DNA of 34,102 nucleotides from a virus (taxonomy: Duplodnaviria > Heunggongvirae > Uroviricota > Caudoviricetes): the IMG/VR virus record IMGVR_UViG_2778261316_000008. The stretch is one strand, 5' to 3'. Positions within the stretch are counted from its first letter, which is position 1. The number at the start of each line of letters is the position of its first letter. Position numbers and translations under genes: made by a program. Under the pieces are notes generated by a model, which saw nothing but the letters and a program-made list of their open reading frames with translations, was not told where the DNA came from and did no database searches. This document shows positions 1 to 34,102 of the stretch, one piece after another.

Positions 1-330
1 TCAGTAACCAAACAACGCCCATTTTAGTAGTGCATCTGCATCATTCTTCAAACTTCCAAGGTCTTTTCCTGGTGAAATTGTTGCCGCTACACCAAGCGCA
101 TTAAGTCGAAGCTGTGCCTGATGGAATCGACTCTCTTGCTGTAGGCCCAGAATTTCATTTTTATTCGCGACAGCATAACGCTGAATGGCTGACTTCGATA
201 CGCTGTAACCTTTATCGGCTAACCAGAGCGAGAGCCATTCATAACTGGTGAAGTTTGTGCGCGATAATTCGCTATGAAGCTCGGCACGAACATCCTCTGG
301 CAGTTTATCAATATTGCTTGGTCTGGCCAT
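1..330 (-). CDS. DUF3486-like protein (short paralogue of the gp27-like ORF at 12611-13156)
   Basis: ATG at 330 preceded by AGGAGG; N-terminal ~55 aa (MARxSxIxKLPEDVR...GYxxSKSAIxRY) clearly alignable with the 181-aa ORF at 12611; stop codon at bases 1-3. Confidence 0.6.
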   Translation of the reverse strand: MARPSNIDKLPEDVRAELHSELSRTNFTSYEWLSLWLADKGYSVSKSAIQRYAVANKNEILGLQQESRFHQAQLRLNALGVAATISPGKDLGSLKNDADALLKWALFGY

Positions 331-349
331 CTGTCCTCCTATAAATAGC

Positions 350-739
350 TTAGCTATTTTCCACCTTCTCTGAATCAGAGTCACCATCAAACAGTTTGCC
401 CTGCATCCGATCCAATTCTTCTTTTCTGACCCGCTTCACCACGCTGTAAACCCACTGTAGTGAAACACCGAATTTGCGGGCCAGTTCGTGATGGTTGCGT
501 CCGTCAAACTCCAGGAAGATTTCCCGGTCGCGCTGACTGACCTTCCAGACCATGCCCATCGGAAAATAGACGTTTTGCCCACCCCAGACCTGCATCATGC
601 GGTTCGCGACGGCCTGACCAATCTGGTCGGCAACTGCGGGTTCGATATCAATAATCTCGCGGACGGTCTCAGAGGTATGCTGTGCCAGTTCTACCAACAG
701 TTCCGGCCCTTTACTACGAAACTGATTCAGGTCACTCAT
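350..739 (-). CDS. Mor/C-family transcriptional activator (middle/late gene activator)
   Basis: 129-aa ORF from ATG at 739 (MSDLNQ...); C-terminal region (ELARKFGVSLQWVYSVVKRVR) has the HTH pattern of Mor-family activators; position after GemA-like gene as in Mu. Confidence 0.75.
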   Translation of the reverse strand: MSDLNQFRSKGPELLVELAQHTSETVREIIDIEPAVADQIGQAVANRMMQVWGGQNVYFPMGMVWKVSQRDREIFLEFDGRNHHELARKFGVSLQWVYSVVKRVRKEELDRMQGKLFDGDSDSEKVENS

Positions 740-1164
740 TGCTTCACTCCCGCAGCTCTGCTCTGCCACTTCTTCAGTTTCTCAATCACGCTACTTGCCT
801 GCTCATTGCTGAGCCAGCGTAACGCGCTGATGCCTGTTTCCCGTTTAACCCACAGCGCCAGCGCCTGCTCTGAACTGTCTCGGACGATGCCTGCGGCAGC
901 CATTTCAAGCCATAGCGCACGGATTTTCTTTGACTGCGGATGACTATCCAGCGGTAAGCCGGACCTGGCTTTCCCGGCAGGCTTAATGCGAAAGCCTTTA
1001 TTTTTCATGGATTCCAGCACGCGGTTTAGCTGTGGGGTATCCATCCCTTTGGTTGAGGCTTTGCCGGTCAGCCCCTGTAGCATCTGGCGGTAGGTGTCCT
1101 CATCCATCTGGAGGTCGCTGCGGGCAATATGAATGAGTTGAATAAGACGCTGCTTAGTCATCAT
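736..1164 (-). CDS. GemA-like protein (Mu gp16 family)
   Basis: ATG at 1164 (MMTKQRLIQLIHIARSDL...); motif LIxLIHxA...DDTYR...LxxxTGK resembles Mu GemA/gp16; 4-nt overlap with downstream activator gene. Confidence 0.65.
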   Translation of the reverse strand: MMTKQRLIQLIHIARSDLQMDEDTYRQMLQGLTGKASTKGMDTPQLNRVLESMKNKGFRIKPAGKARSGLPLDSHPQSKKIRALWLEMAAAGIVRDSSEQALALWVKRETGISALRWLSNEQASSVIEKLKKWQSRAAGVKQ

Positions 1165-1369
1165 TGCCACTCCTTTTACCTGCGCCACCGATATAGTCGA
1201 CATATAAAGGAAGCGCAACAGGCCAGCACAGGAACATAACGGCCCAACTGATCCAGTGTCCGGCACCGCTGTAACGTGAGTAAAACCCTGAACGGCGGTG
1301 CAGTTCAGCAGTACACCACCCCACGAGACCATACCAGAACAGGGCACATACAATTGATTCAGCCATCAT
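1154..1369 (-). CDS. small membrane protein (two predicted TM helices)
   Basis: ATGATG start at 1369; hydrophobic segments IVCALFWYGLVGW and WISWAVMFLCWPVALPLYV; 11-nt overlaps with both neighbours suggest translational coupling. Confidence 0.4.
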   Translation of the reverse strand: MMAESIVCALFWYGLVGWCTAELHRRSGFYSRYSGAGHWISWAVMFLCWPVALPLYVDYIGGAGKRSGNDD

Positions 1370-1586
1370 AATGAATACCACCCCAGTTAATATGAATGTT
1401 ACGGGCTGTAGTAACCGGATCGTTATTCCACCATGCACCTGACATGTAATTTTTAACCTGTTCTCGTCCAGCGATAACGCCAATTTGAATGCCGGGCCTT
1501 ACGTTCTTAAAAAAGGCGCGTGCAAAAAGATATTTAGCAGCTGTACGGCAAGGGTTCGGTGCTTTCTTCTTACGCGATAACATCAT
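1359..1586 (-). CDS. hypothetical small basic protein
   Basis: 75-aa ORF with ATG at 1586 overlapping stop of upstream gene; no recognisable domain. Confidence 0.35.
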   Translation of the reverse strand: MMLSRKKKAPNPCRTAAKYLFARAFFKNVRPGIQIGVIAGREQVKNYMSGAWWNNDPVTTARNIHINWGGIHYDG

Positions 1587-2272
1587 CTTTCAGCCCTCAG
1601 TTTATGCTGCTCCTGCCCGCCAACGGGCTGATGCAGGCGGACGTTTTCCCCTTCTCTGTAACCGATGTGGCGGGACATGTCTGCGTCACGTGATTTCCCG
1701 GCCCCACGGCCCGTAGTTGTGCCTGAGTCAGGGTATTTTTGTTCAAGCCAGAGGCTTGCCAGCTCCCGTTCTTCGCGGGACATAGCAAATAAATGAACCT
1801 CGCTGCGCACGGCCAGAACCCAGCCTTCGGCAAATTTGTCACCACGGCTGGTCTTGGTCGTGTTTTTGATTCTTTTATTCTGCTGTCGAATATAGTTTTT
1901 ACGGGCCATGATTAATTGTCTGGCCAGTACCTCCCATGTATATGAGGCCAGTTCAACCCGGTCTTTATTACCGTAAAAGCCAACGCTGGGTTTAAAGCCG
2001 GAGTGAATAATAGACTTAACGCCAAATGCCACCTGGATAATGTCCAGCAGACCCAGCATGTAACGCGGCGGATTAACGCTACCTGCAGCCCAGTAGTTAC
2101 TGACGCTTTCATCAATATCACTGAGTGCGAGGTCAGCCTGGGTGATGTTATAGGCTTGCATCAGTTTCTGGGCGCGTTGCAGTGCCAGTGCCGCTTCATG
2201 GGGGTTATCGGATTTAGCCAGCGCAAGTAGCTTTTTTAACTTCTCCAGCAGCTTTTCATTATTCTGCGGCAT
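1583..2272 (-). CDS. DUF2786-like protein
   Basis: N-terminus KLLEKLKKLLALAKSDNPHEAALALQRAQKLM matches the pattern I associate with DUF2786 proteins; ATG at 2272. Confidence 0.55.
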   Translation of the reverse strand: MPQNNEKLLEKLKKLLALAKSDNPHEAALALQRAQKLMQAYNITQADLALSDIDESVSNYWAAGSVNPPRYMLGLLDIIQVAFGVKSIIHSGFKPSVGFYGNKDRVELASYTWEVLARQLIMARKNYIRQQNKRIKNTTKTSRGDKFAEGWVLAVRSEVHLFAMSREERELASLWLEQKYPDSGTTTGRGAGKSRDADMSRHIGYREGENVRLHQPVGGQEQHKLRAER

Positions 2273-2555
2273 AAGTCACCCCCAGGCGTTCGGCAAGGCG
2301 TTCCAGCTTTTTCTGCTTATGAAAATCAATCATCAGGCCCATTCCGTTGAGGCGGAACTGTTCAATCATGATTTCAACGTCAGCCAGTTCGCCAGCCAGA
2401 TCAACTTCACTTCCCAGTCCGTTCATGTTGCGGGCGGCAGCAGCGGCCAGCTCGGCGGCTTCTTCCATCAGCTTCAGCGCCTGTGCTTCAGGGCCAAAGG
2501 TTTTCAGGGCCAGATTGTATATAGTGGAGCGGTTATATAATTTCATGCCTTTCAT
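2259..2555 (-). CDS. hypothetical protein, possible MazG-like all-alpha NTP pyrophosphohydrolase
   Basis: ATG at 2555 (MKGMKLYN...), ATGA overlap with upstream Zn-ribbon gene; pattern EEAAELAAA...ELADVEIMIEQF...KQKKLERL resembles MazG-type motifs (recall, not searched). Confidence 0.45.
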   Translation of the reverse strand: MKGMKLYNRSTIYNLALKTFGPEAQALKLMEEAAELAAAAARNMNGLGSEVDLAGELADVEIMIEQFRLNGMGLMIDFHKQKKLERLAERLGVTYAAE

Positions 2556-2740
2556 TTTTTTGCCTCGCAGGGGATGAACTCCATGGCCGGAACTTCGGTG
2601 TAGTAATGCTGGCTGCAGTGAGGGCATACCAGCGTGATGAGGACGGCTGGCACATGGTATTTACCAGAGGTAATGACGCTGGCGTCGCTGAACTTCAGGG
2701 TGGTGATACCTTTCTTACAGTTGGAACATTTGATGGACAT
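2552..2740 (-). CDS. small zinc-ribbon protein
   Basis: 62 aa with CxxC (CSNC) and CxxC (CPHC) pairs spaced about 35 residues apart. Confidence 0.5.
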   Translation of the reverse strand: MSIKCSNCKKGITTLKFSDASVITSGKYHVPAVLITLVCPHCSQHYYTEVPAMEFIPCEAKK

Positions 2741-2818
2741 GATTTATTCCTCAATGCTGTTTTCGGCGTGCAGAAGCCCACGGAGCTGACGCCGAAATAA
2801 AAGGAAATTGAATTAAAA

Positions 2819-3430
2819 TTAAATGGCAGCGATATCTAACGGAATATTAATTAGCTTCCCGTGTTTATCTTTCTCCCGGAAATTAATATAGGTTTTGGAC
2901 ATTGCCACCTGCAGTGATTCCGATATGGCCTCCATTGCCCGGTTCCAGCGCTCGTCCTGAATCTTGACGCGGCGCAGGGAAAGAATACGTCCGGTATTAA
3001 GCTGGCCCTCTTTGTCCACCTGAAAAGCATCGCTGATGATGGCCCGCAGGTTGGCGTTCGCGCCTTCCGACCACTCGGTGACGCACTCGTCTATCAGGTC
3101 TTTGGCAATCTGCAGCTCTGGCCCGAAGGTCAGGGTTTCCTGCACGCGGATGGTGATCTGCTGAGCACCGTCGAAGCTGCTGAAGGTCACGTTGCCTTTG
3201 GCACCGCCACGCGTTCTGCCGTACTTCTCGGCCACAAGGTCAAGCCAGGCATAGCACTCGTCAAAGGCACGACGCTTGAAGTCACTGAGTTCATCGCGTT
3301 TAACCTTCGCGGCGACAACCTGTTCTTTAACGAAAGAGTCCATCGCAAGGTCATAGTCAGACACCTGGTCAACCGGCACCAGACGCCCCTTGCGGTCTTT
3401 CATGTAGTTTTCTTTATTTACTTCGCTCAT
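2819..3430 (-). CDS. DUF3164-like protein (common in Mu-like early regions)
   Basis: 203-aa ORF; sequence pattern recalled from Mu-like prophage early-region proteins; assignment from memory. Confidence 0.55.
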   Translation of the reverse strand: MSEVNKENYMKDRKGRLVPVDQVSDYDLAMDSFVKEQVVAAKVKRDELSDFKRRAFDECYAWLDLVAEKYGRTRGGAKGNVTFSSFDGAQQITIRVQETLTFGPELQIAKDLIDECVTEWSEGANANLRAIISDAFQVDKEGQLNTGRILSLRRVKIQDERWNRAMEAISESLQVAMSKTYINFREKDKHGKLINIPLDIAAI

Positions 3431-3447
3431 CTCTGTTCACCTTATGG

Positions 3448-3717
3448 TTAATGTAACGACTCTGACCAGGTAATACGGCAGCCATGCAACTCAAAGACAC
3501 CCTGACGGAAGCGCCCTGAGCCGTCATGGCCAACATGGGTATAACTCGCTTTGCCCTGCTCCAGCAGGCGGGCACAGTGCCCGTTGCGGGCGATACGGAT
3601 AACCGGCTTACTGCCAGCAATCATGACGCTCTGCACGGTAGTGTTCATGGCGTTGAGCGCCATAATGGCGGACTGCACCTTGTTCATCTGCTGGTTGATA
3701 TCGGCGATGGATTTCAT
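3448..3717 (-). CDS. hypothetical protein
   Basis: 89-aa ORF, ATG at 3717 preceded by AAGGAG, immediately downstream of the ATPase stop. Confidence 0.5.
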   Translation of the reverse strand: MKSIADINQQMNKVQSAIMALNAMNTTVQSVMIAGSKPVIRIARNGHCARLLEQGKASYTHVGHDGSGRFRQGVFELHGCRITWSESLH

Positions 3718-3719
3718 GA

Positions 3720-4886
3720 TTAAACTCCTTTGACGACGTCGGCGTTGACCTGCGGGACCCCGATTTCAGCAGCCAGATTCATGGCGGCTATCACCAGGTT
3801 ACTGACGGCCAGCGGATACAGCAGGCTGACCATGCTTTTACGGCTACTACCCAGATTGCTCAGACGGGCGCGGATGGCTTCCACTGCGCTGGCGTCCATG
3901 ATGTCGGCCAGCTGCTTACCGGCACGTTGCAGTTTGAACGTCAGAAACTCTTCGAGGCTGTTGTCCAGCGGCAGCAGTTCAACCACCTCGCAGCGCTGGA
4001 CGACCTCACGGACTTCCATGTTGCGTTCGGACAGTTTGTCCGCCAGTTCAGGCTGGCCAATCAGCACGATGGACAGCAGTTTTTTGAAGCCGGACTCCAG
4101 TTCGAAGAAGCGTTTAAGGTGCTTCAGCGTCGGAATGGGAAGGCTGTGGGCCTCCTCAATCACCAGAACGTGGCTGAAACCCGCCTGACTGCTGTCCTTC
4201 AGGACTCGGTGCAACTGGCGGAAGCGGGCGTCCTGGCTGCGCTTGATACTCTCCAGCGGCGCGATGGTGCTGATGATGGCCTCGGCGATAGCTGCCGCCT
4301 TCAGGGTTTTGCCCTTCACGTCGTTGTCTTCCATGGCGATGATGTATGGCTCGATTACAATCACCGGCGCGTTCTCGCGGTTGACGCGTTCAATCAGGTC
4401 GCGGCGCAGCGTGGATTTACCCGCACCGGACTCGCCGATAACCGCCAGAAAGCCACCATGGCGGGCGGTCTGGAACAGCGCCTCACGCACGTAGCGGATA
4501 TCCGGCGTGGTGAACACATCGTCCGCGCCCTGCATGGCTTCATCGGCGAACGGATCACGGAAAAGGCCAAACGCTTTTTTGGTTGCTGGAAATAACACCT
4601 GCTTTTTGAGTAACATGTTCTCTTCCTCACTGAGGTTGGTTTTATCGGTAGTACCCGCTGTACGGGGCGTGACAGCGCCCTGTGCAGCATCAAAACTTTT
4701 CGCTGTATCAATCCCCTTACTTTCCAGATACAACGCCAGACGCTGGCGTACCTCTTCGGGGCTGGTGCGTGGCCACTCGTTATGGTTCACAATCTGGGCC
4801 AGCGTGGCCTCGGAAACGGCGACGGCTCTTGCCACCACCGCCTGCGGGATGCGGGCCTCTTTCAGTTGTTGCTTCAGTACCAGCAT
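3720..4886 (-). CDS. AAA+ transposition ATPase (MuB/TniB/ExeA-like)
   Basis: Walker A GESGAGKST, Walker B-like hhhVIEEAH; N-terminal HTH-like region; directly downstream of DDE transposase; RBS GGAGGAAGG. Confidence 0.8.
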   Translation of the reverse strand: MLVLKQQLKEARIPQAVVARAVAVSEATLAQIVNHNEWPRTSPEEVRQRLALYLESKGIDTAKSFDAAQGAVTPRTAGTTDKTNLSEEENMLLKKQVLFPATKKAFGLFRDPFADEAMQGADDVFTTPDIRYVREALFQTARHGGFLAVIGESGAGKSTLRRDLIERVNRENAPVIVIEPYIIAMEDNDVKGKTLKAAAIAEAIISTIAPLESIKRSQDARFRQLHRVLKDSSQAGFSHVLVIEEAHSLPIPTLKHLKRFFELESGFKKLLSIVLIGQPELADKLSERNMEVREVVQRCEVVELLPLDNSLEEFLTFKLQRAGKQLADIMDASAVEAIRARLSNLGSSRKSMVSLLYPLAVSNLVIAAMNLAAEIGVPQVNADVVKGV

Positions 4887-4896
4887 GCCTTCCTCC

Positions 4897-6666
4897 TCAG
4901 TTACCGTTAACGATGCTGATAACGCTGTTGCGGGCCGGAGTGGTCAGGGTAACCATCACCTCATCCAGCGCGGCTTCAGGTACGCCATCCGGGTACTGCG
5001 CCGTTAACTGGCGGTAATGTTCCGGCGTCCAGATATGGCCGTTAGCGCCAAACTTCTCGCGCAGGGCTTTCGCCGCCTCCACATGGGTCAGCGGACGCTG
5101 CTCAATACGCGGCCCGCGCACGTCTGAAGCCTGACCGCGCTTCGGCATATAGGCCGGAAGCGTGGTGTCGTCGATATGTTTGTACGGGTCAAGTCGCCCG
5201 CCGAACGGCAGCGCCTTCGCCTTGCGTGCAGCAGCTGCATCGGTGGCGTTATCGGTGCCCGTAACCAGCTCTTCGATTTCTTTTGCCGCCGTCTGCGCCG
5301 GGGTCTCCGGCAGGGCTTTGTAGTTTTCGCCAAATACCGCCGCGCTTTCGGCAAAGCCGAACTCGTTCTTTCTGACCTCCTCGACCAGGAAGAACGTCTC
5401 GTGACCGTCCTCACCGGTCAGCACCACCTGCGCCACATCGCTGCGCCACGGGTTACGGGTAATCATCAGTTTTTCGCCGACCAGTACGCCCGGTACCGTC
5501 GAAACGTCAAACTCATTGCCCCGGAACGAGACGCGCAGTTTTGGTGTGACCTTACGGAGTTCCGGTGCGGCCACCGCCAGTTCGCGGCAAACCTCAACGG
5601 ATGGCGCTTTTTTCAGCTGGTCAGCAGTAATCTTCAGCCAGATATCCGTGCGGGTTTTACCGTGGCGGCTGTGGACCGCCGTGGCGTTAAAGTGGCTGCG
5701 CCATTTCACCGCCAGTGCGTTCAGTTCGTCCAGGCTATGAACCGGCTGGAATTTGAGACCCGGCTCCAGTTTACGTTCGATAATGTCACGGGCCTTTTCC
5801 ACCTGCCCGGTGGCGCGGGCGTTATGCGGCTTGTGCGCTATCAGATTGATGCCCAGCGAGCGGCACATGTTTTTCGTCATGCCAGCGGTGTTCGCCGAAC
5901 CGGGATCAAGGTAGAGTATTTTCGGCACGCCGTGCAGCACGTCCGCGCCGCCGCGCTCCTGCATGGCGTTGATAAGCACAGAACAGAGGTTCTCACCAGA
6001 TTCCGCACCCATCACGTACTCAACGTAAATCCAGCCGCTGGTATGGTCGGTAATCTCGTAACTCCACACGCGGTCACTGGCGATGCGGGCGATGTTGGCA
6101 GGCTTGTTCTTGTAGAACTTCGAGCTGTCCATCACCTGCAACCCTTTATGGCCGTTGCTCAGGTAGTAAAGCGTACAAAGTGAGGCATCAATCTCCCAGA
6201 CGTGATTGGGATGCAGGCTGGCCATCTCGGACGACGGGGCCGGTGCGTCAAGCTGTTCCGGGTGCAGACCATAGTTCCGCAGGGCGCGGCTGATGGTGTC
6301 CTCGGACAGCGGGAAAAACTCGCCTGTGGCCTCGTCCGTTCTGCCAGCAGTGATAAAGCCGTTTGACCGCAGGGTCTCCACCGCATCCGCGATGGAATAC
6401 AGGCGCTTACCGTTCTTACGGGTGGCCTCGCGCAGCGTGGCAGATATCAGCGCGGCTTCGTCGCGGCTCAGGGCACTGCGCCCGGCATCGGCGCGTTTTT
6501 TACGTTTGTCAGTCACTGATACCTCCTTCAGCTTGCGCAGCAGGGTGGCGCGGGAAATGCCCAGTTCGGCGCAGGCGGCATCATATATCGCACCACGCTT
6601 ACCATGCCCCGCGTCACGTGCCGCGCGGGCAACATAAACCAGTCGTTCAGTCAGGGCGGCACTCAT
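4897..6666 (-). CDS. DDE transposase (Mu A-like / rve integrase core)
   Basis: 589 aa; N-terminal HTH, integrase-core-like region (HPNHVWEIDAS...LYLDPGSANTA...) and C-terminal Mu-transposase-like region; RBS AGGAGG before ATG at 6666. Confidence 0.85.
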   Translation of the reverse strand: MSAALTERLVYVARAARDAGHGKRGAIYDAACAELGISRATLLRKLKEVSVTDKRKKRADAGRSALSRDEAALISATLREATRKNGKRLYSIADAVETLRSNGFITAGRTDEATGEFFPLSEDTISRALRNYGLHPEQLDAPAPSSEMASLHPNHVWEIDASLCTLYYLSNGHKGLQVMDSSKFYKNKPANIARIASDRVWSYEITDHTSGWIYVEYVMGAESGENLCSVLINAMQERGGADVLHGVPKILYLDPGSANTAGMTKNMCRSLGINLIAHKPHNARATGQVEKARDIIERKLEPGLKFQPVHSLDELNALAVKWRSHFNATAVHSRHGKTRTDIWLKITADQLKKAPSVEVCRELAVAAPELRKVTPKLRVSFRGNEFDVSTVPGVLVGEKLMITRNPWRSDVAQVVLTGEDGHETFFLVEEVRKNEFGFAESAAVFGENYKALPETPAQTAAKEIEELVTGTDNATDAAAARKAKALPFGGRLDPYKHIDDTTLPAYMPKRGQASDVRGPRIEQRPLTHVEAAKALREKFGANGHIWTPEHYRQLTAQYPDGVPEAALDEVMVTLTTPARNSVISIVNGN

Positions 6667-6669
6667 GGG

Positions 6670-7578
6670 TTATGCCTCCTGCCCGTTAATCTCTGGCGTC
6701 GGGTCAGTCAGCCATGAAGGGGCGGCGTTGCCTGTCGGCTCGTCCGGCAGGTCAAATGTGGAGCGCAGGCTACGCGCGGTGCTTTCCAACTGGCAGACCA
6801 GACCGGCCATAAAGTCTCTGGGGGTATCAATCATATTTTCAGCACAGTATGCGCACAGGGTCTCAAAGGCGCTGGACAGTCGAACGGCGATGGCAGATTC
6901 CGCCTCAACCGCTAACGCTGTAACTTCCGCACGCAGCTTCTTCACCTCTTCGTCAGGCTTGGGCGGCTGGATACGGGATTTCTTCTCCAGTTTTGTGGAG
7001 AGCGAGTCGATTTTTTCGTTTTTGTCGGCAAGCACGCGCTGTTGTGCTGCGTTGGTTTCACGCGCTTCGCGTAGGGCCGCTTTCAGTTCGCGGCTTGTCA
7101 TGCGATCAATATCATCGAGGCTCATACCAGCAATCGTGCCGCCATCGGCTAATTCGACGAGGTCTTCGTCATCTTCCGTCATCAACTCAAACAGCTTTGT
7201 TTTACCCAAAAGCGCAAGCGCTTGCGCTTTTGGTTCAAGCTTGGGAGACAAATATTTGAGGGATGCTTGCATCATCACCTGCGCGGTACGTTTGGATAGG
7301 GACAACTGAGACTCAACGATGTCGATGAAGTCACCATGTGGTTCATTTTCTTTGAGAATTACCAGTCGTTTACCCGCCTCCAGCATGGCTTCAGCACTCT
7401 GAGCCATATAAAAACGTGTTTCATGGACAATACGATCACGTTCATACGGCAGGCCATCACCAAACTGCTGCATGATTTCGAGGCGATGTTCGGACATAGC
7501 ATTAAGACTGACACTGAGACCATCGGTCAGCGGTGCATCTTCCACTAGTTCAACTGGTTGTGATTTTGTGCGTCCCAT
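6670..7578 (-). CDS. hypothetical coiled-coil protein
   Basis: 302-aa ORF between the wHTH gene and the transposase; charged/coiled-coil central region; no confident family. Confidence 0.55.
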   Translation of the reverse strand: MGRTKSQPVELVEDAPLTDGLSVSLNAMSEHRLEIMQQFGDGLPYERDRIVHETRFYMAQSAEAMLEAGKRLVILKENEPHGDFIDIVESQLSLSKRTAQVMMQASLKYLSPKLEPKAQALALLGKTKLFELMTEDDEDLVELADGGTIAGMSLDDIDRMTSRELKAALREARETNAAQQRVLADKNEKIDSLSTKLEKKSRIQPPKPDEEVKKLRAEVTALAVEAESAIAVRLSSAFETLCAYCAENMIDTPRDFMAGLVCQLESTARSLRSTFDLPDEPTGNAAPSWLTDPTPEINGQEA

Positions 7579-7587
7579 TTCAACTCC

Positions 7588-7893
7588 TTAGCGACTACCA
7601 GCCATAACACGCTGGTTAATTTCATTGATACGATCCTGCGCCCGCGCCATTTCGGTACTGTGCGCCATGGCGATTTGTAAGAGCTGGACTCCTGGGGCAA
7701 AACGCCCGTTATCCAGTTTCAGGGCCAGTCCTTCTTCGATAAGGGTATTGAGCGCCCGATTGATATTCGCCGGGGACTCGCCCAGAGCTGACGCCAGCTC
7801 GCCGTTAGAAACACCGTTCAGAGCGTGACCGCGTAAAGCCTTAAGGACACGCAAAATACGGGTACCTGAGCTTGATGTATTTGGTTTACTCAT
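7588..7893 (-). CDS. small winged-HTH DNA-binding protein (IclR-N-terminal-like)
   Basis: 101 aa; RILRVLKAL...VSNGELASALGESPANINRALNTLIEEGL resembles the IclR-type HTH. Confidence 0.5.
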   Translation of the reverse strand: MSKPNTSSSGTRILRVLKALRGHALNGVSNGELASALGESPANINRALNTLIEEGLALKLDNGRFAPGVQLLQIAMAHSTEMARAQDRINEINQRVMAGSR

Positions 7894-8114
7894 GACGCCT
7901 CCTTGAGGATGCCGGGGGTAACTTCTTTGCCTATTGCGACCGAAAGGTCTCGCAAAATCCGATAAGTCAAACGACCGCGTGGAAGTTCGCTTTTGCCTGC
8001 CCAGCGGCTGACAGCCTGGGTGACTGTTCGTGGCTCATAGCCCGCGTTAAGCGCGAACTGGCGCAAGCTACTGCCTCTTTCAACCAGCCGTGCCCGAACT
8101 TGTTGTTTGTTCAT
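7890..8114 (-). CDS. Ner-like DNA-binding protein (putative early/lytic regulator)
   Basis: 74 aa from ATG at 8114 (alternative GTG at 8120); LRQFALNAGYEPRTVTQAVSRW resembles Ner/Nlp family; first gene of the leftward arm, divergent from the repressor. Confidence 0.5.
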   Translation of the reverse strand: MNKQQVRARLVERGSSLRQFALNAGYEPRTVTQAVSRWAGKSELPRGRLTYRILRDLSVAIGKEVTPGILKEAS

Positions 8115-8202
8115 ATGCACCGTGTTCCTGTTGGGTTATGATGTACTCTATTGGGTCTATTGTACGCACCCGAACGGGTATGTCAAATTGAGATATGTTC
8201 AA
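8115..8202. promoter_or_regulatory. divergent promoter/operator region between Ner-like gene and repressor
   Basis: 88-bp gap between divergent start codons; two copies of CT(R)TTGGGT(Y)TA at 8129-8140 and 8149-8160 spaced 20 bp apart. Confidence 0.5.
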
Positions 8203-8613
8203 ATGAGTATAAAAGAGAGATTGCGCGAAGCGATGGATGCTAAGAGTCTGACAATTAAGGCATTGTCAGACTTGTCAAAAATTCCATATCGCTCACTTCA
8301 AAACTATCTGCGTGGAGAGAGAGAACCTAATGCAGAGGCTCTTGTTGCGCTAAGCACCCATTTGAACATATCAATAGATTGGCTACTTACTGGTAAAGGG
8401 GAAGCTGTTGGGGTAGAGAAAGCACAGCCAGCTAATCAGGAGCAGCATTTCAACCAGTCTGATCTGAAGTTATTGGAGCTGCTCAACCAACTGGAGCCAG
8501 AGGTGCGAAAAGAGTTGCTGCGAGGCGCTGAGGAAAAACAGCGAATGATTGATATGGAAAAACAGCTTAAGGAGCTGTCCGCAGCGTTCGAAAGATTAAA
8601 AAATACGGGTTAA
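8203..8613 (+). CDS. XRE-family HTH repressor (putative lysogeny repressor)
   Basis: ATG at 8203 (MSIKERLREAMD...); N-terminal Cro/C1-type HTH, C-terminal coiled coil; divergent from Ner-like gene; AT-rich. Confidence 0.7.
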   Translation: MSIKERLREAMDAKSLTIKALSDLSKIPYRSLQNYLRGEREPNAEALVALSTHLNISIDWLLTGKGEAVGVEKAQPANQEQHFNQSDLKLLELLNQLEPEVRKELLRGAEEKQRMIDMEKQLKELSAAFERLKNTG

Positions 8614-8648
8614 TCTGTTCCTATTAAGAACATTAGAGGTATAAGGAC

Positions 8649-9182
8649 ATGACTATGCGCAAATTATTTTTACCGTTGATATTTGTTTTATCTGGGTGTG
8701 GAGATAATACCGATCCTGCTGATACGTCCACCACAGCTAAGGAGCACGCGGTTTTTAGCGTTGAAACAGATAATCCGGTTGTAAATCGCGAATTACCGTT
8801 TATTCGCCAACAACTCCCCGGCCTGGATAAGTACGCGGACAGTTTTGAAAAAGTCGAAGTATCCGAGGATAGCGAACGTCCGGTGACAACGGTGCAGTTT
8901 CATATTAAAGACGAAAATAATATTCCAAGTGACTACATAGCCTCTGGTCATAATTGTTATTTGTTCATATCAAATAATGCCCACGAAGTGAAAATATCTA
9001 AATCAGCATGTCAGGCTGTTTTTTTCGATAAAACGGATGTTCCTGGTGGAGACCTGACCGTGAAACTTGATAAGGAAAAAGTTCCTATGACAGATGATGG
9101 TAAGACCCCGCGAGCAGGTTGTTTGAAAGCTTATTCACCAGAGCCAGATAATGATTATTGGACTTGTCCAAGGCAGGATTAA
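8649..9182 (+). CDS. lipoprotein (moron candidate)
   Basis: Signal peptide MRKLFLPLIFVLSGC with lipobox LSGC, Gly at +2; four further Cys; markedly AT-rich relative to late genes; 36 bp downstream of repressor with no intervening hairpin. Confidence 0.7.
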   Translation: MTMRKLFLPLIFVLSGCGDNTDPADTSTTAKEHAVFSVETDNPVVNRELPFIRQQLPGLDKYADSFEKVEVSEDSERPVTTVQFHIKDENNIPSDYIASGHNCYLFISNNAHEVKISKSACQAVFFDKTDVPGGDLTVKLDKEKVPMTDDGKTPRAGCLKAYSPEPDNDYWTCPRQD

Positions 9183-9189
9183 ATGTTTA

Positions 9190-9212
9190 GGTGGTGCTGC
9201 AGATGCACCACC
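9190..9212. terminator. GC-rich hairpin between convergent lipoprotein and methyltransferase genes
   Basis: GGTGGTGC-TGCAGAT-GCACCACC (8-bp stem, 7-nt loop) followed by ACCTTT; lies between two convergent stop codons. Confidence 0.45.
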
Positions 9213-9229
9213 ACCTTTAACTACCTCTT

Positions 9230-10000
9230 TCAAAAATTACAAATTACCAGCTCTTTCTTCGGGCTGGGTTTGCCTGTTACCTTAAGGTTGTAGCTGATAT
9301 CAACCGACTGCATGTTCAGACCGTTGAATACCTGCCGCATTTCCGGGATATCGTTCACTGATATAATCATCTTCCCTTTGATCCTTCGCGCTAAATCTGC
9401 CATGTGATCATAGTTTTCCAGCCCGAACTCCACACCATAGCCTTCCGTTCCCCAGTACGGTGGGTCACAGTAGAACAGCGTATGCGGGCGATCATATCGC
9501 TCTATGCACTGGTGCCAGTCCAGATGCTCTATCAGCGTTCTCGACAGGCGCAGGTGTGCCATCGACAGTTCTTCCTCAATACGCAGCAAATTGAAGCGCG
9601 GCGCACTGGTTGTAGAGGTACCGAATGTGTGATCGGCGACCTTGCCGCCAAATGCCTGTTTCTGCAGGTAGTAGAACCGGGCCGCCCGCTGAATGTCGGT
9701 GAGCGTTTCTTCCGGCGTATCCTGCAACCATTTGTAAATCTGACGGCTGACCAGCGCCCATTTGAACTGGCGAATAAATTCTTCCAGATGATGCTTGACC
9801 ACCCGATAGAGGTTCACCAGTTCCCCGTTGATATCGTTAATGACTTCGGTCTTGCTGGGAGTCTTTAGGAAATAGAGCGCAGCTGCCCCGCAGAACGGCT
9901 CCACATAGCAGGTATGGGCCGGAAACAATGGTAAAATATGCTTCGCCAGACGACGTTTACCGCCAATCCATGGGACGATGGGTAAAGATTGTTCTTTCAT
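9230..10000 (-). CDS. Dam-like N6-adenine DNA methyltransferase (D12 class)
   Basis: DPPY motif (LFYCDPPYWG), SAM-binding-like EPFCGAAALYF; ATG at 10000 (alternative TTG at 10024). Confidence 0.8.
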   Translation of the reverse strand: MKEQSLPIVPWIGGKRRLAKHILPLFPAHTCYVEPFCGAAALYFLKTPSKTEVINDINGELVNLYRVVKHHLEEFIRQFKWALVSRQIYKWLQDTPEETLTDIQRAARFYYLQKQAFGGKVADHTFGTSTTSAPRFNLLRIEEELSMAHLRLSRTLIEHLDWHQCIERYDRPHTLFYCDPPYWGTEGYGVEFGLENYDHMADLARRIKGKMIISVNDIPEMRQVFNGLNMQSVDISYNLKVTGKPSPKKELVICNF

Positions 10001-10247
10001 TATCCGTAAGCCTTTTGCAATCAATGAAAATATGGCAGGCTAGTCTGGTCTCGCGAGACTGACTGAACCCTGGTCGGCTCACAGTGCATACCTGTGGGTT
10101 GATGACCAGCCTGGTGTTACCGCACCGGGCTGGTCGTTCTTTCAAAGCCATCATGCGGTTCACGTCTGCATCCTCACTATTAACGCTGTTTAAAATCCCT
10201 TTCCCCGACCATTTGTGATGCTGTCTCCACTACACAAGGAGACGCTC

Positions 10248-10598
10248 ATGAAAAACCTGAAAAAATTCATTCCCCCTGTTAAAAAGCCACGTCTCAGCGG
10301 CTGGCTGCTGACCGCTGTGCTGCTGCTCGGCACCATCGGTCTGGTATCGCCCCAGCAGCTGCCGGTGGTTGTCTACAAGCTATCACTCATCACGCTGGCG
10401 GCAGTATTGGGCTACTGGCTTGACCGTTCGCTTTTCCCCAAAGCCCGTCCCGGTCAGTACCTGAAGCATGATGACAGGCTGATGGCTGATGGTCGCTTCC
10501 CTGTCCAGACTGGCCTTCACCTGGTCTTTTCTGCTGCGCTAATCCGCCGTGCGCTGATTGTTGCTGCAGTCTGTCTGGCCGTAGCGATGGGGCTTTAA
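10248..10598 (+). CDS. holin-like membrane protein
   Basis: ATG at 10248 with AAGGAGA RBS; three hydrophobic helices; immediately upstream of and overlapping the endolysin gene. Confidence 0.5.
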   Translation: MKNLKKFIPPVKKPRLSGWLLTAVLLLGTIGLVSPQQLPVVVYKLSLITLAAVLGYWLDRSLFPKARPGQYLKHDDRLMADGRFPVQTGLHLVFSAALIRRALIVAAVCLAVAMGL

Positions 10599-11335
10599 TG
10601 ATGACCCTCTATATGTACTGGCCTCAGGTTGTCTGGGCCGTGCTGGTACTGCTGGGGCTGGGCATCGAACTGGCCCGCTACGGGCAGGCCCGAACGGGTA
10701 AGCACAGTTTCTGGTGGCAGCTCTTTGGTTCAGTAACGGTAGCCTGGCTGCTCTGGTGTGGCGGCTTCTTCAGTCAGGCCCGCGCTGCCCAGCCACCGCA
10801 GACCGCGCTGCAGTATCGCGACGATGTGATCCGTAATGCCCGGCTTGAATGGGGAATGTCTGCGCCGGTGGCCGACTTCGCCGCGCAGCTGCATCAGGAA
10901 AGCGGCTGGCGACCTGATGCGGTCTCGCCGGTTGGCGCTCAGGGACTGGCGCAGTTTATGCCCACCACCGCTGACTGGATAAGTCAGCTGATGCCGGGGC
11001 TTAACAGCCGTGAACCGTTTAATCCGTCTTGGGCCATCCGGGCGCTGGTCAGCTATGACCGCTGGCTGTGGCAACGCGTCAGCGCCGTCAATGACTGCGA
11101 GCGTATGGCCATGACGCTGTCAGGCTATAACGGTGGTCTGGGCTGGGTACAGCGGGACAAACGGCTGGCCTCGCAGCAGGGGCTGGACAGCACCCGCTGG
11201 TTTGGTCATGTCGCCACGGTGAATGCCGGACGCAGCACTGCCAACTGGCGGGAGAACCGTCATTATCCGCAGCGCATCCTGCACGAACTGGCCCCGCGTT
11301 ATCTCACCTGGGGAGGCGGCAGCTGTGTGGACTAA
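10598..11335 (+). CDS. endolysin: lytic transglycosylase (SLT domain) with N-terminal membrane/SAR-like region
   Basis: SLT motif QESGWRPDAVSPVGAQGLAQFMPTTA; two N-terminal hydrophobic stretches. Confidence 0.75.
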   Translation: MMTLYMYWPQVVWAVLVLLGLGIELARYGQARTGKHSFWWQLFGSVTVAWLLWCGGFFSQARAAQPPQTALQYRDDVIRNARLEWGMSAPVADFAAQLHQESGWRPDAVSPVGAQGLAQFMPTTADWISQLMPGLNSREPFNPSWAIRALVSYDRWLWQRVSAVNDCERMAMTLSGYNGGLGWVQRDKRLASQQGLDSTRWFGHVATVNAGRSTANWRENRHYPQRILHELAPRYLTWGGGSCVD

Positions 11336-11978
11336 CCTGCTAAAAAATCTGCCGTGGCGCAGTCTGCTGCTGGCGGTGGTCATAAATGCTTTTCTGATTG
11401 GGCTTTATTACCTGGGCTACAAAAGCGGGCATGAAAACGCCACGCGCGACGGCGATAAGGCGGTCAGTGAGTTGCAGTCAGCATTCGACACGTACAAAAC
11501 GGAGCAGGCAACGCTTGAGAACGCTGCGTTGCGGGCTTGGGCGAAACGGTATCAGGAACAGGTAGCCGCCGGGCAGCAGGCTGAAGCCAGTTACCTTGAG
11601 CAGATTGCTCAGCTTGAGAGCCAGAACAAACAACTACAGGGGCAAATTAACGATGTCACACAGCGCTGGATTGATGAAAAAGGTAAGAGCCATCCCATTG
11701 AGTGCGTGTTTACTCGCGGTTTCGTGCGCCAGTACAACGCCGCGCTCGGATATGACAACGCATCCGTCGACGCCGGTCATTCAGACGCAACTGCCGCCGC
11801 TGGCACCGGCACTCGCGCAGCGTCCGGGCAACCTGCAGCCGCTGACGCCTGGCTACGCGACTCAGGCGTCTCCCAGCGTGACGTCCTCGCCAACATCATC
11901 GACAACGCGAAGCAGTGTCGCATCTGGCGCGGCCAGATAAACGGGCTGCTGGACGAACGGGAAGGATTACAGAAATGA
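11325..11978 (+). CDS. i-spanin (Rz-like)
   Basis: GTG at 11325 after GGGAGGCGG; N-terminal TM helix then long coiled-coil periplasmic region; follows endolysin. Confidence 0.6.
   Translation: MWTNLLKNLPWRSLLLAVVINAFLIGLYYLGYKSGHENATRDGDKAVSELQSAFDTYKTEQATLENAALRAWAKRYQEQVAAGQQAEASYLEQIAQLESQNKQLQGQINDVTQRWIDEKGKSHPIECVFTRGFVRQYNAALGYDNASVDAGHSDATAAAGTGTRAASGQPAAADAWLRDSGVSQRDVLANIIDNAKQCRIWRGQINGLLDEREGLQK
11674..11940 (+). CDS. o-spanin (Rz1-like lipoprotein) embedded in the +1 frame of the i-spanin gene
   Basis: MKKVRAIPLSACLLAVSCASTTP: signal peptide with lipobox AVSC, proline-rich mature region, wholly inside the Rz-like ORF. Confidence 0.55.
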   Translation: MKKVRAIPLSACLLAVSCASTTPRSDMTTHPSTPVIQTQLPPLAPALAQRPGNLQPLTPGYATQASPSVTSSPTSSTTRSSVASGAAR

Positions 11979-12307
11979 CGTTGCAGGTTGAATTCTGGAC
12001 GGTGGTGGGCTTTCTCATCACCTTCATGAGCTTTGTCGGCGGTATGGCCAAGTGGCTGTTCAGTAAAGCGGAGGAGCGTCAGGCGGCGCGGTTCGCCTCC
12101 CTTGAGCAGTCGCTGCAACAGTCCGCCTCCAACTGGGGCGAGCTGGAAAAAGAATTTATGCGGTTTAAGGCGGATTTACCGCTGAACTACGTCCGCCGCG
12201 AGGATTACATCCGTGGCCAGACGGTCATCGAGGCCAAGCTGGACGCACTCTACAACAAACTGGAAGTGGTACAGCAGTACCGTCATACAGGAGGTCACCA
12301 TGGTTGA
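11975..12307 (+). CDS. small membrane protein (Mu gp25-like position)
   Basis: ATG at 11975 overlapping spanin stop (ATGA); one TM helix then coiled coil. Confidence 0.5.
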   Translation: MTLQVEFWTVVGFLITFMSFVGGMAKWLFSKAEERQAARFASLEQSLQQSASNWGELEKEFMRFKADLPLNYVRREDYIRGQTVIEAKLDALYNKLEVVQQYRHTGGHHG

Positions 12308-12611
12308 TATCGCCCGCGTGCGCCGGGAATCCCTGCGCTGGAGTCTGCTGGTTGCTCTGAACAAAACCCGCCCGTATACCGCCAGCGAGACGCTGCTGCT
12401 GGATGTATCCCGCGCCATCTACCCGGACACCACGCCGCTGGAGCTGCGCCGTGAGCTGGATTATCTGGCCGACCGCAAGATGGTAGATCTGGAGAAAAAA
12501 CCCTCCGGCGACTGGTTTGCCGACCTGACCCGCCTCGGCGTCGACCTGGTGGAATACACCGTGGAATGCGGCCCCGGCATCGCCCGCCCGGAAAAGTACT
12601 GGAGTGAATAA
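12300..12611 (+). CDS. hypothetical protein (Mu gp26-like position)
   Basis: ATG at 12300 with CAGGAGG RBS; stop overlaps start of next gene (TAATG). Confidence 0.5.
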   Translation: MVDIARVRRESLRWSLLVALNKTRPYTASETLLLDVSRAIYPDTTPLELRRELDYLADRKMVDLEKKPSGDWFADLTRLGVDLVEYTVECGPGIARPEKYWSE

Positions 12612-13156
12612 TGGCCAGACGCAGCACGATAGAAAAGCTGCCGGAAGATGTGCGTCGCTGGCTTGAGCGGGCGCTGACTGAATCCGGCTTCAGCGGGTAT
12701 AACGAGCTGGAGTCCCTGCTGCGTGAGCAGGGTTACGTCATCAGCAAATCGGCTATCCATCGCTATGGACAGAAGATTGAGCGCCGCTATGGCGCTATCC
12801 GTGCGGCTACCGAAGCGGCCCGCATGCTGACCGAGGGAGCTGCTGACGATCAGGATGCGCGTTCGGAGGCGGTGATCGCCCTGATTCAGACCGAGCTGTT
12901 CGAGAGTATTGTCCAGCTGCAGGAAGCGGAAGAAGGCGAAGTCGACCCCAAAGAGCGCGTGGCGCTGCTGTCGAAGGTGGCGAAGAACGTGGCCACGCTG
13001 TCCCGCGCGTCCGTCAACCTCAAGAAGTTCCAGTCCGAAGTCCGGGCCAGAGCGCAGCAGGCAGCCAGCAACGCCGAGAAAATTGCCCGTAAGGGTGGAC
13101 TGTCAACCGATGCGGTGCAGGCACTGCGACGTGAAATTCTGGGGATTGCCACATGA
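12611..13156 (+). CDS. DUF3486 protein (Mu gp27-like, putative small terminase-like subunit)
   Basis: MARRSTIEKLPEDVRRWL... N-terminal domain; immediately upstream of and overlapping large terminase. Confidence 0.7.
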   Translation: MARRSTIEKLPEDVRRWLERALTESGFSGYNELESLLREQGYVISKSAIHRYGQKIERRYGAIRAATEAARMLTEGAADDQDARSEAVIALIQTELFESIVQLQEAEEGEVDPKERVALLSKVAKNVATLSRASVNLKKFQSEVRARAQQAASNAEKIARKGGLSTDAVQALRREILGIAT

Positions 13157-14676
13157 GCCAGCTTGCTCCCGTTTTGCCTGATACCTCGGCGCTGGATATC
13201 CCCGCCGTTCTGATGCCCTACCAGCAGCGCTGGGTGGCTGACACCTCTCCGCTTAAGGTGATTGAGAAGAGCCGCCGTACCGGTATCACCTGGGCTGAAG
13301 CGTCCGATGATGTGCTGACCGCAGCCTCTTCAGCACCTGCGGGCGGGATGAACGTGTATTACATCGCCTATAACCAGGACATGACCGTCGAATATATCCA
13401 GGCCTGTGCGATGTGGGCGCGGGCATTCAACTATGCTGCCAGTGAAATCGAAGAAGGTTTCTGGGAAGAGGACGAAGACGACAAGCACATCAAGACCTAT
13501 ACCATCAAGTTTCCCGACTCCGGTTTCCGCGTTGTCGCGCTCTCCAGTCGACCGTCGAACCTGCGTGGCCGTCAGGGCATCATCGTTATCGACGAAGCGG
13601 CGTTCCATGAGCAACTGGACGAGCTGCTGAAGGCGGCGCTGGCGATGCTTATCTGGGGTGGCAAGGTGCGCGTTATCTCCACCCATGACGGTGACGATAA
13701 CCCGTTCAATACGCTTATCGGTGATATTCGGGCCGGACGTCAGGGGGGTAGCGTACACCGCATTACTTTCCAGGAGGCCGTGGCGGAGGGACTGTTCCAC
13801 CGCGTCTGCCTGCGTACCGGGAAAGAATGGTCGCAAGCGTCCGAGCAGGCGTGGATGGCATCGGTGTACAAATTCTACGGTGCCGGTGCATCCGAGGAGC
13901 TTGACTGCGTTCCGGCCAACGGAGGCGGCGCCTGGCTGTCCCGCGCCCTGATTGAGTCCCGCATGTCACCCGATACGCCGGTGCTGCGCCTGACCTGCCC
14001 GGAGGGCTACGAGCTGAAGCCCGACGACGTCCGCTGGAGCGAGACGCAGGACTGGCTGGACGAACACCTCAAACCATTGCTGGAAGCTCTGCCTGCTGAC
14101 GCACGTTCTTTCCTGGGGCGCGACTTTGGCCGCAGCGGTGACCTGTCGGTGGACTATCCCCTGTTGCAGGAGAAGAACCTGGTACGTCGCGTACCGTTCG
14201 TGCTGGAGCTGCGCAACGTGCCGTTCAAACAGCAGGAGCAAATTGCGTGGTATCTGATGGACGGCCTGCCAAACCTGATGGGCGCGGCGCTCGATGCCCG
14301 TGGTAACGGCTCTTATCTCGCCGAATACGCCATGCAGCGCTACGGCTCCAGCCGGGTCAAGCAGGTGATGCCTACCGAAAACTGGTATCGCGAGCATATG
14401 CCGCCGGTCAAGGCTGCGCTGGAAGATGGCAACCTGGTGGATTTACCGAAGGATGAAGACACGCTGGACGACCTGCGGGCCGTTCAGGTGGTAAACGGCG
14501 TTCCCCGCGTGCCGGAACAGCGCTCAAAAGCGAAGTCTGACAGTGGCAAGCGTCACGGGGATTCAGCCATCGCACTGGCGCTGGCGTACTTCGCCAGCCG
14601 TGAAATTAACAAAGGGCCGGTGAAGGCAAGCTCACGCCGTCGTCGTCAGGCGGCCCGTATGCTGGAGGATTACTGA
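13153..14676 (+). CDS. terminase large subunit (Mu gp28-like)
   Basis: 507 aa; position between DUF3486 and portal; acidic/ATPase-like motifs (GIIVIDEAAF). Confidence 0.8.
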   Translation: MSQLAPVLPDTSALDIPAVLMPYQQRWVADTSPLKVIEKSRRTGITWAEASDDVLTAASSAPAGGMNVYYIAYNQDMTVEYIQACAMWARAFNYAASEIEEGFWEEDEDDKHIKTYTIKFPDSGFRVVALSSRPSNLRGRQGIIVIDEAAFHEQLDELLKAALAMLIWGGKVRVISTHDGDDNPFNTLIGDIRAGRQGGSVHRITFQEAVAEGLFHRVCLRTGKEWSQASEQAWMASVYKFYGAGASEELDCVPANGGGAWLSRALIESRMSPDTPVLRLTCPEGYELKPDDVRWSETQDWLDEHLKPLLEALPADARSFLGRDFGRSGDLSVDYPLLQEKNLVRRVPFVLELRNVPFKQQEQIAWYLMDGLPNLMGAALDARGNGSYLAEYAMQRYGSSRVKQVMPTENWYREHMPPVKAALEDGNLVDLPKDEDTLDDLRAVQVVNGVPRVPEQRSKAKSDSGKRHGDSAIALALAYFASREINKGPVKASSRRRRQAARMLEDY

Positions 14677-16172
14677 TGGCCCGTGGACTCTGGGTTTCAG
14701 CCAATGAGTTTGTCTCTTTTGCCGAACCCAATAAAACGCTGACGGAGCAGATCGCCTCGCGCAGCCGCTCCATCGACTTCTTCGGGCTGGGAATGTACCT
14801 GCCTAACCCTGACCCCATTCTGAAATCTCAGGGCCGGGATATCCGTATCTATCGTGAACTGCGTACCGACCCGCTGGTTGGTGGCTGCATCCGCAGGCGG
14901 AAGGCGGCGGTCAAGTCGCTGGAGCGTGGTCTTGAGCGCGGTCATGCCCCGGCGCGGGTATTCAGCTTCATCCGGGATATGCTCGACGATCTGGATTTGT
15001 CACGCATCATCGGCGAGATGACCGACGCCGTTCTCTACGGGTATCAGCCCTGTGAGATCATGTGGGGGCGTTCTGTTAAATCCTGGGCCATCGCCGATAT
15101 CGTGGGTAAGCCACCAGAGTGGTTCCAGTTTGACAATGACAACCTGCTGCGCTTTCGCGCCAAAGACGCCGGGCTGGAAGGCGAGCCGGTACCGCTGAAC
15201 AAGTTCGTGGTACCGCGTCAGGATGCGACCTACGACAACCCGTATGGCTTCCCTGACCTGTCTATGTGCTTCTGGCCCGTGACATTCAAAAAAGGCGGCA
15301 TGAAATTCTGGGTGCGCTTTGCCGAGAAGTACGGCTCACCGTGGGTTATCGGCAAGCATCCGCGCGGGACGGCCCAGGGTGAGATCGACCTGCTGCTGGA
15401 CTCCATGGAGGCAATGGTGGAAGACGCGGTGGCCGCTATCCCTGACGATTCCTCCATTGAAATTAAGGAGGCCGCAGGCAAGGCCGACAGCAGCGATATT
15501 TATCAGAACCTGATCACGCTTGCCCGCAGTGAAATCTCCATCGCTCTGCTGGGGCAGAACCAGACCACCGAGGCCAACAGTAACCGCGCCTCCGCGCAGG
15601 CCGGACTGGAGGTCACCGATGATATCCGTGACGCTGACGCTGATATCGTGGAAAGCGCGGTGAATCAGGCCATCAGGATGGCGGTATCGATGAACTTTGG
15701 CGATGTGGCCAGCCCCGTCTGGAAGATGTGGGAACAGGGAACGGTCGATGATACCCAGGCGACCCGTGACGAGAAACTCAGCCGCGCCGGTGTGGTCTTC
15801 ACCCCGCAATACTTTAAGCGTGAGTACCAGCTGCAGGACGGCGATATTGACGAGACACCACCGTCAGAGCGCCAGAAGAACGCGCTGCCGCTGTCGTTCG
15901 CCGAGGCGATTGATGCCGATATACAGGCCCAGCAGGACCTCGATGATTCGCTGGATATTCTGATGAACGGTGGCACCTTAAACGGCGTACTTGCGCCGGT
16001 GCTGGAGCCGCTCTTTAACCAGGTGAAAGATGGCGTTAACCCGTCTGAGCTACTGGGGGCGCTGGCTGAACTGTACCCGCAGATGAATGCGGATGACCTG
16101 CAGGAACGGCTGGCCCGTATCATGTTTGTTGCAACTGTCTGGGGGCGTCTGCATGAGCGTGACAACGGCTGA
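14676..16172 (+). CDS. portal protein (DUF935, Mu gp29-like)
   Basis: 498 aa, follows terminase with ATGA overlap. Confidence 0.8.
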   Translation: MARGLWVSANEFVSFAEPNKTLTEQIASRSRSIDFFGLGMYLPNPDPILKSQGRDIRIYRELRTDPLVGGCIRRRKAAVKSLERGLERGHAPARVFSFIRDMLDDLDLSRIIGEMTDAVLYGYQPCEIMWGRSVKSWAIADIVGKPPEWFQFDNDNLLRFRAKDAGLEGEPVPLNKFVVPRQDATYDNPYGFPDLSMCFWPVTFKKGGMKFWVRFAEKYGSPWVIGKHPRGTAQGEIDLLLDSMEAMVEDAVAAIPDDSSIEIKEAAGKADSSDIYQNLITLARSEISIALLGQNQTTEANSNRASAQAGLEVTDDIRDADADIVESAVNQAIRMAVSMNFGDVASPVWKMWEQGTVDDTQATRDEKLSRAGVVFTPQYFKREYQLQDGDIDETPPSERQKNALPLSFAEAIDADIQAQQDLDDSLDILMNGGTLNGVLAPVLEPLFNQVKDGVNPSELLGALAELYPQMNADDLQERLARIMFVATVWGRLHERDNG

Positions 16173-16974
16173 ACTGGCGTACTGCATGACGCTGCCCCCA
16201 AAACGGGCTATCAGTTACCTGAAGTCCAAAGGGTATAGCTTCACGTGGGACTGGGAGGAAATGTGGCAGGATGCCCATGCCCGCGCCTTTACCGTCGCCA
16301 AAGTGACCCGCCTTGATATCCTGGAAGATATCAGGAGCGCCCTGCAGCAGGCACTGGATGAGGGCAAGACTGACCGCTGGTTCCGCCAGCAGCTGGAGCC
16401 GGAGCTGCAGCGCAAGGGATGGTGGGGGCCACGTGACACCACAGACCCGGTAACGGGCGAGCCGGTCACCATCCAGCAGGGCAGCCCGTGGCGGCTCGAC
16501 ACCATCTTTCGTACCAATATGTCCGTACTCTACAGTGCCGGTCGCTGGGCGGAGCAGATGGAGAACGTCGACGACAGGCCGTACTGGATGTATACCGGCA
16601 TCAACGACAGCCATACCCGTAAGAGCCATCTGGCGCTGCATGGTCTGGTGCTACGCTATGATGACCCGTTCTGGCAGGCGTTCTACCCGCCGAACGGCTG
16701 GCGCTGCCGTTGTGGCGTCATAGCCCTGAGCGCGGCGGATGTGCGTGCCCGTGGCCTCAAGGTGTCAGATTCTGGCACAACCATGGGATGGGAGCTGAAG
16801 CTGGTCTCAGAGAAAACAGGCGAGATGCAGAACGTCGCCACCTTCAATACCGGCACCACGAAGGTGGCCACCGACGTCGGCTGGTCTTACGCGCCGGGGG
16901 CAGCATACCGTCCCGACCTTGCCCGCTATCAGGGTACGCTTCAGCCGCTGGCACAGCAGGAACTGAGAGGATAA
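16153..16974 (+). CDS. head morphogenesis protein (Mu F-like)
   Basis: ATG at 16153 overlapping portal 3' end; conserved position after portal. Confidence 0.75.
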   Translation: MSVTTAELAYCMTLPPKRAISYLKSKGYSFTWDWEEMWQDAHARAFTVAKVTRLDILEDIRSALQQALDEGKTDRWFRQQLEPELQRKGWWGPRDTTDPVTGEPVTIQQGSPWRLDTIFRTNMSVLYSAGRWAEQMENVDDRPYWMYTGINDSHTRKSHLALHGLVLRYDDPFWQAFYPPNGWRCRCGVIALSAADVRARGLKVSDSGTTMGWELKLVSEKTGEMQNVATFNTGTTKVATDVGWSYAPGAAYRPDLARYQGTLQPLAQQELRG

Positions 16975-16976
16975 CG

Positions 16977-17435
16977 ATGGCTTCCGATAACCTGGTCAAT
17001 ATCACCATTAACGATGAATCCCTGCGCCGGAGCCTCCGTGCGCTGGACCTGGCTGCCACAGACCTGGAACCCGCGATGCGTAAAATCGCCGGAACCCTGC
17101 TGGCGGAAACGCAGTTTAACTTTCTCGATGAGGGGCGTCCGGGGTGGACTCCCTCGCTGGCAGCGGAAAAGCGCGACGGGCAAACACTGCAGGATACCGG
17201 GCGTCTGATGGGGTCAGTATCAACCGACCATGACGACCGGCAGGCAGCAGTTGGCACTAATGTCGTTTATGGGCCAATTCACCAGTTCGGTGGTAAAACG
17301 GGGCGTAATGAGTCCGTCGAACTTCCGGCCCGTCCGTTCCTGCCGCTGACAGGGGACGGTGAGCTGCAGCCTGAAGTGGTTGTCCCCATCCTCGATACGA
17401 TTGTCCGCCATCTTGAAGCAGCGGCCCGTCGCTGA
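16977..17435 (+). CDS. virion morphogenesis protein (Mu G-like)
   Basis: ATG at 16977 with GAGAGGA RBS; 152 aa; position after F-like gene. Confidence 0.6.
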   Translation: MASDNLVNITINDESLRRSLRALDLAATDLEPAMRKIAGTLLAETQFNFLDEGRPGWTPSLAAEKRDGQTLQDTGRLMGSVSTDHDDRQAAVGTNVVYGPIHQFGGKTGRNESVELPARPFLPLTGDGELQPEVVVPILDTIVRHLEAAARR

Positions 17436-17479
17436 GTTTTGTCTCTACAGGCGGGTGATTTATCATTGCCAGCCGCTGA

Positions 17480-17515
17480 GGGGCTGTATTACCTTTATAA
17501 AGGCTTTACAGCCCC
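17480..17515. promoter_or_regulatory. nested dyad element in the G-I intergenic gap
   Basis: Perfect 12-bp palindrome CCTTTATAAAGG (17492-17503) flanked by 9-bp inverted repeat GGGGCTGTA / TACAGCCCC. Confidence 0.4.
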
Positions 17516-17649
17516 CGCTTTGCACCACTATTCGCCCGCAGCGTGACATTCCCCGTACTGATACCCCCGATTTTTTCTAAAGCAGATTAAAAGCGCTGCT
17601 GATGCTTTTTCCACAGACTGTCCCCGACAACGTAACGCGGGACAGCAAA

Positions 17650-18747
17650 ATGCCAGCCATTCACATTTTTAAAGCCGGTACTCATACCGATATGCACGGC
17701 ACGAAACTGCCGTTCACGCAAAGCGATCTTGCCGCCTGCGTGAAAGCCTATGACCCGTCCGTCCATGAAGCACCACTCGTTATTGGCCACCCCAAAACGG
17801 AAGACCCGGCGTGGGGCTGGGTGAAATCCCTGTCGCTCAAAGGCGGCGATCTGCTGGCAGAGCCTGACCAGCTCGACCCGCAGTTTGCCGAACTGGTGGG
17901 CAACGGACGCTTCAAGAAGGTCTCCGCCTCATTCTATCTCCCTGACTCACCGAACAACCCGAAGCCCGGCACGCTTTACCTGCGTCATGTCGGCTTTCTG
18001 GGGGCGCAGCCACCTTCCATTAAGGGGCTGAAGCAGGTCTCGTTTGGTGAGAAAGAAGAAGGCGTCGTGGAGTTTGCCGACTGGAGTGATATCACCAATG
18101 CCTCTTTATGGGGCCGTCTGCGCGATTTTCTGATCGCCCAGTTCGGGCTGGACGAGACCGACAAGGTGCTTCCTTCATGGCAGGTTGACTCCCTGCGCGA
18201 AGAGGCTTACCGCGACACCGGGAAGTCTGAACCGGACTTCAGTGAACACAATCCCAACCCTCAACAAGAGAACAGCACCATGACTGAAGAAGAAATCAAA
18301 GCGCTTCAGGCGGAAAACACGCGTCTGAAAGCGGAAGCCACCCAGCGGGCGGAACAGGAAGCAAAGACCAGGCAGGACAAGCTGCACGCGGACAACGTCT
18401 CCTTTGCCGAGAAGCTGGTCGGCGCGGGTCGCCTGACCCCGGCAGCAAAACCGGTTGTTGTTGCCATTCTTGACGCGGTCTCTGCAGGTGACAAGCCGGT
18501 TGAGTTTGCCGAAGGCGATACCCGCACCCCGCTGGCCACGGCGTTTAAGACGCTGCTGGACAGCACTGATCCGGTACTGAATTTCAGTGAGCATGCGACC
18601 AAAGACCGCGTGAGCACGGATATCAAAACGACGTCAGCGGAGTTTGCTGAAGCCGACCCGGAACGTCTGGCGCTGCATCAGAAAGCGCTGGAACTGTCGA
18701 AAAAAGAAGGCATCAGCTACGACGCTGCTGTCTCCCGCTGCCTGTAA
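17650..18747 (+). CDS. prohead protease/scaffold protein (Mu I-like)
   Basis: MPAIHIFKAGTHTD... N-terminus, C-terminal coiled-coil scaffold-like region; alternative upstream in-frame ATG at 17602. Confidence 0.7.
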   Translation: MPAIHIFKAGTHTDMHGTKLPFTQSDLAACVKAYDPSVHEAPLVIGHPKTEDPAWGWVKSLSLKGGDLLAEPDQLDPQFAELVGNGRFKKVSASFYLPDSPNNPKPGTLYLRHVGFLGAQPPSIKGLKQVSFGEKEEGVVEFADWSDITNASLWGRLRDFLIAQFGLDETDKVLPSWQVDSLREEAYRDTGKSEPDFSEHNPNPQQENSTMTEEEIKALQAENTRLKAEATQRAEQEAKTRQDKLHADNVSFAEKLVGAGRLTPAAKPVVVAILDAVSAGDKPVEFAEGDTRTPLATAFKTLLDSTDPVLNFSEHATKDRVSTDIKTTSAEFAEADPERLALHQKALELSKKEGISYDAAVSRCL

Positions 18748-18760
18748 TTAAGGAGAGAAC

Positions 18761-19714
18761 ATGTCTGACTATTTAAAGGGTAAGCGCGTCGTTGACCCGG
18801 TGCTGACCAGCATCGCACGCGGTTATAAAAATGCCGCGTTCATCGGCGAACGCATCTTCCCCATTGTCCTTACCGATAAGGAAGGTGTGACCGTGCCGAC
18901 CTTCGGTAAATCCGCTTTTGTGGAGTACGACACCGAGCGTGCCGTGGGGGCTGACAGTAACGTTCTGGTGCGCGAGAAAACCGGCAAGCTGGACCTGGTT
19001 CTCAACGAGCACGATCTGGCTGCGCCGGTGGACTATCGCGAGCAGGCGGAGTCGATGTTCAACGAAGAGGCCAAAGCCATTCGCCGTGTGACGAGCGGCG
19101 TCAACCTGAAGCGCGAACTGTATGCGGCCCGTCTGGCCCAGGACAAAAACGTCTATCGCGCGGCTAACGTCAAAGCGCTGGCTGCGGCTGACCGCTGGGG
19201 CGGTGGTAAGGGTGACCCGATTGGCGTCATTGAAGGCGGGATTGAGGCGGTACGTAACGCCACCGGCCTGCGTCCGAACCTGATGACCATGGGGGCAAGC
19301 GTCATGTCGCTGCTGAAGTTCCACCCGGCGATTCAGGCCGCGATTGGAGCCAACGAGCGCAAGCGTATCACCATCGAAATTCTGAAAGACCTTTTCCAGC
19401 TGGAAGATGTGGCGATCGGCGAGCCGGTCTCCATGGCCTCCATGAAAGACGCGCAGAACAAGGACAAAGTCCCGACCGATATCTGGGGTGACAACCTGAT
19501 GCTGCATTACGTCGGCAAACCCCAGCCAGGCACCGACAGCGCCGACGAAAACGAGCCGTCATTCGGTTACACCCTGCGCCGTAAAGGGATGCCGGTGGCG
19601 GATAAATACGACGGCGTCGGCGGCAAGGTGAAGTACTGCCGTTATACCGATATCTACAAAGTCGCCGTGGTCGGTGGCGATGCCGGGTATCTCATCACCA
19701 ACATTGTGAAATAA
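18761..19714 (+). CDS. major head (capsid) protein (Mu T-like)
   Basis: 317 aa, strong RBS AAGGAGAG, position after protease/scaffold. Confidence 0.75.
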   Translation: MSDYLKGKRVVDPVLTSIARGYKNAAFIGERIFPIVLTDKEGVTVPTFGKSAFVEYDTERAVGADSNVLVREKTGKLDLVLNEHDLAAPVDYREQAESMFNEEAKAIRRVTSGVNLKRELYAARLAQDKNVYRAANVKALAAADRWGGGKGDPIGVIEGGIEAVRNATGLRPNLMTMGASVMSLLKFHPAIQAAIGANERKRITIEILKDLFQLEDVAIGEPVSMASMKDAQNKDKVPTDIWGDNLMLHYVGKPQPGTDSADENEPSFGYTLRRKGMPVADKYDGVGGKVKYCRYTDIYKVAVVGGDAGYLITNIVK

Positions 19715-19724
19715 GGAGACGGTC

Positions 19725-20081
19725 ATGGGTACAACTCAACAGGTCATTCTGACCACCACTGTCGTCGCACTTGCGGCCCTCTCTCAGCAGCGTTTTGTGG
19801 GGGCCGATAACGCCCCCTGCAAGGCCGGAGCCGTGGCGCTCGGTGTGGCAGAGGTGGATGCTGCTGCCGGTGATGTAACGCCGGTCAACGTACTGGGTAT
19901 TGTTGCCGTCGAGGCTGGTGCTGCGATTGCTAAAGGGCAGAACGTCCAGTCGGATGAGAATGCCTGCGCCGTTCCCCAGACAGCCGCATCGGGCGAGACC
20001 CCGGCGGGCATTTCTGCCGGGATTGCGCTGGATGAGGCGCTGGCCGAAGGTGACGTTATCCGTATCCTGCGCGGGGTGTGA
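19725..20081 (+). CDS. hypothetical head-associated protein (Ala/Gly-rich)
   Basis: 118 aa, RBS AAGGAGA, conserved position after capsid gene. Confidence 0.5.
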   Translation: MGTTQQVILTTTVVALAALSQQRFVGADNAPCKAGAVALGVAEVDAAAGDVTPVNVLGIVAVEAGAAIAKGQNVQSDENACAVPQTAASGETPAGISAGIALDEALAEGDVIRILRGV

Positions 20082-20082
20082 T

Positions 20083-20529
20083 ATGTACTGCACCCTCGCG
20101 GATTTGCTTGAACAGGTTCCTGAGCGGACGCTAATCCAGCTCACCAATGAGGAGCTGGACTTCGACTCGCCCGCGACGGTGAAAACTGAGGTGGTGGACA
20201 GCTGTATTCGCTATGCCGATGAACTGATTGATGCCCATCTGCGCGGACGCTATACCCTGCCGCTGGCGGAGATACCGACCGTTCTGCGGGACATTGCCAT
20301 CACGCTGGTGCGTTACCGGCTCTACACCCGCCGCCCGGAAGGGGCTGTCCCGGATACCGTGAAGGATGACCACAAAGAGGCCCGGCGACAGCTGGAGGGG
20401 TTGCGTGACAACAAGCTGACGCTGGGGCTGCAGTCCACTCAAAAAGACGTGCCTGAGTCCGGTGAAATCCGGGCGCGGGCACGTCGCCCCACCTTTGCCG
20501 GGCGCGATGGCTTACTGGAGAAATACTGA
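20083..20529 (+). CDS. Mu gp36-like protein (DUF1320-like)
   Basis: ATG at 20083; position and size as in Mu-like head-tail joining region. Confidence 0.55.
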   Translation: MYCTLADLLEQVPERTLIQLTNEELDFDSPATVKTEVVDSCIRYADELIDAHLRGRYTLPLAEIPTVLRDIAITLVRYRLYTRRPEGAVPDTVKDDHKEARRQLEGLRDNKLTLGLQSTQKDVPESGEIRARARRPTFAGRDGLLEKY

Positions 20530-20993
20530 TGAACGTTCTGCCCGTCCTCGATGCAGTACTGACCCGGTTACGGGAGAAGCTGCCGCAGCTGCAGGTGGAG
20601 TACTTCCCGGAGAAACCGGCTGAGTATCGCCTGAATCATCCGGTTGGGGCGCTGCTGGTGAGCTATGCCGGGTCGCGCTTCGATAAGCCGAATGATATCG
20701 GTGCGGTGCTCCAGACTCAGACTATCCAGCTCTGCGTCACGGTAGTTTTCCGCCAGCTCAACGGTAAAAGAGGCGCGATTGACGTTCTGGATGCAGTCCG
20801 TCGCATCCTCGGTGGCTACACCCCGCCGAACTGCCGCCGTCGCATCTGGCTGACCCGCGAGGTGTTTATCGGTGAGGTCAAGGGGCTGTGGCAGTACGCC
20901 CTCGACTTTGCCACTGAAAGCGTCTTTATCGAAGACAGCGATTTACCGTCCGGCCCGCTGTTAACCGAAGTGAACTATGAGGAAAGCGAGTGA
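20529..20993 (+). CDS. Mu gp37-like protein (DUF1834-like)
   Basis: ATGA overlap with upstream gene; 154 aa. Confidence 0.55.
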   Translation: MNVLPVLDAVLTRLREKLPQLQVEYFPEKPAEYRLNHPVGALLVSYAGSRFDKPNDIGAVLQTQTIQLCVTVVFRQLNGKRGAIDVLDAVRRILGGYTPPNCRRRIWLTREVFIGEVKGLWQYALDFATESVFIEDSDLPSGPLLTEVNYEESE

Positions 20994-21244
20994 TGAAAGA
21001 ATACCGCTATTCCGGCCCGGCCAGCGGCGTCACGCTGTCGGACGGAACCGAAATCCTGCTCTGGCCGGGGAAGAATGTTTCCCTGCCGGAGGAGCATGAC
21101 TATGTGAAGGTACTGGTGGCGCTGAAGCATCTGACACCGGTATCTGAAGAGACTAAACCCGCCAGCACACCGGTTGTGCAGTCACCAAAGCGCAGGAACG
21201 CCGGCGACAACGATGTGAAAACGGAGGACTCCCATGGCAGCTAA
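20993..21244 (+). CDS. hypothetical protein
   Basis: 83 aa from ATG 20993 (GTG 20990 alternative); overlaps flanking genes. Confidence 0.45.
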   Translation: MKEYRYSGPASGVTLSDGTEILLWPGKNVSLPEEHDYVKVLVALKHLTPVSEETKPASTPVVQSPKRRNAGDNDVKTEDSHGS

Positions 21245-22661
21245 CTATCTGCATGGCGTCGAAACCATTGAGGTGGAAAACGGTGCCCGCCCGGTAAAAA
21301 CGGTGAAGTCTGCCGTCATTGGCCTGATTGGTACCGCCCCGATGGGGGACGTCAATACGCTGGTGCAGTGCCTGTCTGAGAAAGATGCAGCGGCGTTTGG
21401 CAGCCAGCTCACCGGTTTTACCATTCCGCAGGCGCTGGATGCGATCTACGACCATGGGGCAGGCACCGTTCTGGTCATTAACGTGCTTGATCCGGCTGTG
21501 CATAAAACCGCTGTGGCCGATGAAGATGTAACGTTCGACAAGGCGACGGGCAAGGCACAGCTGGCTAATCCGGTGGTCGCGCAGCTGGTACTGAAACCGG
21601 ACAGCGATGGCCAGCCTTATGTGGAAGGTCAGGACTACTCGCTTGATGCACAGACCGGAGTGATTACCAACCTTGGTAAGAGCATTGCCGCAGATGCAAC
21701 GGTGAAGGCCAGCTATAACTATGCTGATCCAACTAAAGTCACCCCGGCTGATATCATCGGTGCCGTTAACGCTGCGGGCAACCGTACCGGCATGAAGCTG
21801 CTTAACGACAGCTTCAACCTGTTTGGCTACTTCGCAAAAATACTGATTGCCCCGGTCTTCTGCACCCAGAACAGCGTCTCGGTTGAGCTTATCGCCATGG
21901 CTGAGAAGCTGGGCGCGGTGACCTACATCGACGCGCCGATTGGTACCACTTTTGCGCAGGCTCTGGCGGGGCGTGGCCCGGAAGGCACCATTAACTTCAA
22001 CACCAGCTCCGACCGCGTCCGTCTGTGCTACCCGCACGTCAAGGTGTACGACGCGGCCACCAACAGCGAACGGCTGGAGCCGCTGAGCCAGCGTGCTGCA
22101 GGTCTGCGTGCCAAAGTCGACCTGGACAAGGGCTACTGGTGGTCGTCCTCCAACCAGGAAATTCTGGGTATCACCGGCGTGGAGCGCCAGCTGTCGGCAA
22201 TGATTGACGACCCGCAGAGCGAGGTGAACCTGCTCAACGAACAGGGCATCACCACGGTCTTCAGCAGCTACGGCAGCGGCCTGCGTCTGTGGGGCAACCG
22301 TATGGCGGCATGGCCAACGGTCACCCATATGCGCAACTTTGAGAACGTTCGCCGTACCGGTGATGTGATCAACGAGTCCCTGCGTTACTTCAGCCAGCAG
22401 TACATCGACATGCCGATTACCCAAGCGCTGATTGATGCGCTGACGGAGTCGGTCAACGCCTACGGTCGCAAGCTGATTGGCGACGGTGCGCTGCTGGGCT
22501 TCAGCTGCTGGTTTGATCCGGCCCGCAACGAAGAGACGGAGCTTGCCGCCGGTCACCTGTTGCTGAGCTACAAATACACGCCACCACCACCGCTGGAGCG
22601 ACTGACGTTTGAGACCGAGATCACCTCGGAATATCTGTTAACCCTGAAGGGGAATAGCTGA
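21234..22661 (+). CDS. tail sheath protein (Mu L-like)
   Basis: 475 aa, MAANYLHGVETIEV... N-terminus typical of contractile sheath; GGAGGA RBS. Confidence 0.85.
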   Translation: MAANYLHGVETIEVENGARPVKTVKSAVIGLIGTAPMGDVNTLVQCLSEKDAAAFGSQLTGFTIPQALDAIYDHGAGTVLVINVLDPAVHKTAVADEDVTFDKATGKAQLANPVVAQLVLKPDSDGQPYVEGQDYSLDAQTGVITNLGKSIAADATVKASYNYADPTKVTPADIIGAVNAAGNRTGMKLLNDSFNLFGYFAKILIAPVFCTQNSVSVELIAMAEKLGAVTYIDAPIGTTFAQALAGRGPEGTINFNTSSDRVRLCYPHVKVYDAATNSERLEPLSQRAAGLRAKVDLDKGYWWSSSNQEILGITGVERQLSAMIDDPQSEVNLLNEQGITTVFSSYGSGLRLWGNRMAAWPTVTHMRNFENVRRTGDVINESLRYFSQQYIDMPITQALIDALTESVNAYGRKLIGDGALLGFSCWFDPARNEETELAAGHLLLSYKYTPPPPLERLTFETEITSEYLLTLKGNS

Positions 22662-23182
22662 TGGCAAAGATTGAGATCAACCGCATCACGAATGCCAACA
22701 TCTACCTGGATGGCGCTAACCTGCTGGGCCGGGCCGAGGAGGTCAAACTCCCGGACGTCTCCATGACCATGCAGGAGCATAAGGCGCTGGGGATGGTGGG
22801 CAAAGTGGAACTCCCGGCAGGCTTCGACAAGCTGGAGGGTGAGATCAAGTGGAACAGCTTTTACCGCGACGCGATGCTGTCTGCTGCGAACCCGTATAAG
22901 TCGCTGGCGCTGCAGTGCCGTTCCAGCGTCCAGCGCTACAGTTCGCAGGGGCTGATTGACGAAATCCCGCTGGTCACATTCCTGACGATCATGTTCAAGA
23001 AGAACCCGCTGGGGACGTTCAAACAGCACGAGAACGCCGAGTTCTCTAGCAGCTTCACCTGCACGTACATCAAGCAGGTACTGGATGGTGAAGAGCTGCT
23101 GGAGCTGGACTATCTGGCCAACATCTTCCGAGTCGGCGGCGTTGACCAGTTGACTGACTACCGCATCAATATCGGGGGCTGA
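22661..23182 (+). CDS. tail tube protein (Mu M-like)
   Basis: 173 aa directly after sheath with ATGA overlap. Confidence 0.8.
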   Translation: MAKIEINRITNANIYLDGANLLGRAEEVKLPDVSMTMQEHKALGMVGKVELPAGFDKLEGEIKWNSFYRDAMLSAANPYKSLALQCRSSVQRYSSQGLIDEIPLVTFLTIMFKKNPLGTFKQHENAEFSSSFTCTYIKQVLDGEELLELDYLANIFRVGGVDQLTDYRINIGG

Positions 23183-23184
23183 CG

Positions 23185-23466
23185 GTGACCGTCGAGATTG
23201 AAGATAAAGGCGGGAACTGTGGTTCGATTGGCATGGGAAATGGTACGTGGTTTACCATCCTTGATATTCCGGGGGTGGAAAACCTTTTTAATACCCAGAA
23301 AACCAATGACCCGATTGACTGCACCCGCTCTAAAGCACGGAAGCTCGCTGACCTGATTGAGGCATGGGAGCCACCTGACCACTGGTTCACCGGCATCGGC
23401 AAATCTGAAGGAAAGGCGCTTCTTATCGCCTTCCTGCGTAACTGCAAAGGCTTTCGCACTCACTGA
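23185..23466 (+). CDS. hypothetical protein (possible moron)
   Basis: 93 aa from GTG at 23185; AT-richer than neighbours; followed by terminator hairpin. Confidence 0.35.
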   Translation: MTVEIEDKGGNCGSIGMGNGTWFTILDIPGVENLFNTQKTNDPIDCTRSKARKLADLIEAWEPPDHWFTGIGKSEGKALLIAFLRNCKGFRTH

Positions 23467-23473
23467 TATCACA

Positions 23474-23496
23474 GGGGCTTCGGCCCCTTTCTTCTT
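23474..23496 (+). terminator. rho-independent terminator
   Basis: GGGGC-TTCG-GCCCC stem-loop followed by TTTCTTCTT. Confidence 0.6.
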
Positions 23497-23501
23497 AATC
23501 C

Positions 23502-23539
23502 CCTTTAATATCCGTCACGTCCACCTCCAGACATACTGC
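23502..23539 (+). promoter_or_regulatory. candidate activator-dependent late promoter element (copy 1)
   Basis: CCTTTAATATCCG-N18-ATACTGC; same bipartite block with identical spacing recurs at 29318-29355. Confidence 0.45.
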
Positions 23540-23564
23540 TCTGAACTTACACAGGAGCACGATC

Positions 23565-23879
23565 ATGTCACAGACCCAATCCGATACTTTTAAGCTGTCT
23601 TACCCCTTCACCACCGCAGCAGGCACCAGAGTTGAGCAGGTTGAACTGAAACGCCTGACGGTCAAAGACCTGAAGCAGGTGCGCAAAATCAGTAAAGACC
23701 CGGCTGACTGGGACGAACCGCTCATTGCCCGTAGCACCGGTATTCTCCCCGAAGACCTCGATAACATGGATCTTACCGATTACATGGAGCTGCAGAAACG
23801 ATTTCAGCAAGTCACTGGGCTGGGCAAGAGCGACGAAAACGCTGATGCAGGCGCAGGGGCTGCTGGCGAGGTGGTTTAG
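23565..23879 (+). CDS. tail assembly chaperone
   Basis: 104 aa, upstream of tape measure; acidic C-terminus; overlapping +1-frame ORF follows. Confidence 0.6.
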   Translation: MSQTQSDTFKLSYPFTTAAGTRVEQVELKRLTVKDLKQVRKISKDPADWDEPLIARSTGILPEDLDNMDLTDYMELQKRFQQVTGLGKSDENADAGAGAAGEVV

Positions 23880-23982
23880 ATTTCAGCCGGGGGAGATTGA
23901 TGCCCTCGATACTGACGATCTGGAGATGTGGCTGGAGCAGGCTGAAGAGCAAATCAAAAGCGAGTTCGGCGACAATCAGTAA
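23725..23982 (+). CDS. putative frameshift-extension ORF of tail assembly chaperone
   Basis: ORF in the +1 frame overlapping the 3' end of the chaperone and ending 90 bp before the tape measure; conserved chaperone/tape-measure arrangement. Confidence 0.35.
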   Translation: MPVAPVFSPKTSITWILPITWSCRNDFSKSLGWARATKTLMQAQGLLARWFRFQPGEIDALDTDDLEMWLEQAEEQIKSEFGDNQ

Positions 23983-24074
23983 CGACTCATCACTTAACAG
24001 CCGCCCCTCGCGGCTGTTCTGCATGGCTCTCAGACATTTTCCTTCCGTTTTTCCGCTTTCAGAGGATAACAACC

Positions 24075-26540
24075 GTGGCCAGTGAATTTTCAGTCGGCGT
24101 CATTATTGGCGGCATTGTCGGGAGCAGCTTCCGCTCAGCCGTCAGTGGCACCCGACGCGCCCTAGATTCCCTGGGCGATACATCGCGCCGCCTGCAGGAA
24201 CGCCAGAATGCCTTAACTCGTGCAACTGAACGTTATGGCCAGTTAGGCTCTTCCCGGATGCAGCGCCTCAACAGCGAACTGCTGCGGGTAAGCCGCACAA
24301 TGGAGCAAATTGAACGCCAGCAGCGCCGTCTGTCAGCAGTATCAGCCACCAGTGACGCGCTGAAAGCTAACCGCATGGCGCTCTATGGCCAGGGAGCAGA
24401 GACTTATGGTATCGCCCGAACGCTGGGCGCACCGGTCATGGCCTCTGTCAAACAATATTCATCGTTTGAATCCCAGCTACGCGATATCAGTGTCACCGGT
24501 GATCTGGATTCAAGGCAGGAACAGGCCATCGGTACTGCCATTCGTCGGGCATCCCTGCAGGTCAATCAGCTCCAGGAATCTCTGTTGAGCGGCGTTGGTC
24601 AACTGGTTGCCGATGGCATGAATCCGCAGCAGGCAGCGACCTTTGCCGGGATGCTCGGTAAAGCGGCCACGGCCACCAAAGCAGATATGACTGACCTCGC
24701 AAAAATGACCTACGCCTTTAGCGATGCGCTGAAAATTACCGATGCCAAAGAGCTGGAGCAGGCGTTTGGGATTGCGGCAACCGGGGCCAAGCTAGGCTCG
24801 TTTGAGCTGAAGGATATGGCGAAAGCGTTACCCGGTATGGCCAAAGCCTTCGCTGCACGTGGTATTTACGGCAAAGACGCCATAACCCAGATCGTAGCCA
24901 GTCTGGAAGTGGGTAAAGGCAGCGGCTCAGCGGAAGAGGCCGTCACTAATATGTCAAACTGGCTGGCGGCAATGGGACGCGGAGATACCACGCAGAAATA
25001 CGCTAAGGCTGGCGTGGATTACCAGGGATCAATGCAAAATTATGTAGCCCAGGGGTTCTCTCAATATGAAGCCTCCCTGATGATTGCCAACCGGTTTATC
25101 GACGGTAAAGGCAAGGCATTTGTGCAGCAATGGAAGGCGGCAGGCTCAAGAGGCGATCAGGAAGGCCAGCAGAAGCTGATGGAGTCCTTCGGACTGGCGG
25201 AAGTCTTTACCGATATCCAGACCGTGAACCATCTACTGTCTATGCGTCAGGGCTGGGATAAGTACCAATCTAACAAGCAGGAAATGAACACTCCCTCTGC
25301 AATGTCTACGCTGGACAAGGATGCAGCGAAACAAAATGATACGCTCGAAGGACGTTGGCGCAGAACGCAGATTGGGTTTAACGACTCGGCCATTAGCATC
25401 GGAGAATCATTACGTCCGGCGTTGATCCAGCTGGGGGAAACATTCATCCCCTTAATGAACAGCGTTGGAAAATGGATTGCGGCTAATCCGCAACTCGTGA
25501 GCGGCACAATTCAAGTGATTGGCGCATTACTTGCGTTCAAGATGGCAACCATCGGCCTCAAGCTCGGGCTGAATCTCCTTATTTCACCTTTCGTCAACGT
25601 CTGGAAAAATGCCGTGCTCCTGCGGGCCAACTGGCTTCGCCTGACACTCGCGCTGGGTGAAGGCGGCAAACTTCGCTGGCTGGTGACCGGCTTCAGCTCC
25701 GTCGCCAGAGGAGCCAGAACACTGGGTGGTGTGCTGTCAGGTGGGCTGGTTCGCGGCATTATGATCGCCGGGCGTGCCGTTCTCTGGATTGGGCGGGCAT
25801 TGCTGATGAATCCCATTGGTCTTGCTATCACCGCCGTCGCGGCGGCGGCTTATCTTATTTATCGTAACTGGGGGGCTGTCAGCAGTTGGTTCAAACAGCG
25901 CTGGGCTGACATTAAAGAGGCTTTTAACGGCGGTATCGTGGGGATTGGTAAGCTGCTGATTAACTGGTCGCCGGTTGGTCTGCTCTATAAAGCCTTTGCG
26001 GCTGCGCTGAAATATCTCGGCGTTGATCTGCCCGCGAAGTTCACTGACTTCGGTGGCCATCTTATCGACGGGCTGATAAACGGCATCAAAAACAAATGGG
26101 AGTCGCTCAAAACCACCGTCACAGATATGGGTGACAGTGTCGGCGGCTGGTTCAAGGAAAAGCTGGGTATCCATTCGCCGAGCCGCGTGTTTATGGGCTT
26201 TGGTGACAACATCGCGCAGGGTGCCGCTATCGGCCTGCAGCGTACCACACCACTGGCAGCGCTCGCCGGACAACGCCTGGCAACAGAGATGACTCCCGAT
26301 GTTCCCCGTATCCCGTCGCCGGAAATCATGGCAGCGGGATATTCAGGTCGTGGCGCAGTTGCAACTGGCGGCGGAACATCTGGCGGTATCCAGGTCAGCT
26401 TTAATCCTCAGTTTTTCCTCAATGGCAAAGAAACCGCAGCGCCTGCCGGACTGACCGGCGCACTGAATATGAGCCTGCATGAACTGGAGAAAATGCTGGA
26501 GCGTCTGCTGGCTCAGAAACAACGTCGGGGGTACGAATAA
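24075..26540 (+). CDS. tail tape measure protein
   Basis: 821 aa, GTG start after AGAGGA, coiled-coil N-terminus, hydrophobic segments mid-protein. Confidence 0.85.
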   Translation: MASEFSVGVIIGGIVGSSFRSAVSGTRRALDSLGDTSRRLQERQNALTRATERYGQLGSSRMQRLNSELLRVSRTMEQIERQQRRLSAVSATSDALKANRMALYGQGAETYGIARTLGAPVMASVKQYSSFESQLRDISVTGDLDSRQEQAIGTAIRRASLQVNQLQESLLSGVGQLVADGMNPQQAATFAGMLGKAATATKADMTDLAKMTYAFSDALKITDAKELEQAFGIAATGAKLGSFELKDMAKALPGMAKAFAARGIYGKDAITQIVASLEVGKGSGSAEEAVTNMSNWLAAMGRGDTTQKYAKAGVDYQGSMQNYVAQGFSQYEASLMIANRFIDGKGKAFVQQWKAAGSRGDQEGQQKLMESFGLAEVFTDIQTVNHLLSMRQGWDKYQSNKQEMNTPSAMSTLDKDAAKQNDTLEGRWRRTQIGFNDSAISIGESLRPALIQLGETFIPLMNSVGKWIAANPQLVSGTIQVIGALLAFKMATIGLKLGLNLLISPFVNVWKNAVLLRANWLRLTLALGEGGKLRWLVTGFSSVARGARTLGGVLSGGLVRGIMIAGRAVLWIGRALLMNPIGLAITAVAAAAYLIYRNWGAVSSWFKQRWADIKEAFNGGIVGIGKLLINWSPVGLLYKAFAAALKYLGVDLPAKFTDFGGHLIDGLINGIKNKWESLKTTVTDMGDSVGGWFKEKLGIHSPSRVFMGFGDNIAQGAAIGLQRTTPLAALAGQRLATEMTPDVPRIPSPEIMAAGYSGRGAVATGGGTSGGIQVSFNPQFFLNGKETAAPAGLTGALNMSLHELEKMLERLLAQKQRRGYE

Positions 26541-27424
26541 TGTTTGCGGTACTGGGTGATATTGAGTTTGAACTGATTACCTACTGGGACGGCTTTGAGG
26601 CCACTTTCGGTGTCGATTATGCGGAACATGCCCGCATAGAGGGTAAGCCCGGCCTGCAGTTCGTCGGCGACAAGCTGGACGAAATCCAGATAAGCCTGGT
26701 CTTCCATCAGCATTATTGTGTGCCCGACGTGGAGCTGGCGAGACTGAGAACGGCCATGAAAGCCCATCAGGCGCTGGCACTGGTTTTCGGCAACGGTGAC
26801 TATCGCGGCTGGTTTGTGATTACCGACGTGACCGCGACCAGCGAGCAGACCGACAGCACAGGCAACGTGCTGGCCGTCAATGCCACCGCATCTCTCCGGG
26901 AGTACATCGGCGACCCGAAGAACCCGCTACAGCCTCCTGCGATACGCACGCAGGTTCCCGGCGTCGGGGCGGTCTCCGGTGCCGTACCTTCTCCCTCCGG
27001 GGTGGCGCAGTACGTTCGCGACGGCGTCAACTATGCCAAACAGGCGCAGTCTGTTCTCCAGACCACCATCAGCGCCGTTCGGGTGGCGCAGAAAATGAAG
27101 GATAACCCCGCCGTCGCGCTGACCCGCGTGCCGGGGCTGATGAGCGGACTGGGCAACGTGTCCGGGGCGTTAGGCCAGAGCGTTCCGGCATTCAATGCGC
27201 TCTCTGAATCCATGCCTGATGCCATCAGTCTGGCCAGAGCCACCAGCGATGCGGCCACGTATGTACAACAGGCACAGTCTTCGCTGAGCGGCGTGGACGG
27301 CAGCAATATCGCGGCAGCGCTGGATGCCGTTTCCGGGCAGCTTAACTCCGCCAGCACCACCTTCACTCGTATGTCGCCGGGGTTAAGCACCATGGCAGCT
27401 AAAATTCTGGCGAGGAGTGTGTGA
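26540..27424 (+). CDS. DNA circularisation protein (Mu N-like)
   Basis: 294 aa immediately after tape measure (TAATG overlap). Confidence 0.65.
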   Translation: MFAVLGDIEFELITYWDGFEATFGVDYAEHARIEGKPGLQFVGDKLDEIQISLVFHQHYCVPDVELARLRTAMKAHQALALVFGNGDYRGWFVITDVTATSEQTDSTGNVLAVNATASLREYIGDPKNPLQPPAIRTQVPGVGAVSGAVPSPSGVAQYVRDGVNYAKQAQSVLQTTISAVRVAQKMKDNPAVALTRVPGLMSGLGNVSGALGQSVPAFNALSESMPDAISLARATSDAATYVQQAQSSLSGVDGSNIAAALDAVSGQLNSASTTFTRMSPGLSTMAAKILARSV

Positions 27425-27636
27425 TGTTTCTTGAACATGTTACCCGTGACGGAGAGCGCTGGGACTCTCTGGCATGGCAGTACTACGGCGACCCACTGGG
27501 CTATCCCCGGATAATTGCCGCCAATCCGCACGTGGCCATTACGCCGGTGCTGCCCTCCGGGCTGTTGTTACTGATCCCGGTTATCGAGGCTGAAGAAGCC
27601 ACCACAGAAGAGGATATTGCCCCATGGCTGAGATAA
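27424..27636 (+). CDS. tail protein X-like (gpX family)
   Basis: 70 aa, WDSLAWQYYGDP motif typical of P2 gpX-like proteins. Confidence 0.6.
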   Translation: MFLEHVTRDGERWDSLAWQYYGDPLGYPRIIAANPHVAITPVLPSGLLLLIPVIEAEEATTEEDIAPWLR

Positions 27637-28793
27637 ACAGCACTGCACAGGTCGCATCAGCGTTAACCGGCGTCAGCGATGTTCTGAGTCCGGTGTTCAC
27701 GCTGTGGTATCTGCAGAAGAACATCACCACCGATATCGCCCCCTATGTCACCCGCGTAACCTACAGCGATAACATCAAAAGCGAGTCCGATACCATTGAG
27801 GTGGAGCTGGACGACACCGATGGCCGCTGGCTGGATAAGTGGTATCCGGGCAAGGGTGACACGCTGACGCTGAAAATGGGTTATCAGGGCGAGAAGCTGC
27901 TGTCCTGTGGTACGTTCTCGATAGACGAGATCGAGGTGAGTTCGCCCGCGTCCGTTGTCGCTATCCGGGGCGTGGCCACGTCGGTCAACAACGCCCTGCG
28001 GACAAAATCCAGTCGTGGTTTCGAGAGCACCACGCTGGCGGCTATAGCCGGACGGATTGCCAAAAAGCATCAGCTGAAGCTGGTTGGCAGTATTGAGTCC
28101 ATCAAAATTGACCGGGTGACCCAGTATGCTGAAACGGACGTGGGCTTCCTGCGTCGACTGGCCAGCGAGTATGGTTATGCCGTGAAAGTGGTCAGCGACC
28201 AGCTGATTTTCTCTCATCTGGCCACGCTGCGCGATCAGGAGCCGGTAAAACAGTTGAAGCCACAGGATGTGGCCAGCTTTTCCCTGCGTGACACCATCAA
28301 CCGCGTCTACAAATCCGCAAAGGTAAAACACCAGAAGAGCAGCGATAAAAAGCTGATCGTCTACGAAGCTGATGGCGGTACCAGCGAAAGCGACAAACAA
28401 ACCAAAGGCGGTAAGGTCACCAGTGCCGACTCACTGAAGGTCAACAGCCGCGTCAGTGATCCGGACAGCGCCCGGATTAAAGCAGATTCGGCGCTGGCCA
28501 GGCATAACGAATACCAGCAGAACGGCTCGCTGTCGCTGATGGGGACGCCTCAGTTGACTGCAGGCAACAAAATTGAACTGGTGGGTTTTGGTCAGTTATC
28601 CGGGCCATGGCTGATAACTACTGCCCGCCATGCGTTTGACCGTAACAGCGGCTACATCACCGAACTGGAAGTGGCACGAGGGCCGGTTACGCAGGGCAAA
28701 GCGAAGAAAGGTAAAAAGACCGGAAAAACCCAGACGCTGACCGTCTATAAACCGGACGGCAGCACGTCCACGGTAATAAAGGAGAAAAAATAA
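27624..28793 (+). CDS. tail/baseplate hub protein (Mu P-like, late control D family)
   Basis: 389 aa; position between gpX-like and spike. Confidence 0.75.
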   Translation: MAEINSTAQVASALTGVSDVLSPVFTLWYLQKNITTDIAPYVTRVTYSDNIKSESDTIEVELDDTDGRWLDKWYPGKGDTLTLKMGYQGEKLLSCGTFSIDEIEVSSPASVVAIRGVATSVNNALRTKSSRGFESTTLAAIAGRIAKKHQLKLVGSIESIKIDRVTQYAETDVGFLRRLASEYGYAVKVVSDQLIFSHLATLRDQEPVKQLKPQDVASFSLRDTINRVYKSAKVKHQKSSDKKLIVYEADGGTSESDKQTKGGKVTSADSLKVNSRVSDPDSARIKADSALARHNEYQQNGSLSLMGTPQLTAGNKIELVGFGQLSGPWLITTARHAFDRNSGYITELEVARGPVTQGKAKKGKKTGKTQTLTVYKPDGSTSTVIKEKK

Positions 28794-29305
28794 TGGCAGG
28801 CGTCACCCGTCAGGTCGGTACGGTCAGCGCCGTCGATGCCGACAAGGTTCAGGCCCGCGTTCGTCTGCCTGAGTGCGATAACCTGCGCACTAACTGGCTT
28901 AACGTACTGCAGCGCAACACCCAGGATAACAAGGATTACTGGCTACCTGACGTGGGGGAGCAGGTTGAGGTGCTGCTCGATGCCAACGGCGAGGATGGTG
29001 TCATTCTGGGCGCGGTGTATTCAGACGTCGATAAGCCACCGTTCAGCGACAAAAACGTCCGGGGCACGAAATACGCGGATGGCGCAGAGTTCAGCTATAA
29101 CCGCGCGACCCATACGCTGACGGTCAAAGGTGGTATCGAGCGCGTAGTAATCGAGGTTGCGGTAGGTATCAGCCTGAAGGGGAAAACCATTGATTTGACC
29201 GCTGACACCACCACGGTGAACGGCAACCTTGAAATCAACGGCAATGCCCACTCCACAGGCAGCATGCTCTCTGACGGCCAGAACTCCAATCATCACTCCC
29301 ACTGA
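28793..29305 (+). CDS. baseplate spike protein (gpV-like)
   Basis: 170 aa, AAGGAG RBS, position. Confidence 0.7.
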   Translation: MAGVTRQVGTVSAVDADKVQARVRLPECDNLRTNWLNVLQRNTQDNKDYWLPDVGEQVEVLLDANGEDGVILGAVYSDVDKPPFSDKNVRGTKYADGAEFSYNRATHTLTVKGGIERVVIEVAVGISLKGKTIDLTADTTTVNGNLEINGNAHSTGSMLSDGQNSNHHSH

Positions 29306-29317
29306 CCTTCTTAAACG

Positions 29318-29355
29318 CCTTTAATATCGGCGTTCCCGCACAGGGGCAATACTGC
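29318..29355 (+). promoter_or_regulatory. candidate activator-dependent late promoter element (copy 2)
   Basis: CCTTTAATATCGG-N18-ATACTGC, matching the block at 23502-23539. Confidence 0.45.
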
Positions 29356-29359
29356 CCCC

Positions 29360-29707
29360 ATGAAAACAACTTCCGTATTCTGGCAACCGGCCCTGCAGGC
29401 CCCTGGCGAAATCGTCCGGGGGCTGGATGATATCTGGCAGGCCATTCAAATCATCCTGCGAACTCCTCGCGGCAGCGACCCGCATCGCCCGGAGTTCGGC
29501 AGCAACCTGCATCTTTATATCGACTGGCCCATCGACCGGGCTATCCCACATGTGGTGCGCGAGTCCGTTGATGCCATCCGGCGCTGGGAGCCTCGCTGCC
29601 AGCTTATGTCGGTTAAACCCGCCGTCGACGGTGAACATCTTACGCTCCGGGTGAGCTGGAAAGGCTCTGACGGACAGCCCCGGACTCAGGAGCTTTTATG
29701 GTGCTGA
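29360..29707 (+). CDS. baseplate wedge protein (GPW/gp25-like)
   Basis: 115 aa; IWQAIQIILRTPRGSDPHRPEFGSNLHLYI pattern typical of GPW/gp25 family. Confidence 0.75.
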   Translation: MKTTSVFWQPALQAPGEIVRGLDDIWQAIQIILRTPRGSDPHRPEFGSNLHLYIDWPIDRAIPHVVRESVDAIRRWEPRCQLMSVKPAVDGEHLTLRVSWKGSDGQPRTQELLWC

Positions 29708-30801
29708 CAGAACCCGATTTTATTGAACGCGATGCCGACAAAATCACGGCTGAAATGATTGCTCAGTACGAAGCCGCAACCGGCAAGACGCTGTACCCCG
29801 CCCAGGCTGAGCGCCTGTTGATTGACCTGTGGGCATACCGCGAAATGCTGGTCAGGGTAGCGGCGCAGGAAGCGGCCAAACAGAATCTGGTCGCCTTTGC
29901 CCGTGAGCCGATGATTGATTACCTCGGTGAACTGGTCGGTGTTTACCGCCTTGCCGCGCAGCCTGCCACCACCACTCTCCAGTTCTCCGTGGATGAGGCA
30001 CTGGCCATTGATGTGCTGATTCCGGCAGGCACCCGCGTCAGCGCTTCCGACAGCATTATTTTTGCCACCGATACGGACGTGGTGCTGAAAGCCGGATTGC
30101 TTCTGGTCAATGCCACGGCCACCTGTACCGAACCGGGAGCCGCTGGCAATGGCTGGCAACCTGCGCAGGTCAGTCAGTTGCTCGATGAGATTGATAACGT
30201 CGACCTGCAGGTGACCAATCTGATGGCAAGTTCTGGCGGTTCAGAGCAGGAAGACAATGACAGGCTCCGCGAGCGTATCAAACTGGCCCCGGAGTCATTC
30301 ACCAACGCCGGAAGCCGTATGGCATACCGCTTTCATGCCATGCAGGCCCATCCCAACATCGTCGACGTCGCTGTGCTCTCCCCGGTTCCCGGCACCGTAG
30401 AACTGTATCCGCTGCTCAGTACCGGCCTGCCGGAGGACAGCATCCTTACGCTGGTAGAGAGTTTCTGCTTGGACGAAAAAGTCAGGCCGCTCACTGACAC
30501 CGTGCGGGCTAAAACACCTGTGCAGGTGGATTACGCCATTGAAGCCAACATCACTATCTATCGTGATCAGGATGCCAACTCGATAAAGGACAACGCCAAC
30601 AGCGCCATACAGAACTGGGTGGCGTCCCGTACCGCCACGCTGGGGCGCGATATTGTCCCCAGTCAGATTATCAGCGTGCTGTCCGTTGCCGGAGTGTATC
30701 AGGTCGAACTGGTGACACCAGTGCTGAAGGTAGTGGCAGAAAACGAATGGGCAAACTGTACGGCGATCACTCTTAACATGACCGGGGTGTCCGATGGCTG
30801 A
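29698..30801 (+). CDS. baseplate J-like protein
   Basis: 367 aa following GPW-like gene with overlap. Confidence 0.8.
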   Translation: MVLTEPDFIERDADKITAEMIAQYEAATGKTLYPAQAERLLIDLWAYREMLVRVAAQEAAKQNLVAFAREPMIDYLGELVGVYRLAAQPATTTLQFSVDEALAIDVLIPAGTRVSASDSIIFATDTDVVLKAGLLLVNATATCTEPGAAGNGWQPAQVSQLLDEIDNVDLQVTNLMASSGGSEQEDNDRLRERIKLAPESFTNAGSRMAYRFHAMQAHPNIVDVAVLSPVPGTVELYPLLSTGLPEDSILTLVESFCLDEKVRPLTDTVRAKTPVQVDYAIEANITIYRDQDANSIKDNANSAIQNWVASRTATLGRDIVPSQIISVLSVAGVYQVELVTPVLKVVAENEWANCTAITLNMTGVSDG

Positions 30802-31372
30802 GCCGCTACAACTCCCGCCACCGCTTGAGGGTGATATCAGTCTCAGAACGCTGGGAAGACTCGCCGGGCGGCTGGATAACATCGACCTGAGCGTACTGAT
30901 GGTCTATCTCGTCGATATTGTCGACAGTTCCGCGCTGCCATGGCTGGGCGAGCAGTTCTCACTGTTCGGCGATGGCTGGGAGCTGGCGGAATCTGACGAT
31001 GTACGCCGCATGCTTATCAAATCCGCTATCGAGCTGCACCGCTACAAAGGGACGCCGTGGTCAATCAGGGAAATTATCCGCCGTTTCGGCTTCGGCGAAG
31101 TGGATCTGATTGAAGGCACTGGCCAGATTGGCTACGACGGCAAACACACTTACAACGGGCTTTTCGTTCATGGCGATGCGGAAGCCTGGGCGGTATATCG
31201 CGTCATCCTTCAACAGCCCATCACTAACGATCAGGCGGCGCTGTTACGCCAGACGCTCGCTGCTTTTGCTCCGGCCCGCTGCCATCTGGCAAGCCTGGAG
31301 TATCAGTCTGTCGCCATTCGCTACAACAACACCGTCAACTATGACGGCAGCTATAACCACGGGAGCAGTTAA
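30794..31372 (+). CDS. tail protein (P2 gpI-like / Mu gp48-like)
   Basis: 192 aa, position between baseplate J and tail fibre. Confidence 0.65.
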   Translation: MAEPLQLPPPLEGDISLRTLGRLAGRLDNIDLSVLMVYLVDIVDSSALPWLGEQFSLFGDGWELAESDDVRRMLIKSAIELHRYKGTPWSIREIIRRFGFGEVDLIEGTGQIGYDGKHTYNGLFVHGDAEAWAVYRVILQQPITNDQAALLRQTLAAFAPARCHLASLEYQSVAIRYNNTVNYDGSYNHGSS

Positions 31373-31374
31373 TT

Positions 31375-32208
31375 ATGGCAAACCTACCTGAAACCCCGCA
31401 GTGGGAAGAAGGCATCTACCAGATTGAGGTCTCTGACCCCGTTCTGGGTGGGCCTGACGGAATCTCTAACCGTCAGGGTAAACAACTGGCCAGCCGCACG
31501 CTGTACCTGAAGCAACAGGTTGAAAAAGGCGGTTCTGAACTTGCGAAACACATCGCGGCAGCAGACCCGCATACCCAGTACGCACCGAAAGCCAGCCCGA
31601 CATTCACCGGCACGCCAACAGCGCCTACGCCTGCAAATAGTGATAACAGCAAGAAGCTGGCGACGACAGAGTTTGTGGCCAAAGCACTTGCGGCGCTTGC
31701 TGGCAGCGCTCCTGAGACGCTGGATACGCTCAAAGAGCTGGCTGATGCCCTCGGCAACGATCCGAATTTTGCGACCACGGTGTTGAACAAGCTGGCGGAA
31801 AAGCTGGCCAAAGACCAGCACGGCGCAGATATTCCTGACCCGGCGCTCTTTGTCAAAAACCTTGGTTTGGGAGAATCGAAGTATGTAATTAAACGGGGAA
31901 CAAATGCTAATGGCGCCTGGATTATCTGGTCAGATGGAGCAGTCGAAGTTTTTGGTTCTGCCGTAACAATTGTTGATGGACTTGCGACAGTAACGTTTCC
32001 AGTGCAGCTTCCTGCTGTGACGAGAAATATTTCTATTGCAGAACGCATATCGCAAGACCCTGGAGTATCACCAGCATCAAACCCGATGCACGTATCAATA
32101 GTAATTGATAACACCGTCACTACGACTGGCTTTAAGGCCCGTTGTGTTATGGCGTCGGGCATGGCTTCATCGAATGGTTTTTCCTGGAGGGTATATGCGC
32201 CTGTTTAA
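31375..32208 (+). CDS. tail fibre protein S (constant N-terminus + variable C-terminus, current orientation)
   Basis: 277 aa; gix-like crossover site lies inside codons for KNLGLG (aa ~160); C-terminal ~115 aa encoded in AT-richer invertible DNA. Confidence 0.75.
   Translation: MANLPETPQWEEGIYQIEVSDPVLGGPDGISNRQGKQLASRTLYLKQQVEKGGSELAKHIAAADPHTQYAPKASPTFTGTPTAPTPANSDNSKKLATTEFVAKALAALAGSAPETLDTLKELADALGNDPNFATTVLNKLAEKLAKDQHGADIPDPALFVKNLGLGESKYVIKRGTNANGAWIIWSDGAVEVFGSAVTIVDGLATVTFPVQLPAVTRNISIAERISQDPGVSPASNPMHVSIVIDNTVTTTGFKARCVMASGMASSNGFSWRVYAPV
31853..31870. repeat. hix/gix-like recombination site (left inverted repeat)
   Basis: TCAAAAACCTTGGTTTGG; 14-bp core AAAAACCTTGGTTT is the perfect reverse complement of 33441-33454. 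Confidence 0.7.
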
Positions 32209-32380
32209 TCCGAAAATGTTAACTGAGGTTATTCCTGGATTTCATGACACCACTGATGCAATTGAATTGCCGGATGACAACTGGTTTTTCACAACAACTG
32301 AAATACCTGAAGGGAAAATACTCGCCGCAAATGAACGCGGCGAGCCCGTTCTGATTGATATTACTGTCCCGGAGGAGTAG
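32195..32380 (+). CDS. small ORF downstream of S (possible short or truncated tail fibre assembly protein)
   Basis: 61 aa from ATG 32195 with GGAGGG RBS, 14-nt overlap with S; no clear Tfa C-terminal domain. Confidence 0.35.
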   Translation: MRLFNPKMLTEVIPGFHDTTDAIELPDDNWFFTTTEIPEGKILAANERGEPVLIDITVPEE

Positions 32381-32957
32381 GCCAAATAATAACCGGTGCG
32401 CTGGCGGTGTCAACGCCCTCCAGCGCATCCAGATAATCAAGCCAGGCATTATATTGTTCTTTTTCTGCGTCCTTCAGGCGACCCATTGCTGCTTTACCAG
32501 GCCATTGCTTACCATTCATAAAGTCATTGGCCTGGCTAATCAGCGCCTGTAGTTTTGTTGCCGCCACAGAAATATCATATGCGCGCTGAGCTTCGGGATC
32601 GGCAACCCATTTATTACCATCCCATTTATCAAACTTTGTAGTTGGTGCTTCAAAAGTAAAGCCTTCACGCAACGGTCCAATATATTCGATAGTCACCGGC
32701 TTCCCGTTACTGGTGGTGTATGCTGTTTCTCCACGATGGTCTTCTTTAAGCACCCACTCAGATCCAGAAAAAATAAATACCTTCCCTCCTGCTTCGGCCC
32801 CTGGTTCTATCGCCGTAGAGCATCCGGGCATACTGACACCGATGTTAATAAACTCGTCAGACCATCCCATATATTCAGAAGTCACAGCGTCGTAGTAATA
32901 ACAGCGGATTTCACCCGGTTCTGTTGCCAGTCCGTTTACATCGAAAACAGGTTTCAT
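32361..32957 (-). CDS. tail fibre assembly protein (Tfa/U'-like)
   Basis: 198 aa; EDHRGETAY...GPLREGFT...KWDGNKWVADPEA matches conserved Tfa region. Confidence 0.75.
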   Translation of the reverse strand: MKPVFDVNGLATEPGEIRCYYYDAVTSEYMGWSDEFINIGVSMPGCSTAIEPGAEAGGKVFIFSGSEWVLKEDHRGETAYTTSNGKPVTIEYIGPLREGFTFEAPTTKFDKWDGNKWVADPEAQRAYDISVAATKLQALISQANDFMNGKQWPGKAAMGRLKDAEKEQYNAWLDYLDALEGVDTASAPVIIWPTPPGQ

Positions 32958-33472
32958 TATTTAGCCCTTACAAGAAAGTTGAATGCAATATTTCTTGGGC
33001 GGCTTTCCGTGGATGTTCTGGCAACCCTCGATAAATCAAAATTGAATGTAGAAGTTGATACGGTTCCGCCTGGTGCCGGGGGGGCCAGATTGCCCTGAAC
33101 AACGCTGCGAGAAAATACCCCCAACGCATCTGTATTTACCCCTGTATAAAGATCAACGAGATAACCAGTAACATTCTGAATGGCGTCTCCCTGCGGTGAA
33201 AGCAGGGTTCGCCCATTATCTATCCCACGTCCATCATCCCAGACACGCAGAAACTCTCCTCGCAGATCTGGCAATTTCAGGCCCGGCCAAACAAGGGCCA
33301 ATTTTGGGTAAGTGGTAGGGGAAAATGTTGAGTCGTTAAACTTAAGGAACACCATGTCGGCCCATTCCGGCATCACGGTATTTGGCATGGCAGAAGACGG
33401 CCAAAAAAATGGAACTCCTATCGGTGGTGCACCTGCTCCTAAACCAAGGTTTTTGGAAAAGCAGTTACACAT
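32957..33472 (-). CDS. alternative tail fibre C-terminal segment (S'v)
   Basis: Begins ...FSKNLGLG at the right gix-like site (same KNLGLG as in S); C-terminus ...TESRPRNIAFNFLVRAK matches P2 H / Mu S-type fibre tips. Confidence 0.7.
   Translation of the reverse strand: MCNCFSKNLGLGAGAPPIGVPFFWPSSAMPNTVMPEWADMVFLKFNDSTFSPTTYPKLALVWPGLKLPDLRGEFLRVWDDGRGIDNGRTLLSPQGDAIQNVTGYLVDLYTGVNTDALGVFSRSVVQGNLAPPAPGGTVSTSTFNFDLSRVARTSTESRPRNIAFNFLVRAK
33439..33456. repeat. hix/gix-like recombination site (right inverted repeat)
   Basis: CTAAACCAAGGTTTTTGG; core AAACCAAGGTTTTTG is identical to the core of hixL as I recall it (TTCTTGAAAACCAAGGTTTTTGATAA). Confidence 0.7.
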
Positions 33473-33520
33473 AGAGAAATCTGCAAAAATCCTCCCACTA
33501 TGATGTGAAGGAGGAAATTG

Positions 33521-34102
33521 ATGGCCGTTATTGGTTATATCCGCGTATCAACAATCGACCAGAACAGCGATTTGCAGCGTAATGCACTCACAAGCGCAAA
33601 CTGTGACCGCATTTTTGAAGACCGTATGAGTGGAAAAGTTGCCAGTCGCCCTGGTCTTAAAGGCGCTTTAAAGTGCATTAATAGCGGAGACACCCTGGTA
33701 GTGTGGAAACTGGACAGGCTGGGACGTAGCGTTAAGAACCTGATTGCACTCATATCAGAGTTACATGAACGTGGTGCCCACTTCCGCTCTTTAACAGACA
33801 GTATTGATACCAGCACTGCCATGGGGCGCTTCTTTTTCCATGTAATGTCGGCATTGGCGGAGATGGAGCGCGAGCTAATTGTCGAACGGACACTGGCCGG
33901 GCTGGCAGCAGCCAGAGCACAGGGACGCGTAGGTGGAAGGCCCAACGCATTAAAAACCCATGAGCGAGAGCAGATTGGGCGGCTATTGACGAAGGGGCAC
34001 ACCCGCCAGCAGCTGGCAATTATCTACGGTGTAGGGTTATCGACGCTTTACCGATACTTTCCGGTGGATGGTCATAGGAAGGATAACGCAGCAGGAATGT
34101 AA
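33521..34102 (+). CDS. gin: Gin/Hin/Pin-family serine DNA invertase
   Basis: 193 aa; GYIRVSTIDQN with catalytic Ser, VWKLDRLGRS, C-terminal HTH (GRPNALKTHEREQIGRLL...LSTLYRY); GGAGGA RBS; stop is the last codon of the window. Confidence 0.9.
   Translation: MAVIGYIRVSTIDQNSDLQRNALTSANCDRIFEDRMSGKVASRPGLKGALKCINSGDTLVVWKLDRLGRSVKNLIALISELHERGAHFRSLTDSIDTSTAMGRFFFHVMSALAEMERELIVERTLAGLAAARAQGRVGGRPNALKTHEREQIGRLLTKGHTRQQLAIIYGVGLSTLYRYFPVDGHRKDNAAGM

Follow-up and report, generated by a model that had tools for sequence, protein, structure and literature searches.

A lytic transglycosylase endolysin fused to a separable two-helix hairpin in the lysis cassette of a BcepMu-type Escherichia coli prophage

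We analyzed a 34,102-nucleotide stretch of phage DNA (hereafter, the window) and found that its endolysin gene joins, in one reading frame, a small two-helix membrane hairpin to an SLT-type lytic transglycosylase domain. The preliminary description of this DNA did not mention that the hairpin can be separated from the enzyme and is the size of a whole small gene. The best explanation, which we hold with a little better than even confidence, is an exported SLT endolysin that carries the hairpin as an in-frame fusion and is likely cut by leader peptidase. Overall, the cassette is an ordinary BcepMu-type set of holin, SLT endolysin and embedded spanins, and the mildly new point is the mode of endolysin targeting. 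The identities of the genes, the fusion and its modularity, the conservation of motifs and the dual coding of the spanins are demonstrated in the sections below.

Prophage setting and lysis genes

The whole window is a BcepMu-type (Mu-like, transposable) E. coli prophage. At the DNA level, its identity is 99.4% to Escherichia phage Phi06_2974 B, and to PhiKM (a Bcepmuvirus) it is 84%. Matching DNA was detected in 636 of 5,426 complete E. coli genomes, or about one in nine, with a full-length match in 621. Elsewhere, the window encodes an rve transposase, a MuB-like ATPase, the Mu portal and F proteins, and a Gin-like invertase. Between positions 10248 and 11978, a holin gene is followed by the SLT endolysin gene and then by an i-spanin gene with a nested o-spanin gene; this segment had been described as a lysis cassette, and all four elements were found there. 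A promoter scan detected no sigma-70-like promoter 5' of the holin gene.

The holin gene (10248 to 10598, plus strand; ATG start, TAA stop) encodes 116 amino acids matching PF13272 Holin_2-3 (E = 1.1e-41) and phrog_1528 "holin" (2e-54), with three hydrophobic segments predicted by hydropathy to be membrane helices. These matches agree with the earlier label of an upstream holin-like gene. Homologues in phiE255 and RSK1 lie immediately 5' of the SLT gene, and in JBD25 one small gene separates the two. By profile, helices and position, the window protein is thus a PF13272 family member with a predicted holin function.

The holin stop overlaps the start of the endolysin open reading frame (TAATG), which runs from an ATG at 10598 to 11335 on the plus strand and encodes 245 amino acids. 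Its catalytic part (10787 to 11335, plus strand; residues 64 to 245) matches phrog_669 "endolysin" at 4.7e-69. PF01464 SLT covers residues 98 to 194 with 53.8 bits against a cutoff of 21.3 bits, and the family profile matched E. coli Slt70 (1sly) at 2.5e-9 as well as MltF and MltC. Across 42 sequences, E101-S102, G116-L-A-Q119 and Y177-N-G-G180 are invariant or nearly so; the invariant E101-S102 aligns with the "ES" motif of Slt70, and the catalytic Glu was assigned to E101 (nucleotides 10898 to 10900). On this profile and motif evidence, the enzyme is classified as a family-1 lytic transglycosylase, in agreement with the SLT-domain assignment made previously. The same 42 sequences share an invariant Cys pair, C167 (nucleotides 11096 to 11098) and C243 (nucleotides 11324 to 11326), which probably forms a disulfide in the freed enzyme. 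An AlphaFold2 model built from a 39-sequence alignment was poor (pLDDT 54, pTM 0.33) because only close homologues were supplied; its best-predicted portion was the two N-terminal helices, and it lent no structural support to the fold or to a C167-C243 disulfide.

The i-spanin gene (11325 to 11978, plus strand) begins at a GTG that overlaps the endolysin stop and has GGAGG 8 nucleotides upstream; a longer open reading frame from 11223 was rejected in favor of this start. The 217-residue product matches phrog_1403 "Rz-like spanin" over its full length (1.8e-85), and its counterpart in NCTC 13148 is named "lysis system spanin subunit" in RefSeq. The i-spanin architecture claimed earlier is borne out by this match and by an N-terminal transmembrane domain (residues 13 to 31 by hydropathy), followed by a helical periplasmic domain with weak coiled-coil-type Pfam matches. 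Every relative examined retains the Cys of HPIECVFT; another periplasmic Cys lies in AKQCRIW.

Nested in the +1 frame of this gene is the o-spanin gene (11653 to 11940, plus strand), which occupies 0.50 to 0.94 of the i-spanin length and encodes 95 amino acids from ATG 11653 or 88 from ATG 11674. The preliminary description had reported an 88-residue lipoprotein with lipobox AVSC; the nested +1 lipoprotein stands, and the 88-residue start is possible, although 95 residues is likelier because ATG 11653 is common to the Pectobacterium relative. The mature protein is identical from either start. Its signal (MKKVRAIPLSACLLAVSC, followed by AS) contains LAVSC, which fits the PROSITE lipobox pattern (a pattern check only), with the lipidated Cys predicted at nucleotides 11725 to 11727. 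The +2 residue is Ala, as for outer membrane sorting, with no inner membrane retention signal. The mature protein of 71 amino acids is rich in Pro, Ser and Thr (15% Pro). Six relatives have homologous embedded reading frames, those of PhiKM, KP12, phiE255, JBD25 and RSK1 with a common PLTPGYA motif, and the o-spanin was unannotated in every relative or database record inspected.

Length of the open +1 frame was discarded as evidence for the o-spanin, since 28% of synonymous-codon shuffles of the i-spanin gene do equally well (at least 124 open +1 codons); a lipoprotein-like +1 reading frame arose in 54 of 5,000 such shuffles. That frequency and the substitution pattern served in its place. Within the overlap, i-spanin third-position difference falls from 0.278 to 0.111 against PhiKM (Fisher p = 0.003), from 0.629 to 0.337 against a Salmonella prophage (p = 4e-5) and from 0.609 to 0.400 against Pectobacterium (p = 0.004). 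When the gene is compared with its two closest relatives, PhiKM and KP12, most variation falls at position 1, where the embedded frame has its wobble base. Judged from these alignments, the pattern is the signature of a second reading frame under selection.

Kongari et al. 2018 catalogued the spanins of BcepMu/phiE255 and B3/JBD25 as "embedded"; by sequence comparison, the window pair is homologous to them, and the place of its o-spanin within the i-spanin gene is typical of those described there. The same survey found a periplasmic Cys for an intermolecular disulfide in about 96% of spanin pairs. The mature o-spanin has no Cys beyond the lipidated one, so any covalent link would be within the i-spanin. 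Like lambda Rz/Rz1, the pair consists of an inner membrane protein with an N-terminal transmembrane domain and a Pro-rich lipoprotein wholly nested in the +1 frame; unlike Rz1, to which it has no sequence similarity (no family match), the window o-spanin has a longer mature part (71 amino acids).

The cassette probably ends with a small membrane protein in the releasin position. This candidate accessory lysis gene (11975 to 12307, plus strand; 110 amino acids, phrog_462 at 5.8e-35) lies beyond the segment described previously, and its start overlaps the i-spanin stop (ATGA). The product has a transmembrane domain at residues 7 to 25 followed by K/R residues and is predicted to be N-out with a cytoplasmic helical tail. 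It is followed by phrog_436 (Mu gp26) and then by Mu gp27-like genes, as in Mu. The gene therefore sits in the slot of the Mu gp25 releasin, and its topology and order fit the criteria of PMC9239132. Membership in the releasin family (DUF2730) was nevertheless rejected, with Pfam, PHROG (phrog_462, not phrog_736) and hhalign all negative: the protein had no PF10805 match at E ≤ 10, 37 members of its family had none at E ≤ 1, and hhalign of its family alignment against that of DUF2730 gave a probability of 2%. BLASTP of the protein against JBD25 gp29 was also negative. Two of its homologues carry the UniRef name "DUF2730", and the "lipoprotein" annotation found on phrog_462 proteins looks wrong.

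A gene-sized hairpin at the endolysin N-terminus

The N-terminal export or anchor module of the endolysin (10598 to 10786, plus strand; residues 1 to 63) was delimited by a phrog_5479 match, hydropathy and charge. Two hydrophobic stretches in about 60 residues before the SLT domain had been noted previously, and hydropathy places them at residues 8 to 26 (helix 1, nucleotides 10619 to 10675) and 38 to 58 (helix 2, nucleotides 10709 to 10771), with a basic loop, ELARYGQARTGKHS, at residues 24 to 37. Endolysin residues 6 to 59 match positions 1 to 53 of the 53 in phrog_5479 (E = 5.7e-12), and all three motifs of that family, WPQ, HGxP(K/R)TG and GGFF, occur in the hairpin, which on this evidence is assigned to the phrog_5479 family of small two-helix membrane proteins. 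Neither Pfam nor NCBIfam gave a match to this type of hairpin, the family being without a model in either.

As a stand-alone protein of ~55 amino acids, the hairpin is widespread. An exhaustive search recovered 348 cluster representatives, and among the best 150, 85 are 50 to 59 amino acids long and 26 are 60 to 69. The family also occurs in phages of Gram-positive hosts. In JBD25 (gp25) and D14K, the counterpart is a separate gene between the holin and SLT genes, with a phrog_5479 match at 2.4e-31; it is annotated "phage lysis protein" in these phages. According to individual phage records, from which contexts were taken, the stand-alone gene lies elsewhere in replication modules, as in Mica, FoX, BcepB1A, a Rhizobium phage and Clostridioides phages. 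The 56-residue hairpin protein FoX5 gp66 bears the annotation "lytic murein transglycosylase", a label probably owed to its similarity to the N-terminal part of fused endolysins such as that of the window.

Of the 120 best SLT homologues, 86 have this hairpin, and a further 11 have truncated or mosaic hairpins that retain GGFF. An unrelated hairpin occurs in 4, and in 11 the N-terminal region is short. The last group comprises Leu-rich single signal peptides, internal-deletion hybrids (P0113, P0067) and a few fragments. Still other signals precede the SLT domain in phiE255, JBD25, RSK1 and B23, those of JBD25 and B23 containing a lipobox, and a Pectobacterium cassette has a plain signal peptide on the SLT protein without a separate hairpin gene. 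A search of PHROGs and phage genomes gave no stand-alone relative of the second hairpin ("Type B"). Mean identity is 56% in the N-terminal region versus 80% in the catalytic part, and the two diverge independently (51% and 96% in P0007; 20% and 89% in P0061). One catalytic domain occurs with at least six interchangeable export signals.

Because the hairpin and the SLT domain are separate genes in JBD25, two genes might have been misread here as one open reading frame; alternatively, an N-in topology would leave the enzyme in the cytoplasm. We judge either reading very improbable indeed. No internal start codon or stop lies between the hairpin and SLT parts, and the single frame is intact in 86 of the best 120 representatives, across many genera, and full-length matching DNA lies in 621 E. 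coli genomes, so that this conservation effectively refutes the artefact reading. A cytoplasmic enzyme would conflict with the positive-inside rule and with the signal peptides of relatives.

The family motifs WPQ, HGxPxTG and GGFF, and a helix-2 Cys found in about 70% of sequences, are retained in most fused copies, which hints at a role beyond that of a generic signal. On a rival reading, the hairpin would itself be a lysis regulator (antiholin, pinholin or releasin-like) encoded in one frame with the enzyme, and cleavage would yield two functional lysis proteins. The separate gene in B3-like lysis cassettes with its lysis annotation, the retention of family motifs in 86 of the best 120 fused homologues, and the size and conservation of the family, which imply a function of its own, are consistent with such a role. 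We nonetheless consider it quite improbable, given that the stand-alone gene otherwise lies in replication modules outside lysis cassettes, and that cassettes with plain signal peptides do without the hairpin, while in others it survives only as a partial deletion or a mosaic.

Export, cleavage and the fate of the hairpin

Several features bear on how the hairpin sits in the membrane. The N-terminal tail has a charge of 0, and the interhelix loop has +3/-1. In tandem duplicates of the small protein, only a few residues separate GGFF from the next WPQ, which places both hairpin ends on the same side of the membrane. In relatives with a single signal peptide, the SLT domain is necessarily periplasmic. 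The invariance of the C167/C243 pair was counted among this evidence. We infer the topology, the cleavage and the timing imposed by the holin on an already exported enzyme as follows. The ~60-residue hairpin, fused in frame to the SLT domain and apparently replacing the domain's own signal peptide, would insert so that its two ends face the periplasm while the basic loop stays in the cytoplasm; in this arrangement, helix 2 would act as an internal Sec signal that places the SLT domain in the periplasm. Leader peptidase would cut at A61-x-A63↓A64-Q-P-P, yielding a 63-residue membrane peptide and a free 182-residue enzyme. Wall degradation would become lethal only once the holin collapses the membrane potential, and the spanin pair would then disrupt the outer membrane.

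The predicted cleavage site is an AXA motif, A61-R62-A63 (nucleotides 10778 to 10786), with the signal-peptidase cut after nucleotide 10786. Downstream of the last helix, (A/S/V)-x-A↓A(Q/E)PP is retained by every enterobacterial variant. Across 113 sequences, Ala stands at position -3 in 94, Ser in 8 and Val in 5, and 110 have Ala at -1; the residue at -2 is free to vary (N, R, H, D, A, S, C). A Gly-Gly helix breaker occupies -9/-8, and Pro is absent from -3 to +1. The pattern (A/S/V)-x-A↓A with a free -2 is common to unrelated N-terminal modules. Moreover, the homologous SLT lysin of KS10, a BcepMu gp22 homologue, is reported to have a signal peptide and cleavage site predicted by SignalP (PMC2628397). 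Together, these data suggest that Sec export followed by a cut at A63↓A64 is most likely. The preliminary description had set a cleavable Sec signal alone against its own reading; a probable signal-peptidase site is present, yet it lies behind a two-helix hairpin. Two counterpoints apply. At ~21 residues, helix 2 exceeds a typical cleaved h-region and could therefore be an uncleaved signal-anchor, and the conservation of AAQPP could mark the start of the mature fold or a recombination junction.

Permanent tethering of the endolysin is a tentative second reading, less likely than cleavage: the hairpin would remain uncleaved, with the SLT domain held on the outer face of the inner membrane, as in a membrane-bound lytic transglycosylase, and lethal only after the holin acts. 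Activation might come, for example, through changed reach or activity on depolarization, or with help from the downstream membrane protein. Both helices are properly hydrophobic, and the length of helix 2 together with its Trp content (four residues) favors stable insertion; some relatives use the second hairpin type or lipobox signals (JBD25, B23), and a membrane protein occupies the releasin position. Against a tether stand the conservation of the cleavage pattern with its free -2 position across unrelated modules, the short Leu-rich classical signal peptides of close relatives, which are likely cleaved, and the ~10-residue linker after helix 2, which would hold the enzyme tight to the membrane. 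Free secretion has its own counterpoint: the holin would have to time lysis in a Gram-negative host with an enzyme already at large in the periplasm.

The preliminary description had proposed an N-terminus of the signal-anchor-release (SAR) type or a membrane tether. Membrane targeting stands and tethering is a live alternative, whereas the SAR assignment is not supported. SAR segments are single, weakly hydrophobic, rich in G/A/S/T and free of charge, and no such segment is present in the endolysin, which has two hydrophobic helices and a basic loop. The G/A/S/T content of its helices is 21% and 29%, versus 0.62 in Mu gp22 and 0.56 in Burkholderia phage Mica, the two SAR domains compared; their L/I/V/F/M content is 43 to 53%, and Glu24 lies within helix 1. 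A SAR mechanism, in which the N-terminal segment or segments would hold the enzyme inactive and leave the bilayer on depolarization, possibly aided by a releasin, is in our view unlikely. It draws on the Kyte-Doolittle value of helix 2, 1.21 per residue, which is under the usual transmembrane threshold, as in SAR domains; on Chamblee et al. 2022 (PMC9239132), who place related Pseudomonas SLT endolysins in the SAR class and pair them with DUF2730; and on the protein with releasin-like topology 3' of the spanins. On the Wimley-White octanol scale, in contrast, helix 2 favors the membrane as much as any helix tested; release of two helices would pull three basic loop residues across the bilayer, and the downstream gene has no detectable DUF2730 homology. 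The conserved A-x-A↓A site, a predicted cleavage site, would argue against the SAR feature of escaping signal peptidase. A thiol switch of the P1 Lyz type was set aside: the helix-2 Cys occurs in only ~70% of hairpin sequences, and signal-peptide variants lack it. Literature searches on B3 lysis genes and on endolysins that begin with a pair of membrane helices returned nothing on point.

Known systems and significance

The Burkholderia phages BcepMu and phiE255 (Bcepmuvirus) share their gene order with the window: the PF13272 holin, an SLT endolysin (57% identity over the aligned part), an i-spanin with a +1 embedded lipoprotein containing PLTPGYA, the phrog_462 protein and the gp26/gp27-like genes. 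The phiE255 endolysin differs in its signal, a single one of 20 residues (MRVLIAFLVVLLGAAAPAAA, followed by QVPP) as opposed to a 63-residue hairpin, and the phiE255 o-spanin contains a periplasmic Cys; the E. coli protein has only the lipidated Cys. B3-like Pseudomonas phages (JBD25, D14K, Fc02 and others) likewise have a homologous holin, embedded spanins, a WPQ...GGFF protein and an SLT domain 54% identical to that of the window. In these phages, however, the two-helix protein is a separate 52-residue gene, the SLT protein has its own lipobox-containing signal (MKRLLTLGLLGLLSAC), and a genuine DUF2730 gene (PF10805 at 4.6e-9) follows the spanins. Mu resembles the window in its transposable lifestyle, in the exported membrane-associated endolysin gp22 (described with gp25 by Chamblee et al. 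2022, PMC9239132) and in the small N-out/C-in membrane protein just 5' of gp26/gp27 homologues. It differs in lacking a holin and in using a muramidase whose single SAR segment is weakly hydrophobic; the enzyme of the window is a lytic transglycosylase with a two-helix hairpin and AXA site, a holin gene is present, and the gene in the releasin slot has no detectable DUF2730 homology.

Secretory endolysins offer a further comparison. Lys44 of Oenococcus phage fOg44 is such an enzyme, with a cleavable signal peptide. As with Lys44 and, by prediction, the KS10 lysin, Sec export of the window endolysin would precede holin action, so that timing must be imposed after export; unlike in those enzymes, which have a simple N-terminal signal peptide, helix 2 of the hairpin would serve as the signal.

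The favored mechanism could be extended to a two-in-one lysis gene, from which leader peptidase would produce both the free transglycosylase and a 63-residue two-helix membrane peptide that itself regulates lysis, perhaps by acting on holin triggering or by sensing membrane potential. We give this extension only an outside chance. If true, it would provide the first functional lead for the large WPQ...GGFF family of tiny phage membrane proteins and show a holin in E. coli exerting control over an endolysin that has already been secreted. Should secretion or cleavage free the enzyme before the holin fires, these very common prophages would offer an easy E. coli system for studying how a periplasmic endolysin is timed, and they could show what the gene in the releasin position does when it is not a DUF2730.

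Lysis genes of a BcepMu-type prophage

The preliminary description placed a lysis cassette at 10248-11978, and ORF reading together with family searches bore this out. On the + strand, a holin gene (10248-10598; PF13272, 1.1e-41) ends in a stop codon overlapping the start (TAATG) of the SLT endolysin gene (10598-11335; PF01464, 53.8 bits; phrog_669 'endolysin'). The i-spanin gene runs on the same strand from a GTG at 11325 to 11978 and matches phrog_1403 'Rz-like spanin' over its full length (1.8e-85); its GTG is preceded by GGAGG and overlaps the SLT stop. An o-spanin ORF (+, from 11653 or 11674 to 11940) is nested in the +1 frame of the i-spanin gene. Beyond the cassette as first described, a gene for a 110-aa membrane protein (+, 11975-12307) begins in an ATGA overlap. 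As read from sequence and ORFs, the + strand lysis genes form a tight, translationally coupled series. The SLT catalytic domain belongs by sequence to the family-1 lytic transglycosylases: the SLT family profile matched Slt70 (2.5e-9), whose ES motif aligned with the invariant E101-S102. C167 and C243 were also invariant (n=42 sequences).

Identity of the lysis region was 99.4% with Escherichia phage Phi06_2974 B, 92% with the 'Klebsiella phage KP12' record, and 84% with phage PhiKM, assigned to Bcepmuvirus. Matching DNA was detected in 636 of 5,426 complete E. coli genomes, with most of the query present in 621 of these. Elsewhere, the window encodes an rve transposase, a MuB-like ATPase, Mu portal and F proteins, and a Gin-like invertase. 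Because of these phage and genome matches and the Mu-type genes across the window, we identify the cassette by homology as the late lysis genes of a common BcepMu-type transposable prophage.

Upstream, and divergent from the cassette, lies a D12-class N6-adenine DNA methyltransferase gene (9230-10024, - strand; PF02086, 1.1e-27; phrog_56, 4.6e-100). The 223 bp that separate this Dam methylase gene from the start of the holin gene contain a 13-nt inverted repeat at 10104-10135 (GACCAGCCTGGTG / CACCGGGCTGGTC, 6 nt apart), which may be a binding site for a late activator; no sigma-70-like promoter was found at 9900-12700. Between an HTH repressor-like gene and the methylase, an ORF of 177 aa (8649-9182, +), which bears a lipoprotein signal (MTMRKLFLPLIFVLSGC), lies in a 44% GC stretch (low-GC patch, 8001-9000). 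This ORF matched phrog_10002 weakly, had no Pfam match, and looks like a moron-type cargo gene. At 32361-34102, tail-fibre-assembly genes in opposite orientations adjoin the Gin-like serine invertase gene (PF00239, 4.4e-46), which runs off the window end; by analogy with the Mu G segment, the arrangement probably forms an invertible segment for host range.

Spanins and the gene in the releasin position

The reading of the third gene as an i-spanin with an embedded o-spanin held on three counts: a lipoprotein signal, +1 ORFs in relatives, and a drop in third-position change within the overlap. The signal is MKKVRAIPLSACLLAVSC followed by AS, with Ala at +2, and the mature o-spanin would be a Pro/Ser/Thr-rich protein of 71 aa. 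Within the i-spanin gene the ORF occupies 0.50-0.94 of the length, where embedded o-spanins usually lie (Kongari 2018). When the i-spanin gene was shuffled synonymously, a lipoprotein-like ORF arose in only 1.1% of shuffles. An equally long open +1 frame was present in 28%, so ORF length alone proves nothing, and we set it aside as evidence.

Comparative data give the stronger evidence. A +1 lipoprotein ORF was detected in the same place in PhiKM, KP12, Pectobacterium and Salmonella prophages, phiE255, JBD25, and RSK1, and the phiE255 ORF shares a PLTPGYA motif with that of the window. In three pairwise comparisons, i-spanin third-position difference fell on entering the overlap from 0.278 to 0.111, 0.629 to 0.337, and 0.609 to 0.400 (p=0.003, 4e-5, and 0.004, respectively). 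In the comparisons with PhiKM and KP12, the two closest relatives, variation within the overlap was greatest at i-spanin position 1, where the embedded ORF has its wobble base. The BcepMu/phiE255 and B3/JBD25 pairs were previously catalogued as embedded spanins (Kongari 2018). Of the two candidate starts, ATG 11653 (95-aa precursor) seems more likely than ATG 11674 (88-aa precursor), since it is also found in the Pectobacterium relative. The mature o-spanin contains no Cys and the i-spanin two, of which the one in ECVFT was kept throughout the relatives compared.

An o-spanin annotation was absent from every database record inspected. In the Salmonella prophage (L012, 3207-3857), ACG and ATA replace the E. 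coli o-spanin ATGs, and the sole in-frame ATG lies 16 codons upstream; this o-spanin would either start at a non-canonical codon or have an n-region of unusual length. Two database proteins (P0096 and P0017; 402 and 355 aa) are read-through or frameshift chimeras of the SLT, i-spanin, and o-spanin frames, one of which displays the o-spanin frame as protein; both are probably assembly or annotation errors.

The gene at 11975-12307 occupies the slot of Mu gp25, the releasin, immediately before homologues of gp26 and gp27 and then the large terminase. Its product has a predicted N-out TMD followed by a helical tail in the cytoplasm and, by analogy, may work like a releasin. Filing it as one was rejected: its family is phrog_462, not phrog_736; PF10805 (DUF2730) matched neither the protein at E<=10 nor 37 family members at E<=1; and hhalign of the family against DUF2730 gave a probability of 2%. 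Two homologues are named 'DUF2730' in UniRef. Both phrog_462 and the phiE255 record (gp54; L007, 2927-3265) carry the label 'lipoprotein', which is probably wrong, as the sequences have no Cys or lipobox and the window protein and gp54 instead combine an N-terminal TMD with a helical tail.

A two-helix hairpin fused to the endolysin

The part of the cassette that departs from the textbook is the endolysin N terminus. Residues 1-63 comprise helices at 8-26 and 38-58 joined by a basic loop (ELARYGQARTGKHS), followed by SQARA-AQPP. Residues 6-59 match all 53 profile positions of phrog_5479, a functionally uncharacterised family for which no Pfam or NCBIfam model was found. An exhaustive search of 1.84 billion representatives recovered 348 clusters; among the best 150, 85 had lengths of 50-59 aa and 26 of 60-69 aa. 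All members share the motifs WPQ, HGxP(K/R)TG, and GGFF. In B3-like Pseudomonas phages, the hairpin protein has its own 52-aa gene between holin and SLT; JBD25 gp25 is such a stand-alone protein (phrog_5479, 2.4e-31), and that of D14K is annotated 'phage lysis protein'. Stand-alone genes also lie among replication genes in Mica, FoX phages, BcepB1A, a Rhizobium phage, and Clostridioides phages. Given the full-profile match and the separate genes in other phages, the E. coli endolysin represents an in-frame fusion of a small hairpin gene to an SLT domain, whose own signal was replaced.

Tandem WPQ...GGFF duplicates form four-helix proteins of about 110 aa (P0124, P0132, P0141, P0144, and others). 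In Clostridioides phage LIBA2945, which has a Gram-positive host, the hairpin-family gene (L014, 2501-2671) adjoins ERF and helicase genes. Xanthomonas phage FoX5 gp66 (L005, 2501-2671), which has 56 aa and two helices, bears the label 'lytic murein transglycosylase' despite lacking a catalytic domain; the label was probably transferred from the N terminus of fused proteins like the window endolysin.

The endolysin is very probably exported with N-out/C-out topology. Four features would place both hairpin ends and the SLT domain in the periplasm: an uncharged N-tail with a loop charge of +3, the few residues separating GGFF from the next WPQ in tandem duplicates, the single signal peptides of relatives, and the invariant Cys pair. 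The preliminary reading of the endolysin holds in part: the enzyme would be membrane-targeted and exported, but probably also cleaved, and the suggested signal-anchor-release (SAR) type does not fit the helices. Their G/A/S/T content is 21% and 29%, versus 56-62% in the SAR domains of Mu gp22 and Mica, and the basic loop would need to cross the membrane upon release. Four Trp make helix 2 look weak, but only on the Kyte-Doolittle scale; by Wimley-White octanol values it ranked among the most membrane-favourable helices tested. We retain SAR as a minor alternative because Chamblee et al. 2022 (PMC9239132) class related Pseudomonas SLT endolysins as SAR, paired with DUF2730 releasins.

Interchangeable export signals and predicted processing

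Among the best 120 of 1,586 SLT homologues, 86 carry the hairpin as in the window, 11 a truncated or mosaic hairpin with GGFF kept, 4 an unrelated two-helix hairpin (MTMIFYIISC...), and 11 a short N-terminal region. The short group includes classical Leu-rich signal peptides (e.g., MANRIRHNGSGSGLLFLLLILLLVGTFDSDA followed by AQP), hybrids lacking the loop and half of each helix (P0113 and P0067), and a few fragments. No separate hairpin gene was found in the Pectobacterium cassette, whose SLT has a plain signal peptide. As for more distant relatives, the phiE255 SLT has a 20-residue signal, and those of JBD25 and B23 have lipobox-containing signals. The lipobox-like motifs are LLSAC followed by Q in JBD25 (L008, 1726-2355) and LLLSC followed by A in B23 (L016, 1390-2112), so these two endolysins may be lipoproteins and not SAR proteins, the class given to them in the literature.

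Of 113 sequences, 107 have A, S, or V at position -3 and 110 have A at -1, with -2 free (N, R, H, D, A, S, C); a Gly-Gly pair occupies -9/-8 of the predicted site. This pattern matches the classical signal-peptidase I signature and is kept across unrelated N-terminal modules, a persistence that leads us to favour cleavage at A63-A64, at roughly an even chance. Such a cut would yield a periplasmic enzyme of 182 aa and a membrane peptide of 63 aa, the latter equal in size to the stand-alone protein. For the KS10 lysin, a homologue, a site predicted by SignalP has been reported (PMC2628397); against cleavage, helix 2 exceeds the length typical of cleaved signals.

The cassette overall is of an already known kind; its modest novelty lies in the hairpin fused on as a signal and in the swapping of export signals as modules. 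Mean identity is 56% in the N-terminal region versus 80% in the enzyme part, and the two are uncoupled. Together with the swapped signal types, this uncoupling makes export, and not the particular signal, the conserved requirement in these endolysins.

Follow-up and report, generated by a model that had tools for sequence, protein, structure and literature searches.

The central G-I gap of a BcepMu-like transposable prophage as a probable boundary between two late transcription units

What role is played by the 214 bp of DNA that separate the G-like and I-like head genes of a Mu-like phage? The question arises from a 34,102-nucleotide stretch of viral DNA (hereafter, the window), which is a BcepMu-like transposable prophage and in which an initial annotation had singled out a structured, non-coding gap at 17436-17649, proposing that it was either an empty but regulated accessory slot or the late promoter of the head genes. 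All coordinates noted for the gap held on re-checking, including its placement between the two genes and its length of 214 bp, which follows from the stop codon of the G-like gene at 17433-17435 (the left edge of the gap) and the start of the I-like gene at ATG 17650, the latter being also the start assigned by PGAP in the near-identical prophage of E. coli Ecol_542.

16977-17435, + strand: G-like virion morphogenesis gene (PF05069, E=8.7e-23; PGAP and PhiKM annotations)
17436-17649: G-I gap, 214 bp
17650-18747, + strand: I-like head protease/scaffold gene, first of the head operon (homology to BcepMu gp32, 'head maturation protease')

The gap probably marks where two late transcription units of a BcepMu-type transposable phage meet, and its layout resembles that of the G-I region of Mu. 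The explanation is mostly an ordinary one, namely a central control region kept by Mu-like phages, in which a terminator-like hairpin comes first and a late promoter of the head genes, dependent on an activator, comes after it; the exception is one deeply conserved element of 16 bases. BcepMu-like prophages were found across Enterobacterales and Burkholderia, and 637 of 5426 complete E. coli genomes (~12%), including ST131 strains such as EC958, carry one. The gap is uninterrupted, at 194-215 bp, in 95 of 99 family loci (~96%), and 630 of the 637 E. coli genomes with the region have it uninterrupted as one of two 214-bp alleles. It also keeps a central position, lying 152-365 bp off centre in the Ecol_542-type prophage (34.3 kb), between 50.7% and 51.3% of the way along BcepMu and, more broadly, at 50-52% of the genome in the Ecol_542-type prophage, BcepMu, phiSHP3, and Chromohalobacter and Leptolyngbya phages.

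The elements assigned to the head-gene promoter occupy the 3′ part of the gap, beyond a variable spacer.

17516-17571, + strand: pyrimidine-rich variable spacer (alignments; ~50% identity between E. coli alleles, indels between clades)
17577-17590, + strand: putative Mor-type activator site, an imperfect dyad CTAA-AGCAGA-TTAA (CTAAAGCAGATTAA) centred at about -42.5 (motif and conservation)
17614-17619, + strand: -10 hexamer CAGACT, then G, 23 nt after the dyad
17626, + strand: predicted transcription start (G), 7 nt after the hexamer, leaving a 24-nt leader to ATG 17650
17618-17645, + strand: inverted repeat CTGTCCC (17618-17624)/GGGACAG (17639-17645), right arm over the likely Shine-Dalgarno sequence

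No -35 hexamer accompanies this promoter, AAAGCG being found in that position, and the centre of the dyad lies 30.5 nt before the hexamer at 17614-17619, a geometry common to all four promoters of this kind in the window. In a set of 66 unique gaps, four hexamers are seen (CAGACT, CAAACT, CACACT, and GACACT), the distance from the dyad to the ATG is 59 nt in every case, and the last 82 nt are free of indels; the distance from the palindrome to the dyad ranges from 66 to 92 bp, the dyad of the window lying 80 bp downstream. The idea of a head-gene late promoter in the gap was sound as to place but attached to the wrong element, as it is the dyad at 17577-17590 with the -10 hexamer CAGACT, instead of the palindrome, that forms it. 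On a dyad matrix that involves some circularity, since the sites it scores also went into it, the four promoters reach 26-33 bits and the next-best site in the window 15, whereas the palindrome scores -4.6 bits and is ruled out as a Mor site; the CCTTTA half-site that it had been said to share with the late element is thus a superficial resemblance. In a dRNA-seq study of the uninduced BcepMu lysogen J2315, no start site is listed for the G or I genes (PMC4603805), which is consistent with activator dependence, albeit not proof of it.

The same arrangement recurs elsewhere in the window. The dyad consensus YTAA-N6-TTAA gives nine strand-matches against 0.76 expected, a count reached in none of 100 shuffles, and four of its five sites are intergenic and upstream of late genes. 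When the dyad is combined with a 23-nt spacer and NANNNT, exactly four matches are left in 34 kb, all of them on the + strand, intergenic, and 11-69 nt upstream of late-gene start codons; a G follows each hexamer, and NANNCT+G stands exactly 23 nt past the dyad at all four promoters. The three sister promoters and the gene for the candidate activator are as follows.

10180-10222, + strand: sister late promoter of the holin gene, TTAACGCTGTTTAA, 23 nt, GATGCT (conserved in 54 of 55 loci)
23495-23537, + strand: sister late promoter of the tail-assembly genes, TTAATCCCCTTTAA, 23 nt, CATACT (conserved in 53 of 55 loci)
29311-29353, + strand: sister late promoter of baseplate gene W, TTAAACGCCTTTAA, 23 nt, AATACT (same arrangement in BcepMu at 30774)
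353-769, - strand: Mor/C-family transcription activator gene, the presumed late-promoter activator (PF08765 (Mor), E=1.3e-42)

Among 55 related 21-kb loci, the promoter pattern is present at -73 from the I start without exception (55/55); BcepMu has it at three homologous positions, and the dyad is also conserved in a Ralstonia phage. A canonical terminator, GGGGCTTCGGCCCCTTTCTTC, directly precedes the promoter at 23495, as one does the BcepMu equivalent. Because the 7-nt rule puts the predicted +1 on the ATG of gene W, both in the window (29360) and in BcepMu, the gene W mRNA would be leaderless. At the holin and tail promoters, starts are predicted at about 10229 and 23544, respectively. Upstream of the holin gene, the initial annotation had described CCCTTTCCCCGAC-N18-CACTACA as a weaker variant of the palindrome; the sequence is present at 10197-10234, but it belongs to the holin late promoter, of which it forms the spacer and 5′ leader, and is no palindrome variant. 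In the near-identical Ecol_542 prophage, the product of the Mor gene is likewise labelled a Mor family protein.

The inverted repeat around the predicted start site is of less certain meaning. Its arms pair in 96.4% of cells across 24 distinct sequences, and all changes are one-sided C to U substitutions that yield G.U pairs, with no compensatory pairs. Since the predicted +1 is downstream of the left arm, only read-through RNA could form the hairpin, and the arms could be conserved simply as a promoter discriminator and a Shine-Dalgarno sequence.

The 5′ part of the gap, in which the initial annotation had placed a perfect 12-bp palindrome nested in a 9-bp inverted repeat, contains three features.

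17450-17474, + strand: weak stem-loop, the first past the G stop (folding of eight clade representatives as RNA; 67-unique-gap alignment)
17480-17515, + strand: terminator-like hairpin with a 9-bp outer stem, GGGGCTGTA/TACAGCCCC, and the palindrome as its apex (RNA folding)
17494-17509, + strand: invariant 16-mer TTTATAAAGGCTTTAC, which holds most of the palindrome (comparison across clades)

Both described elements are there, the palindrome CCTTTATAAAGG at 17492-17503 and the arms of the inverted repeat at 17480-17488 and 17507-17515. Perfect 12-bp palindromes number eight in the window versus 9.2 +/- 3.0 in shuffles; by itself the palindrome is no more than chance, and conservation is what makes it non-random. 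The first stem-loop is replaced in other clades by a stronger, GC-rich hairpin of different sequence. The 104-nt segment containing the main hairpin folds at -34.5 kcal/mol (z=-2.7), and the hairpin is retained in six of eight clade representatives although the outer stems differ by clade. Its U-tail is weak in the clade of the window (CGCUUUGC) and better in relatives (UUUU in locus L065, UCUGUUUUAU in the EC958 type, and UUUGGUU in BcepMu), and in Mu, where the tail is also U-rich, a TransTermHP terminator stands at the equivalent place. A simple terminator pattern scan did not report the hairpin because its loop exceeds 8 nt, and an Rfam scan of the gap returned only a chance-level match (MS2 operator, E=8.5, 10.8 bits versus a gathering threshold of 40 bits).

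What sets this hairpin apart is its apex. The 16-mer is identical in all enteric clades but one, as well as in BcepMu, phiE255, and the distant relative L193; in the exceptional enteric clade, represented by 17 unique sequences, one nucleotide is missing (GG-TTTAC), and the element of the Ralstonia phage contains CTTGA. It is present once per genome, 0.01 copies being expected by chance in the Burkholderia phage BcepMu, and an exact search of IMG/VR returned 34 family members, ~44 unrelated low-GC chance matches, and L193 as the one informative distant relative. In L193, the element is a near-perfect 23-bp palindrome downstream of a separate canonical terminator, from which it follows that the palindrome is not kept merely for termination. 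An invariant apex on drifting stems is a pattern of which a terminator role gives no account.

One explanation of the apex, possible but on balance doubtful, is that a sequence-specific protein (host IHF, a similar bending protein, or a phage regulator) binds the palindromic element and acts on the DNA without need of the hairpin, perhaps bending the midpoint or modulating read-through. This would suit an element that is nucleotide-identical from E. coli to Burkholderia phages when all flanking gap sequence has diverged, that is single-copy, and that L193 keeps after a separate terminator. The consensus for IHF is WATCAANNNNTTR, and TATAAAGGCTTTA fits it at eight of nine specified positions in most clades; however, several factor consensus sequences were tried first, so the partial match carries little weight, and the 1-nt deletion breaks the IHF spacing while the Ralstonia CTTGA breaks the consensus. 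Fis and CRP consensus sequences, compared by inspection, did not fit the element. Neither is the element a Mor site, and nothing resembling it is present in the operator region or the rest of the phage.

It is rather unlikely that the 5′ half of the gap, palindrome included, is the BcepMu-lineage counterpart of the central strong gyrase site (SGS) of Mu, whereby gyrase bound at the midpoint would supercoil the loop joining the prophage ends for transposition, with the AT-phased palindrome serving as the wrapping 'right arm'. The location is suggestive, given that gyrase cuts Mu (at 17879/80) 20 bp past the stop codon of G, within the corresponding intergenic region, that the site is in the G-I intergenic region in both Mu and FluMu (PMC2628397), and that the gap is near the genome midpoint (50-52%) in several transposable phages. 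In 10-11.5-bp A/T periodicity, a proxy for gyrase sites that lacks power since the Mu control reaches only the 98th percentile, the region centred at 17504-17522 ranks third in the window. With a gyrase matrix rebuilt from the raw cleavage table (Sutormin 2019; 222 E. coli Topo-seq sites), the arm partial score over the palindrome falls in the 97th-99.9th percentile in every version of the matrix, and in many clades the best or second-best full site lies at +21 to +23 from the G stop (+16 in Mu). Nevertheless, that matrix places the Mu site (score 10.9) first among 36,588 positions in Mu, whereas the best sites of the gap, scoring 7.2 and 6.8, come only ~107th-150th among the 33,973 positions of the window, where the top score is 11.3; in this ranking of the whole window no outstanding match to the 130-bp gyrase binding/cleavage motif fell in the gap. 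The gap sites have poor centre and left-arm scores and ranks that are unstable in split-half matrices, ~0.6 arm scores as high are expected by chance in 214 bp, and degenerate gyrase recognition would need no invariant 16-mer. The replacement gyrase sites tested in Mu reportedly included that of the BcepMu-like prophage of Salmonella Typhi CT18. According to a review, only the site of the closely related Sakai prophage, among those tried as replacements, promoted Mu replication (PMC10052514).

Alternatively, the 16-mer may be a 'centre' element that does the job of the Mu SGS by a different mechanism, from a hairpin- or cruciform-capable apex at the genome midpoint, an idea that we consider improbable; one possibility is that a sharp bend, protein-induced or intrinsic, would fix the midpoint at the tip of a supercoiled loop and so align the ends for transposition.

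Far less probable is the reading of the gap as an empty accessory (moron or anti-defence) slot with the dyad as its operator, on the pattern of the anti-CRISPR loci of Pseudomonas Mu-like phages. The precedent agrees with the literature, in which the protease/scaffold gene of these phages is described as adjoining a region of plasticity that contains anti-CRISPR genes (PMC4378225), and the comparison of the G-I junction across relatives that the initial annotation had proposed did bring cargo to light. Cargo genes occur in three loci that represent two insertion events: Brenneria locus L020 has an EEP-family nuclease/phosphatase gene (PF19580, E=4e-9) and a 177-aa gene at the junction, Symbiopectobacterium locus L022 has decayed copies of the L020-type cargo, and L193 has a small membrane ORF and a 200-aa HEPN-like Rx4H gene; in addition, an IS66 element occupies the junction in locus L005. 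Against these stands the prevalence of the uninterrupted gap (95/99 family loci, 630/637 E. coli genomes), and the conserved gap blocks are kept with or without cargo, which lies on either side of the palindrome, so that the palindrome is not tied to it. Furthermore, the window contains no aca-like HTH gene, the gap has no conserved ORF, and the dRNA-seq of uninduced J2315 lists no G or I start site (PMC4603805). Cargo at this junction is a feature of rare lineages, and the slot reading is largely refuted by the comparative data. That the gap encodes a small protein is barely credible: the initial annotation had seen no plausible ORF, and the one candidate, a 41-aa GTG ORF at 17455-17580, although open in three enteric clades and annotated in the KP12 GenBank record OM835952, is not conserved, lacks a Shine-Dalgarno sequence and a Pfam match, is missing from the Erwinia-type and L065 clades, and has a C-terminal half that is unrelated between clades 86% identical in DNA.

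Several smaller candidates were rejected as well. A sigma-70 scan match, TTGTCT-16-TATCAT (17439-17466), occurs at the chance rate, and its -10 is lost in the Erwinia-type clade; likewise, a constitutive promoter with TTTACA as its -35 or TATAAA as its -10 would lack a partner hexamer conserved across clades, and J2315 has no listed G or I start. Two sequences common to the gap and the holin gene's surroundings were also set aside, TCCCCGAC (shared with the holin leader) as chance, with two copies against 1.0 expected and differing positions relative to the promoter, and TGATGCTnnnTCCAC (shared with the holin region) as confined to this clade. The DnaA-box-like TTTTCCACA (17606-17614) is not conserved in the EC958-type or Pectobacterium clades.

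For the preferred reading, a boundary between two late transcription units, the following course of events can be proposed. Transcripts of the lysis/packaging operon (holin to G) would meet one or two stem-loops, the main one of which, at 17480-17515, is probably a leaky intrinsic terminator or a 3′ stabiliser. Some 80 bp on, the single Mor/C-family activator would bind the dyad at 17577-17590 as a dimer, centred near -42.5, and stand in for the missing -35, with sigma-70 RNA polymerase using the weak -10 CAGACT (17614-17619) and starting near 17626, from where transcription would enter the head genes (those for I, the major head protein, and others). Promoters of this type would also drive the holin, tail, and baseplate-W operons. 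The CTGTCCC/GGGACAG repeat may mask the ribosome-binding site in read-through RNA only, and the invariant 16-mer at the apex of the hairpin would have a further, sequence-specific role.

These predictions amount to a concrete late-transcription map for BcepMu-like prophages, in which four Mor-type promoters are each given a dyad, a spacing, and a predicted start, one of these starts being leaderless. Such a map should aid annotation (e.g., of BcepMu gp32, the annotated start of which overlaps the predicted -10) and the design of reporters for prophage induction. The G-I region of Mu-like phages is an ancient conserved module that occasionally takes defence-like cargo, not a free cargo slot. 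Should the 16-mer prove a true topological or architectural element, it would bear on how non-Mu transposable phages join ends 35 kb apart.

Among known systems, the nearest parallel is the G-I gap of Mu itself, which the initial annotation did not mention. With the anti-CRISPR locus of Pseudomonas phages (the JBD30, D3112, and MP29 group), the gap has in common the junction itself and the defence-like cargo of rare relatives, but the window lacks an ORF, an aca gene, and an Aca-type operator there, and the gap is uniform in ~96% of relatives. The resemblance to the Mu SGS lies in the same intergenic region near the genome midpoint, in the good gyrase 'arm' score of the palindrome region, and in the terminator hairpin that then follows, with its AT-rich, partly palindromic loop; unlike the SGS, the gap has no high-scoring gyrase motif, and its conserved feature is an exact 16-mer. 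Intrinsic terminators at phage operon boundaries are matched by the stable, GC-closed stem-loop directly after the last gene of the operon, by the U-rich tails of several relatives and BcepMu, and by the terminator-then-promoter layout, found also at 23.47-23.54 kb. The weak U-tract of the window's clade and the unusually large apical region of 18 nt depart from that model, as does the stronger conservation of the apex relative to the stem, a plain terminator showing the opposite.

The late promoters of Mu have a -10, no -35, and an imperfect C-binding dyad centred at -43.5 (PMC2582627); those of the window are predicted from the sequence. The two sets differ in their half-sites (YTAA/TTAA here, TTAT/ATAA in Mu, as in Pmom, which has TTAT-N6-ATAA and then 24 nt), in the dyad-to-hexamer spacing (23 nt here, 24 in Mu), and in the predicted leaderless mRNA from the gene W promoter. 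They differ too in that a single Mor/C-family gene at the end of the early operon takes the place of the Mor-then-C cascade of Mu, so the late promoters here are presumably activated directly. In other respects the correspondence is close. Both phages encode a Mor/C-family activator, and in both the lysis, head, and tail/baseplate units begin with promoters of this kind, four to a genome. Like the C-dependent promoters of Mu (P_I, Plys, PP, and Pmom), those of the window combine a sigma-70 -10 without a -35 with a 4-6-4 activator dyad overlapping the -35 region (centre at -42.5 here, -43.5 in Mu). The hexamers of the head-gene promoter, CAGACTg or CAAACTg, are near-identical to the CAAACTg of Mu P_I, that of Plys being TAGACTg. 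An inverted repeat straddles the start site and ribosome-binding site here as at P_I, where CTGCTCA-N10-TGAGCAG surrounds the start. Finally, P_I likewise lies directly upstream of gene I, and in the Mu record, annotations for a gyrase cut site, a terminator, and this late promoter all fall within the 196-bp G-I gap.

The region is matched at 99.9% by Klebsiella phage KP12, at 100% by the E. coli Ecol_542 prophage, at ~86.5% by Escherichia phage PhiKM (genus Bcepmuvirus) and at ~86.7% by the ST131/EC958 prophage allele, and it is carried by 637 of 5426 complete E. coli genomes. The KP12 record (OM835952) is filed under Vequintavirinae; its sequence is Bcepmuvirus-like. Gene order in the window is that of Burkholderia phage BcepMu: an early operon on the minus strand with a gene of the Mor family of Mu Mor/C activators at its end (353-769, minus strand; PF08765, E=1e-42), then a repressor, and then plus-strand holin, lysis, terminase, portal, F, G, I, major head protein, and tail genes. 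Downstream of the Mor gene lies a 129-aa ORF (4-390, minus strand) whose N-terminus matches Mu Gp27 (PF11985, E=5e-14); the segment carrying it is missing from the otherwise near-identical Ecol_542 prophage, so the left end of the window differs from that prophage.

Between the stop codon of the G-like morphogenesis gene at 17435 and the start of the protease/scaffold gene I at 17650 lie 214 bp, in agreement with the initial annotation, which had also correctly placed a perfect 12-bp palindrome (17492-17503) and a 9-bp inverted repeat (17480-17488/17507-17515) there. Such a palindrome is not unusual by itself, as the window contains eight versus 9.2 +/- 3.0 in shuffled sequences; the argument for its function rests on comparison with relatives. 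Approximately 100 related loci from Mixta, Pantoea, Erwinia, Pectobacterium, Brenneria, and Symbiopectobacterium genomes, IMG/VR, and annotated phages were compared. The G-I gap measures 194-215 bp in 95 of 99 loci, and 67 distinct gap sequences have the same blocks in common:

Block a, directly after the G stop: one or two stem-loops of clade-specific sequence
Block b, CCTTTATAAAGG(C)TTTACAGCC: invariant across the 67 distinct gaps
Block c: pyrimidine-rich spacer of 45-60 nt, freely variable, with indels
Block d, TTTTTCTAAAGCAGATTAAAAGC: conserved, holding the dyad CTAA-AGCAGA-TTAA
Block e, CACAnACTGTCCCCGAC...GGGACAGCAAAATG: conserved

The final 82 nt 5' of the start codon contain zero indels in all sequences compared. 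A 41-aa hypothetical protein annotated at 17455-17580 (KP12_270, OM835952) was discounted as a gene on cross-clade comparison.

The dyad of block d belongs to a class, YTAA-N6-TTAA, that yields nine strand-matches at five places in the window (0.76 expected; none of 100 shuffles reaches nine):

10180: before the holin gene
17577: in the G-I gap
23495: before the tail-assembly genes
29311: before baseplate gene W
33668: within the invertase coding sequence, taken as the one chance occurrence

When the four intergenic sites are aligned on the dyad, a NANNCT hexamer followed by G (GATGCT, CAGACT, CATACT, and AATACT) is always found 23 nt downstream. This composite pattern occurs at these four sites and no others in the 34-kb window, three times in BcepMu at homologous positions (upstream of holin, I, and W), and, among 55 related 21-kb loci, at -73 from the I start in all 55, before the holin in 54, and before the tail genes in 53. 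The architecture is that of the Mu C-dependent late promoters, which possess a -10 element, no -35 element, and an imperfect dyad centred at -43.5 (PMC2582627); the Mu hexamers are CAAACTg at P_I, the late promoter upstream of gene I, and TAGACTg at Plys, while Pmom carries TTAT-N6-ATAA + 24 nt (promoter oligonucleotides in PMC4461284 and the Mu sequence). Because both architecture and hexamers match, 17577-17619 is assigned as the probable P_I equivalent, with a predicted start near 17626. The earlier proposal of a head-gene late promoter in the gap is upheld as to the gap and corrected as to the element, the promoter lying 80 bp downstream of the palindrome. The promoter spacer contains TTTTCCACA (17606-17614), a match to the relaxed DnaA-box consensus TTWTNCACA that only some clades conserve.

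At the sister promoter of gene W (promoter to ATG: window 29311-29362; BcepMu NC_005882 30774-30825), both phages have 6 nt between the hexamer and the ATG, and the predicted +1 coincides with the A of this start codon; a conserved leaderless mRNA would be implied. In BcepMu (region 18849-18865), the annotated gp32 start at 18850 falls within the predicted -10 hexamer GATGAT, and the homologous start is the ATG at 18862 (MNAKPLHIF...); since this ATG aligns with the window I start (MPAIHIF), the gp32 annotation is probably four codons too long, and the BcepMu I mRNA may also be leaderless. The holin-promoter dyad (10180-10193, also on the minus strand) is a perfect TTAA-N6-TTAA palindrome; in relatives it lies ~7.4-7.5 kb upstream of the I start. 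Among 55 relatives, 15 also have a leftward hexamer that fits this dyad at 23 nt (CATGAT in the examples inspected; spacing 24 nt in the window). The hexamer faces a divergent DNA adenine methylase gene and is possibly, by analogy, part of a counterpart of the Mu C-dependent mom promoter.

Near the I start codon, a CTGTCCC/GGGACAG repeat could form a hairpin covering the likely Shine-Dalgarno sequence. As its left arm lies 5' of the predicted start, only RNA reading through from upstream should be able to fold into this hairpin; an equivalent arrangement in Mu, CTGCTCA-N10-TGAGCAG, surrounds the P_I start. Pairing is kept in 96% of cells, through one-sided C-to-U changes only, and a structural role is possible.

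Cargo at the G-I junction is rare but real. In Brenneria populi (L020 1267-2994), a 301-aa EEP-family gene (endonuclease/exonuclease/phosphatase; PF19580, E=4e-9) and a 177-aa gene whose product belongs to no family have been inserted immediately behind the G stop and ahead of the entire conserved module, with their own upstream region containing TATAAT; degraded copies of these genes occur in a Symbiopectobacterium symbiont (L022 1260-3000). The distant relative L193 (1127-2124, minus strand of the locus; I protein 52% identical) has cargo on both sides of the palindrome: ahead of it lie a small hydrophobic membrane ORF and that ORF's own canonical terminator, and after it, still before P_I, comes a 200-aa HEPN-like gene with an Rx4H motif, whose HEPN matches are sub-threshold in Pfam and PADLOC. 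In E. coli VTB96929v (L005 4137-7057), the IS66-family element ISCro1 sits at the very start of gene I and cuts it off from its promoter, which probably leaves this prophage copy defective. The accessory slot envisaged by the initial annotation exists, but the window gap is the standard cargo-free state, and its conserved blocks are assigned to the phage's own late-gene control.

The left arm of the outer inverted repeat around the palindrome is unconserved, and the substitutes in other clades pair with the conserved right side or flanking bases:

BcepMu outer stem: CCCGTAAAG/CTTTACGGG, then TTTGG
L021 outer stem: GCGGC/GCCGC
L065 outer stem: lengthened to 11 bp, then UUUU

Because these clade-specific stems still pair, the palindrome appears to be the apex of a terminator-like hairpin, and a canonical terminator stands immediately 5' of the sister promoter at 23495 and of its BcepMu equivalent. 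A plain terminator does not, however, explain the conservation of the overlapping 16-mer (17494-17509), TTTATAAAGGCTTTAC, which the E. coli prophage, BcepMu, phiE255, and L193 each carry as one identical copy and which is near-identical in a Ralstonia phage with just 47% identity in the I protein; it lies a fixed 50 or 59 nt from the G stop and a variable 66-92 bp from the promoter dyad, and L193 has a separate strong terminator 5' of it. Pectobacterium/Brenneria-clade gaps (L019, L021, L020, and others) contain, between the first hairpin and the palindrome, a small lambda boxB-like hairpin (GCCGC-GAAAA-GCGGC, or AGCCUGAAAAAUGGCU versus lambda GCCCUGAAAAAGGGC) with compensatory stem differences among sub-clades. 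The longer gap (284 bp) of Chromohalobacter phage YPCBV-1 (L111) lacks the 16-mer and has in its place (1128-1170) two TTTTAAACAC copies in direct orientation, 29 bp apart, reminiscent of the T/A tracts phased along the right arm of the Mu gyrase site.

That strong gyrase site, required for pairing of the prophage ends, occupies the same G-I gap near the centre of the Mu genome. A matrix was built from the raw Topo-seq table of Sutormin et al. (PMC6379681), taking 222 cleavage sites that recurred in two or more replicates. The W3110 sequences of these sites showed G at +1 and C at +4, as expected, and the matrix was symmetrised with the four central bases blanked, following Sutormin et al. As a control, the Mu site ranked top of 36,588 positions in Mu (cuts 17875/76 and 17879/80). 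The best gap positions are 17546 (7.2, rank 107) and 17456 (6.8, rank 150), the window maximum elsewhere being 11.3. The arm covering the palindrome scores consistently high (97th-99.9th percentile), and the best gap position falls at +21 to +23 from the G stop in several clades (+16 in Mu). Since ~0.6 arm scores this high are expected by chance per 214 bp and full-site ranks are unstable, a Mu-grade site is not supported by the motif, although a moderate one is conceivable. With this noisy matrix, the top window scores fall at ~12478 (11.3) and ~16659 (10.8); the latter position is in gene F, close to the prophage midpoint and ~0.8 kb to the left of the gap.

Further readings of the palindrome were weighed. 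It matches 8 of 9 specified positions of the IHF consensus, with the spacing broken by a 1-nt deletion in one clade; as a promoter it lacks a conserved partner hexamer, and in the uninduced BcepMu lysogen J2315 no start site was seen at G or I; comparison with the window's late-promoter dyads ruled out a Mor site. The palindrome is a strongly constrained element that the readings tried leave unexplained.

Overall, the feature is real and functional and is largely accounted for by well-known precedent. The Mu record places the gyrase cut site (17879/80) first, then a terminator (17908-17953) and then the late promoter (17977-18043); judged by its sequence, the gap would be the BcepMu-lineage version of this G-I control region of Mu, the late promoter of its head genes lying downstream of the palindrome.

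Follow-up and report, generated by a model that had tools for sequence, protein, structure and literature searches.

The prophage and its late region

The window, i.e. the whole stretch of 34,102 nucleotides that was analysed here, is a transposable prophage of the BcepMu type (Bcepmuvirus). Over the stretch that was queried, Klebsiella phage KP12 is 99.8% identical to the window and E. coli phage PhiKM 85%, and Burkholderia phage BcepMu shows about 70% identity in the sheath and tube genes. The capsid gene has its best genome match in Mixta mediterraneensis, and 267 relatives were found in IMG/VR alone.

The early genes lie on the minus strand and run leftward, from a gene for an IclR-like helix-turn-helix (HTH) protein through transposase A, B and GemA to a last gene of the Mor family (350-769, minus strand; Pfam Mor, 1.3e-42), whose product is the presumed activator. 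HTH proteins other than that of the Mor family are encoded at 7588-7893 (minus strand), 7890-8120 (minus strand) and 8107-8613 (plus strand). The late genes run rightward from about 10.2 kb, with genes for holin and lysis, terminase, portal, and protease and capsid being followed by a P2-like tail. The tail region includes a tail assembly chaperone gene resembling P2 gpE (23565-23879, plus strand; Pfam Phage_TAC_7, 1.8e-22), which is the first gene of its unit, and a baseplate wedge gene resembling P2 gpW and gp25 (29360-29707, plus strand; Pfam GPW_gp25).

By searching all open reading frames of the window with phmmer, using Mu Mor, Mu C and BcepMu gp01 as queries, we found the reading frame at 350-769 as the sole match, which confirms the Mor-family gene that a first-pass annotation of this DNA had proposed and shows it to be the only one. 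The distance of the protein to Mu Mor is about the same as that to Mu C, the similarity to MuC being a distant one (phmmer E about 1e-10 to 1e-12), and its C-terminus, QGKLF, resembles the clamp-binding motif QPDLF of MuC (PMC12867686). A Mor-family gene was present in every relative examined.

Two repeated blocks in front of tail genes

The chaperone gene is preceded by a hairpin and a block of sequence that is repeated in front of the gpW gene. The hairpin, described in the first-pass annotation as GGGGC-TTCG-GCCCC with a T-rich tail, is indeed found at 23474-23487, followed by TTCTTCTT. With the flanking A-T counted, its stem has six pairs (AGGGGC-TTCG-GCCCCT, 23473-23488), and together with the T-rich tail the predicted terminator occupies 23473-23498 on the plus strand. 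The fold has an energy of -11.8 kcal/mol (z = -3.2) and the hairpin was among the best terminator-like sites in a scan of the late region. Relatives keep a hairpin and a T tract at this spot with at least seven different stem sequences, e.g. GGGAGCC/GGCTCCC, GGGGCC/GGCCCC, AGGAGGGA/TCCCTCCT and, in BcepMu, GGCCCGC/GCGGGCC. That hairpin and T tract are kept despite the change of stem argues for function as a terminator, and we read the structure at 23473-23488 with its T tract as a predicted intrinsic terminator that closes the unit of head, sheath and tube genes. The T tract runs into the putative activator site described below.

For the block itself, the first-pass annotation had given a 13-mer, a gap of 18 bp and a 7-mer at 23502-23539, and all of these coordinates proved correct: CCTTTAATATCCG is located at 23502-23514, the gap at 23515-23532 and ATACTGC at 23533-23539, and the start codon of the chaperone gene lies at the distance claimed (ATG at 23565). 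The second copy was likewise found as described, with CCTTTAATATCGG at 29318-29330 (one mismatch), a gap of 18 bp and ATACTGC at 29349-29355, and the 13-mer, counting copy 2 with its one mismatch, is found nowhere else in the window. The repeat extends further than had been stated, as CTTCTTAA-N3-CCTTTAATATCSG-N18-ATACTGC is present with zero mismatches at 23491-23539 and 29307-29355; this longer pattern occurred in 0 of 100 dinucleotide-preserving shuffles. Copy 1 is situated in a gap of 99 bp between the gpE-like chaperone gene and a 93-codon open reading frame that comes after the tube gene, and copy 2 in a gap of 54 bp that separates the spike gene (gpV-like) from the wedge gene (gpW-like).

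The 13-mer is the right half-site, with flank, of an 18-bp palindrome of the form T-n-TTAAA-N4-TTTAA-n-A, and ATACTGC corresponds to the last five bases of a predicted -10 hexamer plus two discriminator bases. In the copy preceding the chaperone gene (P_E, 23491-23544), the putative activator-site block CTTCTTAATCCCCTTTAATATCCG (23491-23514, plus strand) contains the palindrome TTAAT-CCCC-TTTAA at 23495-23508. It is followed by a spacer (23515-23531, plus strand), which is free in sequence and fixed in length, and by the -10-like hexamer CATACT (23532-23537, plus strand), from which the A at 23544 is predicted as the start; the Shine-Dalgarno (SD) sequence of the chaperone gene, AGGAG, lies at 23553-23557. 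In the copy preceding the gpW gene (P_W, 29307-29360), the putative activator-site block CTTCTTAAACGCCTTTAATATCGG (29307-29330, plus strand) contains the perfect palindrome TTAAA-CGCC-TTTAA at 29311-29324. The P_E activator-site block is conserved in both the IMG/VR and the genome relatives, and that of P_W from Enterobacterales to BcepMu.

Four candidate late promoters

The first-pass annotation was right about these two copies but incomplete, in that the late region carries four such candidate promoters, of which those of the lysis and head genes had been overlooked. In the window the 13-mer with up to three mismatches gave only chance-like extras, and the exhaustive search with the exact motif that it had proposed would not have picked up the lysis and head copies, which surfaced once the block was recast as a palindrome plus a hexamer. 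In this form, i.e. TTAAA-N4-TTTAA-N24-ATACT with up to three mismatches, the composite had five matches in the window against 0.32 expected, a count that was reached in 0 of 100 shuffles. All five are on the plus strand, and four of them lie in four intergenic gaps preceding late gene blocks; these are the good sites, and the late region has no other intergenic gap of substantial size. The palindrome alone, with at most one mismatch, also had five matches in the window against 0.32 expected.

The site in front of the lysis genes (P_lys, 10180-10229, plus strand) consists of the palindrome TTAAC-GCTG-TTTAA (10180-10193) and the hexamer GATGCT (10217-10222), with a predicted +1 at the A at 10229. 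Its hexamer ends, at 10222, 26 bp before the ATG (10248) of the holin gene, which was identified as such by Pfam, and the unit covers holin and lysis. The site in front of the head genes (P_head, 17577-17627, plus strand) has the palindrome CTAAA-GCAG-ATTAA (17577-17590) and the hexamer CAGACT (17614-17619), with a predicted +1 at 17626 or 17627; the hexamer ends, at 17619, 31 bp before the ATG of the protease/scaffold gene (17650), and the unit covers protease/scaffold and capsid. With three mismatches to the composite, P_head is borderline from the window alone and has its support in position and conservation. P_E heads the genes of the chaperone, the tape measure, gpU, gpD and gpV, and P_W those of gpW, gpJ, gpI and the fibres. 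Three of the four sites are located just downstream of terminator-like hairpins, namely those at 10104-10140, 17419-17434 and 23473-23488.

At all four sites the palindrome is followed by the hexamer at a distance of exactly 23 bp, with the centre of the dyad 30.5 bp before the hexamer. The hexamer, in general NAnACT followed by G, reads GATGCT, CAGACT, CATACT and AATACT, each with A as its second and T as its sixth base; these are the bases that matter most in a sigma-70 -10 element. No -35 hexamer was found at the four sites, where the bases 17 bp upstream (TATCCG, TATCGG, AATCCC and AAGCGC) match TTGACA at no more than two of six positions, and in the late region canonical sigma-70 promoter matches showed no excess (6 versus 7.8 by chance). 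The +1 positions were predicted from the hexamer alone, the seventh base after it being A in both P_E and P_W, and when +1 is taken seven nucleotides after the hexamer the predicted dyad centre falls at about -42.5.

A number of other candidates were set aside. The fifth composite match (8199-8241) falls inside the repressor gene, at its 5' end, and was put down to chance, and a perfect dyad-like TTAAAGGCGCTTTAA near 33658, inside the invertase gene and without a hexamer, was judged a coding coincidence. What had been considered a separate element, AAAGCNGATTAAAAG, is the head-class version of the same palindrome (CTAAA-GCAG-ATTAA). A search of IMG/VR for TTTAATATC-N20-ATACTG was uninformative, with many apparently unrelated contigs among the matches listed. 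The right half-site (TAATAT/TAAAAT) was considered as a -10 element in its own right and rejected, as the head class there reads TAAAAG or TAACAG, without T at -7.

Conservation among relatives

Relatives were represented by 80 close IMG/VR sequences around gpW and by 40 loci around the capsid gene, the latter with one bacterial genome per species. In the 80 IMG/VR relatives we found many different spacers of one length. The dyad and the hexamer are conserved, and the spacer between them is of low information. The spacing was scanned, with the dyad and NANACTG at up to two mismatches, in 32 sequences (30 of the 40 genome loci, the window and PhiKM). A gap of 23 bp gave 77 plus-strand matches and every other gap in the range of 15-31 bp gave 0-3, counts that overstate the number of independent observations as the compared sequences share ancestry; on the minus strand no match to the dyad and NANACTG was found at the 23-bp gap in these 32 sequences.

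The gene junctions that carry the composite, three or four in number, are the same in Mixta, Pantoea, Photorhabdus, Xenorhabdus and Pectobacterium, and also in Brenneria, Symbiopectobacterium, the Plautia symbiont and Gallibacterium, the last of these a lineage with 35% capsid identity, and in every case its orientation is that of the genes. The composite scan gave no match in BcepMu (L003) or in the Burkholderia genome loci L108-L110, where the counterparts at the holin, protease and gpW genes are weaker and were located by eye, with the same spacing. BcepMu has a head-type site upstream of gp32 and of the holin gene. Its chaperone gene has one good half-site only, which was left uncounted.

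The near-invariance of A2 and T6 in the hexamer is partly built in, both positions having been among the search criteria. At positions outside this selection, C5 was found in 69 of 85 cases, and the following G and a purine at the seventh base after the hexamer in 70 of 85 each. An A two bases past the dyad and the matching T two bases before it are also conserved and were unselected, and they extend the palindrome to 18 bp. Conservation of dyad and hexamer around a free spacer of fixed length indicates a two-part DNA signal with its parts at a fixed distance, i.e. a promoter, rather than an RNA structure or a neutral repeat. The bipartite, promoter-like character that had been ascribed to the block in front of late units is upheld by the comparative evidence on fixed spacing, free spacer and conserved positions.

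Hairpins overlapping the candidate promoters

At each of the four sites the sequence running from hexamer to start codon gives a more stable fold than shuffled sequence (z -2.9 to -4.1), with a 5' arm that lies at or upstream of the predicted +1 and a 3' arm that covers the SD or the start codon. At P_lys (z -4.1) GTCTCC (10223-10228) is complementary to GGAGAC (10238-10243) in the SD region of the holin gene, and at P_head the complementary pair is CTGTCCC (17618-17624) and GGGACAG (17639-17645), the latter situated immediately in front of the ATG of the protease/scaffold gene. The 5' arms at P_E are GACAT and TGCTC. At P_W the hairpin GGGGCA-ATAC-TGCCCC (29343-29358, plus strand; -12 kcal/mol, z -3.1) encloses the hexamer AATACT (29348-29353), and it has six consensus pairs, three of them with compensatory changes. 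The head site of Photorhabdus has arms of its own (ACTGCCTCTATTA/TAATAGAGGCAGT) in the same arrangement, as does Gallibacterium (ACTCCCTTTAAAC/GTTTAAAGGGAGT). In a set of 26 sites from the lysis, head and chaperone classes, the mean pairing energy between the bases from -11 to +1 and the SD region of the same gene is -11.4 kcal/mol, compared with -7.0 for these bases against SD regions of the other classes and -5.3 kcal/mol (sd 0.4) for shuffled 5' arms, and the specificity for the own SD has a permutation p < 1/5000. The fold-back pairing is weak in most P_E sequences from Enterobacterales. The hairpin feature is shared by Mu Plys (z -3.1) and PI (z -4.8) but not by Pmom, and Rfam gave no family match.

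Such hairpins could also mean that the conserved pieces act in RNA. Transcription would then start upstream, e.g. with the half-site TAATAT/TAAAAT serving as -10, and the ATACTG hairpins would be structures of a 5'-UTR, or binding sites of a translational regulator or a nuclease. Consistent with this, all four sites, and most lineages, have predicted hairpins that run from the hexamer to the SD or the start codon, the complementarity is specific to the own SD region, and the changes that preserve pairing are G-U wobbles or compensatory, as in GTTTCC/GGAAAC (L101) and three pairs of the W hairpin; the conserved 5' arms furthermore include part of the hexamer, whose bases may accordingly be transcribed from a true start further upstream. 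An RNA stem, however, has no need of the exact distance of 23 bp from the palindrome, which is kept in every class and lineage, nor does pairing explain the conservation of the hexamer, since this lies in the loop at P_W and in the stem at P_lys and is weakly paired at P_E. Its A2 and T6 are almost always kept, though both were search criteria, and the terminator-like hairpins just ahead of three of the sites and the lack of an Rfam family match also speak against action in RNA. Given the invariant spacing, the invariance of A2 and T6 and the lack of any other conserved -10 candidate, we regard an upstream start, the main alternative, as very unlikely, and the hairpins themselves would agree with the promoter model provided that read-through RNA is the only RNA in which they form.

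If the blocks are promoters, the 5' arm is outside the transcripts begun at the predicted +1, so that the hairpin could form only in RNA coming from upstream, and on this ground we propose that it serves to silence the translation of read-through RNA, as for IS10. At P_lys, P_head and, more weakly, P_E, only transcripts initiated at the promoter would then be translated efficiently. The complementarity between the bases from -11 to +1 and the own ribosome-binding region suggests, with less certainty than the promoters themselves, that read-through transcripts would be left untranslated. In 1985 Davis, Simons and Kleckner reportedly found that sequence ahead of the transcription start of IS10 itself pairs with the ribosome-binding site, leaving outside transcripts untranslated. 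The arms of the IS10/IS50 fold-back are arranged as they are at P_lys, P_head, Mu Plys and PI. The effect was experimentally shown for IS10, whereas here we infer it from sequence, and a further difference is that the 5' arm here overlaps the -10 and discriminator of what would be an activator-dependent promoter. Only tentatively, and with some doubt, can this be extended to a general and previously unrecognised design of Mu-like phages, in which late operons of the Mu type may be insulated translationally, such that read-through is silent whether it originates in host genes around the insertion, in the repressor operon or in the late unit ahead. At gpW, and at the protease gene of Burkholderia phages, it would be the AUG itself that lies at the predicted +1, preceded by a hairpin.

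A possible leaderless start at gpW

The seventh base after the P_W hexamer, i.e. the predicted +1, is the A of the gpW ATG itself (29360). In 47 distinct sequences, among them those of the Plautia symbiont and BcepMu, 6 nt (rarely 7) separate hexamer and ATG at gpW, and the N-terminus of gpW aligns from this ATG in PhiKM and BcepMu. The gpW gene is without an SD at a usable distance, the sole G-rich run being located 14-17 nt upstream, inside the hairpin. The arrangement is the same, GATGAT-GGGCGCC-ATG, at the protease gene of Burkholderia phages. Taken with the predicted start site, this suggests that transcripts from P_W begin on the gpW AUG and are leaderless. The cI mRNA of lambda made from PRM is leaderless, with AUG at its start and no SD. 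Unlike cI, gpW is a structural baseplate gene within a late operon that would also be reached by read-through from P_E.

Probable dependence on a Mor-family activator

The first-pass annotation had also placed the repeated element in an activator-type location, and this agrees with what we found, i.e. a palindrome where Mu C and Mor bind, followed by a -10-like hexamer and lacking a -35. In our assessment both original copies are very probably sigma-70 promoters that require the phage's activator of the Mor/C family, and the blocks are best explained as two of four putative Mor-family-dependent late promoters, belonging to the class of Mu C and Mor but having a different recognition sequence. 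From the anatomy, the spacing, the pattern of conservation and the presence of the activator gene, all of which can be read directly from the sequence and its comparison, we infer the protein bound, the start sites and the dependence on the activator. In the proposed mechanism the product of the Mor-family gene, the last of the early operon, would attach to the palindrome in dimeric or tetrameric form, like Mu C and Mor. The protein would then recruit RNA polymerase to, or isomerise it at, promoters with no activity of their own, giving a cascade of two steps, from early to late. Since no second member of the Mor/C family is encoded here, the Mor-like protein would have to act directly on the late operons. 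In the literature searched we found no description of late promoters in BcepMu-like phages, nor any start, footprint or reporter data for this phage group.

The palindrome could instead be bound by another factor, e.g. a late repressor, an IclR-like or Cro/CI-like HTH protein or a host factor. The link between site and Mor rests on sequence, further HTH proteins are encoded in the early region, and the half-sites TTAAA/TTTAA differ from the TTAT/ATAA of MuC, all of which would accommodate such a factor. We nevertheless consider this very unlikely. Repressor operators normally overlap -35, -10 or +1, and no activator family other than Mor is known to us for the late genes of Mu-type phages. In the window scan palindrome sites were found before late operons only and none in the early control region, and a protein of the Mor family is encoded by every relative examined. 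A site at -50 to -35 without a -35 hexamer has the geometry of activators, and is near-identical to that of Mu C and Mor (PMC2582627).

That the blocks are a non-functional repeat, i.e. a relic of duplication or a module-junction sequence kept by recombination, is highly improbable: although the two tail-region copies, with 24 of 24 specified bases in common, are closer to each other than to those of lysis and head, and the blocks do lie at module junctions of a mosaic phage with P2-like tail genes, conservation is confined to the dyad and the hexamer around a 17-bp spacer that varies at constant length, and the same architecture is found at four junctions, in lineages as far as Gallibacterium and, by eye, at the lysis, head and W positions of BcepMu.

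Comparison with Mu and P2

The late promoters of Mu have a -10 but no -35, and C binds there to a 16-bp imperfect dyad centred at -43.5, protecting -30 to -55 (PMC2582627); the consensus for MuC is TTAT-N5-6-ATAA (PMC12867686). For comparison with our sites, the -10 and +1 assignments in Mu were reconstructed from the Mu genome and the stated centre at -43.5. Plys then reads terminator-TCCT-GTCACC-ATAA-N24-TAGACT-GCCATC-A, and Pmom reads TTAT-GCCCCA-ATAA-N24-TAAGAT.

As in Mu, the putative promoters described here combine a weak -10 with the lack of a -35, and four of them head units for lysis, head and tail. Both systems have a dyad of 14-16 bp, A/T-rich with a G/C-rich centre, about 43 bp upstream of the start, which here is a predicted one, and they agree in the 4-N6-4 geometry and overall length of the dyad. 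The T tract of a terminator runs into the site in Mu Plys as well. Hexamers ending in ACTG are also shared, namely TAGACTG in Mu Plys and CAAACTG in PI, and CATACTG, CAGACTG and AATACTG here (PMC2582627, PMC12867686). The half-sites differ, being TTAT/ATAA in Mu and TTAA(A)/(T)TTAA here, which is to be expected of a remote member of the family, and the sites are for this reason probably not MuC sites but those of another protein of the Mor/C family. From the start of the dyad to that of the hexamer there are 38 bp in Mu and 37 bp here, and from dyad centre to hexamer 31.5 bp in Mu Plys and Pmom versus 30.5 bp here. In addition, Mu has promoters before P and mom where the window has them before the gpE and gpW homologues, and there is no separate middle stage here. 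The middle promoter of Mu, Pm, offers two more resemblances, i.e. a same-family activator that is the last early gene and lies next to gemA, as mor does in Mu, and a dyad that overlaps the -35 region (PMC4287176, PMC2582627). Pm, however, drives a middle operon encoding C, whereas there is no second family member here.

As in P2 and 186, the putative promoters head operons of homologous tail genes (FI, FII, E, T, U, D, V, W, J, I and H), but the operon boundaries differ, with P2 having P_F before FI and P_V before V. The late promoters of P2 and 186 depend on Ogr/B and are without a -35, and Ogr is a zinc-finger protein whose site, TGT-N12-ACA, is centred near -55. Unlike in P2 and 186, neither an Ogr-type protein nor an Ogr-type site is present here.

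Significance

Control by an activator is in itself to be expected of a Mu-like phage, and the putative promoters are set apart by a new recognition sequence, the two further copies and an unusual overlap with RNA hairpins. Our data suggest that the parts going beyond expectation are the predicted leaderless start of gpW and the fold-back hairpins overlapping the promoters. BcepMu-like phages, which are common prophages of Enterobacterales, Burkholderia and Pasteurellaceae, would gain a concrete late regulon of four promoters with an 18-bp palindromic site and a fixed spacing of 23 bp. Such a regulon would be of use for operon annotation, for the correction of start codons (e.g. in Burkholderia protease genes) and for the design of induction reporters. 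It would also add a second natural DNA specificity to the one known for activators of the Mor/C family, for which very recent reports describe new structures and a connection with the sliding clamp (PMC12867686; bioRxiv 10.1101/2025.05.02.651988). Lastly, the leaderless gpW start and the fold-back hairpins, if true, would bear on how a prophage that inserts at random keeps its lethal late genes silent under read-through.

Sequence features around the predicted late promoters

About 65 bp 5' of P_head, the predicted activator-dependent late promoter before the protease/scaffold gene, there is a long hairpin, GGGGCTGTA-TTACCTTTATAAAGGCTT-TACAGCCCC (17480-17515; -23.9 kcal/mol, z -3.5), whose core, TTTATAAAGGCTTTAC, is kept in PhiKM and in BcepMu (L003 18733-18757). 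The hairpin is located close to the genome centre, in the G-I intergenic region, which in phage Mu houses the strong gyrase site. Between P_lys, the predicted late promoter before the holin gene, and the Dam-like methylase gene (9230-10024, minus strand), which is oriented divergently, lies another, very stable hairpin of 17 pairs (10104-10140; -31 kcal/mol, z -5.8) with GTTCTTTC after it. This hairpin probably serves as a terminator, protecting the lysis genes from rightward transcription that leaves the repressor region.

Besides the four predicted late-promoter copies, the composite of dyad and -10-like hexamer has a fifth match in the window, with 3 mismatches, at 8199-8241. It falls in the 5'-terminal part of the Cro/CI-type repressor gene, is conserved in KP12 and is probably due to chance.

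In the Burkholderia-type relatives (L003 18849-18864, L108, L110 and L105), the predicted -10 hexamer, GATGAT, and the start annotated for the protease, ATGATGGGCGCCATG, overlap each other, and a conserved in-frame ATG follows 6-7 nt 3' of the hexamer. Leaderless initiation at this downstream ATG is more likely than use of the annotated start.

Complementarity between promoter-proximal bases and the gene's own start region was also identified in phage Mu (L124), where the Plys discriminator region, CTGCCATCA, and the region of the lys start codon, TGATGGCGG, are complementary (10448-10486), and PI has CTGCTCA/TGAGCAG just 5' of the gene I ribosome-binding site (18022-18052). No mention of either complementarity was found in the accessible literature.

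Mor-family protein and tail-fibre region

The Mor-family protein, the presumed activator, ends in RMQGKLFDGDSDSEKVENS (350-390), and its QGKLF (QRDLF in BcepMu gp01) resembles QPDLF, the C-terminal clamp-binding motif of MuC recently shown to be required for MuC-dependent late transcription (PMC12867686). Directly downstream of its gene, a 109-codon ORF (4-330, minus strand) matches Pfam Phage_Mu_Gp27 (3.6e-14) over only the N-terminal third of the Pfam family, and a complete gp27-like small terminase gene occurs separately at 12611-13156. The ORF could be a duplicate that has been truncated, or it could encode a small HTH protein at the end of the prophage.

Lastly, a candidate crossover site resembling those of the Gin/Hin type, AAACCAAGGTTTTTGGAAAAG (33440-33465), adjoins both the gene of a serine invertase with Resolvase and HTH_7 domains and oppositely oriented tail-fibre and assembly ORFs; the region covers 32361-33472 (minus strand) and 33521-34102 (plus strand). 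Together, these elements point to a putative invertible host-range segment like that of Mu.

Follow-up and report, generated by a model that had tools for sequence, protein, structure and literature searches.

Two overlapping open reading frames (ORFs) upstream of a phage tape measure gene raise the question whether the second is translated as an extension of the first by ribosomal frameshifting and, if so, at which codon the ribosome changes frame. The frameshift in tail assembly chaperone genes is among the most conserved recoding events of phages; sites of the +1 type are hard to recognize and mostly unannotated. The locus considered here lies in a window of 34,102 nucleotides (the whole stretch of DNA that was analyzed; IMG/VR record IMGVR_UViG_2778261316_000008), where it belongs to the tail module of a BcepMu-like (Bcepmuvirus) Enterobacterales prophage with a P2-type tail. 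This module is present in 639 of 5426 complete E. coli genomes (about 12%). As detailed below, a longer chaperone is likely produced by a +1 slip at UUU_C, with TTT at 23802–23804 as the slip codon, which would yield an E-E′ fusion.

Gene Organization

Gene E (23565–23879, plus strand), which starts with ATG and encodes the 104-aa product of the 0 frame, is located between the sheath and tube genes (21234–23182) and the tape measure gene, which in turn is followed by gpU, gpX, and gpD. The tail tube gene FII (22661–23182, plus strand; Pfam Phage_tube, 1.1e-54) is separated from E by an extra small ORF (23185–23466). The tape measure gene (24075–26540, plus strand; GTG start, 821 aa) matches Pfam PhageMin_Tail. 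The second ORF (23725–23982, plus strand; TTG start, 85 aa) is in the +1 frame relative to E (23725 − 23565 = 160, i.e., 1 modulo 3), overlaps it by 155 nt (23725–23879), continues for 103 nt beyond, and leaves a gap of 92 nt to the start of the tape measure gene. These values confirm the geometry given in an earlier reading of this DNA (hereafter the sequence-only reading), which had described a 104-aa chaperone ORF overlapped by an ORF in the +1 frame. Its identification of the first ORF as a tail assembly chaperone is borne out by a match of E to Pfam Phage_TAC_7 (PF10109; P2 E, Mu gp41, gp14) with E = 1.8e-22 and 79.6 bits (cut-off 25), which extends over aa 8–84 and model positions 1–78 of 79. 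The locus thus shows the two overlapping ORFs between tube and tape measure genes that characterize a frameshifted tail chaperone, and the layout to which the sequence-only reading had drawn attention is that of P2 E/E+E′ (lambda G/GT). The tape measure protein is presumably the client of the chaperone pair, and the E′ domain presumably binds the tail tube protein FII, by analogy with lambda gpGT. NCBIfam models gave no match for E, E′, or the fusion, and a PDB sequence search was likewise without a match. A comparison of the E profile with P2 E by hhalign was uninformative, and Pfam model coordinates were used for mapping instead.

Selection on the +1 Frame

An open +1 frame is by itself within chance, but the conservation of this frame at the protein level is beyond chance. 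About 190 relatives from four lineages (enteric, Ralstonia, Burkholderia BcepMu, and Pseudomonas) were compared, and in essentially every relative examined the second ORF is +1 relative to E. E′ is in this frame in 80 close relatives from IMG/VR, with the exception of one variant carrying a 1-nt deletion, in most of 25 genomes from other Enterobacterales, and in BcepMu, Pseudomonas, and Ralstonia phages as well as additional loci of the Ralstonia and Salmonella types. Among 57 unique close relatives, variation from 23851 to about 23975 is found nearly exclusively at third positions of the +1 frame, and 94% of the substitutions in 23851–23876 are synonymous in that frame, compared to 26% expected (tree-based count).

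Counting on trees also locates the transition between the frames. Upstream of the TTT codon, 0-frame synonymous changes make up 59–77% of the substitutions, versus an expectation of about 23%, whereas between TTTC and the LLARW motif this share drops to 19–30%, which is not significant, and the share of +1-frame synonymous substitutions climbs to 38–51%. For the latter rise, p is 1e-4 in E. coli-type, 9e-10 in Salmonella-type, 1e-4 in Ralstonia-type, and 6e-3 in Burkholderia-type sequences; owing to the kinship of the sequences in each lineage, the underlying substitution counts are not fully independent. When E. coli-type sequences are taken alone, the +1 signal in 23806–23826 is modest (40% versus 24% expected, p = 0.04). 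Enrichment of the +1 frame for synonymous change begins at 23806, and in each lineage the selected frame switches from 0 to +1 at one place, a Phe codon TTT followed by C. Conversely, purifying selection on E in the 0 frame is confined to residues 1–80 (to 23804), with 69% of the substitutions in the core being 0-frame synonymous versus 30% and 22% past 23805 (tree-based count). The 24-aa tail of E beyond F80 appears from these patterns to be unconstrained, and the position of the E stop codon shifts among relatives (23829, 23835, 23877, 23892, and 23898).

The prophage family has degraded copies with truncated loci, and many indel variants of the E-E′ region occur in assemblies, which might mark the +1 ORF as a remnant in decay or as an unexpressed by-product of the nucleotide composition of E. 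This is contradicted by the strong purifying selection on the +1 ORF in all four lineages. Moreover, the product of this ORF is homologous to P2 E′, and its place just 5′ of the tape measure gene is kept in intact prophages and isolated phages. We therefore consider a non-functional +1 ORF very improbable.

E′ as a Probable Extension of E

According to the PGAP annotation, E′ is a gene of its own. A separate “GpE family phage tail protein” CDS is called here and in other E. coli genomes (RefSeq WP_001148841.1, annotated as free-standing at the identical E. coli Ecol_542 locus; 23845–23982, plus strand, 45 aa), and PHROGs contains a family of such short ORFs, phrog_8286, which E′ matches at 3e-32. 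E′ could thus be a separate small protein made without any frameshift from ATG 23845 (45 aa) or from CTG 23842, a codon (23842–23844) that is CTG, TTG, or ATG in the E. coli-type set. However, the ATG at 23845 is replaced by ACG, ATT, ACA, or AAA in relatives, and a conserved Shine-Dalgarno sequence is absent 5′ of the E′ start because 23829–23842 is hypervariable. E′ is therefore conserved as a protein but has neither a conserved start codon nor a conserved ribosome-binding site, as is expected of the downstream ORF in a frameshift pair. Furthermore, both the +1-frame purifying selection and an invariant Trp codon are found upstream of all candidate starts. This TGG codon (23821–23823, plus strand; fusion residue 86) is invariant in all four lineages, with zero entropy among 68 unique sequences, and forms the invariant column W7 of the cross-lineage alignment; being located 5′ of any plausible internal start, it marks translation of the +1 frame at this point. 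The +1 product aligns across lineages from the slip codon on, with F1, W7, L21, P29, E31, L35, W43, and I51 invariant. The +1 frame of the window has no ATG, GTG, or TTG between the position of the relatives' +1 stop (23773) and 23815, and the homologous E′ of P2 is produced only as a fusion (RefSeq annotation, NC_001895). Independent initiation of E′ thus appears quite improbable, and the annotated WP_001148841.1 CDS is most likely merely the 3′ part of a frameshift product. The suggestion of the sequence-only reading that ribosomal frameshifting generates a fusion protein gains support from this comparative evidence, i.e., the conservation of the +1 frame, the lack of a conserved start, and the homology to P2 E′.

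The Proposed UUU_C Slip Site

The overlap holds four candidates for +1 re-pairing, of which UUU_C (23802–23805) is the only conserved one. It is the center of a candidate +1 frameshift cassette, CGA UUU CAG (23799–23807, plus strand), for which the evidence is comparative: positions 23799–23806 are invariant in 68 unique enteric sequences save for A/G at 23801, and in all Ralstonia-, Burkholderia-, and Pseudomonas-type relatives the homologous Phe codon is TTT followed by C. The cassette reads CGA/CGG UUU CAR/CAU in enterics, CGA UUU CUG in Ralstonia-type, UCC/GCC/UCU UUU CGY in Burkholderia-type, and GUG/ACG UUU CGG/CAA in Pseudomonas-type loci. TTT is invariably used at the slip Phe, although it represents only about 28% of the Phe codons in the flanking ORFs of GC-rich loci, whose hosts prefer TTC.

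Stop codons of the relatives also delimit the site. A +1-frame TGA is present 9–11 nt 5′ of TTT in all Ralstonia-type and most Pseudomonas-type loci, and a 0-frame stop occurs 27 nt past TTT in L170 and L174 (window position 23829) and at window position 23835 in L050 and L051. Together, these upstream +1 and downstream 0-frame stops box the shift site to 23794–23828, and inside this interval UUU_C is the sole re-pairing site kept in all lineages. The conserved in-phase slippery sequence of the overlap is not a canonical −1 heptamer. The sequence-only reading could locate no slippery heptamer, and X_XXY_YYZ is indeed absent in every phase of ORF1. A partner ORF in the +1 frame demands a +1 shift instead of one by −1, the usual direction, and no −1 heptamer would fit. 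What is found is a 0-frame UUU followed by a pyrimidine (UUU_Ynn), on which tRNA-Phe with the anticodon GAA can re-pair on UUY. In the 0-frame A site, enteric loci have CAG or CAA, Ralstonia-type loci CUG, Burkholderia-type loci CGC or CGU, and Pseudomonas-type loci CGG; all these codons begin with C, and none is clearly rare in its host. The CAG of the window is not among the rare codons of E. coli, so that no “slow A site” stimulus of the usual kind is apparent.

The site falls within the range that had been proposed for scanning (23725–23879), though not near the end of ORF1 but about 75 nt upstream of its stop codon. The second element sought in this range, a conserved downstream structure, was not found: RNAalifold predicted 7 pairs without covariation from 26 diverse sequences, Rfam had no match at the locus, and single-sequence folds downstream had z-scores from +0.3 to −2.5. 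A conserved Shine-Dalgarno-like element at prfB-like spacing was not found either.

A shift closer to the 3′ end of ORF1 would have several potential sites in the window, namely GGG_G at 23856–23859 (+1), GC_GCA at 23851–23855 (−2 re-pairing of tRNA-Ala), the prfB-like GUU_UAG at 23874–23879 after the Shine-Dalgarno-like GAGGUG at 23868–23873, and, for a slip as in Mu, the G5 run at 23889–23893; in Mu gene 41 itself, the G5 run (CGG GGG CGA, L087 3958–3966) would fit the published −2 shift. In relatives, however, these sequences are altered. The TAG stop of GUU_UAG is CCG, CAG, or TCG in many of them, GGG_G changes to GGG_C/T/A or, in Salmonella-type loci, to AAT GGC, GCGCA changes to GCACA or GCTCA, and the G5 run, which in the window lies 3′ of the 0-frame stop, reads CCTGGGG, CCAGGGG, or CCCAGT elsewhere. 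The GAGGTG motif, a six-base match to the Shine-Dalgarno consensus (16S 3′ end), is accounted for by the +1-frame codons GCG AGG TGG (Ala-Arg-Trp). In addition, all of these candidates are located within or past the stretch under +1-frame selection, and past the 0-frame stops of L170/L174 (23829) and L050/L051 (23835). A slip at the 3′ end in place of UUU_C is therefore unlikely. With regard to the individual shift types, a prfB-type signal (GAGGTG-GTT-TAG, 23868–23879) is present, but its TAG is not conserved and the site is inside the +1-selected region; a Mu-type −2 shift would be possible only at AGC 23829, AAC 23838, and GCA 23853, none of which is conserved.

Since the conserved element at the preferred site is just TTT, with no longer run in 23776–23850, slippage of RNA polymerase instead of the ribosome is hardly credible as the cause of the frame change; transcriptional slippage needs long homopolymer runs, typically of 7 or more A or T. 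Examples of such slippage have been described in some phage and type III secretion genes (PMC5009743).

Two further features of the region were considered as pointers and discarded. Firstly, a T-G-A at 23843–23845, which puts a −1-frame stop into each of the 57 close relatives, is accounted for by the +1 codons (C/T/A)TG A.. and loses its invariance in the larger sequence set. Secondly, several natural 138-aa ORFs in the protein database fuse E and E′ in frame, but their junctions are scattered (A-run, GGG, G5 run). These fusions, like the similar single-base deletions in L080, L103, and L108, look like mutations or assembly errors and are uninformative on the site.

The Predicted Fusion Protein

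Downstream of the slip codon, the E′ coding part (23806–23982, plus strand) comprises 58 codons plus the TAA stop at 23980–23982 and encodes SKSLGWARATKTLMQAQGLLARWFRFQPGEIDALDTDDLEMWLEQAEEQIKSEFGDNQ. The predicted fusion has 138 aa. In it, E residues 1–80 are followed by the 58 aa of E′, which comprise a linker of roughly 19 aa and a P2 GpE-like domain of roughly 35 aa. The GpE-like (E′, “T-like”) domain corresponds to fusion residues 100–132 (23863–23961, plus strand). Although the E′ of the window scores below the gathering cut-off of 23 bits for Pfam Phage_P2_GpE (PF06528; 14.6–17.6 bits, model positions 4–36 of 37), 8 of 14 lineage representatives match this family (E ≤ 0.1, best 6.4e-6), and the profile of the +1 product aligned with P2 E′ over 34 columns in hhalign (probability 81%, E = 1.3e-5). 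By these comparisons, the E′ product is homologous to P2 E′. The predicted tryptic peptides of the +1 frame 5′ of ATG 23845 are SLGWAR and ATKTLMQAQGLLAR.

Proposed Mechanism and Implications

From the comparative data we infer both the ribosomal slip at UUU_C and the functions of the proteins involved. Gene E (23565–23879) would encode an abundant tail assembly chaperone. In a minority of ribosomes, peptidyl-tRNA-Phe on UUU 23802–23804 would move one base forward to UUC 23803–23805, after which the slipped ribosomes would read the +1 frame to the TAA at 23980–23982. The resulting 138-aa product would join E 1–80 to a linker with the invariant Trp and to the P2 GpE-like domain. As no stimulator was found, the efficiency of the shift is probably a few per cent. 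By analogy to lambda gpG/gpGT and P2 gpE/gpE+E′, both proteins may bind the tape measure protein via their common N-terminal domain, the rare fusion may recruit tube subunits by its C-terminal domain, and neither form of the chaperone would be retained in the virion.

Frameshifting by a minority of ribosomes is a known phage strategy; in the present case, direction and position differ from the textbook examples, and the event is absent from the genome annotation. What is new is the assignment of the site and the correction of the annotation, while the feature itself is of an ordinary kind and brings no new type of biology. The UUU_C assignment would correct the annotation of an E. coli prophage family and probably also that of BcepMu. 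It would also contribute a natural case of +1 shifting at UUU_Y in bacteria for which no stimulator is evident, and provide a clean test system, as a single synonymous change from TTT to TTC should abolish the fusion (re-pairing is impossible on UUC_C). The comparative method, which combines a switch in the selected frame with stop codons of relatives that bracket the site, can be reused elsewhere.

On a broader scale, we cautiously incline to the view that within one chaperone family, Phage_TAC_7, the frameshift has kept to the same Phe codon(s), where the chaperone domain ends, that its direction has flipped in evolution, and that the last approximately 24 codons of E form a read-out tail that is free of selection and whose stop codon drifts. 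P2 and the relative L160 would then use −1 on U_UUU_UUN, and the whole BcepMu-like clade (Enterobacterales, Ralstonia, Burkholderia, Pseudomonas) a stimulator-less +1 shift on UUU_C. If this is true, the “GpE family” gene that gene callers place as a free-standing unit in hundreds of prophages is spurious.

Comparison with Known Systems

One related system, gpE/gpE+E′ of the P2 FETUD tail operon, shares the gene position between the tube gene FII and the tape measure gene T, and the Pfam order Phage_TAC_7 followed by Phage_P2_GpE. Its proteins are of similar size (91 aa in P2 versus 104 aa in the window for E, and 142 versus 138 aa for the fusion), although outside a 23-residue E′ stretch identity is too low for BLAST. 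In both systems the predicted or annotated shift occurs on a Phe at the C-terminal end of TAC_7, within about 3 model positions (F80 of the window at about 74, the slip-site Phe of P2 at about 77), and a linker of 16–18 aa leads on to the GpE domain. P2, however, shifts by −1 on the T-run GGT TTT TTG, annotated at NC_001895 position 19685, whereas the window has its partner ORF in the +1 frame and, as conserved element, UUU_C without a T-run.

Among tail chaperones, shifts by −1, −2, and +1 are all on record (PMC5009743), and for the chaperone gene 41 of Mu a −2 shift is reported (Xu, Hendrix and Duda, 2004, as cited in PMC5009743). Mu resembles the phage of the window in that both are transposable phages in which the extension ORF is +1/−2 relative to the chaperone and located 5′ of the tape measure gene. 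The Mu chaperone matches Phage_TAC_7 weakly and, unlike that of the window, has Gp41_Mu as its main family. Judging from the Mu sequence, the −2 shift would take place on the G5 run, which permits −2 re-pairing of tRNA-Gly, while the comparable Phe codon is TTC and not TTT_C. In the genus type species, Burkholderia phage BcepMu, gp41–gp43 belong to a homologous tail module, whose E′ is likewise in the +1 frame and in which the homologous Phe codon stands in UCC UUU CGC. RefSeq describes the +1 ORF gp42 as a “G-like” protein and the downstream gp43 as its slippage product, leaving the pair gp41+gp42 unannotated; our comparison of relatives favors gp41 to gp42, by +1 slippage.

Proneness of UUU_Y to +1 shifting has been documented for bacteria; examples of such sites are E. 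coli argI, Yersinia YopN-TyeA, and influenza A PA-X (UCC_UUU_CGU), which share re-pairing of tRNA-Phe from UUU to UUC, the absence of a stop codon, no evident RNA stimulator, and low efficiency (PMC5009743). These genes are unrelated to the one studied here, and in them a slow A-site codon is thought to help, whereas the window has the common CAG. The UCC_UUU_CGC of the Burkholderia relatives resembles the PA-X sequence. Lambda differs in its −1 shift, at the slip site G_GGA_AAG, and in its non-contractile tail, and its gpG/gpGT have no sequence relationship to the proteins of the window. Nevertheless, the same logic applies: an abundant chaperone and a rare extended form act on the tape measure protein and are not found in virions (PMC5009743).

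Coding Status of the Second ORF

The sequence-only reading of a second ORF in the +1 frame of the 104-aa chaperone gene E (23565–23879) was borne out in its geometry: the ORF spans 23725–23982, overlaps the last 155 nt of E, extends 103 nt past it and stops 92 nt upstream of the tape measure start, in agreement with the proposed overlap of ~155 nt, extension of ~100 nt and end just before the tape measure. It is also conserved in related phages, as a +1-frame protein in four lineages (enteric, comprising E. coli and Salmonella types; Ralstonia-type; Burkholderia-type, including BcepMu; and Pseudomonas-type). In 57 unique close relatives, nearly all variation between 23851 and ~23975 falls on +1-frame third positions; where the stop of E is overlapped, the +1 frame has AGA, AGG or CGG, each coding for Arg, and the 0 frame TAG, CAG or CCG. 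E', the coding part of the second ORF, reaches 14.6–17.6 bits with Pfam Phage_P2_GpE in the window, below the cut-off of 23; 8 of the 14 wider-family representatives match this model (best 6.4e-6), and a profile of the +1 products aligned with P2 E' in hhalign (probability 81%, E = 1.3e-5). By sequence comparison, the second ORF is genuinely coding and its product a homolog of P2 E'.

The last 45 codons, from ATG 23845, are given in the RefSeq/PGAP annotation as a gene of their own ('GpE family phage tail protein'). Such independent initiation of E' is contradicted by the alignments: this ATG is not conserved, no ribosome-binding site is conserved, and +1-frame selection as well as an invariant Trp are found upstream of any start. 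The junctions of fused 138-aa E–E' ORFs in the databases are scattered, and these ORFs look like the result of indels or of faulty assembly. In some genomes or assemblies (loci L080, L103 and L108, proteins P0001–P0010), in-frame fusions arise by single-base deletions at differing places: Apirhabdus (L108) has its deletion 15 nt upstream of the conserved TTT, L080 and Erwinia tracheiphila (L103) in the G5/CC run, and the database ORFs in an A-run or a GGG. They may represent errors, decay or viable 'fusion-only' variants.

Location of the Proposed Frameshift

Translation of the +1 product is conserved across lineages starting at one Phe codon, with the pattern F-x(2-5)-W-[LVAW]-...-L-...-L-L-A-R-W-F-R-F-Q-P-[GS]-E-I; the invariant columns are F, W, L, P, E, L, W and I, and the invariant Trp is TGG 23821–23823. 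The selected frame, gauged by tree-based substitution counts in four groups analyzed separately, switches at this Phe codon in all four. Upstream of it, synonymous changes account for 59–77% of substitutions in the 0 frame (expected ~23%) and for 10–16% in the +1 frame. Between TTTC and the LLARW motif, the 0-frame share falls to a non-significant 19–30% and the +1-frame share rises to 38–51% (p = 1e-4 in E. coli, 9e-10 in Salmonella, 1e-4 in Ralstonia and 6e-3 in the Burkholderia type), reaching 49–94% beyond the motif. This +1-frame selection contradicts the view that the +1 ORF is not expressed.

Stop codons in relatives bracket the same region. A +1-frame TGA lies 9–11 nt upstream of the Phe codon in all Ralstonia-type and most Pseudomonas-type loci, and 0-frame stops occur 27 nt downstream of it in L170 and L174 (equivalent to 23829–23831) and at 23835 in L050 and L051; the shift must therefore take place within the equivalent of 23794–23828. 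With intermediate and distant relatives included, the boundary is thus placed far upstream of the ORF1 (E) stop, and a shift near the 3' end of ORF1, as the sequence-only reading implied, is contradicted. The candidates there (GGG_G 23856, GC_GCA 23851, GAGGUG-GUU-UAG 23868–23879 and the G5 run at 23889) were rejected because they are unconserved and lie inside sequence already selected in the +1 frame. GAGGTG 23868–23873, a six-base Shine-Dalgarno-like element directly 5' of GTT TAG, recalls the prfB frameshift context; it is explained by the conserved +1 codons for Ala-Arg-Trp, and the TAG is not conserved.

The Proposed Slip Site and Mechanism

Three +1 re-pairing candidates fall within 23794–23828, namely AAA_C (23796), UUU_C (23802) and GGG_C (23817), of which only UUU_C is conserved: TTT followed by C is present in every +1-type locus examined. 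The site reads CGA/CGG TTT CAG/CAA/CAT in enterics, CGA TTT CTG in the Ralstonia type, TCC/GCC/TCT TTT CGC/CGT in the Burkholderia type and GTG/ACG TTT CGG/CAA in the Pseudomonas type. In the GC-rich groups TTT makes up only ~28% of Phe codons in flanking ORFs, and the remaining Phe codons within E are mostly TTC. From comparative genomics we infer all aspects of the shift, a +1 slip at UUU_C.

tRNA-Phe (anticodon GAA) pairs with UUU via a G-U wobble and with UUC via G-C. Since it reads both codons, a one-base forward slide on UUU_C would preserve all three pairs. For a −2 shift, no re-pairing is possible at this position, and transcriptional slippage is implausible with a run of only 3 nt. 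The scan of 23725–23879 for slippery sequences and downstream structure, which had been proposed, yielded an in-phase UUU_C (23802–23805), but neither a heptamer nor a conserved structure. The earlier failure to locate a heptamer by eye is in line with the absence of X_XXY_YYZ from ORF1 in any phase; none is expected, because the partner ORF is in the +1 frame. As stimulators, no conserved RNA structure was found in folds of the window sequence or the alignment of relatives, no Rfam family matched, and no Shine-Dalgarno-like element is conserved at a suitable distance; in the window, the A site holds CAG, a common codon. A low shift efficiency would be consistent with the known requirement that the short form be in large excess, 30:1 in lambda (PMC5009743).

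Tail Module and Identity of the Prophage

The chaperone gene (Pfam Phage_TAC_7, 'tail assembly chaperone proteins E, or 41 or 14', 1.8e-22) is accompanied by genes for sheath (21234–22661), tube (22661–23182; Pfam Phage_tube, 1.1e-54), tape measure (24075–26540), gpU (26540–27424), gpX (27421–27636) and gpD (27624–28793). A 93-aa ORF of unknown function between tube and chaperone (23185–23466; phrog_1239, unknown function, 1.5e-45; weak match to Pfam DUF7739) is 'hypothetical' in all records and lacks a counterpart at this position in BcepMu. The compared sequence is 100% identical at the DNA level to an E. coli Ecol_542 prophage and 83% to Escherichia phage PhiKM (Bcepmuvirus), a DNA-level match to Burkholderia phage BcepMu persists at the tube gene end, and a 600-nt region is matched in 639 of 5426 complete E. 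coli genomes. The window phage is a transposable prophage of the BcepMu kind, and its contractile tail is of P2 type. Positions 23100–24300 also share 99.8% identity over the 1.2 kb compared with OM835952.1 ('Klebsiella phage KP12 clone KP12_2'), a record classified under Vequintavirinae although it matches the tail module of this BcepMu-like E. coli prophage; co-purification of an induced prophage or mislabeling of the clone probably explains this.

Two hairpins flank the E–E' region. A terminator-like one (23473–23488; AGGGGCTTCGGCCCCT, then TTCTTCTTAA) separates the 93-aa ORF from the chaperone gene, within a presumed single late tail operon, and could attenuate transcription between sheath/tube and E–E'–T. 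The other (23997–24019; ACAGCCGC-loop-GCGGCTGT), in the 92-nt gap before the tape measure gene, has a stem preserved among relatives and a variable loop (CCCT, TACT, CACA, CAGT and others), followed in some by the T-rich tract GGCTGCTTTCTTCC; it is possibly an attenuator or RNA-stability element.

Comparison with Known Frameshifting Systems

Judging from the reading frames, the +1 direction is common to the whole clade: E' is in the +1 frame in 79 of 80 IMG/VR relatives (the exception, L080, carries its 1-nt deletion), in Mixta, Pantoea, Brenneria, Lonsdalea, Lelliottia, Dryocola, Superficieibacter, Phytobacter and others (with L103 and L108 as similar deletion variants), in one Salmonella prophage, and in BcepMu with 14, a Pseudomonas phage with 10 and a Ralstonia phage with 12 relatives. 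More distant members have E' in the −1 frame, namely Pasteurella phage AFS-2018a, with a canonical A_AAG_GGA, Vibrio phage Valp1, L160 (IMGVR_UViG_3300020156_000080) and P2. L091, L092 and L160 belong to the same chaperone family with E' in the −1 frame, which suggests that the direction changed within it; L160 has U_UUU_UUC (AGU UUU UUC) where the +1 clade has UUU_C, and its T-run lies at the point matching the shift position of both the window phage and P2, whose −1 slip context is GGU UUU UUG.

In the BcepMu RefSeq record (NC_005882, 24602–25363), gp42, the +1 ORF equivalent to E', is labeled 'lambda G-like' and gp43 its slippage product; our alignments indicate that the real pair would be gp41 (Phage_TAC_7) and gp42, joined by +1 slippage at UCC UUU CGC. 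The +1 direction and UUU_C site of this clade seem to be absent from annotation and accessible literature, and the BcepMu mismatch and the problem of the free-standing GpE gene in PGAP seem to be unremarked there; earlier descriptions are possible. Frameshifting in tail chaperones is well documented, +1 and −2 cases among them, and the window phage would provide a further member. Phage Mu, with its extension in the +1/−2 frame, is described as using a −2 shift (PMC5009743, citing Xu et al., 2004). The Yersinia YopN-TyeA fusion is a likely natural use of a UUU_Y-type +1 site, and influenza PA-X is made by a +1 shift on UCC_UUU_CGU with very low efficiency and no evident stimulator (PMC5009743). 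The Burkholderia relatives have UCC_UUU_CGC at their site.

The predicted fusion of 138 aa (142 aa in P2 E+E') joins codons 23565–23804, E residues 1–80 ending in ...ELQKRF, to 23806–23979 (SKSLGWARATKTLMQAQGLLARWFRFQPGEIDALDTDDLEMWLEQAEEQIKSEFGDNQ). The 0-frame tail after Phe80 (23806–23879, the last 24 codons) has no detectable 0-frame purifying selection, and its stop drifts among relatives (23829, 23835, 23877, 23892, 23898); functional E may effectively end at Phe80. By analogy with lambda and P2, E is proposed to bind the tape measure and the E' domain to recruit the tube protein (PMC5009743). Phage_TAC_7 covers residues 8–83 of the fusion and 7–85 of P2 E+E', Phage_P2_GpE residues 100–132 and 104–139, respectively, and the shift-site Phe falls at approximate TAC_7 model positions 74 and 77. 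With these positions comparable, the shifts of the window phage and P2 would fall at nearly one and the same place in the protein, in opposite directions.

Follow-up and report, generated by a model that had tools for sequence, protein, structure and literature searches.

Is a two-part sequence that all but touches the start codon of a phage baseplate gene a promoter, a sign that the start codon lies elsewhere, or a signal that acts in RNA? The question arises in IMG/VR virus record IMGVR_UViG_2778261316_000008, a 34,102 nt stretch of DNA that was analysed whole and is here called the window. An original prediction, made from the letters alone, had noticed the sequence as the second copy of a bipartite element and had named all three possibilities; as a promoter, it would give a gene for a baseplate wedge protein (W) a leaderless or nearly leaderless transcript.

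The element and its phage context

On re-reading, positions 29318-29355 match CCTTTAATATCGG-N18-ATACTGC exactly, and CCCC (29356-29359) fills the 4 nt that separate the end of the element from the GPW ATG at 29360, so the letters, the coordinates and the near contact with the start codon all hold. The other copy, at 23502-23539, carries one mismatch (CCG for CGG). A search allowing up to three mismatches finds two matches in the window and none in each of 100 dinucleotide-preserving shuffles. The element is real, but its limits had been drawn too narrowly: the copies stay similar leftward to cTTCTTAAnCnCC, and alignment of the copies at 23502 and 29318 gives cTTCTTAAnCnCCTTTAATATC as the leftward extension of the similarity. 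The 13-mer originally noticed belongs to a longer box, TTAAA-N4-TTTAATATC, at positions -52 to -32, of which it forms the right half; the accompanying 7-mer takes in all but one of the six bases of a -10 hexamer (nATACT, -12 to -7).

The window is a BcepMu-like (Mu-like, transposable) prophage, with 96-98% identity to Klebsiella phage KP12 and Escherichia phage Phi06_2974, and 85-89% to Escherichia phage PhiKM (Bcepmuvirus). Its early operon points leftward, with genes for a Ner-like protein, transposase A and B, GemA and others, and closes with a Mor-family activator:

350..769 (- strand): Mor/C-family transcription activator gene (Pfam PF08765 Mor, E = 1.3e-42)

No recognisable regulator follows this gene in the early operon; the annotations of BcepMu (gp01) and PhiKM call its homologues late activator. 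The genes for lysis, head and tail point rightward, starting at ~10.2 kb. As in the BcepMu annotation, the tail module is of the P2 type (sheath, tube, E/E', T, U, X, D, V, W, J, I, fibres); the stop codon of V is at 29305, and W, the GPW/gp25 gene, heads a W-J-I-fibre transcription unit. Of 5426 complete E. coli genomes, 635, ST131 strains included, carry the V-W junction region of these prophages. The parts of the putative W promoter (P_W) and its gene are as follows, with upstream positions and the dyad centre counted from the A of the W ATG, where +1 is predicted:

29308..29328 (+ strand): TTCTTAAACGCCTTTAATATC, activator box of the W promoter (-52 to -32), a presumed Mor/C-family activator site
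29311..29315 and 29320..29324 (+ strand): TTAAA and TTTAA, an imperfect dyad within the W box, centred at -42.5 from the predicted +1
29343..29358 (+ strand): GC-rich inverted repeat GGGGCA-ATAC-TGCCCC, enclosing the -10 and stopping 1 nt short of the ATG
29348..29353 (+ strand): -10 hexamer AATACT (-12 to -7), with conservation of A-11 and T-7
29354..29359 (+ strand): GC-rich discriminator GCCCCC, between the -10 and the predicted start, with a pyrimidine at -1
29360..29362 (+ strand): predicted transcription start, A 29360, 7 nt past the last T of the -10, and also the ATG of W
29360..29707 (+ strand): W, GPW/gp25 baseplate wedge gene, 115 aa (Pfam PF04965, E = 7e-11)

The start codon of W

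The closeness of the element to W could have been an artifact of a wrongly assigned start, and we reject that explanation. ATG 29360 is the first start codon past the in-frame upstream stop; the next in-frame start is a GTG ~64 codons into the gene, whose use would drop the invariant residues W8, Q9, D24 and others. The N-terminus is conserved from residue 1 in the GPW protein alignment, where W8 and Q9 are invariant, the close homologues likewise have 115 aa, and NCBI PGAP places the start at the same ATG in E. coli genomes. Shine-Dalgarno (SD) pairing at this start is poor: the best anti-SD match in the window is GGGG at -17 to -14, within the GC-rich hairpin, and among 29 mapped late-gene starts W has the farthest SD-like core and a pairing among the weakest, at -5.7 kcal/mol.

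Sister copies ahead of other late operons

Three sites in the window, before the lysis operon, the tail operon and W, share a common layout, TTAA-N5-TTTAAnATC-N20-nATnCT-N6-A. Indexed from the start of TTAA at 0, TTTAAnATC falls at 9, nATnCT at 37-42 and the A at 49, i.e. 7 nt past the last T of the hexamer, which reads GATGCT at the lysis site (10177), CATACT at the tail site and AATACT at W. Each of the three lies in the intergenic gap ahead of a late operon, on the coding strand. A PWM trained only on W-upstream regions from other genomes scores the W box at 40.0 bits (at 29308), against a null of 100 Markov shuffles whose maxima averaged 12.3 bits (sd 2.2; highest 17.8). The sister sites and a neighbouring feature are:

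10177..10229 (+ strand): third copy, predicted lysis-operon promoter; box 10177-10197, -10 GATGCT 10217-10222, predicted +1 A 10229
17574..17627 (+ strand): candidate fourth copy, head-operon promoter; box TCTAAAGCAGATTAAAAGC, -10 CAGACT 17614-17619; head protease ATG at 17650
23473..23498 (+ strand): intrinsic-terminator-like hairpin and T-run, AGGGGCTTCGGCCCCT then TTCTTCTTAA, closing the sheath/tube unit right before copy 1
23492..23544 (+ strand): copy 1, predicted tail-operon promoter; box 23492-23512, -10 CATACT 23532-23537, predicted +1 A 23544

Copy 1 scores 28.9 bits and would produce a leader of ~20-21 nt, with the SD AGGAG (23553-23557) followed by the tail assembly chaperone ATG at 23565; the gene downstream matches Pfam Phage_TAC_7. 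The third copy, first found by a loose search after the box had been extended leftward, scores 24.8 bits and would give a leader of 19 nt, with the SD AAGGAG at 10236-10241 and the ATG at 10248 of a gene with a Pfam holin match. No same-strand gene lies upstream of this lysis copy. The candidate fourth copy at 17574 reaches 17.0 bits, which is borderline against the highest null value of 17.8. A palindrome at 17493-17504, CCTTTATAAAGG, was also considered as a copy and rejected: it lacks a suitably spaced -10 and forms the tip of a long hairpin (17481-17516), and the PWM selects 17574 instead.

Conservation across relatives

The GPW protein alignment led to 80 loci, taken from one-genome-per-species contigs and covering more than 20 Enterobacterales genera together with Burkholderia, Pandoraea, Dechloromonas, Chromobacterium and Pseudomonas. 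Their 69 distinct W-upstream sequences were compared without gaps, anchored at the ATG, which is the W start codon in all 69. The most conserved upstream columns are TTAA at -49 to -46 (A-47 in 66/69) and TTTAA[T/A]A at -40 to -34, with further conservation at C-32, C-24 and a C-rich stretch at -6 to -1. Within the proposed -10, A-11 occurs in 62/69 and T-7 in 55/69; both are at their exact positions in 54 sequences, and all 69 have them within a 2-nt shift. Position -1 is C or T in every sequence, C-3 is found in 64 and C-4 in 51. None of the 69 has an SD core (GGAG, GAGG, AGGA or AAGG) at -16 to -5, and the best -35 match to TTGACA is at most 3/6 in 68 of them. In the Pectobacterium clade the hexamer, GACAAT, is shifted 1-2 nt upstream, and a 1-2-nt leader for W is possible there.

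The set of sites is also found in the relatives. PhiKM has all four (43.2, 31.4, 24.1 and 22.3 bits for W, tail, lysis and head), KP12 also has four, and BcepMu has a W site (32.9), a head site (21.2) and weaker holin and tail sites. A scan of both strands of 1.04 Mb of related loci for further PWM sites above 16 bits found 41 distinct counterparts of copy 1, on the strand of W and 5.8-6.9 kb upstream of it, and three copy-1-type sites at other distances; elsewhere only four weak matches (16-19 bits) occurred. Nearly all matches thus stand before the tail chaperone gene, and the box/-10 module is therefore specific. An SD-type motif follows the predicted start of nearly all the copy 1 equivalents, mostly an AGGAG-type SD with an ATG within ~20-25 nt. 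The tail copy has an SD leader in nearly all lineages, and the W copy adjoins the ATG in every lineage. Taken together, the shuffles, the PWM null and the scan of related loci exclude chance as the origin of the element.

Many Pseudomonas relatives have a long reverse-oriented ORF between V and W (e.g. L082 5903-6919, 338 aa, no Pfam match), and the box, the -10 and the adjoining ATG are kept in the ~50-nt gap before W. With a gene in the opposite orientation between V and W, W must have its own promoter in these relatives.

A predicted activator-dependent, leaderless promoter

We consider it fairly probable that the element is a sigma-70 late promoter, P_W, which depends on the prophage's own Mor/C-family activator and gives the W-J-I-fibre mRNA no leader. 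On comparative grounds, the fixed geometry, its recurrence in some 70 relatives and the lack of an SD all support the expectation that a promoter with ATACT in its -10 would produce a transcript that is leaderless or nearly so. In the mechanism we propose, the Mor-like activator, made at the end of the early operon, would bind the dyad TTAAA-N4-TTTAA in the box at -52 to -32, which would take the place of a -35 element, and would recruit RNA polymerase to the -10 AATACT (-12 to -7). The first transcribed base would be A 29360 of the W start codon, or one no more than 1-2 nt away, and W would be translated by direct binding of ribosomes to the 5'-terminal AUG, independently of any SD. The sister promoters, with the same geometry and ordinary 19-23-nt leaders that include an SD, would drive the lysis, tail and probably head genes. 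Binding of the activator, the precise 5' end and translation without a leader at P_W are inferred here from sequence. The box is unlike the Mu C boxes (CATAAcCCC), so its assignment to a Mor-like protein draws on geometry and co-occurrence only.

In the centroid fold of the predicted leaderless W RNA, the first ~29 nt are unpaired. Against the model, E. coli translates leaderless messages inefficiently. The leaderless layout is uncommon in that species, and most likely it has been kept in related Mu-like prophages of many bacterial genera. A published dRNA-seq table for B. cenocepacia J2315, a BcepMu lysogen (PMC4603805 Table S3), lists no start at W (BCAS0508), its only prophage starts being inside V and 21 nt before gp20; the late genes are repressed in the lysogen, and the missing W start is what would be expected of them. 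Searches of the literature found no relevant description of BcepMu late promoters or of the motif strings, and no usable description of a binding site for RdgB, the Pectobacterium Mor homologue.

Alternatively, the element could be a signal in DNA or RNA other than a promoter, such as a site for processing or stability of the V/W RNA, a target of a repressor or nucleoid protein, or the recombination border of two phage modules. Repeated intergenic phage motifs are sometimes operators or module junctions, and an AU-rich box beside a stable hairpin resembles, in our reading, an RNase E target next to a protective stem. A sigma-70 consensus scan of the window also called no TTGACA/TATAAT-type promoter at any copy, which could be counted in the same direction but is expected of activator-dependent promoters. 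However, the box/-10 pair also stands before the holin gene, which no same-strand transcript enters, and right after the terminator at copy 1. The invariant A-11, T-7, pyrimidine at -1 and A at +1 suit a -10 with a start site and not an RNA motif, the spacing of the box equals that of Mor/C promoters, and Rfam 15 has no match at E <= 1 on either strand of 29150-29500. We regard a role of this kind as very unlikely.

A promoter might instead start its transcript farther upstream, using TAATAT within the box (29322-29327) as its -10 and leaving the hairpin and the ATG in an ordinary leader of ~25 nt. Both TAATAT and its lysis-site counterpart TAAAAT resemble a -10 well, but the boxes of Pseudomonas relatives and of the BcepMu head and holin sites (GATTAAAAGC) contain no hexamer that combines A as its second base with T as its sixth. 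Such a start would also leave the fixed distance of A-11 and T-7 from both the box and the ATG unexplained, and its leader would still lack an SD. The box variants and the fixed A-11/T-7 spacing led us to reject TAATAT as the -10, and an upstream start seems extremely improbable.

A GC-rich hairpin around the -10

The suggestion that the element acts as an RNA-level signal fares less well than the promoter as a main explanation, but it has a counterpart in the GC-rich hairpin that straddles the -10 in many lineages. In the window, GGGGCA-ATAC-TGCCCC appears as a hairpin in the minimum-free-energy fold. The region -30 to +12 of each distinct relative was folded and compared with dinucleotide shuffles. 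Stability is above expectation (z = -2 to -7) in most Enterobacterales, where the arms vary (GGGGGC/GCCCCC, GGGAC/GTCCC, GGGGAT/GTCCCC), and in Pandoraea, Burkholderia and Chromobacterium (z = -3 to -5), where the outer stem pairs the AUG too (CCGGGCAT...ATGACCCGG). For most Pseudomonas loci and for Lonsdalea z is ~0 or positive, and at the other three promoter copies in the window z > 0, with no such hairpin. Occurrence of the hairpin tends to go with V lying directly upstream on the same strand, an association confounded with phylogeny.

Its support from covariation is less clear. The covariation score exceeded those of all 500 shuffles, and slides of +1 or +2 were equally well paired; in the fixed-register count 70% of cells are paired, versus 69-70% for the slides. 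RNAalifold found no consensus structure in 42 aligned W-start regions. Given this and the weak contrast with the slides, the hairpin rests on per-sequence stability and not on clean covariation. A terminator scan found no intrinsic terminator on the + strand of 29300-29360; CATGAAAAC follows the hairpin, with no U-run. In some Pseudomonas relatives (L063, L067) a terminator-like hairpin lies inside the promoter spacer; it was left out as evidence because the scan accepts it on the opposite strand only.

If the promoter is real, W might still be made mainly from RNA reading through from the tail promoter, with the hairpin aiding initiation (as a standby platform or a mimic of a 5' end) or with its opening controlling the SD-less AUG. 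Read-through could reach W, since the + strand has no terminator between the V stop at 29305 and W. Folding at the W start is more stable than in shuffles in most of the enterobacterial and beta-proteobacterial relatives (z = -2 to -7) despite their differing arms, and the stem extends to the AUG in Pandoraea, Burkholderia and Chromobacterium. The positions of the hairpin that are not Watson-Crick pairs are mostly G.T on the sense strand, and the other promoter copies are without such a structure. Against this, the Pseudomonas and Lonsdalea loci lack the hairpin yet keep the spacing from -10 to ATG and the absence of an SD, and read-through is impossible where a reverse-oriented gene precedes W. 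RNAalifold's negative result and a fixed-register pair count only modestly above that of the slid controls also weigh against it, and we know of no mechanism by which a hairpin replaces an SD. We consider this account quite unlikely.

The hairpin is real in many lineages but lies outside the universal design, and the promoter model for P_W neither needs nor explains it. Its persistence with changed arms hints at a role for the read-through RNA, and both the read-through account, the main rival to P_W, and the proposal that follows depend on it. One tentative proposal, which we think rather unlikely, is that W is made only from transcripts of its own promoter, and that a hairpin burying or abutting the SD-less AUG silences W on RNA read through from the tail promoter. 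Were this true, the origin of the transcript, and not the sequence past the AUG, would decide whether baseplate wedge protein is produced, and Mu-like phages of gamma- and beta-proteobacteria would share a conserved, built-in uncoupling of the amounts of baseplate and fibre proteins from those of tail tube and tape measure.

Implications

The BcepMu-like transposable prophages gain a concrete late-promoter code, consisting of box, -10 and fixed spacing. The code allows start codons to be corrected, and that of BcepMu gp32 appears to be mis-annotated. The W unit is also predicted to be a second example, and a phylogenetically broad one, of a P2-type baseplate operon with a leaderless first gene. 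E. coli and its relatives have few leaderless genes, and for that reason a conserved natural one, controlled by an inducible phage activator, would serve as a useful model of leaderless initiation, and likewise for asking why baseplate operons in particular begin this way.

Comparison with known systems

A close parallel is phage Mu, whose late promoters possess -10 hexamers and lack a -35; the imperfect dyad of 16 bp to which C binds has its centre at -43.5 (PMC2582627), and that of Mor, spanning -51 to -36, is also centred at -43.5 (PMC4287176). P_W would share with them a Mor/C-family activator, a -10 that lacks a -35 partner and a ~16-bp imperfect dyad over the -35 region (PMC2582627, PMC4287176, PMC4461284), its own dyad centre falling at -42.5 when counted from the predicted +1. 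The -10 regions resemble each other as well: the Mu oligonucleotides (PMC4461284) read TAGACTGCC for Plys and CTGACTGCT for PI, and the W site, comparable to Plys, reads AATACTGCC. In both phages several copies stand at the heads of lysis, head and tail operons. The systems differ in their boxes, which are of the CATAAcCCC type in Mu and TTAAA-N4-TTTAATATC in the window. They also differ in their regulators: Mu uses Mor and then C, whereas the window shows a single Mor/C gene, so its cascade is probably two-tiered and does not run from Mor to C. The promoter precedes a P-like gene in Mu, and here a W-like gene whose ATG is the predicted start. To our knowledge, a start coinciding with the ATG has been reported for no Mu late promoter.

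The nearest known analogue of the W hairpin is likewise found in Mu, at com-mom, where a stem-loop in the RNA conceals the start region of a late gene; the resemblance is greatest for the beta-proteobacterial versions that pair the AUG. The mom gene has an SD and a dedicated RNA-binding activator, Com, whereas W is SD-less.

The predicted leaderless start has its parallel in phage P2, whose V-W-J-I-H-G transcript is annotated to start at 10308 of RefSeq NC_001895, the first base of the V coding sequence; PMC4633059, which refers to Christie and Calendar 1985, names P2 beside lambda and Tn1721 as one of the few E. coli examples of leaderless messages. Like P_W, the P2 promoter PV is an activator-dependent late promoter at the head of the homologous baseplate/fibre module (V-W-J-I-H), and a reverse-oriented, non-essential gene lies just upstream of it, as in the Pseudomonas relatives of the window phage. 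The P2 activator is instead the zinc-finger protein Ogr, whose site is annotated at 10239-10266, 42-69 nt before the start; the leaderless gene is V and not W, and no GC hairpin surrounds the P2 -10. An Ogr/Delta-type site (a TGT-N12-ACA dyad near -55) was looked for at W, and 29290-29320 contains no TGT...ACA dyad. The homologous baseplate module would thus start leaderless in two phage groups, under the unrelated activators Ogr and Mor/C. Lambda PRM/cI resembles P_W in being a phage promoter whose transcript begins at the AUG and continues into an A-rich, unstructured 5' coding region. It differs in serving a lysogeny maintenance gene, activated by CI, and no late structural operon, and its sequence is unrelated.

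P_W is predicted to belong with the Mor/C-type late promoters, a known class. It has a box sequence of its own and an uncommon, deeply conserved property, the expected leaderless first gene, which parallels that of P2 PV; the hairpin may still conceal something new.

Candidate head protease promoters

The box-type promoters treated here combine a presumed activator box with a -10 hexamer at fixed spacing and were scored with a position weight matrix, against a shuffled-window null with a maximum of 17.8 bits. Two features bear on the head protease gene:

L083 18809-18865: predicted promoter region of the head protease gene gp32 of BcepMu
Window 17481-17516: long near-perfect hairpin, GGGGCTGTAttaCCTTTATAAAGGcttTACAGCCCC, 3' of the G-like head gene

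In BcepMu, a box-type promoter with a score of 21.2 bits has a predicted -10 hexamer, GATGAT, that contains the annotated start of gp32 (18850). Another ATG, at 18862, lies 8 nt downstream of this hexamer, and the product begun there aligns with the N-terminus of the window protease (MNAKPLHIF versus MPAIHIF). The gp32 start is probably mis-annotated, and gp32 in BcepMu, like the baseplate wedge gene W, may be leaderless or nearly so; the head protease gene in the window has a 23-nt leader. The window hairpin, probably a terminator or RNA-stability element that precedes the candidate head promoter at 17574, has at its tip a perfect palindrome, CCTTTATAAAGG, similar to the 13-mer of the original prediction (the right half of the longer W box).

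The V-W junction

A 6-bp inverted repeat, AACGCC-TTTAATATC-GGCGTT (window 29313-29334), brackets the right-hand half of the W box. In the RNA fold this repeat forms an additional small hairpin; it is partly retained in close relatives (GCC...GGC) and is not found at the tail-operon promoter copy (23492-23544). A search of 5426 complete E. coli genomes located the V-W junction region in 635 of them. Strain Ecol_542 has a 100% match; most copies are 80-90% identical and represent the PhiKM-like lineage, which is common in ST131. The prophage family of the window is common in clinical E. coli.

Pseudomonas relatives carry additional elements at this junction:

L082 5903-6919, - strand: ORF between V and W, in reverse orientation (similar ORFs in L061, L069-L076, L078 and L080)
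L063 6941-6953 and L067 6944-6956: GC-rich hairpin, GCCGCCG-N3-GGCGGC, followed by TTT

The reverse-oriented ORFs, of 200-340 aa and immediately ahead of the W promoter box, had no Pfam match; they are moron-like cargo genes at an operon boundary, and resemble P2 orf30, which is located before PV. The hairpin, found in some of these relatives, lies within the promoter spacer, between box and -10, and in a terminator scan is terminator-like on the opposite strand only.

Further candidate sites and the methylase gene

Window 1-390, - strand: ORF downstream of the Mor-like gene, continuing past the left end
Window 33665-33720: box-like sequence, TTTAAAGTGCATTAATAGCGG, inside the Gin-like invertase gene (33518-34102)
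Window 10103-10150: strong hairpin, GACCAGCC...GGCTGGTC, then GTTCTTTC, upstream of the lysis promoter
Window 9230-10024, - strand: dam-like DNA adenine methylase gene
Window 10143-10195 (-), L002 30810-30862 (-) and L001 24019 (+): candidate methylase promoter site

The N-terminus of the left-end ORF matches Pfam Phage_Mu_Gp27 (E = 5.5e-14), a terminase-small-subunit-like DNA-binding domain that is unexpected here, where the early operon ends. The invertase-gene sequence, present again in KP12, scores 14.0 bits, in the null range, and probably reflects chance or coding conservation.

The hairpin upstream of the lysis promoter is likely a terminator of rightward transcription out of the repressor region. 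The lysis box is palindromic, and its reverse reading puts CATGAT at -12..-7; this site scores 13.7 bits and does not exceed the null. In PhiKM, a separate site with CATCAT, scoring 16.1 bits, lies 48 nt upstream of the methylase gene. The dam-like methylase gene may have a fifth box-type promoter, an arrangement reminiscent of the C-dependent mom promoter of Mu.

Follow-up and report, generated by a model that had tools for sequence, protein, structure and literature searches.

The mechanism of invertible DNA switches has been textbook material since Mu, P1, e14 and Hin. In the G segment of phage Mu, which is inverted by Gin at gix sites, a constant fibre part (Sc) runs into a crossover site within the fibre gene, and the two variable tips with their partner genes, Sv-U and U'-Sv', are placed back to back inside a segment of about 3 kb. 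The P segment of e14 in E. coli K-12 (Pin, pix) carries stfP-tfaP and tfaE-stfE back to back in a cassette of 1.8 kb; e14 itself, which has two full-length Tfa proteins as chaperones, is lambdoid and defective, and stfE is a pseudogene according to its annotation. In Salmonella, Hin acts at hix sites to flip a promoter of flagellin genes rather than a coding cassette, and hin sits inside its invertible segment. Cassettes of this kind are also found in P2-like E. coli prophages (L015 and phage S164, for example), where an Sv and a short ORF of 65 aa are followed by tfa, Sv' and the recombinase gene, and where the crossover site encodes LGLGE.

The window analysed here, the whole 34,102-nt stretch of virus record IMGVR_UViG_2778261316_000008, contains a region that we read, with a probability of about 0.88, as a Din-type inversion switch controlling the C-terminal receptor-binding fibre tip of a BcepMu-like transposable prophage (Table 1). 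The layout is that of the Mu G segment, with the invertase gene immediately outside the right site and an enhancer (here a candidate) in its 5´ end. Both systems are carried by transposable phages, and the Sc/Sv junctions correspond, with fibre residues 137-168 aligning to residues 144-175 of Mu S at the boundary of the G segment. Compared with Mu, the segment is shorter (1.58 kb), the tips, of 111 and 159 aa, are very much smaller, the crossover sites have AA at their centre instead of the GA of gix, and just 18-19 of the 26 site positions match gix. In addition, com/mom genes are absent, no gene follows that of the invertase before the prophage ends about 75-80 bp further on, and the BcepMu-like backbone has its early genes on the opposite strand. 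The cassette size and the crossover sites are closer to those of e14, with which the interior half-site and the encoded LGLGE are identical, although here one of the two partner proteins has only 61 aa. The P2-like cassettes share the Sv type (about 66% nucleotide identity) and the short ORF that follows it, but they differ in having a Peduovirus backbone, a much longer Sc (in a 463-aa fibre) and a more Pin-like invertase.

Table 1. Positions of the elements of the putative fibre switch in the window.
Feature	Position	Strand	Basis or remark
Sc, constant N-terminal fibre part, codons 1-166 ending KNLGLG	31375..31872	+	phrog_3100 tail fibre, E 5e-65
Left 26-bp crossover site, TTGTCAAAAACC TT GGTTTGGGAGAA	31850..31875	.	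core 31854-31868, central dinucleotide 31862-31863
Sv, tip in present orientation, 111 aa + stop	31873..32208	+	gives 277-aa fibre
61-aa ORF, presumed Sv partner	32195..32380	+	14-nt overlap with end of S; phrog_5400 and phrog_188 matches
Terminator-like hairpin just downstream of U'	32320..32345	-	consensus scan: 10-bp stem, 7 G-C pairs, T-rich tail
U', canonical tail-fibre assembly protein, 198 aa, for alternative tip	32361..32957	-	Pfam Caudo_TAP, E 2e-25; phrog_105, E 9e-68
Sv', alternative tip, 159 aa + stop	32957..33436	-	phrog_523 and phrog_3100, E about 1e-50
Right 26-bp crossover site, TGCTCCTAAACC AA GGTTTTTGGAAA	33434..33459	.	core 33441-33455, central dinucleotide 33446-33447
DNA invertase, 193 aa, small serine recombinase, Hin/Gin/Cin/Pin subclass	33521..34102	+	Pfam Resolvase, E 4e-46; HTH_7, E 1e-13
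Candidate recombinational enhancer in 5´ end of invertase gene	33542..33613	.	two Fis-type cores, G-N13-C, A/T-rich centre

The initial annotation described an AT-richer segment of ~1.6 kb between inverted repeats with perfectly complementary 14-bp cores resembling hixL, and each part of this description stood up to closer analysis. A repeat search of the window returned inverted arms of 26 nt at 31848-31873 and 33436-33461 (88% complementary, 1562 nt apart), and GC content is 0.44-0.50 inside the segment, which measures ~1.58 kb between the sites, compared with 0.55-0.60 upstream. Scanning the window with the 14-mer AAACCAAGGTTTTT gave exactly two copies without mismatch, at 31855-31868 on the minus strand and 33441-33454 on the plus strand, while all other matches across the 34 kb had three mismatches, as expected at chance level. 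The perfect stretch is actually 15 nt long and unique in the window; of 500 first-order Markov shuffles of positions 30000-34102, 3 contained a perfect inverted repeat this long or longer whose arms were separated by 50 nt or more. As a comparison set we used the published Din-family crossover sites (PMC3241671, Table 3) and judged likeness by pairwise identity to them, the printed 'dix' consensus of the same paper being shorter than the sites. The 15-nt core equals positions 8-22 of hixL. Over the full 26 bp, identity of the left site is 23/26 to pixL and pixR and 22/26 to hixL; for the right site the values are 21/26 (pixR) and 20/26 (hixL). As in the Din subclass, the two sites are imperfect palindromes, are inverted and share an identical central dinucleotide, AA, in opposite orientation. 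The parental junctions read ...GGTTTGGGAGAATCG and CTCCTAAACC..., and the recombinant junctions would read ...GGTTTAGGAGCAGG and ATTCTCCCAAACC.... A shufflon with a third crossover site was ruled out, with only two sites lying within two mismatches of the core.

The left site falls within the fibre reading frame at KNLGLG, which forms residues 161-166 of the plus-strand ORF 31375-32208, and the same peptide forms residues 7-12 of the minus-strand ORF 32957-33472; both placements agree with the initial annotation, as does the exchange of the fibre C-terminus in frame that it had predicted. In-silico inversion fuses Sc, which lies outside the invertible segment, to Sv' in frame, such that a 325-aa fibre replaces the 277-aa fibre and the first 166 aa are common to the fibres of both orientations. 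This is the arrangement of the Mu G, P1 C and e14 P type, a constant N-terminus joined in frame to one of two C-termini encoded on opposite strands. The two tips are unrelated to each other. Sv', which is silent in the present orientation, resembles a short tail fibre (9cuy_c, E 5e-12) and the tip of T4 gp37 (2xgf, E 5e-7), and Sv has a dN/dS of 0.19 when compared with its P2-like homologue in L015.

Systems of this type place each tip next to its own Tfa/U gene, and here the two sides differ. U' is a canonical Caudo_TAP protein whose gene has 98.9% nucleotide identity to tfa of the lambdoid phages mEp213 and mEp043, whereas the neighbour of Sv is the 61-aa protein, weakly similar to the N-domains of short Tfa proteins (blastp, E 6e-4 and 3e-3) and without the conserved Tfa C-domain. 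Its profile matches are to positions 1-58 of the 145 of phrog_5400 (E 4e-16) and to the Tfa family phrog_188 (E 8e-5). A dN/dS of 0.09-0.13 marks a conserved gene under purifying selection, and the homologues are short in 87 of 87 cases (43-90 aa; all but one 56-90 aa). That the ORF is a freshly truncated Tfa pseudogene was rejected on these grounds, all homologues being short and dN/dS being about 0.1. An AF2 model of the protein reached a pLDDT of 92, and a search of the PDB for relatives of this predicted fold found none. Judged by these sequence relationships, the 61-aa protein is conserved and is not a canonical fibre-assembly protein. The initial annotation had called the module complete, which is slightly generous: every named element that was tested holds, but the 61-aa partner lacks the Tfa C-domain. 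All four cargo genes look functional by their family relationships and substitution patterns, with dN/dS of 0.1-0.2 for Sv and the 61-aa ORF and strong family matches for U' and Sv'. No NCBIfam equivalog was found for any of the five proteins.

The invertase gene starts 61 nt past the right 26-bp site, and the Pfam matches together with 64% identity to Gin, 62% to Cin and 63% to Pin confirm the initial assignment of a Gin-family invertase just outside that site. Residues 3-183 align to the Gin structures 4m6f and 3uj3 (E about 1e-77). Because the protein has one extra N-terminal residue relative to Gin, Hin numbering applies, and Ser10 aligns with Gin Ser9, the residue changed to Ala in 3uj3. 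The protein has the catalytic domain with the nucleophilic serine and the C-terminal HTH of the Din subclass. A catalytic-serine mutation, which the initial annotation had named as fatal to its reading, is absent, Ser10 being intact, and R8, R43, K47, K51, Q151, R154 and L155 are likewise retained. The last three are the Fis-contact residues, all at Hin-numbered positions; they are conserved in Hin, as are Ser10, K47 and K51. A consensus scan upstream of the gene gave no match to a sigma-70 promoter, a result that counts against the preferred reading.

The basic helix-B positions 47, 48 and 51 clamp the enhancer DNA. Residue 48 of the invertase is Gly (codon 33662-33664), and with K47 and K51 kept two of the three basic positions are present. 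A basic residue, Arg or Lys, occupies this position in Gin, Cin, Pin, KP12 and the related prophages L010 and L011, and Hin has Arg; in the Hin study, Lys or Arg was found there in 15 of 15 aligned invertases.

The initial annotation also suggested a search for an enhancer at the start of the invertase gene, and this search brought up two candidate Fis-type cores at 33545-33559 and 33594-33608 (gene positions +25..39 and +74..88). Both are codon-homologous to cores in the annotated enhancer of P1 cin (NC_005856, +19..+90), and both are conserved in five family alleles. Between the cores the sequence has the A/T-rich motifs ATTTG and TAATG, where Hin has ATTTA and TAATG. The centre of the first core lies about 105 bp from the centre of the right site, similar to the site-to-enhancer loop of about 100 bp in Hin. 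Synonymous depletion over the putative enhancer was not significant (5/24 versus 55/162 variable third positions, p = 0.25, five distinct alleles). Support for this candidate enhancer, at which Fis may act, is of two kinds, position and motif.

Comparison with relatives provides the strongest evidence for an inversion switch. Complete E. coli genomes that cover at least 80% of the region were not found, the flanks being shared at 99.7-99.8% identity with different interiors, and for this reason the flipped copy was located through a protein database. The predicted 325-aa flipped fibre is present there at 100% identity (P0001) and at 98-99% identity (P0002-P0004). The public assemblies L010 and L011 carry the same cassette in the opposite orientation, with the whole 1572-bp interior 99.7-99.8% identical, and their junctions are the exact reciprocal recombinants predicted for the two sites, colinearity breaking inside the core. 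A second cassette is found inverted between L017 and L021, at 96% identity, with the identical Gly48 invertase gene in both backbones. These comparisons show that both orientations occur in nature and place the crossover at the site centres, as in the Din subclass. Related elements in assemblies of the same strain or lineage, namely two AW1.7 assemblies and isolates 44 and 48 from one source, have matching orientations within each pair, which we consider uninformative rather than negative. Prophage fibre segments of this kind have been reported to flip constantly in E. coli cultures, in a study in which e14 inversion was measured (PMC4272514).

In the mechanism that we propose, invertase dimers would bind the two 26-bp sites, and a synapse would form between these sites and a Fis-bound enhancer situated within the initial ~90 bp of the invertase gene itself. 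Ser10 would cut both sites at the central AA/TT dinucleotide, half of the tetramer would rotate, and religation would leave 1584 bp inverted. Late transcription in the present orientation would yield Sc+Sv together with the 61-aa partner and, in the flipped orientation, Sc+Sv' together with the canonical assembly protein U'; in the latter case the hairpin downstream of U' would serve as terminator of the S'-U' transcript. As the two orientations would make either Sc+Sv or Sc+Sv', a lysogen population would release virions with two receptor specificities. Inversion by Din-type enzymes requires Fis and negatively supercoiled DNA; we infer that inversion here depends on Fis, that it takes place in this lysogen and that it alters host range.

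The same architecture could also belong to a lineage that is attenuated or locked, in which R48G weakens activation by Fis and the enhancer, the fibre is fixed as Sc+Sv, and the flips seen elsewhere stem from Arg48 alleles or from earlier events. Gly48 occurs in the window and in an allele of identical sequence that is widespread, L010 and L011 have this very cassette flipped and carry Arg48, and no flip was seen among same-strain assemblies with the Gly48 allele; moreover, Hin-R48A associates more weakly with the enhancer, destabilising the enhancer complex, and shows less Fis-activated inversion. Single helix-B substitutions in Hin, however, cause only a moderate loss of rate (reportedly about threefold for residues 47 and 51), and L017 and L021 have their cassettes in opposite orientations despite sharing the Gly48 gene. 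The perfect 15-bp core is retained in the sites, and the silent Sv'-U' half has not decayed, being 99.6-100% identical to expressed copies. We consider an attenuated or locked lineage improbable.

It is harder still to credit that the opposite orientations in relatives arose without the invertase, by cassette replacement or by recombination of a general or illegitimate kind that brought in the segment either way round, and that the repeats are simply a conserved coding motif (KNLGLG) at module boundaries. Such a view gains something from the half-cassette mosaics in L004 and L005 and from the comparison of the window with L010 and L011, in which the cassette is 99.6-100% identical while the flanks are 93% (left) and 78-85% (right) identical; conservation so much higher than in the flanks shows that the cassette has moved horizontally as one unit. 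The repeats, however, are only 26 bp long and, towards the invertase gene, continue past the coding motif into non-coding sequence; in a position-wise comparison they match recombinase-binding sites, the central AA included. A dedicated invertase is found next to the segment in every case, the flipped copies have junctions that are precisely the reciprocal products of recombination between the two sites, and experiments have established this same mechanism for Mu, P1 and e14. Recombination without the invertase seems to us very improbable, and inversion by the invertase remains the reading that we prefer.

Because this mechanism is textbook, confirmation of the switch opens no new question. 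On the preferred reading, one gene has two states, represented by the 277-aa fibre and by the minus-strand ORF (32957-33472) that is silent here. This matters mainly for annotation, and both fibre states should enter into predictions of prophages and host range for the E. coli transposable prophages of this widespread family. Specialists in phage engineering and serine recombinases may find interest in Gly48 as a naturally occurring helix-B variant, in the 61-aa partner and in the cassette exchange bounded by crossover sites.

With regard to this exchange, we advance only tentatively, and as a rather doubtful proposal, that the crossover sites may also serve as cassette-exchange junctions, co-resident BcepMu-like, P2-like and lambdoid prophages swapping whole receptor-binding cassettes through invertase-catalysed intermolecular double crossovers, and that one cassette type may pair the 111-aa tip with an unannotated 61-aa family that replaces the two-domain Tfa chaperone. 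Diverged backbones have exchanged the cassette, and the breakpoints of this exchange lie at the crossover sites; the backbones that share the 99.6-100% identical segment diverge by 7-20% immediately outside them.

A repeat search of the window revealed inverted-repeat arms at 31848-31873 and 33436-33461 (26 nt, 88% complementary). The perfect 14-bp cores reported in the initial annotation were borne out: within the 34-kb window, zero-mismatch copies of the 14-mer were found only at 31855-31868 (minus strand) and 33441-33454 (plus strand), with the remaining matches at 3 mismatches each, the level predicted by shuffles. The perfect match in fact covers 15 nt (31854-31868 and 33441-33455), and 3/500 Markov shuffles of the 4.1-kb region yielded a perfect inverted repeat of this length or more whose arms are separated. 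GC content drops from 0.55-0.60 upstream to 0.44-0.50 within the segment. We compared the sites, in a 12+2+12 layout, with the published Din-family recombination sites (PMC3241671 Table 3). The 15-nt core corresponds to hixL positions 8-22, so the match to the hixL core given in the initial annotation is correct. The left and right sites, whose centres are 1584 bp apart, both carry AA as central dinucleotide and are in mutually inverted orientation, a requirement of inversion.

Features of the fibre cassette and the adjoining invertase gene
Feature	Coordinates	Strand	Sequence	Remarks
Fibre ORF	31375-32208	plus		277 aa
Left site	31850-31875	reverse complement	TTCTCCCAAACC AA GGTTTTTGACAA	pixL, pixR 23/26; hixL 22/26
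61-aa ORF	32195-32380	plus		after the Sv tip
Terminator-like hairpin	32345-32320	minus		downstream of U'
U'	32361-32957	minus		canonical tail-fibre assembly gene after the Sv' tip; Caudo_TAP E 2e-25
Right site	33434-33459		TGCTCCTAAACC AA GGTTTTTGGAAA	pixR 21/26; hixL 20/26
Invertase ORF	33521-34102	plus		193 aa counted from an ATG preceded by GGAGGA
Candidate Fis-type core 1	33545-33559		GTATCAACAATCGAC	position codon-homologous to P1 cin enhancer
Candidate Fis-type core 2	33594-33608		GCGCAAACTGTGACC	position codon-homologous to P1 cin enhancer

The left site falls within the fibre ORF at the KNLGLG peptide, residues 161-166. When inversion was simulated by reverse-complementing the sequence between the cores, a 325-aa ORF resulted that has its first 166 residues (the constant part, Sc) in common with the 277-aa form and then continues into minus-strand sequence, as expected from the earlier proposal that the C-terminus is exchanged in frame at this peptide. 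Fibre residues 137-168 align with residues 144-175 of Mu S (PDB 5yvq, 8ju3), and the annotated boundary of the Mu G segment (~residue 169 of S) falls exactly in this region. Direct comparison of the two alternative tips, Sv (111 aa) and Sv' (159 aa), detected no similarity. The families matched by Sv' are those of tail fibres and tail collars (phrog_523, phrog_3100, E ~1e-50); among receptor-binding regions of solved structure, it matches a short tail fibre (9cuy_c, E 5e-12) and the T4 gp37 tip (2xgf, E 5e-7). The 171-aa ORF reported by gene callers is probably an artefact in which the silent Sv' frame runs on across the right site. The ATG at 33472 opening this minus-strand ORF (MCNCFS, then KNLGLG...; 33455-33472, minus strand) sits outside the segment and lacks a well-spaced Shine-Dalgarno sequence.

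Both arrangements were detected among relatives. The hypothetical Sc+Sv' hybrid, which is non-contiguous in the window, was searched against a collection of 5.8 billion proteins and matched a 325-aa fibre protein at 100% identity (P0001) plus three variants at 98-99% (P0002-P0004). In two public assemblies, L010 and L011, the complete 1572-bp interior is inverted relative to the window (99.7-99.8% identity). Colinearity ends within the core, and the junctions (...AAAACCTTGGTTT joined to AGGAGCAGG, and ATTCTCCC joined to AAACCAAGG...) are precisely those that reciprocal recombination between the two sites of the window would give. The window's own arrangement is 100% identical in L007 and L008, at two different chromosomal loci. 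L004-L006 carry the Sv'-U' half in flipped orientation and joined to Sc, but their second half is a different one. Another cassette, 96% identical in the two, is inverted between L017 and L021, whose backbones carry an invertase gene identical to that of the window. Two same-strain assembly pairs each showed the same orientation within the pair, an outcome expected for consensus assemblies and uninformative about flipping. Collectively, the comparative data show inversion at exactly these sites.

The cassette has also passed between backbones. Compared over window positions 31820-33475, it is 99.6-100% identical to those of L010 and L011. Outside the left site, identity has fallen to 93% by 35 bp out, and outside the right site to 78-85% by ~20 bp out. 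A near-identical cassette with diverged flanks implies that diverged backbones have exchanged it whole, the crossover sites being the breakpoints. L004 and L005 have only 32605-33461 in common with the window cassette, which places a mosaic breakpoint inside U'. U' shares 98.9% identity with tfa of the lambdoid phages mEp213 and mEp043; this identity to their assembly and side-tail-fibre region covers 32369-32994, U' plus the last Sv' codons.

The gene beside the segment encodes a Gin-family invertase, as originally proposed, with Pfam Resolvase and HTH_7 domains, end-to-end alignment with Gin crystal structures (E ~1e-77) and 64%, 62% and 63% identity to Gin, Cin and Pin, respectively (sequences from reference records). 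Hin numbering is directly applicable, and R8, S10 and R43 are all present; a catalytic-serine mutation, which the initial annotation had named as contrary evidence, was looked for, and S10 is intact. Also present are Q151, R154 and L155, which contact Fis, and K47 and K51 of helix B. Residue 48, a helix-B position contacting the enhancer, is Gly (codon 33662-33664). Positions 47, 48 and 51 were always basic in 15 aligned invertases, with Lys or Arg at position 48, and Hin-R48A moderately lowered Fis-activated inversion and destabilised the enhancer complex (McLean et al.). The closest invertase alleles (KP12, L010, L011) have Arg48. Gly48 is the usual allele in E. coli BcepMu-like prophages and may represent a natural attenuation of the rate.

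The suggested search for a Fis enhancer at the 5´ end of the invertase gene turned up two candidate cores, both 15-mers fitting G-N13-C with an A/T-rich centre, at positions homologous to the cin enhancer (annotated at +19..+90 of cin in the P1 record). Five distinct family alleles show no variation in core 1 and a single variable position, not at the boundary, in core 2; synonymous-change depletion over the candidate enhancer was not significant among them. The motifs between the cores, ATTTG and TAATG, are much like the ATTTA and TAATG of Hin, and the centre of core 1 is ~105 bp from that of the right site, compared to a loop of ~100 bp for Hin. Homology and geometry thus support, without proving, a recombinational enhancer.

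By its structure, the system qualifies as a Din-type invertible fibre switch; the original observation holds and its interpretation is supported. Fis dependence, switching activity in this lysogen given Gly48, and a host-range phenotype are inferred. Such switches are thoroughly known.

The 61-aa ORF following Sv matches one 145-position profile over positions 1-58 only and, weakly, a Tfa family. In alignments with short Tfa proteins it covers their fibre-specific N-terminal domain and lacks the conserved C-terminal one. A fresh Tfa truncation was considered and rejected, as 87/87 database homologues, found across Enterobacterales and none annotated, are only 43-90 aa. P2-like prophages have the same Sv type followed by the same short ORF, dN/dS is 0.09-0.13, and the AF2 model is confident (pLDDT 92), though a PDB search found no structural relatives. 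The protein may act as a minimal partner of the fibre tip. A strong sigma-70-like match (32413-32386, minus strand; TTGACA, 16-nt spacer, TATTAT; 11/12) lies within the 3´ end of U' and points into the antisense of the 61-aa ORF, with the terminator-like hairpin within ~40 nt downstream; it would face the invertase gene after inversion. It may be due to chance.

The window's sequence is that of a BcepMu-like transposable prophage. It shares 97.9% identity over 25 kb with 'Klebsiella phage KP12 clone KP12_2', 96% with Escherichia phage Phi06_2974 B and 85% with PhiKM; DNA-level matches to BcepMu and phiE255 are limited to the sheath and tube genes. Relatives (L001, L002, L017, L019, L021 and L022) occupy different chromosomal sites, interrupting host genes (aldolase, hybA, arginine decarboxylase, ynfE and a poly-beta-1,6-N-acetyl-D-glucosamine export gene adjoining pgaB); the invertase gene comes last, at ~75-80 bp from the end of the prophage, without com/mom genes after it. 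The upstream order D-V-W-J-I-S is the Mu/P2-type baseplate order. The minus strand carries the early genes, among them a 589-aa ORF at 4897-6666, and the plus strand carries the late genes. Fibre segments of e14, Mu-like and P2-like elements flip constantly in E. coli cultures (PMC4272514), and fibre rearrangements were reported for ST131 isolates in a Bcepmuvirus-type prophage carrying an invertase (preprint, bioRxiv 10.1101/2022.05.07.487787). GenBank places the KP12_2 record (L003, OM835952.1) in Vequintavirinae. Its 35 kb, which include a transposase, show 97.9% identity to the window's Mu-like prophage, and the sequence probably stems from a co-purified or induced prophage rather than from a Vequintavirus genome.

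Follow-up and report, generated by a model that had tools for sequence, protein, structure and literature searches.

An invertible fibre segment with two unequal arms

The window, as we call the whole 34,102-nucleotide stretch of Caudoviricetes DNA that was analysed, carries a Gin/Cin-type invertible segment with two arms of unequal size in a Mu-like prophage (Table 1). The inverted 26-nt crossover sites are 88% complementary, with 1562 nt between them. The neighbouring invertase matched the Pfam domains Resolvase (4.4e-46) and HTH_7 (1.1e-13) and the DNA invertase family phrog_125 (3.1e-85). The crossover sites of both arms encode KNLGLG in frame, so that the frame is kept after inversion. 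The tail fibre gene S reads through the left site uninterrupted, and the plus arm is therefore the in-frame (expressed) arm. Residues 1-169 of S matched the tail fibre family phrog_3100 (E 4.8e-65), and homologues at 99% identity carry the annotation "phage tail protein."

Table 1. Features of the invertible fibre segment and its surroundings in the window
Feature	Position	Strand	Basis or remark
Tail fibre gene S, 277 aa; constant part Sc and plus-arm variable tip in frame	31375..32208	+
Crossover site, left, 26 nt; encodes FVKNLGLG	31848..31873		Inverted repeat; frame read on sequence
Plus-arm variable tip, ~111 residues past KNLGLG; predicted lectin-like beta-sandwich (gp53/R-pyocin-foot type)	31855..32208	+
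Shine-Dalgarno GGAGGG of the small ORF, inside tip codons S-W-R-V	32185..32190	+	GGAGG lies 5 nt before ATG
61-aa ORF; N-domain-only homologue of tail fibre assembly proteins (Tfa)	32195..32380	+
Convergent 3'-end overlap of small ORF and 198-aa Tfa gene, 20 bp	32361..32380		ORF coordinates
Tfa, full-length, U'-like, 198 aa	32361..32957	-	Pfam Caudo_TAP E 2.4e-25; phrog_105 E 9e-68
Minus-arm tip ORF (S'-like), 171 aa; silent in present orientation	32957..33472	-
Crossover site, right, 26 nt	33436..33461		Inverted repeat
Serine DNA invertase (Gin/Cin/Pin type)	33518..34102	+	ORF runs to window end

An initial annotation of this DNA had described the arms as asymmetric, with a 198-aa Tfa on one, a 61-aa ORF on the other and unrelated tips, and we found all of these elements in place. 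It had also put the variable parts at 117 and 160 residues, counting from the K of the motif; the arms do differ, with 111 (plus) and 159 (minus) residues past KNLGLG.

Both orientations of the cassette were represented among related genomes. In Mu-like prophages it was ON in the window and in L011 and OFF in L004; in P2-like prophages it was ON in L006, L007, and L009 and OFF in L005, L008, and L010. Because the same cassette was seen ON and OFF (L006 vs. L005; the window vs. L004), the switch is active. Related cassettes show a convergent overlap like that of the window, 20-29 bp long.

Two unrelated fibre tips

The tips of the two arms belong to unrelated fold classes. The minus-arm tip ORF, with the C-terminus RPRNIAFNFLVRAK, matched the tail collar fibre families phrog_523 and phrog_3100 (about 8e-51) and, weakly, Collar. 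Its sequence matches in the PDB were a short tail fibre (9cuy, 2.9e-12) and T4 gp37 (2xgf, 5e-7), and collar tips (PF07484) were also present on S homologues whose Sc is identical.

For the plus arm we followed the initial annotation in predicting the structure of the S tip, and the AlphaFold2 (AF2) model has a lectin-like head domain with a pLDDT of mostly 84-97. Foldseek matched it with probability 1.0 to R2/R1 pyocin fibres (6ct8, 6cxb, 6cl5, 6cl6; E 4e-4 to 1e-3) and to AP22 gp53 (4mtm; E 7e-3, TMq 0.56). TM scores against the pyocin fibres and 4mtm spanned 0.49-0.56, at a sequence identity of only 13%-20%, and the tip profile gave weak sequence matches to 6cxb and 6ct8. The S protein of the window matched no Pfam family at E <= 1, PF21882 included, and no NCBIfam family. 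Many S homologues do carry PF21882 and align with the plus-arm tip, and for related tips the score is "weak" or better. Searching proteins with the tip only gave just six short ORFs, and the tip alignment was built from the search with full-length S.

A small gene homologous to the N-terminal domain of Tfa proteins

The 61-aa ORF had no Pfam match at E <= 1 and no NCBIfam match, and the conserved C-terminal helical domain of Caudo_TAP, which ends in W-P-x-x-P, was not found in it; nor do the fixed P2-like loci described below have space for that domain past the ORF. The initial annotation was thus right that it has no recognisable Tfa C-terminal domain. Its N-terminal homology to a Tfa subfamily had been missed. 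The ORF matched positions 1-58 of the 145 positions of phrog_5400 (E 4e-16) and aligned with residues 1-57 of Tfa proteins of 125-134 aa, the alignment ending at the domain linker. A search with the small-ORF profile gave matches at the N-termini of 103- to 192-aa proteins; these long forms have Caudo_TAP, Phage_tail_APC, or DUF4376 C-termini and are annotated as "tail fiber assembly protein." The MRLFNP and MWYWNP subfamilies each include short and long forms, and at one locus (L166) a 133-aa long form follows a tip of the same family. On this homology, we regard the 61-aa ORF as a putative free-standing N-terminal domain of modular Tfa proteins. In the part of the literature that we searched, N-domain-only Tfa proteins are not described. 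The N-domains of the accessory proteins of the two arms are not detectably related by sequence (hhalign probability of 0.6% between the small-ORF profile and the 198-aa Tfa of the window).

Several features mark the small ORF as a real gene. Its ATG overlaps the stop of S by 14 nt, an overlap shared by most of 99 loci, and upstream of its homologues 40 of 44 distinct contexts contain a GGAG, GAGG, or AGGA motif. These homologues formed 87 clusters in Enterobacterales, ranging over 56-90 aa with nearly all at 56-66 aa. Length was 57-69 aa in 97 of 99 complete loci, median dN/dS was 0.14 (61 distinct sequences), and variability was concentrated at third codon positions (0.44, vs. 0.18 at first and 0.11 at second positions), while stops interrupt the other reading frames. 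The small ORF is under purifying selection. AF2 modelled the protein with a pLDDT of 91.7, as a folded beta core of residues 1-55 followed by a disordered acidic tail. Such genes are annotated as "hypothetical" or missed by gene calling.

The initial annotation had raised the possibility that one arm is degenerate; the 61-aa ORF would then be the deletion stump of a Tfa, leaving fibres defective or chaperone-less. The ORF does match longer Tfa proteins over their first ~57 residues, and its end coincides with the collision into the Tfa gene of the other arm. However, a stump is hard to reconcile with the conserved length and low dN/dS, with the conserved Shine-Dalgarno motif and start/stop overlap with the tip gene, with a cassette present in both orientations, or with a confidently folded model. 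Together with the fixed loci described below, in which the small ORF is the sole accessory gene, these observations make degeneration very improbable and refute that part of the initial annotation.

The small gene travels with the tip

Behind this tip, a short protein is the rule, which is one of the findings that the initial annotation had named as refuting it. Of the IMG/VR viral loci with the tip, 65 could be tested, and in 64 the small ORF comes immediately after it; starting from the ORF, a homologous tip precedes nearly every copy. Tip and small ORF move jointly among Mu-like, P2-like, and lambdoid backbones, and the small protein diversifies alongside the tip across loci (55%-98% identity). 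The linkage could stem from cassette inheritance as much as from functional dependence. As judged from these gene neighbourhoods, the small ORF appears dedicated to this tip family.

In P2-like prophages of Erwinia, Kosakonia, and others, the gene order is H, small ORF, sheath. We detected neither an invertase nor a Tfa gene in these fibre loci, and in several of the prophages the small ORF stands where P2 has gene G. With no other fibre accessory gene in such fixed loci, the small ORF appears to be sufficient without a full Tfa. Given the wide pairing of this tip with a short protein, the unequal accessory sizes of the two arms are a conserved, common design and no anomaly of the window.

The fixed loci also bear on a split chaperone, in which the helical module would be supplied in trans by the 198-aa Tfa or by the Tfa of a co-resident prophage. 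The head-on meeting of the small ORF with the 3' end of the 198-aa gene, over 20 bp, fits such an arrangement, as does the C-domain of the L166 long form, which closely resembles the C-terminus of the 198-aa Tfa. Yet fibre transcription in the present orientation runs antisense to the 198-aa gene, the fibre loci of Erwinia, Kosakonia, and other P2-like prophages have the small ORF and no Tfa gene, and some other switches carry short accessory proteins on both arms. We consider provision in trans improbable.

Frameshifting or read-through into a C-domain was rejected. In the window the downstream plus strand is antisense to the 198-aa gene, and the fixed P2-like loci leave ~125-330 nt between small ORF and sheath, in which tblastn gave no Tfa-like match.

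Proposed role of the small protein

In the present orientation the fibre would end in the predicted lectin-like tip of the gp53/R-pyocin-foot type, and the 61-aa protein would be co-translated with it. Fibre fragments of the R1/R2 pyocins need a co-expressed downstream chaperone, which co-purifies with them (PMC6363177, PMC6116203). A modular model of Tfa proteins is set out in PMC9608196, which cites the TfaMu structure 5YVQ: fibre binding is assigned to the N-terminal beta domain and trimerisation to the C-terminal helices, the helical module of TfaMu and Pam3 gp25 being proposed to drive this step. On that model, the 61-aa protein would correspond to the tip-binding N-terminal beta domain of Tfa without the C-terminal helical module, and it would bind the S tip as a minimal chaperone or a bound cap.

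The reading we favour, with a probability of roughly 0.65, is that the 61-aa protein serves as a minimal Tfa, which is specific for its cognate tip and binds it, for a tip that can trimerise without the helical module. A minimal chaperone was among the options named in the initial annotation, and homology to the N-terminal module of modular Tfa proteins makes it the preferred one. Binding of the tip, and chaperone or adaptor activity, are what we infer from that homology and from the genetic linkage. Expressed by itself, AP22 gp53 (gp53C) is trimeric (bioRxiv 10.1101/518761). For such tips a chaperone may not be an absolute requirement, and this makes the role of the small protein less certain.

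That trimer, from a fold relative of the S tip, also argues for an alternative in which the tip trimerises by itself and the 61-aa protein is a stable virion cap or adaptor that takes part in receptor binding, masks it, or modulates it. The part that the small protein has lost is the one proposed to trimerise and the part kept is the one that binds the fibre (PMC9608196); TfaMu, according to the same source, is retained on the Mu fibre of mature particles; and small protein and tip have diversified together. On the other side, fragments of pyocin fibres with this fold require a chaperone for soluble expression (PMC6363177), and we regard a cap as the less probable role, at perhaps one chance in five. 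The cap overlaps with the minimal, tip-specific Tfa, and differs from it just in the timing and purpose of binding.

A bolder extension of the minimal-Tfa reading, which we put forward tentatively and think rather unlikely to hold in full, is an unannotated class of "half" Tfa proteins whose tip-binding domain suffices and stays on the mature fibre within the receptor-binding tip. The presence of short and long forms in two subfamilies would then mean repeated loss or gain of the helical module. If so, the "conserved" helical module of Tfa would be dispensable for lectin-fold tips, and the small protein would be an overlooked host-range determinant, to be moved with the tip in fibre engineering.

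A widespread family under selection that keeps just the variable, putatively tip-binding module of Tfa, and not the conserved helical one, suggests that the helical module is no universal requirement. Many prophages of Enterobacterales, whether P2-like, Mu-like, or lambdoid, have no fibre accessory other than the small ORF, and swaps of fibre tips in phages or tailocins for host range could easily omit it. The family also offers a natural system to part the "binding" from the "assembly" roles of Tfa proteins, with the short form of the window comparable with the long forms that L166 and Cronobacter phage JK004 carry behind related tips.

Comparison with known systems

Like the Tfa proteins (Caudo_TAP, PF02413; TfaMu 5YVQ, P2 gpG, lambda Tfa, Pam3 gp25), the 61-aa protein is encoded directly downstream of a fibre gene. 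It takes the gene G slot in P2-like prophages, is tied to a single tip family, and is homologous to the N-domain of 125- to 134-aa proteins of Enterobacter and Citrobacter and of gene_1 of JK004. It differs in having ~55 folded residues, no C-terminal helical module, and no match among the Pfam and NCBIfam families. phrog_5400, which has no assigned function, is matched in its N-terminal part; its profile, at over twice the length of the ORF, represents the long form.

The R-pyocin foot and its chaperone (PA0620/PA0621) are alike in predicted tip fold and in a fibre that relies on a co-purifying protein encoded downstream. The pyocin chaperone is described as Tfa-type, unlike the 60-residue protein here. 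AP22 gp53 (Gp53-like_C, PF21882) is also alike in predicted tip fold; it has been crystallised, with no chaperone reported.

As a switch, the locus resembles the Mu G, P1 C, and e14 P segments (Gin, Cin, Pin) in its adjoining serine invertase, its 26-nt sites inside the fibre gene, and a constant fibre N-terminus that takes either of two tips; these lie on opposite strands, and an accessory gene follows each of them. Natural samples contain both orientations. Mu carries full-length Tfa genes on both arms, U and U'. Here, by contrast, a 198-aa Tfa faces a 61-aa protein with the N-domain only, the two genes converging with a 20-bp overlap.

Layout of the invertible fibre segment

The window ends in the baseplate and fibre module of a Mu-like prophage (see the table). 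Both arms of an inverted repeat encode KNLGLG in frame, so inversion joins the constant part of the tail fibre gene S to either of two tips. The bracketed segment holds four coding elements, of which the 61-aa ORF and the 198-aa tail fibre assembly (Tfa) gene are convergent and overlap by 20 bp. The initial annotation had described two asymmetric arms, and the ORFs, repeats and domain matches bore out every particular of that layout.

Features of the baseplate and fibre module in the window
Feature	Coordinates	Strand	Remarks
gpD-, gpV-, gpW-, gpJ-, gpI-like ORFs	27624-31372		ORF list
Fibre gene S, 277 aa	31375-32208	+	directly after the gpD- to gpI-like ORFs
26-nt inverted repeat	31848-31873 and 33436-33461		arms 88% complementary; 1.6 kb bracketed
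Plus-arm tip		+	111 residues after KNLGLG
61-aa ORF	32195-32380	+	ATG overlaps S stop by 14 nt; GGAGG ahead
Tfa, 198 aa	32361-32957	opposite	Caudo_TAP 2.4e-25
Collar-type tip, 159 residues	within 32957-33472	opposite	C-terminus RPRNIAFNFLVRAK; phrog_523, phrog_3100, about 8e-51
Serine invertase	start 33518		just outside repeat; Resolvase 4.4e-46, HTH_7 1.1e-13, phrog_125 'DNA invertase' 3.1e-85

At 32369-32994, in the Tfa gene and the final codons of the minus-arm tip, the DNA shares 98.9% identity with the lambdoid phages mEp213 and mEp043, where the matching genes are those for tail fibre assembly and the side tail fibre. This identity suggests very recent cassette exchange between a Mu-like prophage and lambdoid phages. 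A related locus, OM835952.1 (L003; 'Klebsiella phage KP12 clone KP12_2'), is labelled Vequintavirinae, yet the baseplate it encodes is Mu-like, and it also has fibre genes and an invertase. It matches the window over 43% of the query, with about 88% DNA identity, and the invertase proteins are 96% identical. The sequence is probably that of a co-assembled prophage that does not belong to the named Klebsiella phage.

The 61-aa ORF is a conserved gene

A search of 5.8 billion proteins returned 87 clusters of homologues of the 61-aa ORF (57%-98% identity to the query, almost all 56-66 aa), with hosts in Cronobacter, Enterobacter, Escherichia, Citrobacter, Hafnia, Kosakonia, Erwinia, Yersinia and Salmonella. 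Genome and viral contig collections supplied about 100 loci; ORF length was 57-69 aa in 97 of the 99 loci with a complete ORF, and the two exceptions were long forms (128 and 191 aa). Across 61 distinct sequences, the median dN/dS over codons 2-55 was 0.14, with no pair having a ratio >1, and variability at third codon positions was 2.4-3.9 times that at first and second positions. Alternative frames contain stops. A Shine-Dalgarno motif precedes the ORF in 40/44 distinct upstream contexts, usually within the codons for the tip's conserved S-W-R. These signatures indicate a conserved, translated protein, not a stump.

At 32182-32208 in the window, and at homologous positions in about 40 loci, the tip's C-terminal S-W-R-V uses TGG AGG or AGA. 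These codons are the Shine-Dalgarno of the small ORF, whose ATG lies 14 nt before the tip stop; one stretch thus serves as both tip C-terminus and translation start signal.

The AlphaFold2 model of the 61-aa protein (40-sequence alignment, pLDDT 91.7) folds 55 residues into a five-stranded core and leaves a disordered tail, which in the window reads from the sequence as the antisense of the other Tfa's C-terminal codons. We found no PDB counterpart of the predicted fold. The protein is called 'hypothetical protein' everywhere and has no Pfam or NCBIfam model, and the literature searched, of incomplete coverage, yielded no paper describing it.

Homology to Tfa N-domains

In PHROGs, the 61-aa ORF aligned to positions 1-58 of the 145-position phrog_5400 and weakly matched the Tfa family phrog_188. 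Searched with a profile, 1.84 billion representatives yielded 50 matches, made up of short proteins and of 103-192-aa proteins aligned at their N-termini; the latter carry C-terminal Caudo_TAP (PF02413), Phage_tail_APC or DUF4376 domains and are annotated 'tail fiber assembly protein' in Enterobacter and Citrobacter. Aligned with these long forms, the small ORF ends exactly at the Pro-rich linker, past which they continue into a helical domain terminating in W-P-x-x-P. One long form, gene_1 of Cronobacter phage JK004 (128 aa, 41% identity over 59 residues), lies behind a gp53-like tip ORF. Because it is homologous to the Tfa N-domain and stops at the linker, the 61-aa protein is, judged by sequence, an N-domain-only Tfa. 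Published structures point to the variable N-terminal beta domain as the part of a Tfa protein that binds the fibre tip, and the proposed role of the conserved C-terminal helices is trimerisation (PMC9608196; Pam3 gp25, TfaMu).

The MRLFNP and MWYWNP subfamilies each have short and long members, so the C-domain was lost or gained more than once. In locus L166, a tip of the plus-arm family precedes a 133-aa long form (1826-2227) with a 52% identical N-domain. The C-domain of this long form (…QWPGKAAIGRLKG…WLDYLDAL…DWPAQPEA) is very like the C-terminal end of the 198-aa Tfa in the window, which suggests that the short form could have arisen when a convergent Tfa pair lost one of its two inverted C-domain copies.

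Linkage to the plus-arm tip

Upstream of the small ORF, virtually every locus had a homologue of the plus-arm tip (30%-98% identity). In the less biased direction, a reverse census started from the tip alignment (67 IMG/VR loci, 65 with enough downstream sequence) placed the small ORF directly downstream in 64 of the 65 testable loci, the single exception having a ∼1.3-kb insertion between the two. At that locus (L096 2226-3501, a contig shared with L129) the first eight small-ORF codons are missing; the inserted DNA probably represents an insertion element. As a unit, tip and small ORF have spread across backbones of three types: Mu-like (the window, L004 and L011), P2-like (L005-L010 and many others) and lambdoid (L015-L017, downstream of a J-type tip protein).

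The plus arm is functional

The switch is active, with both orientations found across samples. P2-like cassettes were ON in three loci (L006, L007, L009) and OFF in three others from different samples (L005, L008, L010); among Mu-like cassettes, the window was ON and L004 OFF. P2-like prophages of Erwinia, Kosakonia, Lelliottia and others have the order H, small ORF, sheath FI, with neither an invertase nor a Tfa gene; the small ORF stands where P2 has gene G, and these loci have no other fibre accessory. Some switches have short proteins on both arms: L043 and L091 pair the 61-aa MRLFNP type with a 71-aa MWYWNP type, each behind its own, different gp53-like tip, and L015-L017 have short ORFs of 57 aa and 74 aa. 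The two orientations, the sole-accessory loci and the both-arm short proteins argue that the plus arm is functional. A degenerate arm, which the initial annotation had offered as one option, is refuted by these cassette orientations and P2-like loci together with the length kept in 97/99 loci and the dN/dS of 0.14.

In L043 (3501-3882) and L091, the N-domain-only proteins of the two arms are convergent with a 20-bp overlap. In a fixed P2-like locus without invertase (L066, 3717-3904), short pieces of a collar-type tip remain on the plus strand, after the small ORF and ahead of the sheath gene; the locus looks like a decayed invertible segment frozen with its gp53-like arm on. On the other arm of L057 (3667-4667), an 88-aa ORF lies behind a glycine-rich 244-aa tip ORF. 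All that the 88-aa ORF retains of a Tfa is the motif at the extreme C-terminus (…VIWPVPPEMV), and it may represent a second type of shortened accessory protein.

Fold of the tip and proposed mechanism

The Pfam model PF21882 did not match the window's S protein; the plus-arm tip aligns with S homologues bearing PF21882. Its AlphaFold2 model (head-domain pLDDT mostly 84-97) had five Foldseek matches, all with probability 1.0 and TM 0.49-0.56: the R2/R1 pyocin fibre foot (6ct8, 6cxb, 6cl5, 6cl6) and AP22 gp53 (4mtm). Soluble expression of pyocin fibre fragments of this fold requires a downstream chaperone, which co-purifies (PMC6363177, PMC6116203), and AP22 gp53C alone forms trimers (10.1101/518761); the fold class thus fits both chaperone-dependent and chaperone-independent assembly.

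For the plus arm, then, the remaining options were a minimal or novel chaperone, or a tip that needs none. A minimal chaperone is the best supported, through N-domain-only Tfa homology and tip linkage; tip binding and chaperone activity themselves we infer. In the plus orientation, late transcription would yield S with its lectin-fold tip, and translational coupling would add the 61-aa protein. This small protein would bind the tip in the way that the N-domain of a complete Tfa does, and might act as a folding aid or stay in place as a cap; the plus-arm tip would have no need of the trimerisation role proposed for the helical module that the protein lacks. After inversion, S would acquire the collar-type tip and use the full 198-aa Tfa. 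The finding is of modest interest to phage-fibre specialists and practically relevant for fibre engineering.

By comparison with known systems, the window has a typical Gin/Cin/Pin switch. The 61-aa protein shares with the Tfa family its N-domain, its position and presumably its role, and presumably works like a Tfa, but it is a truncated variant without the conserved C-domain, a defining Tfa feature.
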